64,000 bases of DNA from Felis catus (taxonomy: Eukaryota), in contig NC_058368.1 of the NCBI RefSeq assembly GCF_018350175.1, positions 84,012,001-84,076,000 of the forward strand, in the 5' to 3' direction. The notes under the pieces are model-generated. The model was not told the origin of the DNA. It did no database searches and saw only the letters and a list, made by a program, of their open reading frames with translations. The translations under genes were made by a program, and so were the position numbers. Of the stretch, positions 1 through 64,000 are shown in pieces (position 1 is the first letter of the stretch; each line of letters opens with the position of its first letter).

Positions 1-2100
1 GTGAGGAACAAGACAGGGATATCCACTCTCACCACTTTTATTCAACATAGTATTGAAAGTCGTAGCCTCTGCAATCAGACAACACAAAGAAATAAAAGGC
101 ATCCAAATGGGCCAGAAGGAGGCCAAACATTCACTCTTCACAGATGACGTGATACTCTACATGTAAAATGCAAAAGATTCCACCAAAACCTGCTAGAACT
201 GATTCATGAATTCAACAAACTTGCAGGATGTAAAATCAATGCACAGAAATTGGTTGCATTCCTATACATGAACAATGAAGTGACAGAAAGAGAAATCAAG
301 GAATCGATCCCATTTACAGTTGCACCAAAACCCCTAACACCAAGGAATAAATCTAACCAAAGAGGTGAAAAATATATACATTGAAAACTATAGAAAACTT
401 ATGAAAGAAATTGAAGGAGACACAAAGAAATGGAAAAAACGATTCCATGTTCCTGGATAGGAAGAACAAATATTGTTAAAATGTCGATACTATCCAAAGG
501 AATCCACATATTCAATGCAATCCCCATCAAAGTAACACCAGCATTCTTCACAGAGCTAGAGCAAATAATCCTAAAATTTTTATGGAACCAGAAAAGACCC
601 CCAATAGCCAAAGCAATATGAAAAAGAAAACCAAAGGAGGAGACATCACAATCCTAGACTTCAAGCTATACTACAAAGCTGTAATTATCAAGACAGAATG
701 GTACTGGCACAAGAACAGACACTCAGATCAATGCAACAGAATAGAGAACCCAGAAACGGACCCACAAACATATGGGCAACTAATCTTTGACAAATCAGGA
801 AAGAATATCCAATGGAATAAAGACAGTCTCTTCAGCAAGTGGTGCTGGGAAAACTGGACAGCAACATGCACAAGAATGAACCTGGACCACTTTCATACAC
901 CATATACAAAAATAAACTCAAGGTGGATGAAAGACCTTAGTGTAAGACAGGAAGCCATCAAAATCCTCGAGGAGAAAGAAGGCAAAAACCTCTTTGATCT
1001 TGCCTGCAACAATTTCTTAACACGTCTCCAGAGGCAAGGGAAACAAAAGCAAAAATGAACTACTGGGACCTCATCAAAATAAAAAGTTTCTGCACAGCAA
1101 AGGAAACAACCAGCAAAACTAAAAGGTAGCCGACAGAATGGGAGAATATGATATTTGCAAATGACATATCAGATAAAGGGTTAGTATCCAAAATCTATAA
1201 AGAATTTATCAAACTCAACACCCAAAAAACAAATAATCCAACGAAGAAATGGGCAAAAGACATGAATAGACACTTCTCCAAGGAAGACATCCAGATGGCC
1301 AACTGACACATGAAAAAATGCTCAACATCACTCATCATCAGGGAAACACAAATCAAAACCACAATGAGATACCACCTTACACCTGTCACAATGACTATCA
1401 TTAACAACTCAGGCCACAACAGATGTTGGCAATGATGCAGAGAGAGAGGATCTCTTTTGCATTGTTTGTTGGAATGCAAGCTAGTGCAGTCACTCTAGAA
1501 AACAGTATGGAGGTTTCTCAAAAAACTGAAAATAGAACTACCCTACGACCCAGCAATTGCACTACTAGACATTTATCTATGGGATACAGATGTGCTCTTT
1601 TGAAGGAACACATGCACCCCCATGTTAATAGTAGCACTATCAACAATAGCCAAAGTATGGAAAGAGCCCAAAAGTCCATTGATGGGTGAATGGATAAAGA
1701 AGAAGTGGCATATATATACAATGGAGTATTACTCAGTAATCAAAAAGAATGAAATCTTGCCATTTGCAACTACATGGATGGAACTGGAGGGTATAACGCT
1801 AAGTGAAATTAGTCAGTCAGAGAAAGACAAAAATCATATGACTTCACTCATATGAGGAATTTAAGAGACAAAACAGATGAACATAAGGGAAAGGAAACAA
1901 AAATAATATAAAAACAGGGAGGGGGACAAAACAGAAGAGACTCATAAATACGGAGAACAAACTGAGGGTTGCTGGAGGGGTTGTGGGAGGGGGGATGGAC
2001 TAAATGGGTAAAGGGCATTAAGGAATCTACTGAAATCATTGCTTCACTATATACTAACTAATTTGGATGTAAATTTTAAAAAATAAAAAATAAAGCTAAA
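1..2100 (+). mobile_element. LINE-1 3' part (degenerate ORF2 RT/C-terminus, 3'UTR, A-rich tail); runs off the window start
   Basis: ORF2 peptides in the ORF track ([35 protein letters not shown]). The 3'UTR matches that of the minus-strand L1 at 41926-48007. Confidence 0.95.
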
Positions 2101-2116
2101 TTACAAAGTTAATAAA

Positions 2117-2283
2117 ATGGCAAGGGAAACAAAAGCAAAAATGTACTATTTGGTCCTCTTAAAGATAAAATTTCTTCTGCATAGAGAAGTAAGCAATCAA
2201 CAAAACTAAATGGCAACGTATGAAATGGGAGAAGATATTTGAAAATTACATATTGGATCAAAGGTTAGTATTCAAAATCTATA
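2117..2283 (+). mobile_element. Older L1 ORF2 fragment
   Basis: Diverged match to 1033-1200 (ggcaagggaaacaaaagcaaaaatg...aaaatctata). Confidence 0.85.
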
Positions 2284-2575
2284 GCCAGTTTCTTTGTTAG
2301 ACTCCTGAATCTGGTCCAGTTTGTAAGCCAGTTTCTGCCTGAACTTGGACCAGTCTGGTTTCTTTGTAGGACTCAGTCCAACCTTGAACCCAGTCTCATT
2401 CTAAGTCAGACCCTGTCCAGTCCCAGTCAGTTTCATGATCCAGTCCAGAAAAAGAAAGTTTCAAAGTCTGAAAGTTCAAAAAGCAAAGGTGCAGAGGATC
2501 AGAGAAGTACGTATGACCCTTTGAGGCAGTGAGAGAGCAGTAAGCTCAAGGGGCTCTGCAGGATATCGAATCTTC
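2284..2575 (-). mobile_element. Probable ERV1 (MER4-group-like) internal leader fragment
   Basis: Reiterated ccagtc/ccagtttc motifs and gcagtgagagagcagtaagctca resemble antisense ERV1 leader sequence. Recognised from memory only. Confidence 0.45.
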
Positions 2576-2579
2576 AATA

Positions 2580-4912
2580 GGAGGGTTGACTTGTTCTAAG
2601 GGGGCTGATCCTCTGGGCTACTCCAAGGAACAAATCAAAGCACATCTGGTGGAGGGTCCAAAATATCACTATGAGTAGGGTAATAAAATAACAAAAGTCA
2701 CAACAACAGACAGCAAGTAACAATCTCCGAAAAAAACACCCCCTGAAGGGCCAAGCCCTGGATAGTGTATGACCCTCCTTTAATATAGCAGTGCTCACAG
2801 GTGCAGAGCACACAACAAGCACTTAAAATTCATAAGGGACAGAGAATTAGCCAAAGTGATGAAACGCAAGAATTCTCCTCAAGAGAAATTCCAGGAAATA
2901 GCGACAGCTAACAAATTGATCCAAACCGATTTAAGCAATATAACTGAACAAGAATTTAGAATAATAGTCATAAAATTAGTTGCTGGGCTTGAAAAAAAGC
3001 ATAGAGGACAGCAGAGAATCTAATGCCACAGAGATCAAGGGACTAAGAAATAGTCGTGATGAATTTAAAAAATGCTATAAATAAGGTGCAAAAAAAAATG
3101 GAGGTGGGCACAGTGAGGATTGAAGAGGCAGGGGAGAGAATAGGTGAATTAGAAGAAAAATTATGGAAAAAGAGGAAGCTGAGAAAAAGAGAGATTAAAA
3201 AAAATCCAGGAGTACTAGAGGAGAATTAGAGAACTAAGTGATGCAGATAAATGGAACAATATCCATATCACAGGAATTCCAAACAAAGATGAGAGAGAAA
3301 GGGTCTGAAGGTATACTTGAAAAAAATCATAGCTGACAACTTCCCTGGTCTGAGGAAGGAAATAGGCATTGAAACCCAAGAGACACAGAGAACTCCCTTC
3401 AGACATAACTTGAATCAATCTTCTGAAGGGCATATAGTGAAACTGGAAAAATATAAGGATAAAGACAGAATTCTGAAAGCAGCTAGGGAAAAATGGGCCT
3501 TAACATACAAAGGTAGAAGCATAAGGGTAGTAGCAGACCTGTCTACTAAAACGTGGCAGGACAGAAAGGAATGGAAAGAAATCTTCATGTGATGAACAGG
3601 AAAAATATGCAGCCAAGAATCGTTTATCCAGCAAACCTGTCATTCAAAATACAAGGAGAGATAAAGCTTTTTCCAAACAAACAAAAACTGAAGGAATTCA
3701 TCACCAGTAAACCAGCCCTACAAGACATCCTAAGGGGGATTCTGTGAGTGAAATGTTGCAAGAAACACAAAGTACCAGAGACACCACTACAAGCATGAAC
3801 CTACAGATATCACTATGACTCTAAACCCATATCTTTGAATAATAATACTGAATGTAAATGGACTAAATACATCAACCAAAAGACATAGGGTATCAGAATG
3901 GATAAAAAAAAAAACCAAGACCCATCTATTTGCTGTCTACAAGAGACTCATTTTAGATCTGAGGACACCTTCAGATTGAAAGTGACAGGATGGAGAACTA
4001 TCTATCATGCTCATGGAAGTCACAAGAAAGCTGGAGTAGCCATACTTATATCAGACAAACTAGAATTTAACTTAAAGGGTGTAACAAGAGATGAAGAGGG
4101 ACATTATGTAATAATTACAGGGTCTATCCATCAGGAAGAGCTAACAATTATAAAGGTCTATGCATTGAATTCAGACCACCCAAATACATAAAACAATTAA
4201 TCACAAACGTAAGCAACCTTATTGATAAGATTGTGGTAATTGCAGGGGACGTTAATAATCCACTTACAACAAGGCATACATCATCTGGATGGAAAATCAA
4301 TAAAAAAAAAAACAATGGCCTTGAGTGATACATTGGACCGGATGGACATGACAGAGCTCTGCATCCAAAAGCAACAGAATACACTTTCTTCTCAAGTGCA
4401 TATGAAACATTCTCCAAGATATATCACATACAAGGTCACAAAACAGCCCTTCATAAATATAAAATAATTGATATCATACCATGCACACTTTCAGATCACA
4501 ATGTTCTGAAACTTGAAATCAACCGCAAGTAAAAATATGCAAAACCTCCAAAAGCATGGAGGTTAAAGAACATCCTCCTAAAGAATGAATGGGTCAACCA
4601 GGCAATTAGAGAAGAAATTAAAAATTACATGGAAACAAATGAAAATGAAAATACAACAATCCAAACGCTTTGGGATGCAGCAAAGGCAGTCCTGAGAGGA
4701 AAATACATTGCAATCCAGGCCTATCTCAAGAAACAAGAAAAATCCCAAATACAAAATCTAACAGCACACCTAAAGGAAATAGAAGCAGAACAACAAAGAC
4801 ACCCTAAATCCAGCAGAAGAAGAGAAATAAAAAAGATCAGAGCAGAAATAAACAATATAGACTCTGAAAAGAACTGTAGAGCAGATCGATGAAACCAAGA
4901 GTTGGTTTTTTG

Positions 4913-4947
<35 letters not shown>

Positions 4948-7890
4948 AAATTTGATAAACCTCTAGCCAGGCTTCTGAAAAAGAAAATGGAGATGACCCA
5001 AATAGATAAAATCATGAATTAAAGTGGAATTTATTTCAACCACTCCCTCATATATACAAGCAATTATCAGGGAATACTGTGAAAAATTATATGTCAACAA
5101 ACTTTATAATCTGGAAGAAATGGACAAATTCGTAAACACCCACACACTACCAAAACTCAAACAGAATGAAATAGAAAATTTGAACAGACCCATAACCAGT
5201 GAAGAAATTGAATCAGTTATCAAAAATCTCCCAACAAATAAGAGTCCAGTACCAGATGGCTTCCCTGGGGAATTCTACTAGACATTTAAGGCAGAGATAA
5301 TATCTATCCTTCTCAAGCTTTTCAAAAAATAGAAAGGGAAGGAAAACTTCCAGACTCATTCTATGAAGGGAGCATTACTTTGATTCCCAAACCAGACAGA
5401 GACCCAGCAAAAAAAAAAAGTGAAGTACAGGCCAATATCCTTGATGAATATGGATGGAAAAACTCTCAACAAGATACTAGTAAATTGAATTCAACAGCAT
5501 ATAAAAAGAATTATTCACCATAATCAAGTGAGATTCATTCCTGGGCTGCAGGGCTGGTTCAACATTCACAAATCAAACAATGTGATACATCACATTAATA
5601 AAAGGAAAGATAAGAACCATATGATCCTGTCAATCGATGTGGAAAAAGCATTTGACAAAGTACAGCATCCTTTCTTCATTAAAACCCTTGAGAAAGTCAG
5701 GATAGAAGGAACAACCTTAAACTTCATAAAAGCCATTTATGAAAAGATAATATCATTCTCAATAGAGAAAAACTTAGAGCTTTCCCTGTGAGATAAGGAA
5801 CAAGACAGGGATGTCCACCCTCACCTCTGTTGTTTAACATAGTGTTGGAAGTTCTAACATCAGCAATAAGACAATGAAAGAAAATCAAGGCATGAAAATT
5901 GGCAATGATGAAGTTAAGCTTTCACTTTTTGTAGATGACATGATATTATGCATGAACAACCTGATAGACTCCACCAAAAGTCTGCTAGAACAGATAGATG
6001 AATTCAGCAAAGTCACAGGATACAAAATTAATGTACAGAAATCAGTTGTATTTTTATACACCAAAAATGAAGCAACAGAAAGACAAATAAAGAAACTGAT
6101 CTCATTCACATTTGCACCAATAATCGTAAAATACCTAGGAATAAACCTAACCAAAGATGTAAAACATCTGTATGCTGAAAACTATAGACACCTTATGAAG
6201 GAAATTGAAGAGGATACAAAGAAATGGAAAAACATTCTGTGCTCATGGATTGGAAGAATATATATTTCTCAAATGTCAATACCACCCAAAGCAATCTACA
6301 CATTCAATGCAATCCCAATCAAAATTGCACCAGCATTCTTCTTCAGTCTAGGACAAGCAATCCTAAAATTTGTATGGAATCACAAAAAACCTCGAATAGC
6401 CAAAATAATACTGAAGGAGAAAACCAAAGGTATCACAATCCCAGACTTTAGCCTCTCCTACAAAGCTGTAATCATCAAGACAGCATGGTATTGGCACAAA
6501 AACAGACACATAGACCAATGGAATAGAATAGAAACCCCAGAATTGGCCCCACAAAAGTATGGCCAACTAACCTTTGACAAAGCAGGAAAGAATATCCAAT
6601 AGAAAAAAGACAGTCTATTTAACAAACGGTGCTGGGAGAACTGGACAGCAACATACAGAAGAATGAAACTAGACCAATTTCTTACACCCTTCACAAAAAT
6701 AAAGTCAGAATGAATGAAGGACCTGAATGAGACAGGAAAACATCAAAACCGTAGAGGAGAAAGCAGGGAAAAACCTCTCTGACCTCAGCCACAGCAATTT
6801 CTTAATTGACACATTTCCAAAGTCAAGGGAATTAAAATACAAAATGAAATATTGGGACCCCATGAAGATCAAAAGCTTCTGCACTGCAAAGGAAACAATC
6901 AACAAAACTAAAAGGCAACCAGTGGAATGAGAAACGATATTTACAAATGACATATTGGATAAAGGGCTAGTATCCAAAATCTATAAAGAATTCACCAAAC
7001 TCCACACCCGAAAAACAAATAATCCAGTGAAGAAATGGGCAGAAGACATGAATAGACACTTCTCTAAAGAAGACATTCAGATGGCCAACAGGCACCTGAA
7101 AAGATTCTCAATGTCACTCCTCATCAGGGAAATACAAATCAAAACCACACTGAGATACCACCTCATGCCAGTCAGAGTGGCTAAAATGAACAAATCAGGA
7201 GACTATAGATGCAGGAGAGGATGTGGAGAAACGGGAACCCTCTTGCACTGTTGGTGGGAATGCAAATTGGTGCAGCCACTCTGGAAAACAGTGTGGAGGT
7301 TCCTCAAAAAATTAAAAATAGATCTACCCTATGACTCATCAATAACACTGCTAGGAATTTACCCAAGGGATACAGGAATGCCTATGCATAAGGGCACTTG
7401 TACCCCAATGTTTATAGCAGCACTTTCAACAATAGCCAAATTATGGAAAGAGCTTAAATGTCCATCAACTGATGAATGGAATCAGAAATTGTGGTTTATG
7501 TACACAATGGAATACTATGTGGCAATGAGAAAGAATGAAATATGGCCTTTTTTAGCAACGTGGATGGAACTGGAGAGTGTTATGCTAAGTGAAATAAGCC
7601 ATACAGAGAAAGACAGATACCATATGTTTTCACTCCTATGTGGATCCTGAGAAACTTAATAGAAGACCATGGGGGAGGGGAAGAAAAAAAATAAAAGGTT
7701 AGAGAGGGAGGGAGCCAGAACTTAAGAGACTCTTAAAAACTAAGAACAAACTGAGGGTTGATGGGGGTGGGAGGGAGAGGAGGGTGGGTGATGGGCATTG
7801 AGAAGGGCACCTTTTGGAATGAGCACTGGGTGTTGTAGGGAAACCAATTTGACAATACATTTCATATTAAAAAATATAAAAATAAAAAGT
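2580..7890 (+). mobile_element. Near full-length LINE-1 with partial 5'UTR; ORF1 ~2856-3747 and ORF2 3815-7650 both disrupted
   Basis: Continuous ORF1/ORF2 peptide fragments ending [12 protein letters not shown], a G-rich 3'UTR and an A-tail. Many stops and frameshifts, plus a long A-run near 4913-4945. No TSD found. Confidence 0.95.
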
Positions 7891-8127
7891 CGGACACAAG
7901 AAAAAAAGGTTTCCCTCAAAAAAAAAAATGTTTTTCCTCCCCCATTGACTTAAAAGTCATCCAAATAGTTTGCTCTCATATTTTCAATATGGAATTTCTT
8001 TGATGTTTCTATTTCCATAGAGATAATCAAAACCTAACAGTATCATTTTTCAAGAAAAACCATAGAATACTGGGCAGTAATGATCTTTCATAAGAGTCTT
8101 CTTAGAGCCCTGCACTTATTCTGAGCT

Positions 8128-8310
8128 TACAATTAATTAAAGTCTGGAGACAAATTCCCATGAGACACTTTTCATGTCTTCCCCATTTTGAGGTACACAA
8201 AAGATAGAGAACTTGATGAAAAACAGAAGATGATATTGACTTCTCACATGCTGATCTCAGACCTAAACCAGGTGTGTAGCAGGAATGTAATTAGTCCTCT
8301 TTCAGGGAGT
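8128..8310 (+). promoter_or_regulatory. Candidate OR promoter (homeodomain and O/E-like sites)
   Basis: aattaattaa (8131-8140) next to ttcccatgaga (8155-8165); taatta (8288-8293) next to tttcagggag. Lies in unique sequence ~3.2 kb upstream of the OR ATG. Confidence 0.35.
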
Positions 8311-9385
8311 TTGAAATTTCAGAAATTTCAGTCAAGACAGGTATCGACTAATTTAATGTAAAAGAGCGACAGGGCACAAGGAAATGACAGCAGTTACTGG
8401 AAGTACACCAGGCAGCAGTAACTATGGGGCTGAAGGCAGGGGTAGGAGAATGTTTTTGCCTATTAATAAAATAATTTCCTTCTAGGCAGGTAGTTAACTC
8501 TGTTTTTCTACCCAGCCTCCATACCAAAGGACCTTTGTAAAGCAAAAGCGGATAAATTTGGATTACATGAAAATGGAATCTGCTTCTCACAGTGAGTCCT
8601 TAAATGAAAAATTCAGTGTCTTCAGAGAGGGAGGATCTGTAGGGAAAGGTCTCTGTCTTATTTTGTTCAGCCACTGCCTGACAAAAGACACAGTAAGAGC
8701 ACATTGCACCATTTTTGTCTTCCCCAGTTGCTCAAGATTGCACATAGGGTCCTTACAAGCAGTCAATAGGTTAATGTATGCAAACTACTCTGGAATTTAT
8801 TGTCTTCCATAAGTGTGAACTACTGTTCTTATAAGGGTCATCAGTGCTCGTATGTCCTCCAATATACTGCCATCGGTGTTAGTATGTCCTCCAATATACT
8901 CCATGTACTCCAGCAGCACATATTTTGCAATTACTGCGACTTAGCTTGTGAGGAGCACTGTAGAGTTTAAGGATATTTATAAGGACAGGATGAGTTACAG
9001 ATGAGAGCAATCTGCTCACATCTCTCTAATAGGATCTGTGTTTTGCCATTCATACAAATATCTTTTTAGAGTGCTGCTTTGATTGTTAATCACTTAGTTT
9101 CAAATCTTATGTGATGGATAAAGTTAAGACTTTCTAGAAATTGAAAGGAAATGTGACTTTCCTTAGAATAAAAGAATGACATTACTTTAAGATAAACAAA
9201 ATTAAACTTGTTTTTCTTTATTTCTTGAGTAAATCATGGTAAATCTATTGACCACTTGAAGACAAAACATATATTTTGACAAAAAAATATTTTTCAAAAA
9301 TTTTTATAATATACTGCTTGTGCATTATTTAGTCAGAGTCTGTATCTAGCTAAATGTATAGTTTATTGTTGAATCATTGTTTCAG

Positions 9386-9474
9386 TGCAATAAAGTGTGT
9401 GCTCAATGATTTTTATCGATACATATTGTCTAATTATAATTTTGAAGAAGGCAAGTGCTGCCCTTATAAATCAG
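9386..9474 (+). other. Candidate non-coding 5'UTR exon of the OR gene
   Basis: Acceptor-like ttgtttcag ending 9385 and a perfect donor CAG|GTAAGT at 9474/9475. Confidence 0.4.
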
Positions 9475-10123
9475 GTAAGTTAACGTTTCCTTTAGCATTT
9501 GAAATAATTACATCCTAGAGGTATTCATTCATTTCCAAGTCACAAAGATATTGATAGAACTAAGGTCTTCCTAACAAAATCACAAAAATCACTTTTGCTC
9601 CACATTCCTAAATCTAAGAGAATGTAATCATATGTGATTAATATAAAACATTACAATATTTTCAATATACAATATATCATAGACCTAATTTGCTAATGTG
9701 CAAAATTATTAATATACACTTAAAAGAGGCTTGCATGTAAGCACATAGACTTACAAAACTAGTCATCAGTTAGATGCCAGGCACAATGCTTCATGTTTTA
9801 TCATTCCTAAAGCAAGATATTTTACAGTGTTTGTATCTATTTCCCATTCCCAGTCTATATTTATTTGAATACACTATAGTTAATAACACTGTTATACTGG
9901 TAAACATAATGTCATATTTTACACATAATTATGTGGGACCATGAAACATTATTTTCAAAGATATTCTCCCATTATTTCACTTCTTAATGAACTAAGCTCT
10001 GTAGGGAAAAGCTTTATGTCAAAAAACACAGGAAACTAGAGAAACATCATGAAGGATAGTGCCCAGGAAGAGGAGACCAGGATCTTGAGGTGCACAGAGT
10101 GGTAACTTAAGAAAACAAATTTC

Positions 10124-10352
10124 AGGGGCGCCTGGGTGGCTCACTTGGTTGGGTGTCTGACTTGGGCTCAGGTCATGATCTCACGCTTTGTGGTTCCAGC
10201 CCATTGTTGGGCTCTGTGCTCACAGCTCAAAGCCTGGAGCCTGCTTCAGATTCTATGTCTCCTTCTAGCTCTCTGCCCCTCCCCCACTTATTTTCTGTCT
10301 CTGTCTCTCAAGAATGAATAAATGTAAAAAAAATTAAAAAATAAAAAAAAAA
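10124..10352 (+). mobile_element. CanSINE (SINEC_Fc-like)
   Basis: ggggcgcctgggtggctca head, (CT)n tract, A-rich tail. Confidence 0.93.
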
Positions 10353-11379
10353 TGTCCCCAAGACCAAAGTTCTGCCACAAGCTTATTATGACCCAATCTT
10401 GAATGACACTATTCTATTTCCATTGACAGATGAACATTATACAATGATTTTTTTTTCATTATCTCAAATCATGAAAGGCATAATAATGTAGGATTTGATA
10501 TAAAATAGAAGATTTCATGTATATTATTGATAATAAAAGCAAAAATTCTCATTATGATTGCTTCACAAAGAGGAAACATTGCATGTGGACCATCAGGGTT
10601 TACAAAGGAAATCAACTCATTGATCCAGGAATTGAATATGTATGAGACCTTTCTCATCAAGCAAAAGAGGATTTCTTCATTTGTCATTAGTGTCACCGTC
10701 ACTTTTACAAAGATGGGAAATTAAAATTTATTTGCATGACTTTAGTCAACACCTTAAAAGTATTCTGAAGAAATTTTTATTCTATGGGAAATGAACAATA
10801 ACTGAAAGATTAACCAAGAGATATGATTGCTGTCTTTTAGGCTGTTCATTGACAAAGGAAATTATTCAAGTGAAAAAATAAGTTTAAAATGAAGGTAAGA
10901 CATGAGAATTAAAAAGAAAACTGAAAACGTAAGAATTAAGGAAGTTAATATGTAAAATAGAATAAACAGTCTATATCATTTCGGTGGTGATTCAAATTTC
11001 TTTAGAAAATCTGTGAAATGGCCCCAAGGGACACTTGAGATCCTTTGGGGTGGAGGTGAGCAGAACAGTACAGTCAGGAAAGCAATATGAAAAACACAAG
11101 AATGTCAACAGATTGGAGTACATTAAAAAGCTAAATATATGGGAAACATAATGGTCAGGTTGGTAATTATTACCAAAGGGACTAAATATTCACCTGGCCA
11201 AGTCAAACCAACCAAATTAGAATATAACATTGCTAATTTCTAAGTAGAAATTTTTCAATTTGATGGAGTTTTCTTTTCAATTTCTTCTTTTTATGAGAAT
11301 GTACTGTTTTAAAGTCCTAGCTGTAAGTGTACAGAGAAGTGAATGTTGACTGACAGATTATTTTAACAAAGCACCACAT

Positions 11380-11410
11380 CCTTTGTTATATAACTTTTCC
11401 AATTTTTCAG
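11380..11410 (+). promoter_or_regulatory. Splice acceptor of the OR coding exon
   Basis: Pyrimidine tract cttttccaatttttcag ending 26 nt before the ATG. Confidence 0.6.
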
Positions 11411-11436
11411 TTTGAATAAACCATTTAAATTAAAAC

Positions 11437-12363
11437 ATGGAGCAGAAGAATGAAAACTCAACTGATTTTATCCTCCTGGGACTCTTTCCCTGGTTCAGTT
11501 ATCCCTACCTCCTCATCCTCCTCCTCCTTTTTATTTACATTATTGCCTTTACTGGAAACTCCATACTAATCCTCCTCATCTGGCTGGACTCCTGCCTCCA
11601 TACCCCCATGTACTTCCTGCTCAGTCAGCTGTCCCTCATTGACTTGACTTACATCTCCAGCACAGTCCCCAAGGTGGTTACCAACTATTTCACAGAGAGG
11701 AAGAACATTTCCTATTTCGCCTGTGCCACTCAGCTCTTTTTCTTTCTCACCCTTGGTCTTGCTGAGTGCATCTTGCTGACCCTAATGGCCTATGACCGCT
11801 GTGTGGCTGTGTGTAACCCCCTGAGATACACAATTCTCATGAATCCCAAGGTCTGTAAGCAGATGGCTGCTGCAGCCTGGATTGGAGGGTCCCTTGCAGC
11901 CCTTATACACACCATCTACCCAATGAATTTCCCTACCTGTGGTTCCAGGGAAATTAATCATTACTTTTGTGAGATGCCTGCCATCCTGAGGTTGTCTTGT
12001 GTGGATATATCAGTCTATGAAATGGTAAAATTTGTATCAACAATTGTGTTTCTCCTCGTCCCATTTTTTCTTATTCTGGTCTCCTACACTCTCATCTTCC
12101 TCACTGTTCTGAAGATGAATTCTTGGAAAGGAAGTAACAAAGCACTTTCCACCTGCTTCTCCCACCTGACAGTAGTGAGTCTCTACTTTGGTCAAGCCAT
12201 CTTCATTTACATGACACCCAGTTCTCACACACTTGAACAAGATCAGATTGCAGCTGTACTTGGCACCATAGTGACCCCCATGCTAAATCCCCTCATCTAC
12301 AGCTTAAGGAACAAAGAAGTGGTGGGGGCCCTGAGGAAGTGCATGGGAAGATGTGGCAATTGA
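11437..12363 (+). CDS. Intact class II olfactory receptor, family 2-like, 308 aa
   Basis: N-glycosylation site NST and motifs LHTPMYFLLSQLS, MAYDRCVAVCNPLRY, HYFCE, SY, KALSTCFSHL, PMLNPLIYSLRNKEV in a single uninterrupted ORF. Confidence 0.97.
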   Translation: MEQKNENSTDFILLGLFPWFSYPYLLILLLLFIYIIAFTGNSILILLIWLDSCLHTPMYFLLSQLSLIDLTYISSTVPKVVTNYFTERKNISYFACATQLFFFLTLGLAECILLTLMAYDRCVAVCNPLRYTILMNPKVCKQMAAAAWIGGSLAALIHTIYPMNFPTCGSREINHYFCEMPAILRLSCVDISVYEMVKFVSTIVFLLVPFFLILVSYTLIFLTVLKMNSWKGSNKALSTCFSHLTVVSLYFGQAIFIYMTPSSHTLEQDQIAAVLGTIVTPMLNPLIYSLRNKEVVGALRKCMGRCGN

Positions 12364-13142
12364 GAAAATGCTGTTTCCACAATGTCACTGTAAGAAAAGT
12401 TTCATACTCAATATTAAAAGTAGCTATTATCATTGGATTGTCATACTGGAAATGTAATATAATAAGGGATCAGAAAAGTATTAGGACTCAGGCATATTGT
12501 TATTTGTTTGTTGGTATAAAGTTGTTTCTAGTTCCATAGTCAAGGCTTTCTTAGAGTACAAACTTAATGTGTTATTTATGATTAACCTTTTGAGAAATTA
12601 CGTGGGTTTGACAATAACATCTGTGCAGAGATAATCTCTATCTTCTTGAGCAGCTTCAGTGTATCAGGACACATGGTCTAAAACCAACTGTCATCCTAGA
12701 AATAACTCGTTGATCGATGTTTCTTATTTAAAAACCATCATTTCTGTGTTTTCTTTCATTCATATATTCACTCTTAATGCTATTGACCAAATCTCCACTC
12801 TTCAAAAGATCAAGATCAATTTTTCCATAAAATCTTTGTACATAAAATTTTCATTCAGCAATCTCTTATTGGTAATCATATATTATTTCATATTTTATTG
12901 CATATAATTTATGCAAGTTGCATTATTTTGCTTTCTAAATTAAAGAATATATATATCCATATGAGAATAGAAACAATGAGGTATATTCAGGAAATTTTTG
13001 CTGGATTTTATGTGAATTATTTTTTTTAATTTTTTTCTACTAATCTTCACATTTTTTAATTTTTTGTTGGTATGTTAACATTATAATTTTCAAGCTAATA
13101 GAATAGGTTAATTTTATAGCTTTATAATCCTATTCAGTGTAC

Positions 13143-16100
13143 GTTCTTTTTTTAATTCTTTTTTTTCAATATATGAAATTTATTGTCAAATTGGTTTCCA
13201 TACAACACCCAGTGCTCATCCCAAAAGGTGCCCTCCTCAATACCTATCACCCACCCTCCCCTCCCTCCCATCCCCCATCAACCTTCAGTTTGTTCTCAGT
13301 TTTTAAGAGTCTCTTATGCTTTGGCTCTCTCCCACTCTAACCTCTTTTTTTTTTCCCCTTCCCCTTCCCCATGGGTTTCTGTTAAGTTTCTCAGGATCCA
13401 CATAAGAGTGAAAACATATGGTATCTGTCTTTCTCTGTATGGCTTATTTCACTTAGCATCACACTCTCTAGTTCCATCCACGTTGCTACAAAGGGCAATA
13501 TTTCATTCTTTCTCATTGCCACATAGTACTCTATTGTGTATATAAACCACAATTTCTTTATCCATTCATCAGTTGATGGACATTTAGGCTCTTTCCATAA
13601 TTTGGCTATTGTTGAGAGTGCTGCTATAAACATTGGGTTACAAGTGTCCCTATGCATCAGTACTCCTGTATCCCTTGGGTAAATTCCTAGCAGTGCTATT
13701 GCTGGGTCATAGGGTAGGTCTATTTTTAATTTTCTGAGGAACCTCCACACTGTTTTCTAGAGTGGCTGCACCAGTTTGCATTCCCACCAACGGTGCAAGA
13801 GGGTTCCCGTTTCTCCACATCCTCGCCAGCATCTATCATCTGCTGATTTGTTCATTTTGGCCTCTCTGACTGGCGTGAGGTGATAGCTGAGTGTGGTTTT
13901 GATTTGTATTTCCCTGATAAGGAGCGACGTTGAGCATCTTTTCATGTGCCTGTTGGCCATCCGGATGTCTTCTTTAGAGAAGTGTCTATTCATGTTTTCT
14001 GCCGATTTCTTCACTGGGTGGTTTTTCGGGTGTGGAGTTTGGTGAGCTCTTTATAGATTTTGGATACTAGCCCTTTGTCTGATATGTCATTTGCAAATAT
14101 CTTTTCCCATTCCGTTCTTTCCCTTTTAGTTTTGTTAATTGTTTGCTATGCTGTGCAGAAGCTTTTTATCTTCATAAGGTCCCAGTAATTCATTTTTCCT
14201 TTTAATTCCCTTGCCTTTGGGGATGTGTCGAGTAAGAGATTGCTACGGCTGAGGTCAGAGAGGTCTTTTCCTGCTTTCTCCTCTAGGGTTTTGATGGTTT
14301 CCTGTCTCACATTCAGGTCCTTTATCCATTTTGAGTTTCTTTTGTGAATGGTGTGAGAAAGTGGTCTAGTTTCAACCTTCTGCATGTTGCTGTCCAGTTC
14401 TCCCAACACCATTTGTTAAAGAGACTGTCTTTTTTCCATTGGATGTTCTTTCCTGCTTTGTCAAAGAAGAGTTGGCCATACGTTTGTGGGTCTAGTTCTG
14501 GGGTTTCTATTCTATTCCATTGGTCTATGTGTCTGTTTTTGTGCCAATACCATGCTGTCTTGATGATTACAGCTTTGTAGTAGAGGCTAAAGTCTGGGAT
14601 TGTGATGCCTTCTGCTTTAGTCTTCTTCTTCAAAATTACTTTGGCTATTCGGGGCCTTTTGTGGTTCCATATGAATTTTAGGATTGCTTGTTCTAGTTTT
14701 GAGAAGAATGCTGGTGCAATTTTGATTGGGATTGCATTGAATGTGTAGATAGCTTTGGGTAGTATTGACATTTTGACAATATTTATTCTTCCAATCCATG
14801 AGCAGGGAATGTCTTTCCATTTCTTTGTATCTTCTTCAATTTCCTTCATAAGCTTTCTATAGTTTTCAGCATACAGATCTTTTACACCTTTGGTTAGATT
14901 TATTCCGAGGTATTTTATGCTTCTTGGTACAATTGTGAATGGGATCAGTCTCTTTTTTTGTCTTTCTGTTGCTTCATTGTTAGTGTACAAGAATGCAACT
15001 GATTTCTGTACATTGATTTTGTATCCTGCAACTTTGCTGAATTCATGCATCAGTTCTAGCAGACTTTGGGTGGAGTCTATCAGATTTTCCATGTATCATA
15101 TCATGTCATCTGCAAAAAGTGAAAGCTTGACCTCATCTTTGCCAATTTTGATGCCTTTGATTTCCTTTTGTTGTCTGATTGCTAATGCTAGCACTTCCAA
15201 CACAATGTTAAACAACAGCGGTGAGAGTGGGCATCCCTGTCGTGTTCCTGATCTCAGGGAAAAAGCTCTCAGTTTTTCCCCATGGAGGATGATGTTAGCT
15301 GTGGGCTTTTCATAAATGGCTTTTATGATCTTTAAGTATGTTCCTTCAATCCCAACTTTCTCAAGGGTTTTTATTAAGAAAGGGTGCTGGATTTTGTCAA
15401 AGGCCTTTTCTGCATCGATTGACAGGATCATATGGTTCTTATCTTTTCTTTTATTAATTTGATGTATCACGTTGATTGATTTGTGAATGTTGAACCAGCC
15501 CTGTATCCCAGGAATGAATCCCACTTGGTCATGGTGAATAATTCTTTTTATATGCTGTTGAATTCAAATTGCTAGTATCTTATGGAGAATTTTTGCATCC
15601 ATATTCATCAGGGATATTGGCCTGTAGTTCTCTTTTTTTACTGGGTCTCTGTCTGGTTTAGGAATCAAAGTAGCACTGGCTTCACAGAATGAGTCTGGAA
15701 GTTTTCCTTCCCTTTCTAATTATGGAATAGCTTGAGAAGGACAGGTATTATGTCTGCTTTAAACGTCTGGTAGAACTCCCCTGGGAAGCCATCTGGTCCT
15801 GGACTCTTATTTGTTGGGAGATTTTTGATAACCTATTCAATTTCTTCGCTGGTTATGGGTCTGTTCAAGCTTTCTATTTCCTCCTGATTGAGTTTTGGAA
15901 GCGTGTAGGTGTTTAGGAATTTGTCCATTTCTTCCAGGTTGTCCAATTTGTTGGCATATAATTTTTCATAGTATTCCCTGATAATTGTTTGCATCTCTGA
16001 GGGATTGGTTGTAATCATTCCATTTTCATTCATGATTTTATGTATTTGGGTCATCTCCCTTTTCTTTTTGAGAAGCCTGGCTAGAGGTTTGTCAATTTTG

Positions 16101-19089
16101 TTTATTTTTTTCAAAAACCCAACTCTTGGTTTCATTGATCTGCTCTACAGATTTTTAGATTGTATATTGTTTATTTCTGCTCTGATCTTTATTATTTCTC
16201 TTCTTCTGCTGGGTTTAGGCTGTCTTTGCTGTTCTGCTTCTATTTCCTTTAGGTGTGCTGTTAGATTTTGTATTTGGGATTTTTCTTGTTTCTTGAGATA
16301 GGCCTGGATTGCAATGTATTTTCCTCTCAGGACTGCCTTCGCTGCATCCCAAAGCGTTTGGATTGTTGTATTTTCATTTTCGTTTGTTTCCATATATTTT
16401 TTAATTTCTTCTCTAATTGCCTGGTTGACCCACTCATTATTTAGTAGGGTTTTCTTTAACCTCCATGCTTTTGGAGGTTTTCCAGACTTTTTCCTGTGGT
16501 TGATTTCAAGCTTCATAGCATTGTGGTCTGAAAGTATGCATGGTATAATTTCCATTCTTGTATATTATGAAGGGCTGTTTTGTGACCCAGTATATGATCT
16601 ATCTTGGAGAATGTTCCATGTGCACTCGAGAAGAAAGTATATTCTGTTGCTTTGGGATGTAGAGTTCTAAATATATCTGTCAAGTCCATCTGATCCAATG
16701 TCTCATTCAGGGCCCTTATTTCTTTATTGACCGTGTGTCTAGATGATCTATCCTTTTCTGTAAGTGGAGTGTTAAAGTCCCCTGCAATTACCACATTCTT
16801 GTCAATAAGGTTGCTTATGTTTATGGGTAATTGTTTTATATATTTGGGGGCTCTGGTATTCGGCACATAGACATTTATAATTGTTAGCTCTTCCTGATGG
16901 ATAGACCCTGTAATTATTCTATAATGCCCTTCTTCATCTCTTGTTACAGCCTTTAATTGAAAGTCTAGTTTGTCTGATATAAGTATGCCTACTCCAGCTT
17001 TCTTTTGGCTTCCAGTAGCATGATAAATAGTTCTCCATCCCCTCACTCTCAATCTAAACGTGTCCTCAGGTCTAAAATGAGTCTCTTGTAGACAGCAAAT
17101 AGATGGGTCTTGTTTTTTTATCCATTCTGATACCCTATGTCTTTTGGTTGGTGTATTTAGTCCGTTTACATTCAGTGTTATAGAAAGATACGGGTTTAGA
17201 GTCATTGTGATGTCTGCATGTTTTATGCTTGTAGCGATGTCTCTGGTACTTTGTCTTACAGGATCCCTCTTAGGATTTCTTGTAGGGCTGGTTTAGTGGT
17301 GACGAATTCCTTCAGTTTTTGGTTGTTTGGGAGGACATTTATCTCTCCTTCTATTCTAAATGACAGACTTGCTGGATCAAGTATTCTTGGCTGCATATTT
17401 TTTCTGTTCATCACATTGAAGATCTCCTGCCATGCCTTTCTGGCCTGCCAAGTTTCAAAAGAGAGATCAGTCATGAGTCTTATAGGTCTCCCTTTATATG
17501 TTAGGGCACGTTTATCCCTTGCTGCTTTCAGAATTTTCTTTTTCCTTGTATTTTGCCAGTTTCACTATGATATATTGTGCAGAAGATCGATTCAAGTTAC
17601 TTCTGAAGGGAGTTCTCTGTGCTTCTTGGATTTCAATGCCTTTTTCCTTCCCCAGTTCAGGGAAGTTCTCAGCTATCATTTCTTCAAGTACCCCTTCAGC
17701 ACCTTTCCCTCTCTCTTCCCCCTCTGGGATACCAATTATTCGTATATTATTTCTTTTCAGTGTATCACTTAGTTCTCTAATTTTCCCCCCATACTCCTGG
17801 ATTTTTTTTATCTCTCTTTTTCTCAGCTTCCTCTTTTTCCATAATTTTATCTTCTAGTTCGCCTATTCTCTCCTCTGCCTCTTCAATCCGAGTCGTGGTC
17901 ATTTCCATTTTATTTTGCCTGTGATTTAAAGCGTTTTTCAGCTCCTCCTGACTGTTCCTTAGTCCCTTGATCTCTGTAGCAAGAGATTCTCTGCTGTCCT
18001 CTATACTGTTTTCAAGCCCAGCAATTAAATTTATGACTATTATTCTAAATTCACTTTCTGTTATACTTTTTAAATCCTTTTTGATCAGCTCATTAGCTCT
18101 TGTTATTTCCTGGATATTCTTTTGAGAGGAATTCTTCCGTTTGGTCATTTTGGATAGTCCCTGGAGTTGTGCAGACCTGCAGGGCACTTCTCCTGTGCTG
18201 TGGTGTGTAACTGGAGTTGGTGGTCAGGGCCACAGTCAGACCTGATGTTTGCCCCCAGCCCGCCCATGGAGCCACAGTCAGACTGGTGTGTGCCTTCTCT
18301 TCCCTTCCACTAGGGGCGGGATTCACTGTGGGGTGGTGTGGCCCATCTGGGCTACTTGCACACTGCCAGGCTTGTGGTGCTGGGGATCTGGCATATTAGC
18401 TGGGGTGGGTAGGCAAGGTGCACGGGAGCAGGAGGGGCAGACTTAGCTTGCTTCTCCTTAGGTGATCCACTTCAGGGGGGCCCTGTGACAGCGGGAGGGA
18501 GTCAAACCTGCTGTGGGAGGGGTGGCTCCACAGAAGCACAGCGTTGGATGTTTGTGCAGAGCAAGCAAGTTTCTTGGCAGGAACTGGTTCCCTTTGGGAT
18601 TTTGGCTGGGGGATGGGCGAGGGAGATGGCGCTGGCAAGCACCTTTGTTCCCTACCAAACTGAGCTCTGTCATCAGGGGGCTCAGCAACTCTCCCTCCCT
18701 TTTTCCTCCAGCCTTCCCGCTTTCTGAGCAGAGCTGTTAACTTACGACCTCCCAGATGCTAAGTCCCGCTTGCTGTTGGAACACACTCCATCAGGCCCCT
18801 TTGCTTTTGCAAGCCAGACTCAGGGGCTCTGCTTGTCTGGCGGGCCACCCTTCCACCCTGGCTCCCTCCCGGCAGTCTCTGGAGTGCGCACCGCCTCATG
18901 GCCCTTCCTACCCTCTTCCGTGGGCCTCTCATCTGCGCTTGGCTCTGGAGACTCCCTTCTGCTAATCCTCTGGCGGCTTTCTGGGTTATTTAGGCAGGTG
19001 TAGGTGGAATCTAAGTGATCAGCAGGACACGGGGTGAGCCCAGCGTCCTCCTATGCCACCATCTTCCGAGGATCCCTTAGTTCTTTTTT
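13143..19089 (-). mobile_element. Full-length young LINE-1 (L1_Fc-like) with disrupted ORFs
   Basis: GC-rich 5'UTR (~18150-19079), ORF1, ORF2 and a T-rich tail. TSD gttctttttt at 13143 and 19080, the latter followed by aaaa (TTTT/AA endonuclease site). Confidence 0.97.
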
Positions 19090-19439
19090 AAAATTTATGT
19101 ATTTATTTTTGAGAGAGAGAGTGTGTGAAAATCAGCTTATCAAGTATAAATAACATTATGCTTGATATATAATTTTTCAAAAAATAAACAATAAGAGAGA
19201 AATGAAAAGCAAAAGATCCCTGCTTATCTCTTTCCTTCCCTATTCCCAGAATTCATCACGTTCTGCGATTTACATACATCATGACTAAAGTTGCATATAG
19301 ATTGCAAAAATGATGTTTGATGACAAATAATCATAGTCCAGATTACATGCACAAGGTGAGGTGAGCTTCACTGTGTTAATAGTTTAATTTTAACTGCTTT
19401 AAACTAACAGACAGTTTTGGACAATAAATTATGTATATA

Positions 19440-19753
19440 TATTTTTTAACATTTATTTATTTTTGAGACAGAGAGAGACAGAACATGAACTCAGGAGGGA
19501 CAGCGAGAGAAGGAGACACAGAATCTGAAACAGGCTCCAGGCTCTGAGCTGTCAGCACAGATTGATTGATGTTTCTTATTTAAAAACCATCATCTCTGTC
19601 TTTTCTTTCATTCATATATTCACTCTTAATGCTATTGACCACATCTCCACTCTTCAAAAGCCCCCCCGATGTGGGGCTCAAACTCATGGACGGCGAGATC
19701 ATGACCTGAGCCAAAGTTGGACGCTTAACCGACTGAGCCACCCAGGCACCTCT
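19440..19753 (-). mobile_element. CanSINE interrupted by a 99-bp insert (19562-19660)
   Basis: SINE tail/body 19440-19561 and head 19661-19753 are colinear across the insert. Confidence 0.93.
19562..19660 (+). repeat. Direct copy of 12710-12808
   Basis: 99 bp, 4 mismatches by eye, no indels. Confidence 0.97.
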
Positions 19754-20224
19754 AAATTATATTTTTAAAAAGTAACAGATGATACACTTACAAATAATTC
19801 TAAAAAATATTAATTTAATATTCAAAAATATCAAGTTAGAAATTTATGGTGTTAATACTCTTTTACACTGAGTCCTAATAAACCTGAAAGCAACATATTC
19901 TCTCCAGCCCATAGAAAACACTTCATAGAAATCTACATATTACCTTAAAAAAAGCCAAAGAACTTTTAATTTCTGATATTGTAGTTTACAGATTTTGAAT
20001 ATCTATTTAATTTCTATTTATAAAATCTCATATTCTGATAAAATTCTCCTTCATTTTGTCTTTTTTTCTATTTCTCTACATAAACATATTAAATGTTAGA
20101 ATATTTTTAAGCTCTTATTTTCTTACTCCAGTAACTAGGTCACCTATAATTTTTTTCAAAGGTCTTTTTTTCTTTTGTTTTCAATTATATCTCACTCAGC
20201 ATATGTAGAAATTTATGATTGAAT

Positions 20225-20468
20225 GATTGACATTTTGTATCAATATATAGAAGACCATGTACATAAATATGTAAAGAAAATACTAACAGACAAAAAGAAA
20301 GAAATTGATAGTAATATAGTAATAGTAGGGGACAATAACACCCCACATCAATGAATAGATCATCCAGATAGAAAATTAAGGAAATAGTGCCTTTCAATTA
20401 CACACTAGACAAGTTGGAACAAACAAATATATAAAGAACATTGCACTCACAAACAACAGAATGCACAA
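20225..20468 (+). mobile_element. Old L1 endonuclease-domain fragment
   Basis: Diverged gtaatagtaggggac...atagatcatccagatagaaaatt. Confidence 0.7.
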
Positions 20469-20469
20469 T

Positions 20470-23058
20470 TTAATTTTATTTTGTTTTAATTCCATATAGA
20501 TAATATACAGTGTTATATTAGTTTCAGGTGTAAAATATAGTGATTCAAGAATTCTATGGTACTCAGTGCTCATCAATATAAATGCACTCTTTTTTTCCAA
20601 TCTTTTATTTAAATTCCTGTTAGTTAACATAACAGTGTAATATTAGTTTCAGGAGTATAATATGGTGATTAAATATTTCTGTACAACACCCAGTGTTCAT
20701 AACAAGTGTACTCCTTACTCCCCATCACCTATTTAACACATCCACCCACCCACCTCCCTTCTGGGAGCCATCAGTTTGTTCTGTATACTTAAGATTCTCT
20801 TTCTTGGCTTGCCTCTGTCACCATTTTCCCATTGGCTCATTTGTTTTGTTTCTTAAATTGCATATTGAGTGAAATAGCCTGATACTTGTCTTTCTCTGAC
20901 TGACTTATATCGCTTAGAATAATACTCTCTAGCTCCTTCTGTGTCATTGTGAATGGCAAGATTTTGTTCTTTTTTAAGGTTGAGTTGTATTTCACTTCTT
21001 CATTATCTATTCATCAATTGATGCTCACTTGAACTGTTTCCATAATTTTGCTGTTGTAGAAAAGGCTGCTATAAGCATGTATCCCTTGGAATTAGTACTT
21101 TGTATTCTATGGGTAAATACCTAGTAGTGCAATTGCTTGATCATGGAGTAGTTCTATTTTTAACCTTTAGAAGAACCTCCACACAGTTTTCCATACTGGC
21201 TGCAACACTTTGCATTCCCACCAACAGTGAAAGAGCATTCCCTTTCTCTACATTGTCATTAACACTTGTTTTTTCCTATGTTGTTTATTTTAGCCACTCT
21301 GATAGATATGAGGTAAAATGATGTAGTTTTGACTTGTATTTTCCCCATGACCGGTGACGTTGAGCATCTTCAGTGTCTGTTGGCCATCTGAATGTCTTCT
21401 TTGGAAATATGTCTATTCATGACTTCTGCCCATTTTTAATTGGATTATTCATTTTTATGTATTAAATTTTGTAAGTTTTTAATTTATATTTTGGATACTA
21501 ACATTTTATCATATATGTTATTTGAAAATATCTTCTCTCATTTCACAGGTTGCCTTTTAGTTCTGTTGACTGTTCCTTTTGCTGTAAACAAGCTTTTTAT
21601 TTTGTGGATGTACAAATAGTTTATTTTTGCTATTGTTTCCCTTGCCTCAGGAGACATATCGAGAAAGACGTTGCTACAGCCAATGTCAAAGAATTTACAG
21701 CCTGTATTCTTCTCTAATATTTTTATGGTTTCAGGACTTACATTTAAGTCTGTAATCTATTTTGAATTTACTCTTGCGTATGGTGTAAGAAAATGATCTA
21801 GTTACACTTTTTTGCATGTTCTGTCCAGTTTTTACCATCACCACTTGTTGAAGAGACTGTCTTTTTACCTTCAGATATTCTTTTCTGCTTTTTCAAAGAT
21901 TCATTGACCATATAATTATGGGTTCATTTTTGGGTTGTCTATTCTGTTTCATTGATCAACATGTCTATTTGTGTGCCAGTGCCATACTGTTCTGTTGACT
22001 ATAGCTTTGCAATATGACTTGAAGTTCAGAATTGTAATGTCTCCAGTTTTTCTTTTCTTATTCAAGATTGCTTTGGCTATTTATATTCTTTTGTAGTTTC
22101 ATACAAATTTAGGGTAGTTTCTTCTAGGTTTGTGAAAAATGATGCTGGTATTTTGGTAAGGATTGCATTAAGTGTGTAGATTCCTTAGGGTAATATTTTA
22201 ACAACATTTGGGTATCATTTTAACAATATTTGTTCATCCAATCCATGAGTATGAAACGTCCTTCCATTTCTTTGTGTCATCTTCAGTATCTTTCATCAGT
22301 GTTTTTATAGTTTTTAGGGTACGTCTTTCATCTCTTGAGTGGATTAATTTTTTTAAGATTGTATTTTTAAGTGATCTCACCCAAAAAGTAGCACAAAACT
22401 CACAACCCTAAGATCAAAAGTTGTATGCTGTACCAACTGAACCAGCCAGGTTCCCTGGTTAGGTTTATTATGAGGTATCTTATTATTTTTGGTGTGATTG
22501 TAAGTGGAATAGTTTTCTTAATTTCTCTTTTTGCTGCTTCATTATTGGAGTATAAAATGCAACAGATTTCTGTATTCTGATTTTGTATTCTATAATTGTA
22601 CTGAATTTGTGTATCAGTTCTGGCAATTACTTGGTGGAGACTTCGAGTTTTCTATGTAGAGCATCATGTCATCTGCAGGTAGTCAAAGTTTGACTTCTTC
22701 CTTGTCAAGTTGGATGCCTTTTTTTTTCTTTTTGTTGCCTTATTGCTGTGGCTAAGGATTTTGAGAACTGCGTTAAAATTAAAGTGGTGACAGTGGACAT
22801 CCCTGTCTTCTTCCTGAACGCAGAGGAAAAGCTTTCAGTTGTTCTCCATTGAGGATGATATTAACTGAGTGTGTTTTATATATGACATTTATTATATTTA
22901 GGTATGCTCCCTCTAAACCTACTTTTGAAGGTTTATTTTTTGTTTTGTTTTGTTTTTTATTTTATTTTGTTTTTTATCATGGATGGATGTTTTACTTTGT
23001 CAAATGCTTTATTTTCATCTATTGAAAGGATCATATAGTTATCCTTTTTTTATTAATG
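20470..23058 (-). mobile_element. Older carnivore L1(s): short 3' end (20470-20590) plus a 5'-truncated element (20590-23058)
   Basis: Two successive antisense 3' termini followed by antisense ORF2 sequence. Confidence 0.88.
22345..22456 (-). mobile_element. Short old-type CanSINE nested in L1
   Basis: aaactcacaaccctaagatcaaaagttgtatgctgtaccaactgaaccagccagg with a T-rich tail. Confidence 0.75.
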
Positions 23059-24155
23059 TGTGAAAAAGTATTTGCAAATGGCATATTTGATATAATGTTA
23101 GTATCCAAAATATATAAAGAACTTATAAAACTCAACATCCAAAAAATGAATAATCCATTTAAAAATGGACAGAAGACATGAAAGTCATTTTTCCAAAGAA
23201 TATATACAGATGGCCAATGGACATATGTAAGGATGCAAAACATCACTGATCATCAGAGAAATGCAAATAAAAACTACAATCTTGTATCACCTTACATTTT
23301 TCAGAATGGCTAAAATCAACAACACAAGAAACAACAGTTTTTGGTGAGGATGTGGGGAAAAGGGAACTCTCTTGCACTGTTGGTTGAAATGCAAAGTGGT
23401 GAAGCCACTATGGAAAACGGTATGAAGTTTCCTCAAAAAGTTAAAGATAGAAGTACCCTACAATCCAGCAATTGCACTCCTAGGTATTTACCCATCGAAT
23501 ATAAAGTACTAATTCGAAGGGATACATGCACCCCAATGTTTACAGCAGCATTATTTATAATAGCCATGTTATGGAAACACCCCAAGTGTCTATCAATTTC
23601 TGAATGTATATATATATATATATATATTCCTGAACATATATCCTATATATATACACACACATACACATATATATATTCAGTAATATATATATATTCAGTT
23701 ATATATATAATGTATATGTGTATATATATATACATTATATATATACAGTAATAAAAATATATTCCAGTCATTAAAAAAATGAAATCTTGTACTTTGCAAT
23801 GACATGGATAGAGCTAGAGAATATTATGATAAGCAAAAAAAGTCAGTCAGAGAAAGACAAATATCATATGATTTCACTCACATGTGGAATTTAGGAAAGA
23901 AAACAAATGAGACAAGATAAATAAGAGAGGCAAACCAAGAAATAGAGACTCTATAAGAACGAATGCTGAATACCAGAAGGGAGATTAGTGAGCAGATGGG
24001 TTACATAGGTGATGGGAAGGTGCACGCTTGTTGTGATGAGCACCAGGTTTTATATGGAAGTATTGAATCACTATATTGCACACTTGAAACTAATATTACA
24101 CTGTATGTTAACTAACTGGAATTTAAATATAAATTAATTTAAATAAAAATTTGAA
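23059..24155 (+). mobile_element. 5'-truncated older L1 3' end with internal (TA)n expansion (~23606-23746)
   Basis: ORF2 C-terminus (CTPMFTAALF), 3'UTR, A-rich tail. Confidence 0.9.
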
Positions 24156-24830
24156 AAAATGTTACAGAAAAGAAAAACTTATAAGAAAGACAATTCTGTA
24201 TCTGCATCTACTGCATTGCTTAAGACCACAATTTTAGCTGATATGAAAAGTAAACTGAAAGGCAGCTTTGAATAGATGTTAAGATAATAAAGGCATCTTC
24301 AAAATGAATTTAACTCTTCTGTTTGCTATACATTTTTTTGTAATTTACATTTTTTTAAAAAAAAGGGGATATTTTAGTAAATGTTTATTAAGGCAGTAAA
24401 ACCCTTGAGGTTTATAATTACTACTTAGACATAATGAAAGATGTTTTGTGGAAAATATTTGCTCAAAATATGTCTTTTATGCATAAATGTACACATCACT
24501 ATTTCCTCTTCCTGTTTATACTTTCCAAAAAGCTATAAAAAATCAGAGTATCTTTAATTTAAAATTTTCATTATGATCTATTATTTTCCTTTTGTGAAAG
24601 TATTACAAAATATTATAAAGAAATTATATGGTTCATTTTTTACAATTTTAAACTATGTGTAAATCAGGTCTTTGTTTATACTTTGGTATTTGCAAGCAGG
24701 AAAATGCAAATTTAAGAAAAAATGAATCAACAGTTCATTCCCATTATTGGTTAGAATATGGGGAAATAAATCCTATGCCGCAAATAGGAGTGGAAATTGG
24801 TAATGCAATTTAGAAAGCAATTTAACAATA

Positions 24831-25035
24831 GGGCACCTGGGTGGTTCGGTCAGTTAAACATCCAACTTCAGTTCAGGTCATGATCTCATGGTTTGCGGGC
24901 TTAAACCCCGTGTTGGGCTCTGTGCTGACAGCTTCAGATTCTGTCTCCTTCTCTTTCTCTGTCCCTCCCCTGCTCACTCTCTGTCTGTCTCTCTCTCTGA
25001 AAAATAAACATTAAAAATTTTTTAAATAAAGAAAA
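24831..25035 (+). mobile_element. CanSINE
   Basis: gggcacctgggtgg head and (CT)n. Degenerate TSD agaaagcaatttaacaata / agaaaacaatttgacatta. Confidence 0.92.
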
Positions 25036-26227
25036 AGAAAACAATTTGACATTATGTAAGTAAAACGTGTGAGAAGCAAAAAAGAGACACTTGCTCTAGG
25101 TAATGCACATTAAGTTTTCTCTTATAAGGGGAAATTAATCCATAGATTGTTACCAAGCAAGGGCAGTCTAAGTTTATTAAATAAAAATAATATGAAGGTG
25201 ATACTAACAAGAGAATAAAAATCACATTTTAAAAGGAGTAAAATTAGGTATTTTGAACATGGGCTAAAACTACCATAAACTTTTGGCAAGGAATTGAGGG
25301 TTTTTTCAAAAGGAAACTTTGATTTAACCAGAAACTTACAAACTTGTAAAACACACTAAAGATTTATAATTTGAACAAGTACATCTTGATAAAAATTTAA
25401 ATGGAGAAGCTTTTTTAGAGCCTTCACATTTACCCTGATGTTGTTTTCAGAATTATGATAATTACTAAAAAGGCGACATAACTTATTAAGCATCACAGGA
25501 AAATTTCTCCACTAATATGTATGTTTGCAACTTTGAACAGGCATTTCTATCATTGCCTAGAGAAGGGCTTGACAGACAACCAGTGGTAATTTTGGTTTTT
25601 AAAATGTCAGCTTAAGAGTGAACTTAAATATTAATAAAGTTTTTTGGACAACATATTGTCTCTATTAAGTCATTAAAATTTCTCAATTTTAACTGGGATG
25701 TCTACAGAAAGTAAAAATTAACTTTATCTCTAGAATATACTTATAAAACAAACAATGTCAAAGGTATCTCTGCTAAAAGTATAGCTATAACTGCCTAAAC
25801 CATTGTCTACTAGACAGGCTTTGGATGGAAACTTACATTTAATCACTCACAGACTACTTAGTGACAAATAGAATGAGTTGTAGATTTTTTTAAGATGCAT
25901 CTATAACAAAGTGTTTAGAAGTTATGGTATATCTCGTTAATAGTAAGCTTCATTTTAATCATTCTTAAAATATCATCACTCAAAAATAATAGTCTAAAGT
26001 ACCATCCAGCATTTGAACAGCCATTTAAAAAAAAAAACAAACAAAAAAACAAAAACAAACATGGGGTTTGCCTTCATAAGGAAAAAAAAAAGGTACCTGG
26101 ATTTAGATTTAGGGCAGATTAACAGTTCTTTGGAAGTTAGAAGGAAAATAATGGAATTTCAAAATTATAATGTAGCCAGATAATAGGTGTTTAGTATTAA
26201 GTAGAAAGTCCATTAGTCCAGGAAAGT

Positions 26228-26260
<33 letters not shown>

Positions 26261-26389
26261 GCTTAAATATGAACATATCCAAGAGGTATTTGCACATTTT
26301 TAACCTTTCACTTAATGACAATATAGTACATTGTATTTCAACATCAAACCAGGGATTTCAGAAATTATGTTAAAGAACACCTATCACAC

Positions 26390-27255
26390 TTTTAAGGGAG
26401 ATGACAGGATAAGAGGATCATAAGCATCCCTTGTCCCGTGGATGCATTGGATAACACCCACATTAGAAAATGACTCAAAGACTGGCAGAAAAAGCTCTCC
26501 ACAGTTAATCATAGGACGCCACATCAAAAATAGTAGGAAGATTGAAGATGTAGTTGGGAAAAAACCTAACCTGTGAGACTAACCACAAAAAGAAGGGAAG
26601 CCACAATCATGAAGAATGATGAGGAACAGACCCCATACCAGTCACCCCAGACATGGGGGACCTGCACTGGGAAGAGGAAAGAGGAGTCTTCATAACATTT
26701 GGTTTTGAAAACCACAAGAGCTTAATATCACCAGTTTTGACAGTCAGTGGGTCTTAACACTGAGAACCTACAAACTTGGCTGTGGGGAGCAAGAAGGTGA
26801 CAGGAAACAGTTCCTACCCTTAAAGAGACAGTACACACACAAAAATAATCTTCAGGAGATGCAGCATAGAAGCAGCAGTTTGAAAAGCACATGAGGTATA
26901 TAGGAGAATTTATTTAGTAATCTCAGAATATGCACTGGAAAGGCAGAGATCTTTAGGAGGCTTCCCCAGTAGCAAAAGAGCTGGTGACACCATTGCTTTT
27001 TCCTGCCTCCCAGCCAGAATATCCAGACACATGTGACTCCAGCATGAACATTCACCAACTAGTGTGCTAACACAATGCACCTTGACTCCACATTCCCCTG
27101 AAGACTGCCACATCCAACCTGCCCTATTCAAAAGTTCTTCCAAAGAAGCTCCAGGTCCCATCATGCAAGCAGCCTGGCACATACATTGTGAATACCATGT
27201 GTCTTGCCTCCAAATTCTCTTATGGACAAGACTATTCAACACACCCACCTGAAAG
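26390..27255 (+). mobile_element. Old L1 5'UTR fragment
   Basis: Similar to the 5' ends at 28458 and 48728 (gccacatc...gtaggaag; cagagatctttagg...gagctgg). Confidence 0.65.
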
Positions 27256-27344
27256 GATTCTATTTAAACAGCATCACGAGCATCTCATTGTACAAAGAGC
27301 TGTAGGAGTGGCCAACACTGCTCTAAAATGACTCTTTTCCCTAA

Positions 27345-27421
27345 CATAAAAATGGACATATAGAGGGCCCATAGATAAGTCCATAATTATATATCCAATT
27401 AATCCATAACAAAAAACAAAA

Positions 27422-27465
<44 letters not shown>

Positions 27466-28450
27466 ATACACCAGGGAAAAAGACAGTCTCTTCACCAAAT
27501 GGTGTTGGGAAAATGGAAAAGTTACATGAAAAAAATGAAACTGAGCCCCTTTTTACACCACACAGAATTAAGTGAAAATGCACTTGTGATAAGCACTGGG
27601 TGATGTATGGAATTGTTGAATCACTATAGTGTACACTTGAAACTAATACAATACTGAATATTAACTATACTGGAAATAAAATAAAATAAAATAAAATAAA
27701 ATAAAATAAAATAAAATAAAAAATATATTAGATAAAAACAAAACATAATGTGTTAGCATTTACCTTGAATTTACTAGATTCAATTTTTCTACCATCAGAG
27801 GGAATAATAAGGCCTAGAAAAAAAAGTGACCAGTTACAGAAAATAAAGTTATAATTCAGACATACAAAAAAAATCAAAATGAATTGAAGACCTAAATTTG
27901 GGACCAGAAACCATAAAATTCTTATAAGAAAACATAGGCAATAATCTCTTTGACATGAACCATAGAAACATTTTTCTAAATATGTCTCATCAGTCAAGGA
28001 CAACAAAAGCAAAATTAAACTATTGGGATAAAATAGTTAGAAAATACCAAATAAGATTAAAAGTTTTTGCACACAAAAAGAAGCCATCAACAAAAGCAAA
28101 AGAGAACACAATGAATGGGAGAAGATATTTGCAAATGATTGCAAATATATAACTTACTCATATGTAGATTTAAGAAACAAAAATAAACAACAAAATAAAG
28201 AGACAAACAAACAAACCAAAAAACAGCATCTTAAATATAGAGGAGAAAGTAGGGGTTACCAGAGGTGAAATGTATGGAGGATGGCTGAAATAGGTGAAAG
28301 GGATTAAGAATACACTTACAGTGATGAGCCTTGAGTAATGTGTAGAATTGTTGAATAATGATATTACACACCTGAGACTAATATAACAGTGTGTGAACTT
28401 AAAATTTTTTAAATAATTTAAATTTAACTTAAATAAATACATTTTTTAAA
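27345..28450 (+). mobile_element. Mosaic of old L1 ORF2/3'UTR fragments with (GAAA)n at ~27420-27466 and (AAAAT)n at ~27674-27724
   Basis: Recognisable ORF2 segments joined to 3' termini with internal deletions. Confidence 0.8.
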
Positions 28451-28770
28451 AGAAGACAGGTTCAAGAAGATGGCAGTGGAATAGGAGGACTCTAAGGTCA
28501 TCTCTTTCCATGAACACAAGATAACTACCAAGTCATTATAAATATCCCAGAAATCAACCTGAAGAATGATAGAACAAACCCCACAACTAAAGGTAAAGAA
28601 GCCACATCAAGAGCGTGAGAAATGCAGAGACATGATTTAGGGGAGAAAGGAATCACAGGTGGGAGGGAGCCAAGATTGCAGAGAAAGGCAAAAGAGAGGG
28701 GGGCACATAGGGGAATACACAAGGAAAAAGAAAAGGACTGATTTTAATGAGTTTTGTTTCCAGTGGGGTT

Positions 28771-29391
28771 TAACCTGGAGTGTTGTTTTGTTTTGTTTTG
28801 TTTTGTTTTAATGAATGTAATTGTCAAATTGACTTATATACAATACTCAGTGCTCATGCCAACAAGTGCCCTCCTCAATGCCCATCACCCATTTTCCCTC
28901 TCCTCGACCCCTCCCCCATCCACCCTTAGTTTCTTCTCTGTACTTAATAGTCTCTTGTGGTTTGCCTCCCTCCCTCTCTGTTTGTATCTATTTTTCCCCT
29001 TCCCTTCCCCCATTGTCTTCTGTTCAGTTTCTCAAGATCCACGTATGAGTGAAAACATATGATATCTGTTCTCTGAATGATTTATCTCACTCAGCATAAT
29101 ATCTTTCATTTCCATCCACATTGCTGAAAAGGGCATGAATTCATTCTTTCTCATTGCTAAGTAGTAGTCCATGGAATATATAAACCACATTCTCTTTATC
29201 CATTCATCAGTTGATGGATATTTAGGCTTTTTTCATAATTTGGCTATTGTTGAAAGTGTTGCTAAAAATCTTCTGTAGTGCAAAGGAAACAATCAACAAA
29301 ACTAAAAGGCAACTGACAGAATGGTAAAAGATATTTGCAAACGACATATCAGATAAAAGGATAATATCCAAAACATATAGCCTGGAGTTTT
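28771..29391 (-). mobile_element. 5'-inverted truncated L1 nested in an L1 5'UTR
   Basis: Antisense 3' end (~28785-29263) plus a sense ORF2 piece (~29264-29377). TSD taacctggagtgtt / tagcctggagtttt. Confidence 0.85.
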
Positions 29392-31350
29392 AAAGATCAA
29401 GGAGATTGGCTGAGATAGAGCCATGGGTTCACTGCCCCATTCCTGGAAAAAAGACAGGCAAACACTATGTGGGAACACAGAATGTAAACAGTGATCTGGA
29501 AAATGTCTGGAGTGCACAGTGGGGAGATTATTTGCTCTTCACAGAGCTGAACATTGAGAGGCAGTGTTCACAGACATTTCTTCAGGGACAAAGAAGCTGG
29601 CTGGCTCCATTTCCCTCCCCATCCCTCAGCATAAACACAGGCCCACCTTCATAAGTTCAGCGTTGACATAGGCTATCTATCTTGCTTACACCAAGACCCA
29701 CACCCCTGTGTTCTGATGCAACTGCCTTTCTATGTCAATTTTGCCTTAGTCCCAGTGCAGTGGGCCCCTCCCCTAGAACACCAGGAGAAATTCTTGCCCC
29801 CACCACATTTCCCCACCAGAGTATTCTGTAGGGTTTCGAGTCTGGTGATAGCAGTATCAGGTATAATTTAACAAGTAGACAAGAACATAAAACACACTGC
29901 ATTCTGACCAAGGACCAAACACTGCCCATTGTGGGCAAAGAGAGCTTCTGTAGATGACTGGCCCAAAGGAAAGAGCAGCCAAATACAACAGTATAGTGCA
30001 TGAAACATACACCAAAGATACTCCCTGAAATGTAAGGTCCTGGACAGTATATAACCTCTTCTTCATAAAACCCTCACTCTCAGGAACAAGAAATATAACA
30101 GGCTTTGTTAACATAGAGAAGAAGGCAGACACTTAGGCAAAATGCTAGGACATAAGAATTTATCCCAAATGAAAGAACAAGATAAAGTCTGGGCCAAAGA
30201 TCTAAATGAAACAAATATAAGTAGGATGCCTGATACAGAATTTAAAGCACAATCATAAGGATACTAGATGGGCTGAAAAAAAAAAAAGGAAGACATCATG
30301 GAGAACTTTACCTGAGAGATCAAACAGTTAAAAAAGAAGCAGTCAGGAATGGGCAATGCAAAAACTGAGATTGGAAGCAGACCTAATGCAATGAGCAGCA
30401 GGATTGAAGAAGCAGAGGGATGAATAAGTAATGTACAAGACACAATATGGAAAATAATGAAGCTGAACAAAAAAGAGAAAGAAGAATAATGAAACATGTG
30501 ACCAGACTGAGGGAACTCAGTGATTCCATCTAACATAATAACACTTTTATAGGAGTCCAGAAGAAGAAGAAAAAAGGGGGACAGAAAATTTACTTAAGGA
30601 AATATAACTGAAAACCTCCCTAATGTGGGAAAGGAAGCAGACATACAGATCCAAGGTACACAGAGAACTGCCATTAACATCAACAAAAGAAGGCAAACAC
30701 CAAGACATATTGTAATTGAATTTGCAAAATATAGTGGTACAGAATTCTTAAAAACAGCAACACAAAAGAAGTCCTTAACTTACGAGGGGAGACCCATAAG
30801 GCTACCTGAAGAGTTCTCAACAGAAACTTTGCAAGCCAGAAGGAAGTGACATGATATATTCAACTTGGAGAAATCTCCACACAAAATGTTCTATCCAGCA
30901 AGACCATCATTCAGAATAGAAGGAAAAATAAAACTTTCCCAGAAAAACAAAAACTAAAGGAGTGTATGACCAATAAATGAGCCCTATAAGAAATATTAAA
31001 GTAGACTCTTTGAATGGAAACGAAAGACCAAAAGTGACAAAAACGACAAAAGAACAGAGAAAATCTCCAGAAACAATGACAAAATAAGTAATATAATATA
31101 AAAAAAAACAATGTTTATCCATAATTATTCCAAACATGAATGGAATGAACACTCCAATCTAAGACATAGGATAAAGACAAAATGGATAAAACAACAAAAC
31201 CCACCTATATACAGCCTAAAAAAACCCTCATTTTAGATGTAAAATCACCTGCAGATTTAAGGGGAAGGGATGGAGAAACATGGGATTCAAAAGAAATCCA
31301 AAGTAGCAATACTTAGAGCTTAAAAAGTAGATATTAAACCAAAGACTGTA

Positions 31351-31560
31351 GGGGTTCATGGATGCCTCAGTCAGTTAAGCGTCTGACTTCAGTACAAGTT
31401 ATGATGTCATGGTTCATGAGTTTGAACCCCACATTGGGCTCTGCACTATCAGTGTGGAGTCTGCTTGGGATTCTCTCTCTCCCTCTCTCTCTGACCCTCC
31501 CCAACTCGTGCTGTCTCTCATTCTAAATACATACATACATACATACATACATACACAAAC
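31351..31560 (+). mobile_element. CanSINE with (TACA)n tail
   Basis: SINE body. TSD aaaccaaagactgta / aaaccaaactgta. Confidence 0.9.
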
Positions 31561-32928
31561 AAACCAAACTGTAAAAAGAGATGAAGGGCACTTATCATAA
31601 TAAAGGGAACTATCAAAGAAGATCTACATATTTATGCCCCCCACCATGAAAACACCCAAATACATAAAATTATTAACAGCAAAGATTAAGAAAAAATCAT
31701 TCCTAATAATACAATAATTGTAGGGGACTTTAACACCCTAGTTACATCAATGGAAAGATCATCTAACAGGAAATCAACCAAGAAACAATGGCTTTGAGAA
31801 TCATTCACCATGATCAAGTGGGATTTAGTTTTGTGCTGAAAGGGCGGTTAAATGTTCATAAAACAATCAACTCAATACCCCACATTAATAAAAGAAAGGA
31901 TAAGAACCATACGATCCTTTCAACAGATGCAGAAAAAGCATATGGCAAAGCACAGCATCCATTCATAATAAAAACCCTCAACATAGTAGGGATACAGGGA
32001 ACATACTTCAACATAATAAAGGCCATATATGAAAAACCCACAGCTACTATCATCCTCAATGGGGAACAACTGAATGCTTTTTGTTTATGATCAGGAATAA
32101 CACAGAGATGTCCACCTTCACCACTGTTATTTAACAGATCTCGAAGTTCTAACCACAGCAATCCCACAACAAAATGAAATAAACGGCATCCAAATCAGAA
32201 AGGAAGAAGTCAAACTTTCATTATTTGTAGATAACATGATACTCTATATAGAAAATCTGAAAGACTCTACCAAAAATTTATGAGAACGGATACATGAATT
32301 CAGTACAGTCACATGATATAATCATCAACATATAGAAATCTGTTGCATTTCTATACACCAATAATGTATACTTAAAAAAAGCAGAAAGAGAAATCAAGGA
32401 ATGAATCCCATTTACAACTGCACAAAAAAACAATAAGATGCCTAAGAACAAACCTGACCAAATAGGCACAAGATTTGTTCTCTGAAAACTATAGGATACT
32501 TATGAAAAAAATTGAAGAGAAAACAAATAAATGGAAAGACATTCCATGCTCATAGATTGGTGGAACAAATATTACTAAAATGCCTCTATTACCAAAAGCA
32601 ACCTCCACAGTTAATGCATTCCGCATCAAAATGCCAACATTTTTCACAGAGCTACAACAAGCAATCCTAAAATCTGTATGGAACCACAAAAGACCACAAA
32701 TAAACAAAGCAATCTTCAAAAAGAAAGTCAAAGCTGGAAGAATCACAATTGCGGAGTTGAAGTTATATTATAAAGCTATAATGATTAAGACAGTATGTAC
32801 TGGCACAAAAATACACACGTATATCAGTGGAACAGAATGGAAATACCAGAATTGAAACCATAACTATATGGGCAATTAGTCTTCAACAAAGCAGGAAATA
32901 ATATCCAATAGAAAAAGACAATGTCTTT

Positions 32929-33151
32929 GGGGCGCCTGGGTGGCTCAGTCATTTAAGCATCTGACTTCTGCTCAAGTCATGATCTCACGGTCCGTGAGTT
33001 CGAGCCCCACATCAGGCTCTGTGCTGACTGCTCAGAGCCTAGAGCCTGTTTCAGATTCTGTGTCTCCCTCTCTTCTGACCCTCCCCCGTTTATGCTCTGT
33101 CTCTCTCTGTCTCAAAAATAAATAAACGTTAAAAAAAATTAAAAAAAAAAA
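32929..33151 (+). mobile_element. Young SINEC_Fc-like SINE
   Basis: CpGs retained; aataaacgttaaaaaaaatt tail. TSD agaaaaagacaatgtcttt / agaaaaagacagtgccttt. Confidence 0.95.
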
Positions 33152-33734
33152 AGAAAAAGACAGTGCCTTTAACAAATGGTGTTGGGAAAACTGCAACATG
33201 CAACACAATGAAGCTGCAAACAATGCAAAACAATGAAAGCTGGACCACATTCTTACACCACACACAAATATAAATTCAAATGGATTAAAAACCCAAATGT
33301 ATAACAGGAAACCATCTAAATCCTCAAGAAGAACACAGGCAGTGACGACATTAGCTGTAGCAACTTCTTTCTAGATACGTTTCCTGAAGCAAAGGAAACA
33401 AAAGCATAAATGAACTATCACAACTTCATCAAGATAAAAAAATCTTCTGCACAGTGAAGAAAACAATCAACCAAACTAAAGGGTACCCTATGGAATGGGA
33501 GAAGATATTTACAAATGGCATATTTGATAATGGGCTAGTATTCAAAATATATAAAGAACTTATAAAACTCAAATTCCAAAAAACAAATAATACCATTAAA
33601 AAAGTTCATGAATAGGCATATTTCCAAAGAACATACAGATGGCTTCCAGACACATGAAAAGATGCTCAACATCATTCATCATCAGGGATAAAAATATCAA
33701 AACTACAATGAGACATTACCTCACACTTGTGAGA

Positions 33735-34118
33735 TTGTGGTTTATATACACAATGGAATACTACGTGCCAATGAGAAAGAATGAAATATGGCCTTTTGTA
33801 GCAACGTGGATGGAACTGGAGAGTGTGATGCTACGTGAAATAAGTCATACAGAGAAAGACAGATATCATATGTTTTCACTCTTATGAGGATCCTGAGAAA
33901 CTTAACAGAAGACCATGGGGGAGGGGAAGGAAAAAAAGGTTAGAGAGGGAGGGAGCCCATACATAAGAGACTCTTAAAAACTGAGAACAAACTGAGGTTT
34001 GATGGGGAGTGGTAGGGGGGAGGGTGGGTGATGGATATTGAAGAGGGCACCTGTTGGAATGAGCACTGGGTGTTGTATGGAAACCAATTTGACAATAAGT
34101 TTCATATTTAAAAAAAAC
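33735..34118 (+). mobile_element. Young L1_Fc-like 3' fragment
   Basis: Closely matches 7489-7875 and 58946-59335. Confidence 0.9.
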
Positions 34119-36435
34119 AAACAATTATAAGAGAATAATATGAAAAAACTATATTCCAACATATTGAACAACCTGGAAGAAATGGATAAATGCTTAGCAA
34201 CATATAAACTACCAAAGTTTAAAGAGAAAGACAAAGAAAACTTGAACACAACTGTACACAGTCAAGAAATTGAACCAGTAATTTGAAATCTAACAAACAA
34301 AAGTCCACGGCCAGATGGCTTCACATGTAAACTCTTCCAAACTCTTCTTAAAGAAGAGTTAATATCCACTTTTCTCAAACTATATCAAAAAGTAGAAAAT
34401 ACAGGAACACTTCCAAACCCATCCCATAAGGCCTGCATTACCATAATACCAAAACCAGATGAAGACAACATTTAAAAGGCAACTATAGTCCCATATCCCT
34501 AATGCACATGGATGCAAAAATTCTCAAGAAAAAAAACGTAGCAAACTTAATCCAACAGTACATTAAAAGAATCACTCACCTCAATCAGCTGGGATTTGTT
34601 CCTTGGCTGCAAGGATGGTTAAGTATTCACAAATCAACCAGTGTGATACATATTAAAAGGAAGGATAAGAACCTTATAATCATTTCAATAATAGCAGAAA
34701 AAGCATTTGGCAAAGTACAACATCCATTCTTGATAAAAACCCTCAACAGTGTAGGGGAACAAACATAAACATCATAAAGACCATATATGAAAAATCCACC
34801 TCTAATATCATTCTCAATGGGGAAAAAACTGTGTGCTTTTCTTGTGAGGTCAGGGACAAGACAGGGATGTCCTCTGTCATCACCACTATTTAGCATAGTA
34901 CTGGTAGTCCTAGCCTCAGCAATCAGGCAATAAAAAGAAATAAAGGCATCTGAATTGGCAAGGAAGAAGTCAAACTTTCACTGTTTGCAGATAATATGAT
35001 ACTCTACATATAAAACCCAAAATCACAGGATATCAAAATCCATATACAGAAATTGGTTACATTTCCATACACCAATAATGAAAGTGCATAAAGAGAAATC
35101 AAGGTATCATCCCATTTACAATTGCATCAAAAACAGAGACCTTGAAATAAATGTAACCAAAAGGTAAAAGATTTGTATTCTGAAAACTATAGAACACTTA
35201 AGGAAGAAATTGAAGATGACAAAAGAAATAGAAAAACATTCCATGCTCAATATTGGAAGAACCAATATTGTTAAATTGTCTATACTACCCAAAGCAATCT
35301 ATACATTCAATACAATCCCTATCAAAATACCACCAACATTTTTCACAGAGCTAGTAAGAGCAATCTTAAAATTTCTATGGAACCACAAAAGACCATAAAT
35401 AGCCAAACCAACCTGAAAAATAAATGCAAATCTGGACATCACAATTCTGAACTTCAAGTTATATTACAAAACCGTAGTGTTGAAGACTGTGGTAGTGGCA
35501 CAAAAATGGACACTTAGATGAAGGCAACAGAATAGAAGACCCAGAAATGGAGCCACCACTATACAGTCCACTAATCTTCAACAAAGCAGAAAAGAATATC
35601 TATTGGGAAAAAGTCTTCAAAAAATGGTTTTGGAAAAACTGGACAACGACATGCAAAAGAATGAAACTGGACCACTTTTTTACTTACACCCTACACAAAA
35701 ATAAATTCAAAAGAAATAAAGACAAAAATGTGAGACAGGGAACCATAAAAATTCTACAGGAGAACACAGACAGTAACCTCTTTGACATTGGTTGTGGAAG
35801 CTTCTTTCTAGATGTCTCCTTAGGCAAGGGAAACAAAAGCAAAATAAACTACTGGGACTTTCTCAAAATAAAAAGCCTATTTACAGCAAGGGAAACAATC
35901 AACAAAAATAAAAGGAAACATACACAACCGGAAAAAATACTTCAAATGTCATATCTGATAAAGGGTTAGTATACAAAAAATACAAAGAACTTAGAAAACT
36001 CAACACCCAAGAGATGAATAATCCAGTTGAAAAATGGGGAGAAGACGTGAGTAGAGACTCTTCCAAAGAAGACAAAGAGATGACTTACATACACAAGAAT
36101 AAATGCTCACCATCACTCATAGGGAAATATAAATCAAAACTACAATGAGATACCACCTCACACCAGTCTGAATGGATAAAATTAACAACACTAGAAACGA
36201 GGTGTTGGTGAGGATGTGAAGAAAGGGGAACACTCCTGAACTGTTTTTGGAATACAAACTGGTGCAGCCACCCTCAAAAACAGTATGGATTTTCCTCGAA
36301 AAGTTAAAAATAGGACTACCCACTGATCCAGAAGTTTCACTACTAGATATTACCCAAAGGGTACAAAAATACTTATTCAAAGGGATACATGCAATCCAAT
36401 GTTTATATAAGCATTATCAAACAATTGCCCAAGTG
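34119..36435 (+). mobile_element. Old L1 ORF2 fragment
   Basis: Degenerate RT to C-terminal ORF2 peptides. Confidence 0.88.
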
Positions 36436-36784
36436 CCTGTATTTTTATTTTATTTCACACGATGAATATAAAAAGTATATTTTCTCAAACTCTATACAAA
36501 ACAAAGGTTCTATTCAAATATTGAAGTGGCATAAATTTATAGAAAATTTTTGAAAATATCTTGTTCTTGTTACCTATAGATAACTAGAGGATAACATCCT
36601 TTAATGTACCTTATTCTCTCCCTCTCTCTCTGTCTCTCTCTCTCACACACACACACATGTAACTGATACAGAATCACATACATTCCAGGCCTCCAAATTC
36701 CCAGAAAATCATGAAAGCAATCTAGTTACTTTCCACCAATAAATCTTCTACAAGTATATATTTACATACAAATGTACACACATA

Positions 36785-37047
36785 AAACAAGCTTTTTGTA
36801 AATAATACTACAATAAATACAGGGATAAATTAGTGGTTTTGTTTTCTTTGGTTAAATAGTAGTGGAATTACTGGATCATAGGTATTTATATTTTTAATTT
36901 TTTCAGGAACCTTCATACTGTTTTCCACAGTGACCACGCCAATTTGCATTCCAACCAATAGCGCACAACTGTTCCTTTTTACCAACAACTTTGCCAACAC
37001 TTGTTATTTCTTGTGGTTTTGATTTCTATAAATGAATAAAGAAGATG

Positions 37048-37084
<37 letters not shown>

Positions 37085-37408
37085 AAATCTTAGAATTTGT
37101 AGTATCGATGCACTTAGAAGGTATGATGCTAAGTGAAATAAGTCAGCCAGAGAAAGACATATATACCACATGATTTCACTCAGGTGTGGAATTTCAGAAA
37201 CAAACAAACAAACAAAAAACAAATAAAGAAAAAAAGACAAACAAAAAACAGACTTAAAAACAGAAAACAAAATGGTGGTTGCCAGAAGGGAGTTGAAGAG
37301 GGGATGGGGATACAATTATCTTAACAAGCACAGAGCAAGGTATAGAATTGTTGAATCATTATATTGCAGATCTTAAACTAATGTAACACTGTTAAGTATA
37401 CTTGAAAA

Positions 37409-37443
<35 letters not shown>

Positions 37444-37459
37444 GAAATAAGCTTTGAGT
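36785..37459 (+). mobile_element. Old 5'-inverted truncated L1 with internal (TG)n and (TAAA)n tail
   Basis: Antisense piece ~36796-37028 and sense 3' end ~37029-37444. Degenerate TSD aaacaagcttt / aaataagcttt. Confidence 0.75.
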
Positions 37460-38847
37460 TGCTGTTTATTTTATTTAAAAGGGACACATTATATACATTT
37501 CTCCATAATTCTTGTTTCTCAAAAATTTTGCAGTTCCTTCTGAGTATCTGGCGTAGTTTTCATTCGTTCTTTATAGTGGTTTTGTACATCCCTATTATAA
37601 ATACACCACAATTTATCCAGCCCTTATTACCCTGGTTGTTGCCATTCTGAAAAGAAACAATTTAAATAAACAAACAAACAAAAAGAACAGGCACTACATT
37701 ATTATGCAATAACATTTTTATTGAAAAGTTATAAGCAGAATTCCTGAAAAGCAAGGCAAGCATTTCATTTAAGTAGAGAAAGCCATAACATTGCACATTT
37801 CTTCCAGCAATACACAGAGTGCCATTTTCCATATATTCTATGCACCAATAGATTTTTGAGTGATTTTTGGTTTTGATGGGTAATCAGATAATAAATAATA
37901 TATACTGTAGTTTATCTTTTCTGTGGGGCCACAACTGATTGTTGTTAACAGTGGATACAGTGTTATATCAGTTGTAAAGTGTTATTGTGATTTATGTGGG
38001 CTAACATCCCTGAACCATTTTCTTTGCCACAAATAACTAAAGAAAATCTTTCTCAATTAAGAGGATCTTGACTAGGTTCCTAGCATTGGAGTCACAATTT
38101 CAACAAGGCTTTATTCTCTTTTGTCATGAGAAAAATGAGATTGTCCAAGATGGAATTATCACAAAGTCACAGAAACAAGCCTCTCCTGATGCACCTCACA
38201 GCGCTTGATCTCAGGAACAGCTGGTCAGCTTTCCCACCTGTGTTGTTTTTTTTTTTTTTTTTTTTTTTTTTGAGAGTGGTGAAAGCATTTTTCTCTTTGG
38301 TTTCATGCAGCAACCTGTGTTTGTGTGTGTTTCCACATGCAGTCACAAATCTTCTCCTAAGAACACCAACACAATACCTCTCTAATACTTATATAACCAG
38401 CTGTTAAATTTTACTCATTTCTGTTGGTCACATAAACCTTACTCATGGCTCTCTATTTTCCTCAATTTGTTCTCTTCTATGGTGAACCTTATGACTGTTT
38501 TACATTGGCTGTTAACCTCCCCCAACCCAAGTTCCTGTCAGTTTAATCTCTACACATCCATAATGACTTATTGGTATCTTTATATAGATGAATTATAGTT
38601 TTATAAGGACACAAATTACCCCATGAGAATGAAGACTTACCTCTGAACATGATCTGAGCCAAGAAAGTCTGTTGAATATTTGCCGTGGCTTGTCAATTTC
38701 TTTGACAAGAAACACTTTATGTACCAGTAACATTTGACTTTCCTAAAAGGTTGTTTTTTCCCACAATGAAAATTAACAATATCCAGATTTCCAATGATAA
38801 TTAACAAAGTTGAGCCCCAAAGGACAGTGAGAAATGTTTACAGAAGG

Positions 38848-39186
38848 TGTTTTTGTCCCTTTAGGCTGCTATAAGAGATTATCATGGACTAGGTGACATA
38901 ACACAAATTCACTTTTCATAGTTCTGGAGAATGGAAAATCCAATATCAAAGTACTGGAAGATTCAGTGTCTGATGAAGGCCCATTTCCTAATTTACAGTT
39001 GGCCATCTTACTGTGTACACACATAACAGAAGAGAAAACGGAGCTCTCTGGGGTCTCTTTTATAAGGGTATGAAATTCATCTATGACCATGGGAACAGAG
39101 ACCCATCTCCTAATACCATCATATTAGAAGTTAGGATTTCAAGATATAAATTTGAGAGAGACACAAACATTCAGCCCACATCAGCA
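38848..39186 (-). mobile_element. MaLR solo LTR (MLT1A-like)
   Basis: ggctgctataa...agttctggag...ggggtctcttttataaggg...ctcctaataccatca...acacaaacattcag. Confidence 0.8.
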
Positions 39187-39969
39187 GGTGTAGGAAGAGA
39201 AAACTGAAAATTTTTTTTAAGTTATCAGCTGATTTCAAGAATAATGACAGTTGAGTTTAGCCACTTGGAAACAACTCATTAGAAACTAACTAACGTCCTT
39301 AAGCTTTTTGATTGAGTTAATATTAAAGATCGAATCTAACCACATGGTGCTTCAAGAGGGATAGAATAAAGTTTTTCATGCCAGAAAAAGTGACTGTGGA
39401 GAATTCTGGGGTCTTTGCCTCTTGGCCCTCTACATAATTTTCCACATAATTTTCCGTATGTTCTGTTTAGAGACTGAATATTTCCCAGGACTATCTAAAG
39501 AGCCTCAACCACATTCTTGTTTCTCAGACTATAGATGAGGGAGTTTGGCATGGGAGTGAGAACACTGCAAAATACAGACACAGCCTGCTCCTGTTCCAGG
39601 GTGTGGGAAGAATCAGGTGTCATATACATATAAACATATGGTCCTAGAAAACAACTTACCACCATAAGATGGGAGGAATAGGTGGCCAAGTCTTTGTTCC
39701 TGACTTGGGGAGATTTCATATGAAGGGCATATACCCTCTAAATGAGGGTATAGGAAGCCATGATAAATCCAAAGGGGATAATCATAAATGCAATTCCCAT
39801 CACAAAGGCCACTAGCTCATAGGTGGAAGTGTCTTTGCATGAGAACTTCATGATTCCTGGTATCTCACAGTAGAAATGGTGTATTTCTCTGGAGCCACAG
39901 ATTGGCAGACTCATGGTATAAGATGTGTAAGTTATAGAAGCTAAAATGTCCCCAATCCAAGACACTGTA

Positions 39970-41280
39970 TGTGAGGAATAAGCTTAGAAATTCCCTGGCT
40001 TACACCAATGGGTTAACAAGGCATAAAAAGTACAAAGTCATAGGATGCTCACACCCACGTTTGGGGTAAACAAGATTAGGTAAATAAGTATAGAGAAGGT
40101 GGGGTGTAATGCCCCCAATTTCGAATCCGAGAGACCACCAAGGAGCTGATACCGATGCAAACACACGAGGGTTTATTTGCAAGCTCGAGCTTGGACCCAA
40201 GTATACCCGACACAGTGGAGCAGGGACTTGGACCCCTAGGTTAAAAGTCATAGCAGTTTTATAGGGGCCAGTGGCCAATGAGATTGTAACACACACAGAA
40301 AGTTGCATAGTCATGTCAGTCCACACGCAGGTGGCCAATTGAATTACAATTTACCCTATAGTAGCTGTTTGAACTAGCCTATCACTCTGGTCAGAATTGG
40401 CACACAAGTTTGGCGGGCAAAAGGCGGCGTTTAAGAATTGGCACACAAGTTTGGCGGGCAAAAGGTGGGGTTTACATTCTTTGGCGGTTAGGGGTTCCGC
40501 ATTCCTATACAAGCCGGTTTCCAGTAAGGGTGTGCTCAGCAGCTTGACTAGAGGGGGGAGTGTCTTAAGCAATAAGTAGGTCATGTGGGGGTTATACATG
40601 AGATGGTGGGTGTAGCACAAAATGGAGTTAGTCTTGCTCTGCTTGTCCAGGGGTAAGGGATTTTTGTTAAATTCCTTGGGTCCCACAGGGGGCAGAGGCT
40701 CCCGTAGAGAACATATGTATATGAAATAAACAAGATTAGGTATTCAGGGTGGAAGTGCTCCCCAACTTAGTACTATAGCAGAAAGCTGTTTTCATAGGAA
40801 GGAAGGACCAAATTAGGTAAACAGGTGAATAGGACTATAGACCACTGTGCTGTGGGTGAAGCTGCCCAGAGCAGAGCTGCTTAGCAAAGAAAAGGTGCCT
40901 TATTAACCCTGAGGTTATTTTCTCTGTCTCATCCCCTAGGCTAGCTAAGATAAACAGAGTTGGTGCCTCATGTCTGTTGTAAACAACTTTCCGCCCAACT
41001 GTCCAGCACCAGGATTTTGTTTTGTATTAACCCAAACCCCTAACCCTGAATATCTTCAAGAACCCCTTTGCCTCATGTCCATGAGTTAATGTTAACAGAT
41101 TTATTGCCTCTTTGTGCATGTCCATCACCATGTTTGTAATCTTTCTGATACTAACAAATTGGACAAGGACCCTTATTCTGGGCTCTTGTCTTTTCCCAGA
41201 CATTAGCCATCTCTCATTTTTACTTCTGCATCCACTCTCTTGCTGGCCAAAAGAGAACATGAGATTTAGAGTCTATAACA
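39970..41280 (+). mobile_element. Outer solo LTR (~724 bp without the nested LTR); orientation tentative
   Basis: TG...CA termini. 6-bp TSD actgta (39964-39969 and 41281-41286). Removing it restores the OR frame MVTVSWIG. Confidence 0.88.
40105..40687 (-). mobile_element. Inner solo LTR, gammaretrovirus-like (583 bp)
   Basis: TG...CA termini and 4-bp TSD gggg. On the minus strand: TATAAAA (~40262-40256), AATAAA (~40177-40172) and a U3 tandem repeat. Confidence 0.88.
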
Positions 41281-44200
41281 ACTGTAACCATTTGCATACA
41301 GTCCCTGTGGTTCATAATGACTGCATACCTCAAAAGGTTGCACACAGTCACATAACAGTCATAGGCCATTAGGGTCAAGAGAATGCTTTCAGCACCCCCT
41401 AAAGAAGAAAAATATCTGAATTCTGCAGGCAAAACATGAGATAGTCTTCCTTCCAGAGAAAAAGTTGATTGCCATATTTGGAACAGTGCTGCTTATTAGG
41501 GTCAAGTCTAAAACAGAAAACTGGCTGATCACAGAATACATCAGGGTGTGGAGCCTTAAGTACATCCATATCCAGAGGAGCAGGATAAATTTCCCAGTGA
41601 GTGCAGTTAGGTAGATCAGGATGATACTGTAGATAAGGATACTGACATACTTCATATTGGGGAAGAATCAGAAGAGAATAAAATCTGCTATTAAAGTTTC
41701 TTTTCTTTTGTCCATATCTTTGACTGACATGACTGGCTGAACCAAAAAAGTTAAGGAAAATTAAAATAAGTAAAATGTCAAAAGCATTGCCTTTTTTTTT
41801 ATTATTGATTCACTATTGTTGCATTAATGTGATGCAACAAACAACTTCCCAAATCTCAGTGACATATGAAAATAAACACTTATTTTTCTTGTTCCTAGAC
41901 TGTTGTATAGCTGAAGCATTTTTCTTTTTTTTAATTTTATTTTTAATTTTTAAAATTTTACATCCAAATTAGTTAGCATACAGTGCAACAAAGATTCAGG
42001 AGTAGATTCCTTAATGCCCCTTACCCATTTAACCCATCACCCCTCCCACAACCCCTCCAGCAACCCTCAGTTTCTTCTCCATATTTATGAGTCTATTCTG
42101 TTTTGTCCCCCTCTCTGTTTTTATATTATTTTTGTTTCCCTTCCCTTATGTTCATCTTTTTCATCTCTTAAAGTCCTCCTATGAGTGAAGTCATATGATT
42201 TTTGTCTTTCTCTGACTGAATAATTTCACTAAGCGTAATACCCTCCAGTTCCATCCACGTAGTTGCAAATGGCAAGATTTCATTCTTTTTGATTGCTGAG
42301 TAATACTCCATTGTATATAGATACCACATCTTCTTTATCCATTCATCCATCGATGGACATTGGGCTCTTTCCATTCTTTGGCTATTGTTGATAGTGCTGC
42401 TATAAACATGGGGATGAATGTGTCCCTTCAAAAGAGCACACCTGTATCCCATAGATAAATGCCTAGTAGTGCAATTCCTGGGTCGTAGGGTAGTTCTATT
42501 TTTAGTTTTTTGAGGAACCTCCGTACTGTTTTCCAGAGTGGCTGCATCAGCTTGCATTCCCACCAACAACGCAAAAGAGATCCTCTGTCTCCACATCCTT
42601 GCCAATATCTGTTGTTGCCCGAGTTGTTAATGTTAGCCATTCTGACAGGTGTAAGGTGGTATCTCATTGTGGTTTTGATTTAGATTTCCCTGATGATGAG
42701 TGATGTTGAGCATTTTTTCATGTGTCAGTTGGCCATCTGGATGTCTTCCTTGGAGAAGTGTCTCTTCATGTCATTGGCCCATTTATTCACTGGATTATTT
42801 GTTTTTTGGGTGTTGAGTTTGATAGTTCTTTATAGATTTGGATACTAACCCTTTATCTGATATGTCATTTGCAAATATCTTCTCCCATTCTGTTGGCTGC
42901 CTTTTAGTTTTGCTAACTGTTTCCTTCACTGTGCAGAAGATTTTTATTTTTATGAGGTCCTAGTGGTTCATTTTTGGTTTTGTTTCTTTTGTCTCCAGAG
43001 ACGTGTTAAGAAGTTGCTGTGGCCAAGATCAAAGAGGTTTTTGCCTGCTTTCTCCTCAAAGATTTTGATGGCTTCCTATCTTACATTGAGGTCTTTCATC
43101 CATTTTGAGTTTATTTTTGTGTATGGTGTAAGAAAGTGGTCGAGGTTCATTCTTCTGCATGTCTCTGTCCAGTTTTCACAGCACAACTTGCTGAAGAGAC
43201 TGTCTTTATTCCATTGGATATTCTTTCCTGCTTTGTCCAACATTAGCTGTCCATACATTTGTGGGTCCATTTCTGGTTTCTCTATTCTGTTGCATTGATC
43301 TGAGTGTCTGTTCTTGTGCCAGTACCATTCTGTCTTGATAATTACAGCTTTGTAGTATAGCTTGAAGTCTAGGATTGTGATGCCTCCTGCTTTGGTTTTC
43401 TTTTCCAAGATTGCTTTGGCTGTTCAGGGTTTTTTCTGGTTCCATACAAATTTTGGGATTCTTTGTTCTATCTCTGTGAAGAATGCCGGTGTTACCCTGA
43501 TAGGGATCGCATTGAATATGTAGATTACTTGGGTAGTATCGACATTTTAACAATATTTGTTCTCCTTATCCAGGAGCATGGAACCTTTTTCCATTTTTTT
43601 TGTGTGTGTGTCTTCTTCAATTTGTTTCATAAGCTTTCTATAGCTTTCAGCGTATAGTTTTCCACCTCTTTGGTTAGATTTATTCCTAGGTGTTTTATGT
43701 TTTTTTGTGCAACTGTAAATGGGATCACTTCCTTGATTTCTCTTTCTGTCACTTCATTGTTGGTATATCAGAATGCAACCAATTTCTGTGCATTGATTTC
43801 ATATCCTGCACTTTGCTGAATTCATGAATCAATTCTAGCAGTTTTTGGTGGAATCATTTGGGTTTTCCATATACAGTATCATGTCATCTGCAAAGAGTGA
43901 AAGTTTGACCTCTTAGCCATTTGGATGACTATTATTTCACTGTGTTGTCTGATTACAGAGGCTACGACTTCCAATACTATGTTGAATAACAGTGGTGAGA
44001 GTGGATATCCCTGTCTTGTTTCTGACCTTAGGAGGAAAGCTCTCAGTTTTTCCCCATTGAGGATGATATTAGCGTTGGGTCATTCATATACAGCTTTTAT
44101 CATCTCCAGGTATACTCCTTCTATCCCTACTTTCTTGAGGGTTTTTATCAAGAAAGGATGGTGTATTTTGTCAAATGCTTTCTCTGCATCTATTGAGAGG

Positions 44201-46090
44201 ATCATATATTTCTTGTCCTTTCTTTTATTGATGTGAGGAATCACGTCAATTGTTTTGCGGATATTGAACCAGCCCAGCATCCCAGGTATAAATCCCACTT
44301 GGTCATGGTGAATAGTTTTTTTAATGTATTGTTGGATCCGGTTGGCTAATATTTTGTTGAGGATTTTTGCATCCATGCTCATCAGGGAAATTGGCCTATA
44401 GTTTGCCTTTTTAGTGGAATCTCTCTCTGGTTTTGGGGATCAATGTCATGCTGGCTTCATAGAAAGAGCTTGGAAGTTTTCCTTCCATTTCTATTTTTTG
44501 GAACAGTTTCAAGAGAATCAGTGTTACCTCTTCCTTAAATGTTTGGTAGAATTCCCCCGGAATGCCATCTGGCCCTGGACTCTTGTATTTTGGCAGATTT
44601 TTGATTACTAATTTGATTTCCTTCCTGGTTATGGGTCTCTTCAAATTTTCTTTCTTCCTGTTTCAGGTCTAATAGTGTATATGTTTCTAGGAATTTGTCC
44701 ATTTCTTCCAGATTACCCATTTTATTGGCATATATTTCTCTTACTATTCTCTTTATTTCTGCTGTGTTGGTTGTGGTCTCTCCTCTTTCATTCCTGATTT
44801 TATTTATTTGGGTCCTTTCTTTTTTCTTCTTGATCAAACTGACTAGTGGTTTATCAATTTTGTTAATTCTTTCAGAGAACCAGCTTCTGGTTTCATTGGT
44901 CTGTTCTGCATTGTTTTTTGTTGTTGTTGTTGTTGTTGTTTTGTTTTGTTTTGTTTTTTGGTTTCGATAGCATTAATTTCTGCTCTAATCTTTATTATTT
45001 CCTGTCTTCTGCTGGTTTCGGGTTTATTTGTTGTTTTTGTTGTTGTTATTGTTGTTTTCCAGATCCTTAAGGCATAAGGTTAGGTTGTGTATCTGAGACC
45101 TTTCTTCCTTCTTTAGGAAAGCCTGGATTGCTATACTTCCTCTTTTGACCACCTTTGCTGCATCCCAGAGGTTTTGGGTTGTGGTGTTATCATTTTCATT
45201 GACTTCCATATACTTTTTAATTTCCTCTTTAACTTCTTGGTTAGCCCATTCATACTTTAGTAGGATGTTCTTCAGTCTCCAAGAATTTGTTACCTTTCCA
45301 AATTTGTTCTTGTGGTTGATTTCGAGTTTTATAGCATTGTGGTCTGAAAATATGCACGGTATGATATCAGTCTTTTTGTACTTACTTAGGGCTGATTTGT
45401 GTCCCAGTATATGGTCTATTCTGGAGAACATTCCATGTGCACTGGAGAAGAATGTATATTCTGCTGCTTTAGGATGAAATGTTCTGAATGTATCTGTTAA
45501 GTCCATCTGGTCCAGTGTTTCATTCAAAGCCATTGTTTCCTTGTTGATTTCTTGAGTAAATGATCTGTCCATTGCTGTGAATTGGGATGTTGAAGTCTCC
45601 TACTATTATGATATTACTATTGATGAGTTATTTATGTTTGTGATTAATTGATTTATATTGTTTGGGTGCTCTCACATTTGGCGCATAAATGTTTAAAATG
45701 GTTAGGTCTTCTTGGTTGATACACCCTTTGATTATGATATAATGCCCTTCTGCATCTCTTGATACAGTGTTTATTTTAAAGTCTAGATTGTCTGATATAA
45801 GTATGGCTACTCTGGCTTTCTTTTGTGGACCATTAGCATGATAGATGGTTCTCCATTCCCTTATTTTCAATCTGAAGGTGTCTTTAAGTCTAAAGTGGGT
45901 CTATTGTAAACTGCATATAGGTGGATCTTGTTTTCTTATCCATTCTGTTACCCTATGTCTTTTGATTGGGCATTGAGTCCATTGACATTTAGAGTGAGTA
46001 CTGAAAGTTATGAATTTATAGCCATTATGATGCTTGTAGAGTTGGAGTTTCTGGTGGTGTTCTCTGGTCCTTTTTAATCTTTGTGGCTTT

Positions 46091-46106
46091 TAATATATAT
46101 ATATAC

Positions 46107-46176
<70 letters not shown>

Positions 46177-46181
46177 GTATA
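46091..46181. repeat. (TA)n microsatellite in the L1 inter-ORF region
   Basis: Direct reading. Confidence 0.95.
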
Positions 46182-47229
46182 TATTCATCTTTTCTCCTTT
46201 CAGAGACTCCCACTTAAAATTTCTTGCAGGAGTGGTTTAGTGGTCACAAACTCCTTTAATTTTTGTTTGGGAAACTTTTTATCTCTCCTTCTATTTTGAA
46301 TGATACCCTCGTTGGATAAAGAATTCTTGGCTGCATATTTTTCTGATTCAGCACACTGAATATATCCCACCACTCCTTCATGGCCTGCCAAGTTTCTGTG
46401 GACAGGTCTGCTGCAAACCTGATCTGTCTTCCCTTGTAGGTTAGGGACTTTTTTTTTTCCCTTGCTGCTTTCATGATTCTCTCCTTGCCTAAGTATTTTG
46501 TGAATTTGAGTATGATATGCCTTGTTGATGGTCGGTTTTTGTTGGATCAAATGGGGGTCCTCTGTGCTTTCTGGATTTTGATGTCTGTGTCTTTCCCCAG
46601 GTTAGGAAAATTTTCTGCTGTGATTTTCTCACATAACCTTCTTCTATTTCTCTCTCTTCCTCTTCTGGGACCCCTATGATTCTGATGTTGTTCTTTTTTA
46701 ATGAGTCACTGATTTCTCTAATTTTTAAATCATGCTCTTTTGCCTTAATATCCCTCTTATATCCTGCTTCATTATTCTCTATAATTTTGTCCTCTATATC
46801 ACTGGTACTCTGTTCTGCCTCATCCATCCTTGCTGCTGCTGCATCCATCCATGATTGTAGCTCAGTTATAGCATTTTTCATTTCATTCTGGCTTTTTACT
46901 TCTTTTATCTCTGTAGAAAGGGATTCTAATCTATTTTTGACTCCAGCTAGTATTCTTATTATCGTGATTCTAAATTCTGGTTCATACATCTTGCTTGTAT
47001 CTGTGTTGGTTAAATCCCAGCTGTCATTTCTTTGTACTCTTTCTTTTGTGGTGAATTCCTTCGTTTTGCCATTTTGAAGGGAGAAAAGGAATTAATGAGG
47101 TAGAAAAATTAAAATTAAAAAATATGAAACTTAAAAAAATACTAAAATTTAAAAGTTAAACACACACATACCATACAAAAATCGAATAAATGATGCTCGA
47201 TCCTAGGTGTGTTTTGGTCTGGGTGTTGA

Positions 47230-47870
47230 AAGTGGTTTGACATATTAGAGAAAAAAGTGGGGGGGAAGGAAATCATTTGAGAATTTGAAAAAAAATGAAT
47301 ACACTGAAGTATACTAAAATGAGATGATGGGAGTAAAAAAGAATTTGAAGAAATATACACAAAAGTAAAGAATACAGTAGAAAAAAGATAAAGAAAAATA
47401 TTTTTAATAAAAATTAAAAATAAATATGATTTTTTTCTTTTTCTGTATTAAAGAAAAGAAACAAAAAAGGTTAAAAAAAGAAAAAAAGGAAATCGTTTGA
47501 AAATTAGAAAAAGTGAATACACTGTAGTAGGCTAAAATATGTGGAAATAGAATAGAATTTGAAAAAAATTACATAAAAGCAAGAAATATAGTAAAAAAAT
47601 AAAGAAAAATATTTTTAATATGAATTGAAAGTAAAAATGAAGTTTTTCCTTTTTGCATTCAAGAAAAAGAAAAGAAAAAGAAAAAAAAGAAAGAAAAAAA
47701 GGAAATTGTTTAAAAATTTGAAAAGGTGAAAACACTGAAGTAGACTAAAATAAAATGATGGAATTAAAATAGAATTTGAAAATAATTACACAAAAGAAAA
47801 GTTATAGTAATAAAAATTAAAGAAAATATTTTTAATAAAAATTGAAAATAAAAATGATTTTTTTCTCTTT
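47230..47870 (-). repeat. ~214-bp AT-rich tandem repeat (~3 units) in the L1 5'UTR
   Basis: Recurring acactgaagtagactaaaat...agaatttgaa...agaaaatatttttaata. Confidence 0.85.
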
Positions 47871-48727
47871 CTGCTGAATTCTGTGGTTCTGGTTGTGCAG
47901 ATTGCTGTGTTCTCCAATAAGTTTTCTAGGTGTGTAGGAATGCTTAGTGTTGGTCTGGCTGTATTTCACAAAAACTTCCATGCTGTTCCACCATCTTGAC
48001 TCTTCCGTGAAGCATTATTCTGTAGGCTGTAGTTCAGGTACAGGTTGAATCCACATAGGTCTCATTCTGTGATCTGTAGCTATCTAGAACTTGCTCTTCA
48101 CATGGAGCATGGCAGAAGCACAAAGGGACTGATAATAACTATGTGATTCCTCTTAAAGCCTGAGCTCATGCTGACTCTATTACTGTCACCTACATTCAGT
48201 TGATTAAAACAAGTCATACATGAAATCCATCATCAATGTGGTGTGGAAGAAAACTCCACTCACAATGAACCATAACAAGTTTGGGGAAGGAAGGATTTGA
48301 AAGCAACTAAAATGATATTACTATGATTCTCAAAACTTGTAATGCTACACTCTTTAAATTCTTGATGAGTTTTCAAATATTTTATGTTTTGGTTTCTTAC
48401 TATTCTATTTAATGTGATCCATTAGGCACCATGAGAACTGAGTTTCTTGTCACCACAAATAAATTATAATGGCCAATAACTTGAGGTCATTTGTAGCCAC
48501 TGAATATATACTTGGCTAGACATACATTAGGTAAACACATAAGCTCTTTTTACATAGGGACTTCTGCCTGTGAATCAGGTTATCTATATCCAAGAAAATT
48601 AACCAGAGATGGAAGAGAAATACAGTGTAATAAATCCATGTTCCCTGTATAGAAGTGGAAACTGGGAAAACATTTTCTTTAAAAGAACACATTAAATGAA
48701 GATTTAACTAAAATTGTCAGTTTTGGT

Positions 48728-51700
48728 GAAAGCTAAATGGTGAGGTACTAGGAAGTCACGAGTCCCATCTTGTCCCTCAAACACAATTAAATATCAAATC
48801 ATTCTGAATACTCCAGAAATCAGCATGAAGACTGAAAGAACAAACTCCACAACTAAAGGGAAAGAACCCACATCTAAGAAGGTAGGAAGTGTGGAGATAT
48901 AGTTTGGGGGAGAAATAGATTGGGGGTGTTGTAGAGAGGAAGGAGTCATGGTCATGGAGAAAGGCCAGAGAGAAAGGAGCACACAGAGGAATGCACAAGG
49001 AGAATAGTTCCCCAAAATTATTTCTTGGAAACATGAAAAAGGTGTTTTTTTGTTTTTGTTTTTGTTTTTGTTTTTTTTTACTTTTTGCAACAAGAAAGTT
49101 TAATGACTGGAATTCTAAAGTTCAACAGGTTCATCTGGGATATAGTCCTAAGATTGCTACCCTGCTCTTGAAGAGAAGGCAGGCAAACAAGCTGGGGGCA
49201 GTCTGGAAACAATGGTCTAAAGAATTCCTGGGACACACGAGAAAGATATTGTTAGCTCTTCTTGGAATGTGTTCCTGACAGGCAGTGTTCACAGAGATGC
49301 CTCTCTAGGGACAAAGGAGCCAGCTGGTGTCACTTCTATCCCCCATCCCTCAGCATAAATGCAGAGCCACCTGTGGGAAGCATCTAACCCAGACACTAGT
49401 TGCCTAATCTTCTTACTCCAAGTCCCACACCCCTGCATTGTGCTGTGACTGCATTTGTCAATCAAACCTGTCTCAGACCACTGCAGTACCTCCCTCAGAA
49501 GACCAGAACCAGCCCTTGCACACACTACACACCTAAAGCCTGGAGTTTTAAAAGTCAGCAGGCTTGGCTAGGATGGAGCCTGTAGGGTAATGTGCTTCTC
49601 CTGGAAAGAAGGCAGGCAAACAACCCAGAAGCAGACAGTAGTGTTGAAACAGCAAACAAAAACACCTGGGACACAGAGAAGGAAGATTATTTGCTCCTCT
49701 TGGAGTACTTCTCTTAGGCACTATGAACAGAGATGCCTCTCTAGGGACAAGGGAAATGGCTGGCACTATTTCCCTCCCCCAGCCTTCAGCCTAAACACAG
49801 AGCAATCTTCAGTAAGCAGCACAGTATGAACACTAGCTGCCTAGCCTGCTTATACTATGATCCACACCACTACACATTGGCATTACTGCCGTATAGATCA
49901 AGCTTGCATCAGTCCCAGCAAGGTACCATCAGAAATGCCTGCCTACACATTATCTACCATCCAGAGAGTTCTGCAGGGCTTCATTTCTAGTGGAAGCAGT
50001 ATCAAGTCGCATTTAACAAGCAGACCAGAGCACATCTAGATAAAATCATTGGTTTGTGGCCAGGGCTAACACTGCTTAAGGCAGGCAAGGAAAGCCTCTG
50101 CAGACAACTGGCCTGAAGGATAGAGCAGCCAAAACACCACAGCAGAGTGCACACAGCACTCACTAGAGATACTCCCTGAAGAACAGGGCCCCAGACATTA
50201 TATGACCTCTTATTCATAAAGGCATTGCTCTCAGGATAAGGAAAATAACAGGCTTTTCTAATACACATGAGAAGGCAGAGACTTAGAAAAAATGTCAAGA
50301 TGGAGGAATTCATCCCAAATTAAAGAACAAGATAAGGTCAAGGCCAGAATTCAAAGTAAAACAGATATTAAGTAATATGCCTGATGGAGATTGTAGAGCA
50401 ACAATCATAAGGTTATTAGCTCTGCTTGAGAAAAGAATAGAAGACTAATGGGAGGCCTTTGTCACAGAAATAAAAGAAGAAACAATAAGAAAAGAAAAAT
50501 ACAATAACTGACATTTTAAACATACTTCTTGCAATGAACACAAGATGGAAAAAACAGAGGAACGAATGAGGGATATAGAAAAAAAAATAATGGGAAATAA
50601 TGAAGCTGAACAAAAGAAACAAAGAATTATGGAATACGAGAACAGGCTTGGGGAATTCATTGACTCCATCAAATGTAATAACATTTGTATGATACAAGTC
50701 CCAGAAGAAGAGAGAGAAAAGGGGAAGAAAATTTATTTGAGGAAATAATAGCTGAAAACGCCCCTGATCTGGGAAAGGGGAGACATCCAGATAACCAGAT
50801 CCAGGAAGGAAAGAAAACTCCCATCAAAATTAACAAAAGCAGGCCAACACCAAGACATAGCATAGTAAAATTTGCAAAACAGAGAGATAAGGAAAGAATC
50901 CTGAAAGCAGCAAAGGAAAAGAAAACCATAACCTACAAGGGAAGACAAATAAGGTTAGAAACTTGTCAGGCCAGAATAGAGTGGCAGGATATATTCAACA
51001 TGATGAATGGGAGAAATATGCAGCCAAGAATATGTCATTCAAAATAGAAAGAGAGATAAAGAGTTTTCCAGACAAACAAAAACTAAAGTAGCTTATCACC
51101 TGCTACCCCAGCCCTGAAAGAAATTTTAAAGGGAATTCTGAGTGGGAAAGAAAGACAAAAAGCAGCAAAGGTCATAAAGGAAAAGAGAAAATCTTCAGAA
51201 ACAAGGACAAAACAAGTAATAAAATGGCACTTAGTTCATATATTTAAATAATTACTCTGAATGTAAATAGACTTAATGCTCCAGTCAAAATACATAGGGG
51301 TCATAATGGATTAAAAAACAAAACTCATCTATGTGCTGCCTACAAGAGACTCATATTAGACATAAAGACACATGCAGATTGAAAGTGAGGAGATAGAGAA
51401 CGACTTATCATGCAAATGCACATCAGAAGAAAGCCAGAGTAGCAATATTTATATCAAACTAGATCTTACACCAAATGCTGTAACAAGAATTGAAGAAGGG
51501 CACTATAACATAATAAAGGTGTCGATCCAACAAAGTCTAAAAATTATGAATACTTATGCCTCTCATTGTAAATACCTATGTCTCCAACATGGGAACACCT
51601 GAATATATAAAACAATAACAAACATTATGGAACTCAATAATAATAATACAATAATAGCAGAGGAATTTAGCACCGCACTTACATCAATGAAGAGATTATC

Positions 51701-52812
51701 TCACCAGAAAATTAACAAGGAAACAATGGCTGTGAATGACACACTGGAACAGATGGACCTAACAGGTATATTCAGAACATTTCATTGTAAAGTAGTGAAA
51801 TAGACATTTCTTCTTGACTGCACATGGAACATCCTCCAGAGTAGATCACATACTAGGTCACAAATCAGGCCCCAACAAGTACAAAAATACTGATATCATA
51901 CCATGCATATTTTCCAACCACAACACTATGAAACTTGAAGTCAACCACAAGGGAAAAAAATGGAAAAGCCATAAATACATGGAGGTTAAAGAAAATCCAA
52001 TTAAAGAATTAATGGGTCAACAAGGAAATAAAAAAAAAATACAGGAAAACAAATGATAATAAAAACATGATGGTCCAAAACGTTTGGGATGTAGCAAAAG
52101 TGGTCTTACGAGGAAAGTATATACAAATATAGGCCTACTCAAGAAGTCAGAAAAATCTCAAACACACCCTAAACTTACACCTAAAGAAGCTAGAAAAAGA
52201 ACAATAAATGAAGCCTAAAGCAAGCAGAAGGGAAATAATAAAGATTAGAGCAGAAATAAATGACATAGAAACAAACAAACAAAAAATACCAGTAGAACAG
52301 ATCAATGATATCAGGAGCTGGATCTTTGAAAAAATTAAATAACCATAAAACTCCAAACAATACTTATCAAAATGAAAAGAGAAATGACCGAAATATAAAA
52401 ATCAAAAAAGGGGAGGAGAAATAACAAACACCACAAAAATAAAAACATTTATAAAAGAATATTATGAAAAATTATATGCCAACTAATTGGGCAATCAGGA
52501 AGAAAAGGATAAATTCCTAGAAACATAAACTACCAACACATAAACAGGAAGAAACAGAAAACTTGCACACACCAATAACCAGCAAAGGAATTAAATCAGT
52601 AATCAAAAAATCTCTCAACAAACAAAAACCCAAGGTCAGATGGCTTGCCAGGGGCATTTTACAATGCATTTAATGAAATATGTTGCATTTCTATATACCA
52701 GTAACAGAGCAACAGAAAGAGAAATCAAGGAATCAGTCCCATTTACAACTGCAGCAAATACCACAAGATACCTAAGAATAAATCTAACCAAAGAGGTAAA
52801 AAATCTGTACTT
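48728..52812 (+). mobile_element. Older L1 (long 5'UTR with ~437-bp duplication, ORF1 from ~50292, ORF2 N-half); 3' part missing
   Basis: agagatgcctctctagggacaa occurs at ~49293 and ~49729. Degenerate ORF1 and EN peptides; internal jump at ~52675. Confidence 0.88.
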
Positions 52813-52829
52813 GAGACACTCTTTACAAA

Positions 52830-52998
52830 TAGAAATAGAGATAGAGATAGAGATATTATAGATAATATAGATATAAATATGAATGATATATAGAAATAGA
52901 TAGCTATGGATACATATAGATAGATATAGATATAGATGATACAGATACAGATATAGATATAGATATAGATATAGATGTAGATATAGATATAGATATAG
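52830..52998. repeat. (GATATA)n degenerate microsatellite
   Basis: Direct reading. Confidence 0.9.
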
Positions 52999-53409
52999 TT
53001 TAACTTTACTACTGAAAATATAGAGTATATTAAGAATTTCTTCTAAGTATATATTTCTAAATAGCTTTATTTAAAACACTTTACAATAACATTCTTTTAA
53101 TGAGGCTAAAAATCATTAAAGAAATATTACAAAGGAAACAAAACCAAAAAGAACAAATTACAGTGTTATCTTACTTCATGAGACAGATTTTTCTATAAAC
53201 TTATCTGAACTACTATACACTAATATTTAAATAAATCCATTTGTTTTATACAAAAGAAACACCCAACACAGTACAGTCTCATAATGCCTTGGTAAACAAT
53301 TTCATGCTTTGTGATTTTAATGTGTTAACAAATTTTTAAACTCAGACAAGTTTAAAAATGTCTTCATATTGAATTCCTTCAACTCTTGTCCTTTTAAAAG
53401 GCCAGTTTC

Positions 53410-56400
53410 GAAGGCACAGGGCTCTTTGCAAGATGGTGGCTTAGGAGGACGCTGGGCTCACCGCACGTCCTGCTGATCACTTAGATTCCACCTACACCTG
53501 CCTAAATAACCCAGAAAACCGCCAGAGGATTAGCAGAACGGAGTCGCCCGAGCCAAATGCAGACGAGAGGCCCACGGAAGAGGGTAGGAAGGGCGGCGAG
53601 GCGGTGTGCGCTCCACGGACTGGCGGGAGGGAGCCGGGGCGGCGGGCGGCTCGCCGGCCAGCAGAGCCCCCGAGTCTGGCTTGCAAAAGCAGAGGGGCCT
53701 GACGGACTGTGTTCCGACAACAAGCGCGACTTAGCGTCTGGGAGGTCATAAGTTAACAGCTCTGCTCAGAAAGCGGGAAGGCTGGAGGACAAAGGGAGGG
53801 AGAGCTGCTGAGCCCCCGGACAACAGAGCTAAGTTTGGTGGGGAACAAAGGCGCTCGCCAGTGCCATCTCCCCCGCCCATCCCCCAGCCAAAATCCCAAA
53901 GAGAACCAGTTCCTGCCAGGGAACTTGCTCGCCCCGCGCAAACACCCAACTCTGTGCTTCTGCGGAGCCAAACCTCCGGCAGCGGATCTGACTCCCTCCC
54001 CCTGCCACAGGGCCCCTCCTGAAGTGGATCACCTAAGGAGAAGCAATCTAAGCCTGCCCCTCCTGCCCCTGTGCACCTTGCCTACCCACCCCAGCTAATA
54101 CACCAGATCCCCAGCATCACAAGCCTGGCAGTGTGCAAGTAGCCCAAACGGGCCACACCACCCCACAGTGAATCCCGCCCCTAGGAGAGGGGAAGAGAAG
54201 GCACACAACAGTCTGACTGTGGCCCCAGCGGTGGGCTGGGGGCAGACATCAGGTCTGACTGCGGCCCCGCCCACCAACTCCAGTTATACACCACAGCACA
54301 GGGGAAGTGCCCTGCAGGTCCTCACCACGCCAGGGACTATCCAAAATGACCAAGCGGAAGAATACCCCTCAGAAGAATCTCCAGGAAATAACAACAGCTA
54401 TTGGGCTCATCAAAAACGATTTAAATAATATAACAGAAAGTGAATTTAGAATAATAGTCATAAAATTAATCGCTGGGCTTGAAAACAGTATACAGGACAG
54501 CAGAGAATCTCTTGCTACAGAGATCAAGGGACTAAGGAACAGTCACGAGGAGCTGAAAAACGCTTTAAACGAAATGCATAACAAAATGGAAACCACCACA
54601 GCTCGGCTTGAAGAGGCAGAGGAGAGAATAGGTGAACTAGAAGATAAAGTTATGGAAAAAGAGGAAGCTGAGAAAAAGAGAGATAAAAAAATACTGGAGT
54701 ATGAGGGGAAAATTAGAGAACTGATACACTAAAAAGAAATAATATACGCATAATTGGTATCCCAGAGGAGGAAGAGAGAGGGAAAGGTGCTGAAGGGGTA
54801 CTTGAAGAAATAATAGCTGAGAACTTCCCTGAACTGGGGAAGGAAAAAGGCATTGAAATCCAAGAGGCACAGAGAACTCCCTTCAGACGTAACTTGAATC
54901 GATATTCTGCAAGACATATCATAGTGAAACTGGCAAAATACAAGGATAAAGAGAAAATTCTGAAAGCAGCAAGGGGTAAACGAGCCCTCACATATAAAGG
55001 GAGACCTATAAGACTCGTGACTGATCTCTCTTTTGAAACTTGGCAGGCCAGAAAGAATTGGCACGAGATTTTCAGGGTGCTAGACAGAAGAAATATGCAG
55101 CCAAGAATCCTTTATCCAGCAAGTGTGTCATTTAGAATAGAAGGAGAGATAAAGGTCTTCCCAAACAAACAAAAACTGAAGGAATTTGTCACCACTAAAC
55201 CAGCCCTACAAGAGATCCTAAGGGGGACCCTGTGAGACAAAGTCCCAGAGACATCACTACAAGCATAAAACATACAGACATCACAATGACTCTAAACCCG
55301 TATCTTTCTATAATAACACTGAATGTAAATGGATTAAATGCGCCAACCAAAGACATAGGGTATCAGAATGGATAAAAAAACAAGAACCATCTATTTTCTG
55401 TCTACAAGAGACTCATTTTAGACCTGAGGACACGTTTAGATTGAGAGTGAGGGGATGGAGAACTATTTATCATGCGACTGGAAGCCAAAAGAAAGCTGGA
55501 GTAGCCACACTTATATCAGACAAACTAGACTTTAAATTAAAGGCTGTAACAAGAGATGAAGAAGGACATTATATAATAGTTACAGGGTCTATCCATCAGG
55601 AAGAGCTAACAATTATAAATGTCTATGTGCCGAATACCAGAGCCCCCAAATATATAAAACAATTACTCATAAACATAAGCAACCTTATTGATAAGAATGT
55701 GGTAATTGCAGGGGACTTCAACACCGCACTTACAGAAAAGGATAGATCATCTAGACACACGGTCAATAAAGAAACAAGGGCCCTGAATGAGACATTGGAT
55801 CAGATGGACTTGACAGATATATTTAGAACTCTACATCCCAAAGCAACAGAATATACTTTCTTCTCGAGTGCACATGGAACATTCTCCAAGATAGATCATA
55901 TACTGGGTCACAAAACAGCCCTTCATAAGTTTACAAGAATTGAAATTATACCATGCATACTTTCAGACCACAATGCTATGAAACTTGAAATCAACCACAG
56001 AAAAAAGTCTGGAAAACCTCCAAAGGCATGGAGGTTAAAGAACACCCTACTAACGAATGAGTGGGTCAACCAGGCAATTAGAGAAGAAATTAAAAAATAT
56101 ATGGAAGCAAACTAAAATGAAAATACAACAATCCAAACGCTTTGGGACGCAGCGAAGGCAGTCCTGAGAGGAAAATACATTGCAATCCAGGCCTATCTCA
56201 AGAAACAAGAAAAATCCCAAATACAAAATCTAACAGCACACCTAAAGGAAATAGAAGGAGAACAGCAAAGACAGCCTAAACCCAGCAGAAGAAGAGAAAT
56301 AATAAATATAGAGCAGAAATAAACAATATAGAATCTAAAAAAACTGTAGAGCAGATCAACAAAACCAAGAGTTGGTTTTTTGAAAAAATAAACAAAATTG

Positions 56401-59359
56401 ACAAACTTCTAGCCAGGCTTCTCAAAAAGAAAAGGGAGATGACCCAAATAGATAAAATCATGAATGAAAGTGGAATTATGACAACCAATCCCTCAGAGAT
56501 ACAAACAATTATCAGGGAATACTATGAAAAATTATATGCCAACAAATTGGACAACCTGGAAAAAATGGACAAATTCCTGAACACCCACACTCTTCCAAAA
56601 CTCAATCAGGAGGAAATATAAAGCTTGAACAGACCCATAACCAGGGAAGAAATTGAATCGATTATCAAAAATCTCCCAACAAATAAGAGTCCAGGACCAG
56701 ATGGCTTCCCAGGGGAGTTCTACCAGACGTTTAAAGCAGAGATAATACCTATCCTTCTCAAGCTATTCCAAGAAATAGAAAGGGAAGGAAAACTTCCAGA
56801 CTCGTTCTATGAAGCCAGTATTAATTTGATTCCAAAACAGACAGAGACCCAGTAAAAAAAGAGAACTACAGGCCAATATCCCTGATGAATATGGATGCAA
56901 AAATTCTCAATAAGATACTAGCAAATCGAATTCAACGGCATATAAAAAGAATTATTCACCATGACCAAGTGGGATTCATTCCTGGGATGCAGGGCTGGCT
57001 CAACATTCGCAAATCAATCAACGTGATACATCACATTAACAAAAAAAAAAGATAAGAACCATATGATCCTGTCAATCGATGCAGAAAAGGCCTTTGACAA
57101 AATCCAGCACCCTTTCTTAATAAAAACCCTTGAGAAAGTCGGGATAGAAGGAACATACTTAAAGATCATAAAAGCCATTTATGAAAAGCCCACAGCTAAC
57201 ATCATCCTCAATGGGGAAAAACTGAGAGCTTTTTCCCTGAGATCAGGAACACGACAAGGATGCCCACTCTCACCGCTGCTGTTTAACATAGTGCTGGAAG
57301 TTCTAGCATCAGCAATCAGACAACAAAAGGAAATCAAAGGCATCAAAATTGGCAAAGATGAAGTCAAGCTTTTGCTTTTTGCAGATGACATGATATTATA
57401 CATGGAAAATCCGATAGACTCCACCAAAAGTCTGCTAGAACTGATACATGAATTCAGCAAAGTTGCAGGATACAAAATCAATGTACAGAAATCAGTTGCA
57501 TTCTTATACACTAACAATGAAGCAACAGAAAGACAAATAAAGAAACTGATCCCATTCACAATTGCACCAAGAATTATAAAATACATAGGAATAAATCTAA
57601 CCAAAGATGTAAAGGATCTGTATGCTGAAAACTATAGAAAGCTTATGAAGGACATTGAAGAAGATTTAAAGAAATGGAAAGACATTCCCTGCTCATGGAT
57701 TGGAAAAATAAATATTGTCAAAATGTCAATACTACCCAAAGCTATCTACACATTCAATGCAATCCCAATCAAAACTGCACCAGCATTCTTCTCAAAACTA
57801 GAACAAGCAATCCTAAAATTCATATGGAACCACAAAAGGCCCCGAATAGCCAAAGGAATTTTGAAGAAGAAGACCAAAGCAGGAGGCATCACAAGCCCAG
57901 ACTTTAGCCTCTACTACAAAGCTGTCATCATCAAGACAGCATGGTATTGGCACAGAAACAGACACATAGACCAATGGAATAGAATAGAAACCCCAGAACT
58001 AGACCCACAAACGTATGGCCAACTCATCTTTGACAAAGCAGGAAAGAACATCCAATGGAAAAAAGACAGCCTCTTTAACAAATGGTGCTGGGAGAACTGG
58101 ACAGCAACATGCAGAAGGTTGAAACTGGACCACTTTCTCACACCATTCACAAAAATAAACTCAAAATGGATAAAGGACCTAAATGTGAGATAGGAAACCA
58201 TCAAAACCTTAGAGGAGAAAGCAGGAAAAGACCTCTCTGACCTCAGCCGTAGCAATCTCTTACTCGACACATCCCCAAAGGCAAGGGAATTAAAAGCAAA
58301 AGTGAATTACTGGGACCTTATGAAGATAAAAAGCTTCTGCACAGCAAAGGAAACAACCAACAAAACTAAAAGGGAAAGAACGGAATGGGAAAAGATATTC
58401 GCAAATGACATATCGGACAAAGGGCTAGTATCCAAAATCTATAAAGAGTTCACCAAACTCCACACCCGAAAAACAAATAACCCAGTGAAGAAATGGGCAG
58501 AAAACATGAATAGACACTTCTCTAAAGAAGACATCCGGATGGCCAACAGGCACATGAAAAGATGTTCAGCGTCGCTCCTTATCAGGGAAATACAAATCAA
58601 AACCACACTCAGGTATCACCTCACGCCAGTCAGAGTGGCCAAAATGAACAAATCAGGAGACTATAGATGCTGGCGAGGATGTGGAGAAACGGGAACCCTC
58701 TTGCACTGTTGGTGGGAATGCAAATTGGTGCAGCCACTCTGGAAAGCAGTGTGGAGGTTCCTCAAAAAATTAAAAATAGACCTACCCTATGACCAGCAAT
58801 AGCACTGCTAGGAATTTACCCAAGGGATACAGGAGTACTGATGCATAGGGCCACTTGTACCCCAATGTTCATAGCAGCACTCTCAACAATAGCCAAATTA
58901 TGGAAAGAGCCTAAATGTCCATCAACTGATGAATGGATCAAGAAATTGTGGTTTATATACACAATGGAATATTACGTGGCAATGAGAAAAAATGAAATAT
59001 GGCCTTTTGTAGCAACGTGGATGGAACTGGAGAGTGTGATGCTAAGTGAAATAAGCCATACAGAGAAAGACAGATACCATATGGTTTCACTCTTATGTGG
59101 ATCCTGAGAAACTTAACAGGAACCCATGGGGGAGGGGAAGGAAAAAAAAAAAAGAGGTTAGAGTGGGAGAGAGCCAAAGCATAAGAGACTGTTAAAAACT
59201 GAGAACAAACTGAGGGTTGATGGGGGGTGGGAGGGAGGAGAGGGTGAGTGATGGGTACTGAGGAGGGCACCTTTTGGGATGAGCACTGGGTGTGGTATGG
59301 AAACCAATTTGTCAATAAATTTCATATATAAAAAAATAAAATAAAATAAATAAATAAAT
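53410..59359 (+). mobile_element. Full-length young LINE-1 (L1_Fc-like) with CpG-rich 5'UTR; ORF1 54346-55235 and ORF2 55286-59107 disrupted
   Basis: Perfect TSD aaaaggccagtttc (53396-53409 and 59360-59373) at tttt/aaaa. 4-bp deletion at ~54723 relative to the 13143-19089 copy; stops at ~56113, 56619 and 58191. Confidence 0.97.
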
Positions 59360-59373
59360 AAAAGGCCAGTTTC

Positions 59374-62300
59374 TTTGGGGTTGTCCAGTTTGCTGGCATA
59401 TAATTTTTCACAGTATTCTGTAATAATTGTTTACATTTCTGTGGTATTGGTTGTAATCTGTCCTTTTTCATTAGTGATTTTATCTGTTTGGGTACTCTCT
59501 CTTTTCTTTTGAGAAGTCTGGCTAGAATGTTATCAATTTTGTTTATTTTTTCAAGAAAACAGCCCTTAGATTCATTGATCTGTTCTGTTTTTTTTTTCTT
59601 TTTATTCTATATTGTTTATTTCTGCTCTAACTTTATTATTTCTCTTCTGCTGACCTTGGGATTTCTCTGCTGTCCTGCTTATAGTCCCTTTGGGTGTGCT
59701 GTTAGATTTTGTATTTGGGATTTTTCTTGTTTCTTGATATAGGCCTGGGCTGCAATATATTTTCCTCTTAGGGCTGCCTTTCCTGCATCCCAAAGGCTTT
59801 GGACTGCTGTGTTTTCATTTTCATTTGTATTCATGTATATATGTATATTTTAATTTCTTCTTTAATTACGTGGCTGACCCATTCATTCTTTAGTAGGATT
59901 TTCTTTAGTCCCCATACATTTGGAGGCTTTCAAAACTTTTTTCTTGTGACTGATTTCAAGTTTGATAGCATTGTGATCTGAAAATATGCATGTTATGATC
60001 TCAATTATTTTATATTTATTGAGGGCTTTTTTTGTGACACAGTATATGACCTATCTTGGTGAATATTCCTTGTGCACTCAAGAATAATGTGTATTCTGCT
60101 GCTTTTGGATGAAAAGTTCTGAATATATGTGTCAAATCCATCCGGTCCAGTGTATCATTCAGGGCCATTGTTTCTTCACTAATTTTCTGCCAAGATGATC
60201 TGTCCATTGCTCTAAGTGGAATATTAAAGTCATATGCAATAAAGATTACTTATGTTTGTGATTAATTGATTTAGGTGTTTCATATTGGGGCATAAACATT
60301 TATAATTCCTAGACACATAGACACTACCAAAACTCAAATTGTAAGAAAGACAAAATTTGAACAGACCCATGACCAGTGAAGAAGTTTAATCAGTTATCAA
60401 AACTCTCCCAAAAATAAGAGTTCTGGGCCAGATGACTTCCCAAGGGAATTCTACCAGACATTTTTAAAGCAGAGTTAATACCTGTCCTTCTCAAGGTGTT
60501 CCAAAAAATAGAAATAGAAGGAGAGCTTCTGGGCTCATTTTATGAAGCCAGCATTACCTTGATTCCCAAACCAGACAGATATCCGCCCCCCAAAAAAAGA
60601 TAATTAGAAGTCAAGATCTCTGATGAACATGGATGAAAAATTCTCTACAAGATACTAGCAAATTGAATTCAACAGTATATTAAAAGAATTATTCACCATG
60701 ATCAAGTGGGATTCATTCCCGGTATGCAGGGCTGGTTCAATATTTGCACATCACTAAATGTGATACATTACTTTAATAGAAGAATAAGAACCATATGATC
60801 CTGTAATTTGCAGAAAAGGCATTTGACAAAATACAGCTTTCTTTCTTAATAAAAACCCTCAAGAAAGTCAGAATAGAAAGAACATACCCTAACATCATAA
60901 AAGCCATATATGAAAGCCTGCAGCTAATATCATCTTCAATCAAGAAAAACTGAAAGCTTTCCCCATGAGATCAGGAACACAACAGGGATGTCCACTCTCA
61001 CCACTGTTGTTTCACATAGTGTTGGAAATCCTAGCCTCAGCAAACAGACAAAAAGTGAAATAAAAGGCATCCAAATTGGCAAAGAAGTCAAACTTTCACT
61101 TTTTTCATATGACATGATACTCTACATGGAAAACCCAAAAGACTCCACCCAAAAGGTGGTAGAACTCATACACTAATTCAGTAAAGTTGCAGGATACAAA
61201 ATCAAGGTACAGAAATCAGTTCTATTTCTATACACCAATAATGAAGCAACAGAAAGAGAAATCAAGAAATCGATCCCATTTACAATCACACCAAGAACAA
61301 TAAAATACCTAGGAATTAATCTAACAAAGATGTAAAAGATCTGTATGCTGAAAACTATAGAAAATTATGAAGAAAATTGAAGAAAATATAAAGAAATGGA
61401 AAAACATTCCATGCTCATGGATTGAAAAGACAAATATTGTTAAAATGTCAATATTACCCAAAGCAATACACACATCCAATGCAATCCCAATCAAAATTGT
61501 ACCAGCATTCTTCTCAGTGCTAGAACAAGCAATCCTAAAATTTGTATGGAACCACATAAGACCTTGAATAGCCAGAGTAATGTTGAAGAAGAAAACCGGA
61601 GTGGGAGGCATCACAATCCCAGACTTTACCTTCTACTACAAGGCTGTAATCATCAAGACAATATGGTATTGGCACAAACAGATACATAGGCCAACGGAAT
61701 AGAATAGACAACCCAGAATTGGACCCACAAATGTATGGCCAACCAATCTTTGACAAAGCAGGAAAGAGCATTCAATGGAAAAAAAGACCGTCTCTTTAGC
61801 AAATGGTGTTGGCAGAACGGAATAGCAACATGCAGAAGACTGAAACTGAACCACTTTATTACACCATACACAAAAGTAAACTCAAAATGGATAAAAAAAA
61901 AACACCTAAATGTGAGACAGGAAACCATCAAAATCTTAGAGGAGAAAACAGGCCACAATCTCTTTGACCTCAGTTGCAGCAATTTCTTGCTGGACATGTC
62001 TCCAAAGGCAAGAGAGATAAAAGCAAAAATAAACTATTGGGACCTTGTCAAGATAAAAAGCTTCTGCACTGCAAAAGAAACAATCAACAAAACTAAAAGG
62101 CAACCAGTGGAATGGGAGAAGATACTTGCAAATGATATATCAGATAAAGGGTTAATATTCAAAATCTATGAAGAACTCAACACCCAAAAAGAAATGGGCA
62201 CAAGACATGATTAGACACTTTTCCAAGGAAGACATCCAGATGGCCAAAAGACACATGAAAAGATGCTCATTATCACTCATCATGAGGGAAATATAAATCA

Positions 62301-63330
62301 AAACCACCTTGAGGGGCACCTGGGTGGCTCAGTAGGTTAAACGTCCAACTTCACCTCAGTTCACAATCTCATGGCTTATGAGTTCAAACCCCATGTCAGA
62401 CTTTGTGGTAATAGCTCAGAGCCTGGAGCCTCCTTTGGATTCTGTGTCTCTGTCTGTCTGTCTCTCTGCCCCTCCCCCAATCATGCTCTGTCTCTTTCTC
62501 CTTCAAAAATAAATAAACATTAAACAAAAACTTTTTAAACAAAACCACAGTGAGATACCACCTCAGACCAGTCAGACTGACTAAAATTAACAACTCATGA
62601 AACAACAGATCCTGGCAAAGATGTAGAGAAGTGGGAATCTTCTTGCACTGTTGGTAAATGCAAACTAGTGTAGTCACTCTGGAAAACAATGTGAAGGTTC
62701 CTCAAAAAATTAAAAATAGAACTACCCTATGACCCAGCAATGGCACTACTAGGAATTTATCCAAAGGATGCAGGAGTGCTAATTCATAGGGGCACATGTA
62801 CCCAATGTTTATAGAAGCACTTTCAGCTATAACCAAATTATGGAAAGAGCCTAAATGTCCATCAACCGATGAATGGGTAAAGAAGATGTTGTTTATATAT
62901 ACAATGGAATACTATTTGTCAATAAGAATGAAATACTGCCATTTGCAGCAACATGGATGGAATTGGAAAGTATTATGTTATGTGAAATAAGTCAGTCAGA
63001 GGAAGACAGATATCATATGTTTTCACTCATATATGTAACTTCAGAAACTTAACAGAAGACCATGGGGGAAGGGAAGGGGAAAAACTAGTTTCAAACAGAG
63101 ATGGAGGCAAACCATAAGAGACTATTAAATACAGAGAACAAACTGAGGGTTGATGGAGATGGTGAGGGAGAGGAGAAAATGGGAGAAGGACATTGAGGAG
63201 AGCACTTGTTGGGATGAGCACTGGGGGTTGTGTGTAAGTGATTAATCATGGAAATCTACCCCCAAAATGAAGAGCACACTGTATACACTATGTTAACCAA
63301 CTTGACAATAAATTATATTTTTAAAAATAA
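59374..63330 (+). mobile_element. 5'-inverted L1 (antisense 59374-60307, sense 60304-63330)
   Basis: The two pieces are nearly contiguous in L1 coordinates, with aatt microhomology at the junction. Confidence 0.92.
62313..62535 (+). mobile_element. CanSINE nested in L1
   Basis: ggggcacctgggtggctcag head. Degenerate TSD caaaaccaccttga / caaaaccacagtga. Confidence 0.92.
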
Positions 63331-64000
63331 TGCTTAGCCATTTTAACAGTAATGTTTTAAAATTATGTAAGCATCTCATTTTTGTTGCCAATGATGCTAC
63401 ATAGTCATATTTTATCACTAGTAATGCCATTTCAGCATATCACATGGGAAATTTTTAGTTTATTCTAATATTTATGTGTAATTGTTTAACAGATGGGTAC
63501 TTTTGATTTTGTTTGTATGCTTTGGAATATAAATTATAATTTAGTCTAGTTAAAAAAATTATTGAAAAGTAATTAAAATGACAAAATTTTTTTTAAAAAT
63601 GCCAGTTTCAATAACTATAGTGTCTGAAAAGGTTTTCTCATTGATGGAATCTAAAGTACCTTCATTTCCTCTGTAGCCTCCATTTAAAAAGAATTATTTT
63701 TCCTGGTGCTGGAATTACTGTTTCTAAATGAGTCTGGTCAAGTTTCAGCTTGTCTACAGAGTAATCATCTTTACAACAGCTGTATATTTGTCAATTACTT
63801 CCTTGAAAACTCTACATGCTCCTTTACTCAAATTAAATGTAACCTTTTGTTCATTTTCTCTGCTTAATTACGCAAGAATAAGAGCCTCTGGTTGTTACCC
63901 CTACAAACCTCTTCTCAATTGTTCTTCAATAAATTTGGCTTATTTTTCCTCCTCAAGGTCCTGATTCTTATTTTTCTCTAGTTCCAATTAGTTTCTGGAT

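Follow-up and report, generated by a model that had tools for sequence, protein, structure and literature searches.

A Felid LINE-1 Copy Very Probably Inserted from a 5'UTR-Spliced RNA, and Its Dispersed Counterparts

Introduction

How did a LINE-1 (L1) copy in the cat genome come to have the first part of its 5'UTR joined directly to an AT-rich tandem repeat? The copy lies in a stretch of 64,000 nucleotides from Felis catus (contig NC_058368.1, positions 84,012,001 to 84,076,000), called here the window. A sequence-only reading had proposed that it was retrotransposed from an RNA whose 5'UTR had been spliced, at an acceptor supplied by the element's own repeat. Such copies are known in humans as SpIREs (spliced integrated retrotransposed elements). 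They number 131 of 6,609 (~2%), of which 120 are spliced within the UTR and 11 from the UTR into ORF1 (Larson et al. 2018, PMC5860796). The human intra-UTR spliced RNA moves once in cis, and the UTR/ORF1 RNA needs ORF1p in trans (PMC5860796).

The analysis described below makes it very likely that the felid copy, which lacks a ~1.18-kb segment running from GT to AG, was inserted from an RNA spliced from a donor in its 5'UTR to the first CAG of the array.

The Element at the Locus

The features of the element are collected in Table 1. It is a LINE-1: homology to ORF1p and ORF2p occurs in order and is followed by an A-rich tail, and the whole is enclosed by a target site duplication (TSD). The open stretches match LINE-1 ORF1p (E 9e-6) and ORF2p (E 3e-51) among PDB sequences, and a Pfam search with three fragments of the element gave 0 families. 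The TSD and A-tail, hallmarks of target-primed insertion, bear out the earlier description of a TSD-bounded L1.

Table 1. Positions, in window coordinates, of the L1 element and of a second intron discussed in the text
Feature	Position	Strand	Remark
Full L1 element, 6.08 kb	48007 to ~41926	minus	TSD-flanked, A-rich tail, broken ORF1 and ORF2
5' TSD, 14 bp	48008..48021	minus	one mismatch against 41912-41925
5'UTR first exon, retained, 137 nt	47871..48007	minus	ends ...aattcagcag, at splice donor position (CAG|)
Junction	47870..47871	minus	GC-rich ~1.18 kb missing relative to intact copies (median 1,182, range 1,083-1,290)
Repeat unit 1, begins at used acceptor	47653..47870	minus	3' end is the unit-2 pyrimidine tract with decayed acceptor CAA
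Repeat unit 2	47443..47652	minus	3' end is the unit-3 pyrimidine tract with CAG (AG at 47444-47443), unused in this copy
Repeat unit 3, partial	47266..47442	minus	tandem array
ORF1, broken	46190..47072, end approximate	minus	frameshift near codon 18
ORF1 AAG, acceptor of sister 5'UTR/ORF1 class	47061-47059	minus	inside broken ORF1
ORF2, fragmented	42168..46025	minus	LINE-1 protein match
3'UTR and A-rich tail	41926..42167	minus	read from sequence
3' TSD	41912..41925	minus	partner of 48008-48021
GT...CAG intron of neighbouring younger-lineage L1	53584..54010, 427 nt	plus	absent in ~60 genomic copies of the lineage

The first exon abuts an array with a period of 217 and 2.8 copies (47266-47874), and the sequence past the exon, from 47870 onward, reads aaagagaaaaaaatc. 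The extent of the exon, its join to the AT-rich array and the AG at the homologous point of a later unit are all as the sequence-only reading had placed them. At least half of the sampled words of 47760-48500 were found in each of 16 public sequencing runs, which argues against a local assembly artefact.

The Missing Segment in Intact Relatives

Intact relatives can be found by searching the genome with the 15 nt at the end of the exon. This query has G as its next base at 1,035 genomic places, and 75 further listed places have a different base there. From the first 60 G-following places listed, on contig C1, 54 copies were fetched. All 54 have GT after the exon, the search pattern having left the T free, and 51 read CAG|GTA. 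The donor of the intact elements is CAG|GTAYGY at about +157. The exon is 155-160 nt long in these relatives and shorter in the window copy because the latter lost ~20 nt internally.

The first repeat unit was locatable in 46 intact copies, at the distance downstream that Table 1 gives. The first acceptor after the pyrimidine tract is CAG in 39 of them, TAG in three and something else, or decayed, in four, so that 42 of 46 have YAG; the tract itself is 87% pyrimidine in 20 parents with three units. Compared with one intact copy, the junction removes precisely GT...CAG, a segment of 1,184 nt. Thus the missing segment starts with GT and ends with AG, and the acceptor is supplied by the repeat unit, both as the sequence-only reading had supposed. 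The removed part has a GC content of 54% and up to 57 CpG per copy, against a GC content of 28% for the 5' part that is kept.

In intact elements a pyrimidine tract and CAG open each ~217-nt unit. The number of units in intact members is one, two or three; where there is only one, it is often a 5'/3' hybrid between the first and the last. Recombination therefore lengthens and shortens the array without any part being played by splicing.

Recurrence of the Junction

Because the cut has a CAG on either side, a 3-nt overlap, a single locus cannot decide between splicing and deletion. Repair or template switching between the two CAG triplets could have removed the segment from the DNA, either as the element was inserted or later, and old copies of this kind often have internal deletions that occur only once. 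Evidence against such an origin is provided by observing the same junction elsewhere. A 28-nt junction sequence has 14 exact genomic matches, compared with 0 for a reversed control, so the junction is not a chance match. Near-exactly, it is present at 25 dispersed loci: 23 of the 75 rows not followed by G, spread over 12 contigs and with differing flanks, and two more from a relaxed search. Recurrence at many loci with different flanks, together with the GT and the ~1.18 kb that intervenes in intact copies, bears out the SpIRE-like origin first proposed.

The donor of the first exon joins three acceptors: the repeat CAG, an AAG in ORF1 and, in one copy, a TAG just upstream of the array. Within 1.5 kb downstream, each copy offers ~36 CAG, 12 GCAG, 5 AGCAG and 2 CAGCAG as microhomologies. 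Despite this plenty, a single site accounts for 23 of 24 intra-UTR junctions, and the longer microhomologies to the exon end are unused. The same left end also meets acceptors of which two share only AG or AGG with it. By comparison, about ten one-off internal deletions among those visible have unique ends that are not GT-AG. For the junction class as a whole, loss at the DNA level is largely refuted, and for the window copy it is very unlikely.

A target site duplication was recovered in seven of 14 intra-UTR (class-A) copies with both ends covered, and in the other seven it was not; the same numbers hold for the class joined to ORF1 (class B). Among ~1,090 5' ends, intra-UTR copies make up ~2.1% and UTR/ORF1 copies ~1.6%, for a total of ~42 (~4%). 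All junction counts are lower bounds, because the patterns were exact-match.

Splicing of the first exon to host exons was considered for 13 odd rows. When fetched, none had the L1 exon; they matched by chance and do not enter the counts. In a copy at C1:83827496, a second donor-like site 47 nt downstream is joined to the ORF1 AAG acceptor. This copy is one of the 54 fetched with GT, a set in which more may hide.

Many Events or One Master

Identical junctions could also have been inherited. If one spliced master had been active, all junction copies would descend from it and form a short-leader L1 subfamily; the junctions are indeed numerous and identical, and the copies retain the first exon along with the entire AT-rich array. 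A tree was built from 4,747 columns of ORF1, ORF2 and the 3'UTR for 75 of 101 copies, leaving out copies with fewer than 2,000 aligned bases and five duplicates. It is star-like, with 12 of 72 branches starred. Spliced copies are scattered over it: 14 changes are needed for 14 class-A rows and 15 for 16 class-B rows. Distances are the same, 0.084, between class-A copies, between intact copies and between the two groups. A single clade of class-A rows was rejected (p-AU 1e-12) in a test of 12 of the 14 class-A rows with 24 intact rows, 10 physical neighbours having been dropped.

The spliced copies also span the gradient from old to young and have no convincing private allele; among the 4,747 columns, only one is weakly enriched (5 of 10 spliced against 2 of 41). 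Moreover, junction copies have one, two or three units, like intact copies. Since the junction copies are not one clade, splicing recurred and there was no spliced master lineage. A single master is refuted as an account of the class, and as the origin of the window copy it is highly improbable. A few small sub-lineages are possible, because a star-like tree with changes shared among neighbours could hide them.

Alternatively, gene conversion with a spliced copy or a cDNA as template could have brought the junction into an L1 already present at the locus. Neighbouring L1s share changes: for the 15 pairs separated by less than 0.3 Mb the distance residual is -0.013, compared with ~0 for others, and the window copy pairs on the tree with an intact copy 53 kb away. 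That neighbour is itself unspliced, however, and the 5' end of the window copy shows no sign of being younger than its body. The origin of the junction would still require RNA splicing. Of all the explanations this is the least credible.

Most of the starred small groups on the tree are physical neighbours on one contig, and pairs less than 0.3 Mb apart are closer than expected. This suggests local gene conversion between old L1s, with regional mutation bias as an alternative.

The end branches are ~0.05 long. At a neutral substitution rate, this suggests a rough age of ~15-25 million years, and the spliced copies would be a fossil record of germline RNA processing at that time.

Choice of Acceptor

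The sequence-only reading had described the tandem repeat as a ladder of alternative acceptors. This part of the proposal, the source of the finding's unusualness, did not hold. Twelve diagnostic columns separate units 1, 2 and 3, correctly classing 59 of 60 in leave-one-out trials. With this classifier, 21 of 23 junctions are of first-unit type, none of second-unit type and two last-unit-like. The two last-unit-like junctions prove nothing, because four of 15 single-unit parents look likewise. A relaxed pattern able to show second-unit junctions found 0 of 9.

The window copy is classed as first-unit type with posterior 1.0. It also keeps all three units, and therefore the acceptor used was the first one. 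The second acceptor has decayed to CAA in this copy. The pyrimidine tracts of distal units are no weaker (93-94% pyrimidine, against 87% for the first), so proximity is the likely reason for first-unit use.

An earlier classing by whole-unit alignment score (split 7, 12, 4) was rejected. It could not separate units 1 and 2, and called the first unit of the window copy '2' despite two units after it.

A Sister Class Spliced into ORF1

In 21 of 65 rows, and in two further rows, the donor of the first exon is joined to an AAG in codon 5 of ORF1. Six of these 23 share flanks and are counted as one insertion, which gives 18 independent insertions. Most of the copies are full-bodied. The splice removes the ORF1 start codon and only 14 nt of ORF1, and in 13 of the 18 copies the next in-frame methionine lies near codon 29. 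In none of the 18 is an ATG of the first exon fused in frame to ORF1; all frames of that exon close within 68 codons.

The ORF1 and intra-UTR classes stand at 18 to 24 here and at 11 to 120 in humans (Fisher p=2e-6, with search methods that differ). The ORF1 class is thus proportionally about tenfold commoner than its human counterpart, subject to the same difference in search methods. The excess could reflect a working short ORF1p, a greater supply in trans or merely a more-used acceptor. Copies with a truncated ORF1 in such excess offer a test of the strictness of cis-preference beyond humans.

Proposed Pathway

The donor and the acceptors that open each unit are present in intact elements, as described above. 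A few percent of their transcripts would be spliced, nearly always to the nearest acceptor or to the AAG in ORF1 codon 5. The intra-UTR product should still encode both proteins and, judging from the human case, retrotranspose once in cis. Cis retrotransposition yields a full-bodied copy with an A-tail and a TSD, as is seen at the locus. Having lost the CpG-rich segment, such a copy would probably be a poor source of further copies. Its poor-source status may explain why spliced copies are scattered over the history of the lineage and form no clade.

A spliceosomal origin, a single round of retrotransposition in cis and a loss of promoter strength are what we infer for these copies. Promoter loss was measured for human SpIREs (PMC5860796); for the felid copies it is suggested by base composition.

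Splicing in a Younger L1 Lineage

The sequence-only reading had also pointed to donor-like sites in other L1 5' ends of the window. The sites are present, with GT at 48883-48884 and 53584-53585, and the second proved to be in use: about 60 copies of a younger lineage are spliced there, compared with 1,951 genomic places at which the GT is kept. The window copy of this lineage lies at 53433. Its donor is joined to one main CAG ~429 nt downstream in 61 or 62 of 69 rows, some of which are neighbouring duplicates. Rarer junctions use YAG sites in the 5'UTR, ORF1 and ORF2. In three copies the donor is joined to the reverse-transcriptase region of ORF2, across a 3.8-kb intron. Four junctions (three at one site, one at a second) have no AG ahead of them in the visible parents. 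On the tree, spliced copies are intermixed with intact ones (11 changes, against 13.9 when shuffled).

A donor one base earlier was also tried as a candidate. Among 41 rows there was a single junction, which is compatible with the GT donor if one substitution is allowed.

RNA reads skipping the younger GT..AG intron numbered 10 in one run, one in a second and none in two others. In eight of the 10 reads of the first run, the first mate lies on the plus strand, which is antisense if the library is stranded. All 11 could derive from already spliced genomic copies.

The window element and the younger L1s present the same phenomenon in the same genome, and differ in that the window element belongs to an older lineage with another intron, other acceptors and a repeat array. 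In two felid L1 lineages with different leaders, spliced copies occur at 3-4% of full-length 5' ends.

A five-sequence alignment brings the donors of three lineages into register, at low identity (mean over columns 63%, within hand-chosen bounds). A donor kept at an aligned place in carnivore leaders of divergent sequence suggests that the donor matters in its own right. Human work had raised the question of why a splice donor that harms L1 is retained, and explained it by overlap with a RUNX3 site (PMC5860796); the question can now be tested by comparison. One reading, which we hold as rather doubtful, is that a strong 5' splice site 100-160 nt from the start might be a working part of the L1 promoter region. 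Its retention in three carnivore 5'UTR types that have diverged, and its presence in the primate UTR, which is unrelated to them, would reflect a contribution of U1 binding to the making of full-length L1 RNA, with SpIREs as the price. On the same doubtful footing, the ORF1 splice would be tolerated about ten times better here than in humans, pointing to an ORF1p functional without its first 28 residues or to efficient sharing of ORF1p in trans.

The third of these lineages is represented in the window at 48715-48905, the 5' end of an older L1 type whose GT at 48883 takes the same place in the alignment as the donors of the two other lineages.

A Shared Non-L1 Leader in Younger L1s

At least 33 dispersed L1s of the younger lineage, or ~40 places by another count, start with a common non-L1 leader of 200-480 nt. 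The leader occurs in several exon-skipping isoforms, which are joined at a point 13-30 nt upstream of the L1 start. The sequence flanking the leader upstream is different from copy to copy, apart from one similar pair among 29. The family looks like the offspring of one source L1 transcribed from a host promoter. The source locus was not among 46 listed matches, for which 40 of 308 candidates were scored.

The internal 5'UTR intron is missing in nine of 30 fetched leader copies, compared with ~3% overall (p=1e-7). Exon definition could account for this excess. The nine copies cluster on the tree (four changes, against 8.5 when shuffled), so a source allele already without the intron is also possible.

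The closest parallel is provided by the human RAP1GDS1/L1PA2 chimeric insertions, described as two independent insertions with four copies (bioRxiv 10.1101/2025.02.02.635956). There too, host exons were spliced to an acceptor just upstream of the L1 and then retrotransposed. The human case comprises two insertions, whereas the felid family has at least 33 copies and several leader isoforms.

Relation to Human SpIREs

SpIREs outside primates are what a specialist would expect. The felid copies are of this known kind and extend it to another order of mammals and another L1 lineage, and SpIRE formation is thus not a primate peculiarity. Literature searches, with subscription journals and Repbase/Dfam notes outside their coverage, found no report of a carnivore SpIRE. 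A term search of a 2026 canine retrotransposon review gave 0 matches for 'SpIRE' or 'felid' (PMC13756887).

Like SpIRE97/622 and SpIRE97/790, the felid intra-UTR copies combine one donor near the 5' end with several acceptors, and have a TSD and an A-tail (PMC5860796). In both species, spliced copies are a small share of full-length copies (~2% in humans, ~4% here) and arise over successive subfamilies (PMC5860796). The carnivore 5'UTR is unrelated, however, and its donor lies at about +157, compared with +97 in humans (PMC5860796). The intron is ~1.18 kb rather than 524 nt, and the felid acceptor is within a tandem unit (PMC5860796).

The ORF1 class resembles SpIRE97/976 in lacking the ORF1 start, with the next methionine at about codon 29 compared with codon 35 in humans (PMC5860796). 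Unlike SpIRE97/976, it loses 14 nt of ORF1 rather than 66 nt. Its frequency also comes close to that of the intra-UTR class, even though the human RNA depended for its movement on ORF1p supplied in trans (PMC5860796). What surprises is how frequent this ORF1 class is, that the donor persists across leaders, and that at least 33 L1s share a spliced host leader.

Neighbouring Sequence

Beyond the 3' TSD, at ~41290-41660 on the minus strand, lies a fragment that resembles an olfactory-receptor pseudogene in its motifs. It is interrupted by an LTR-like stretch at ~40100-41290, which contains a 41-bp tandem duplication at 40393-40474.
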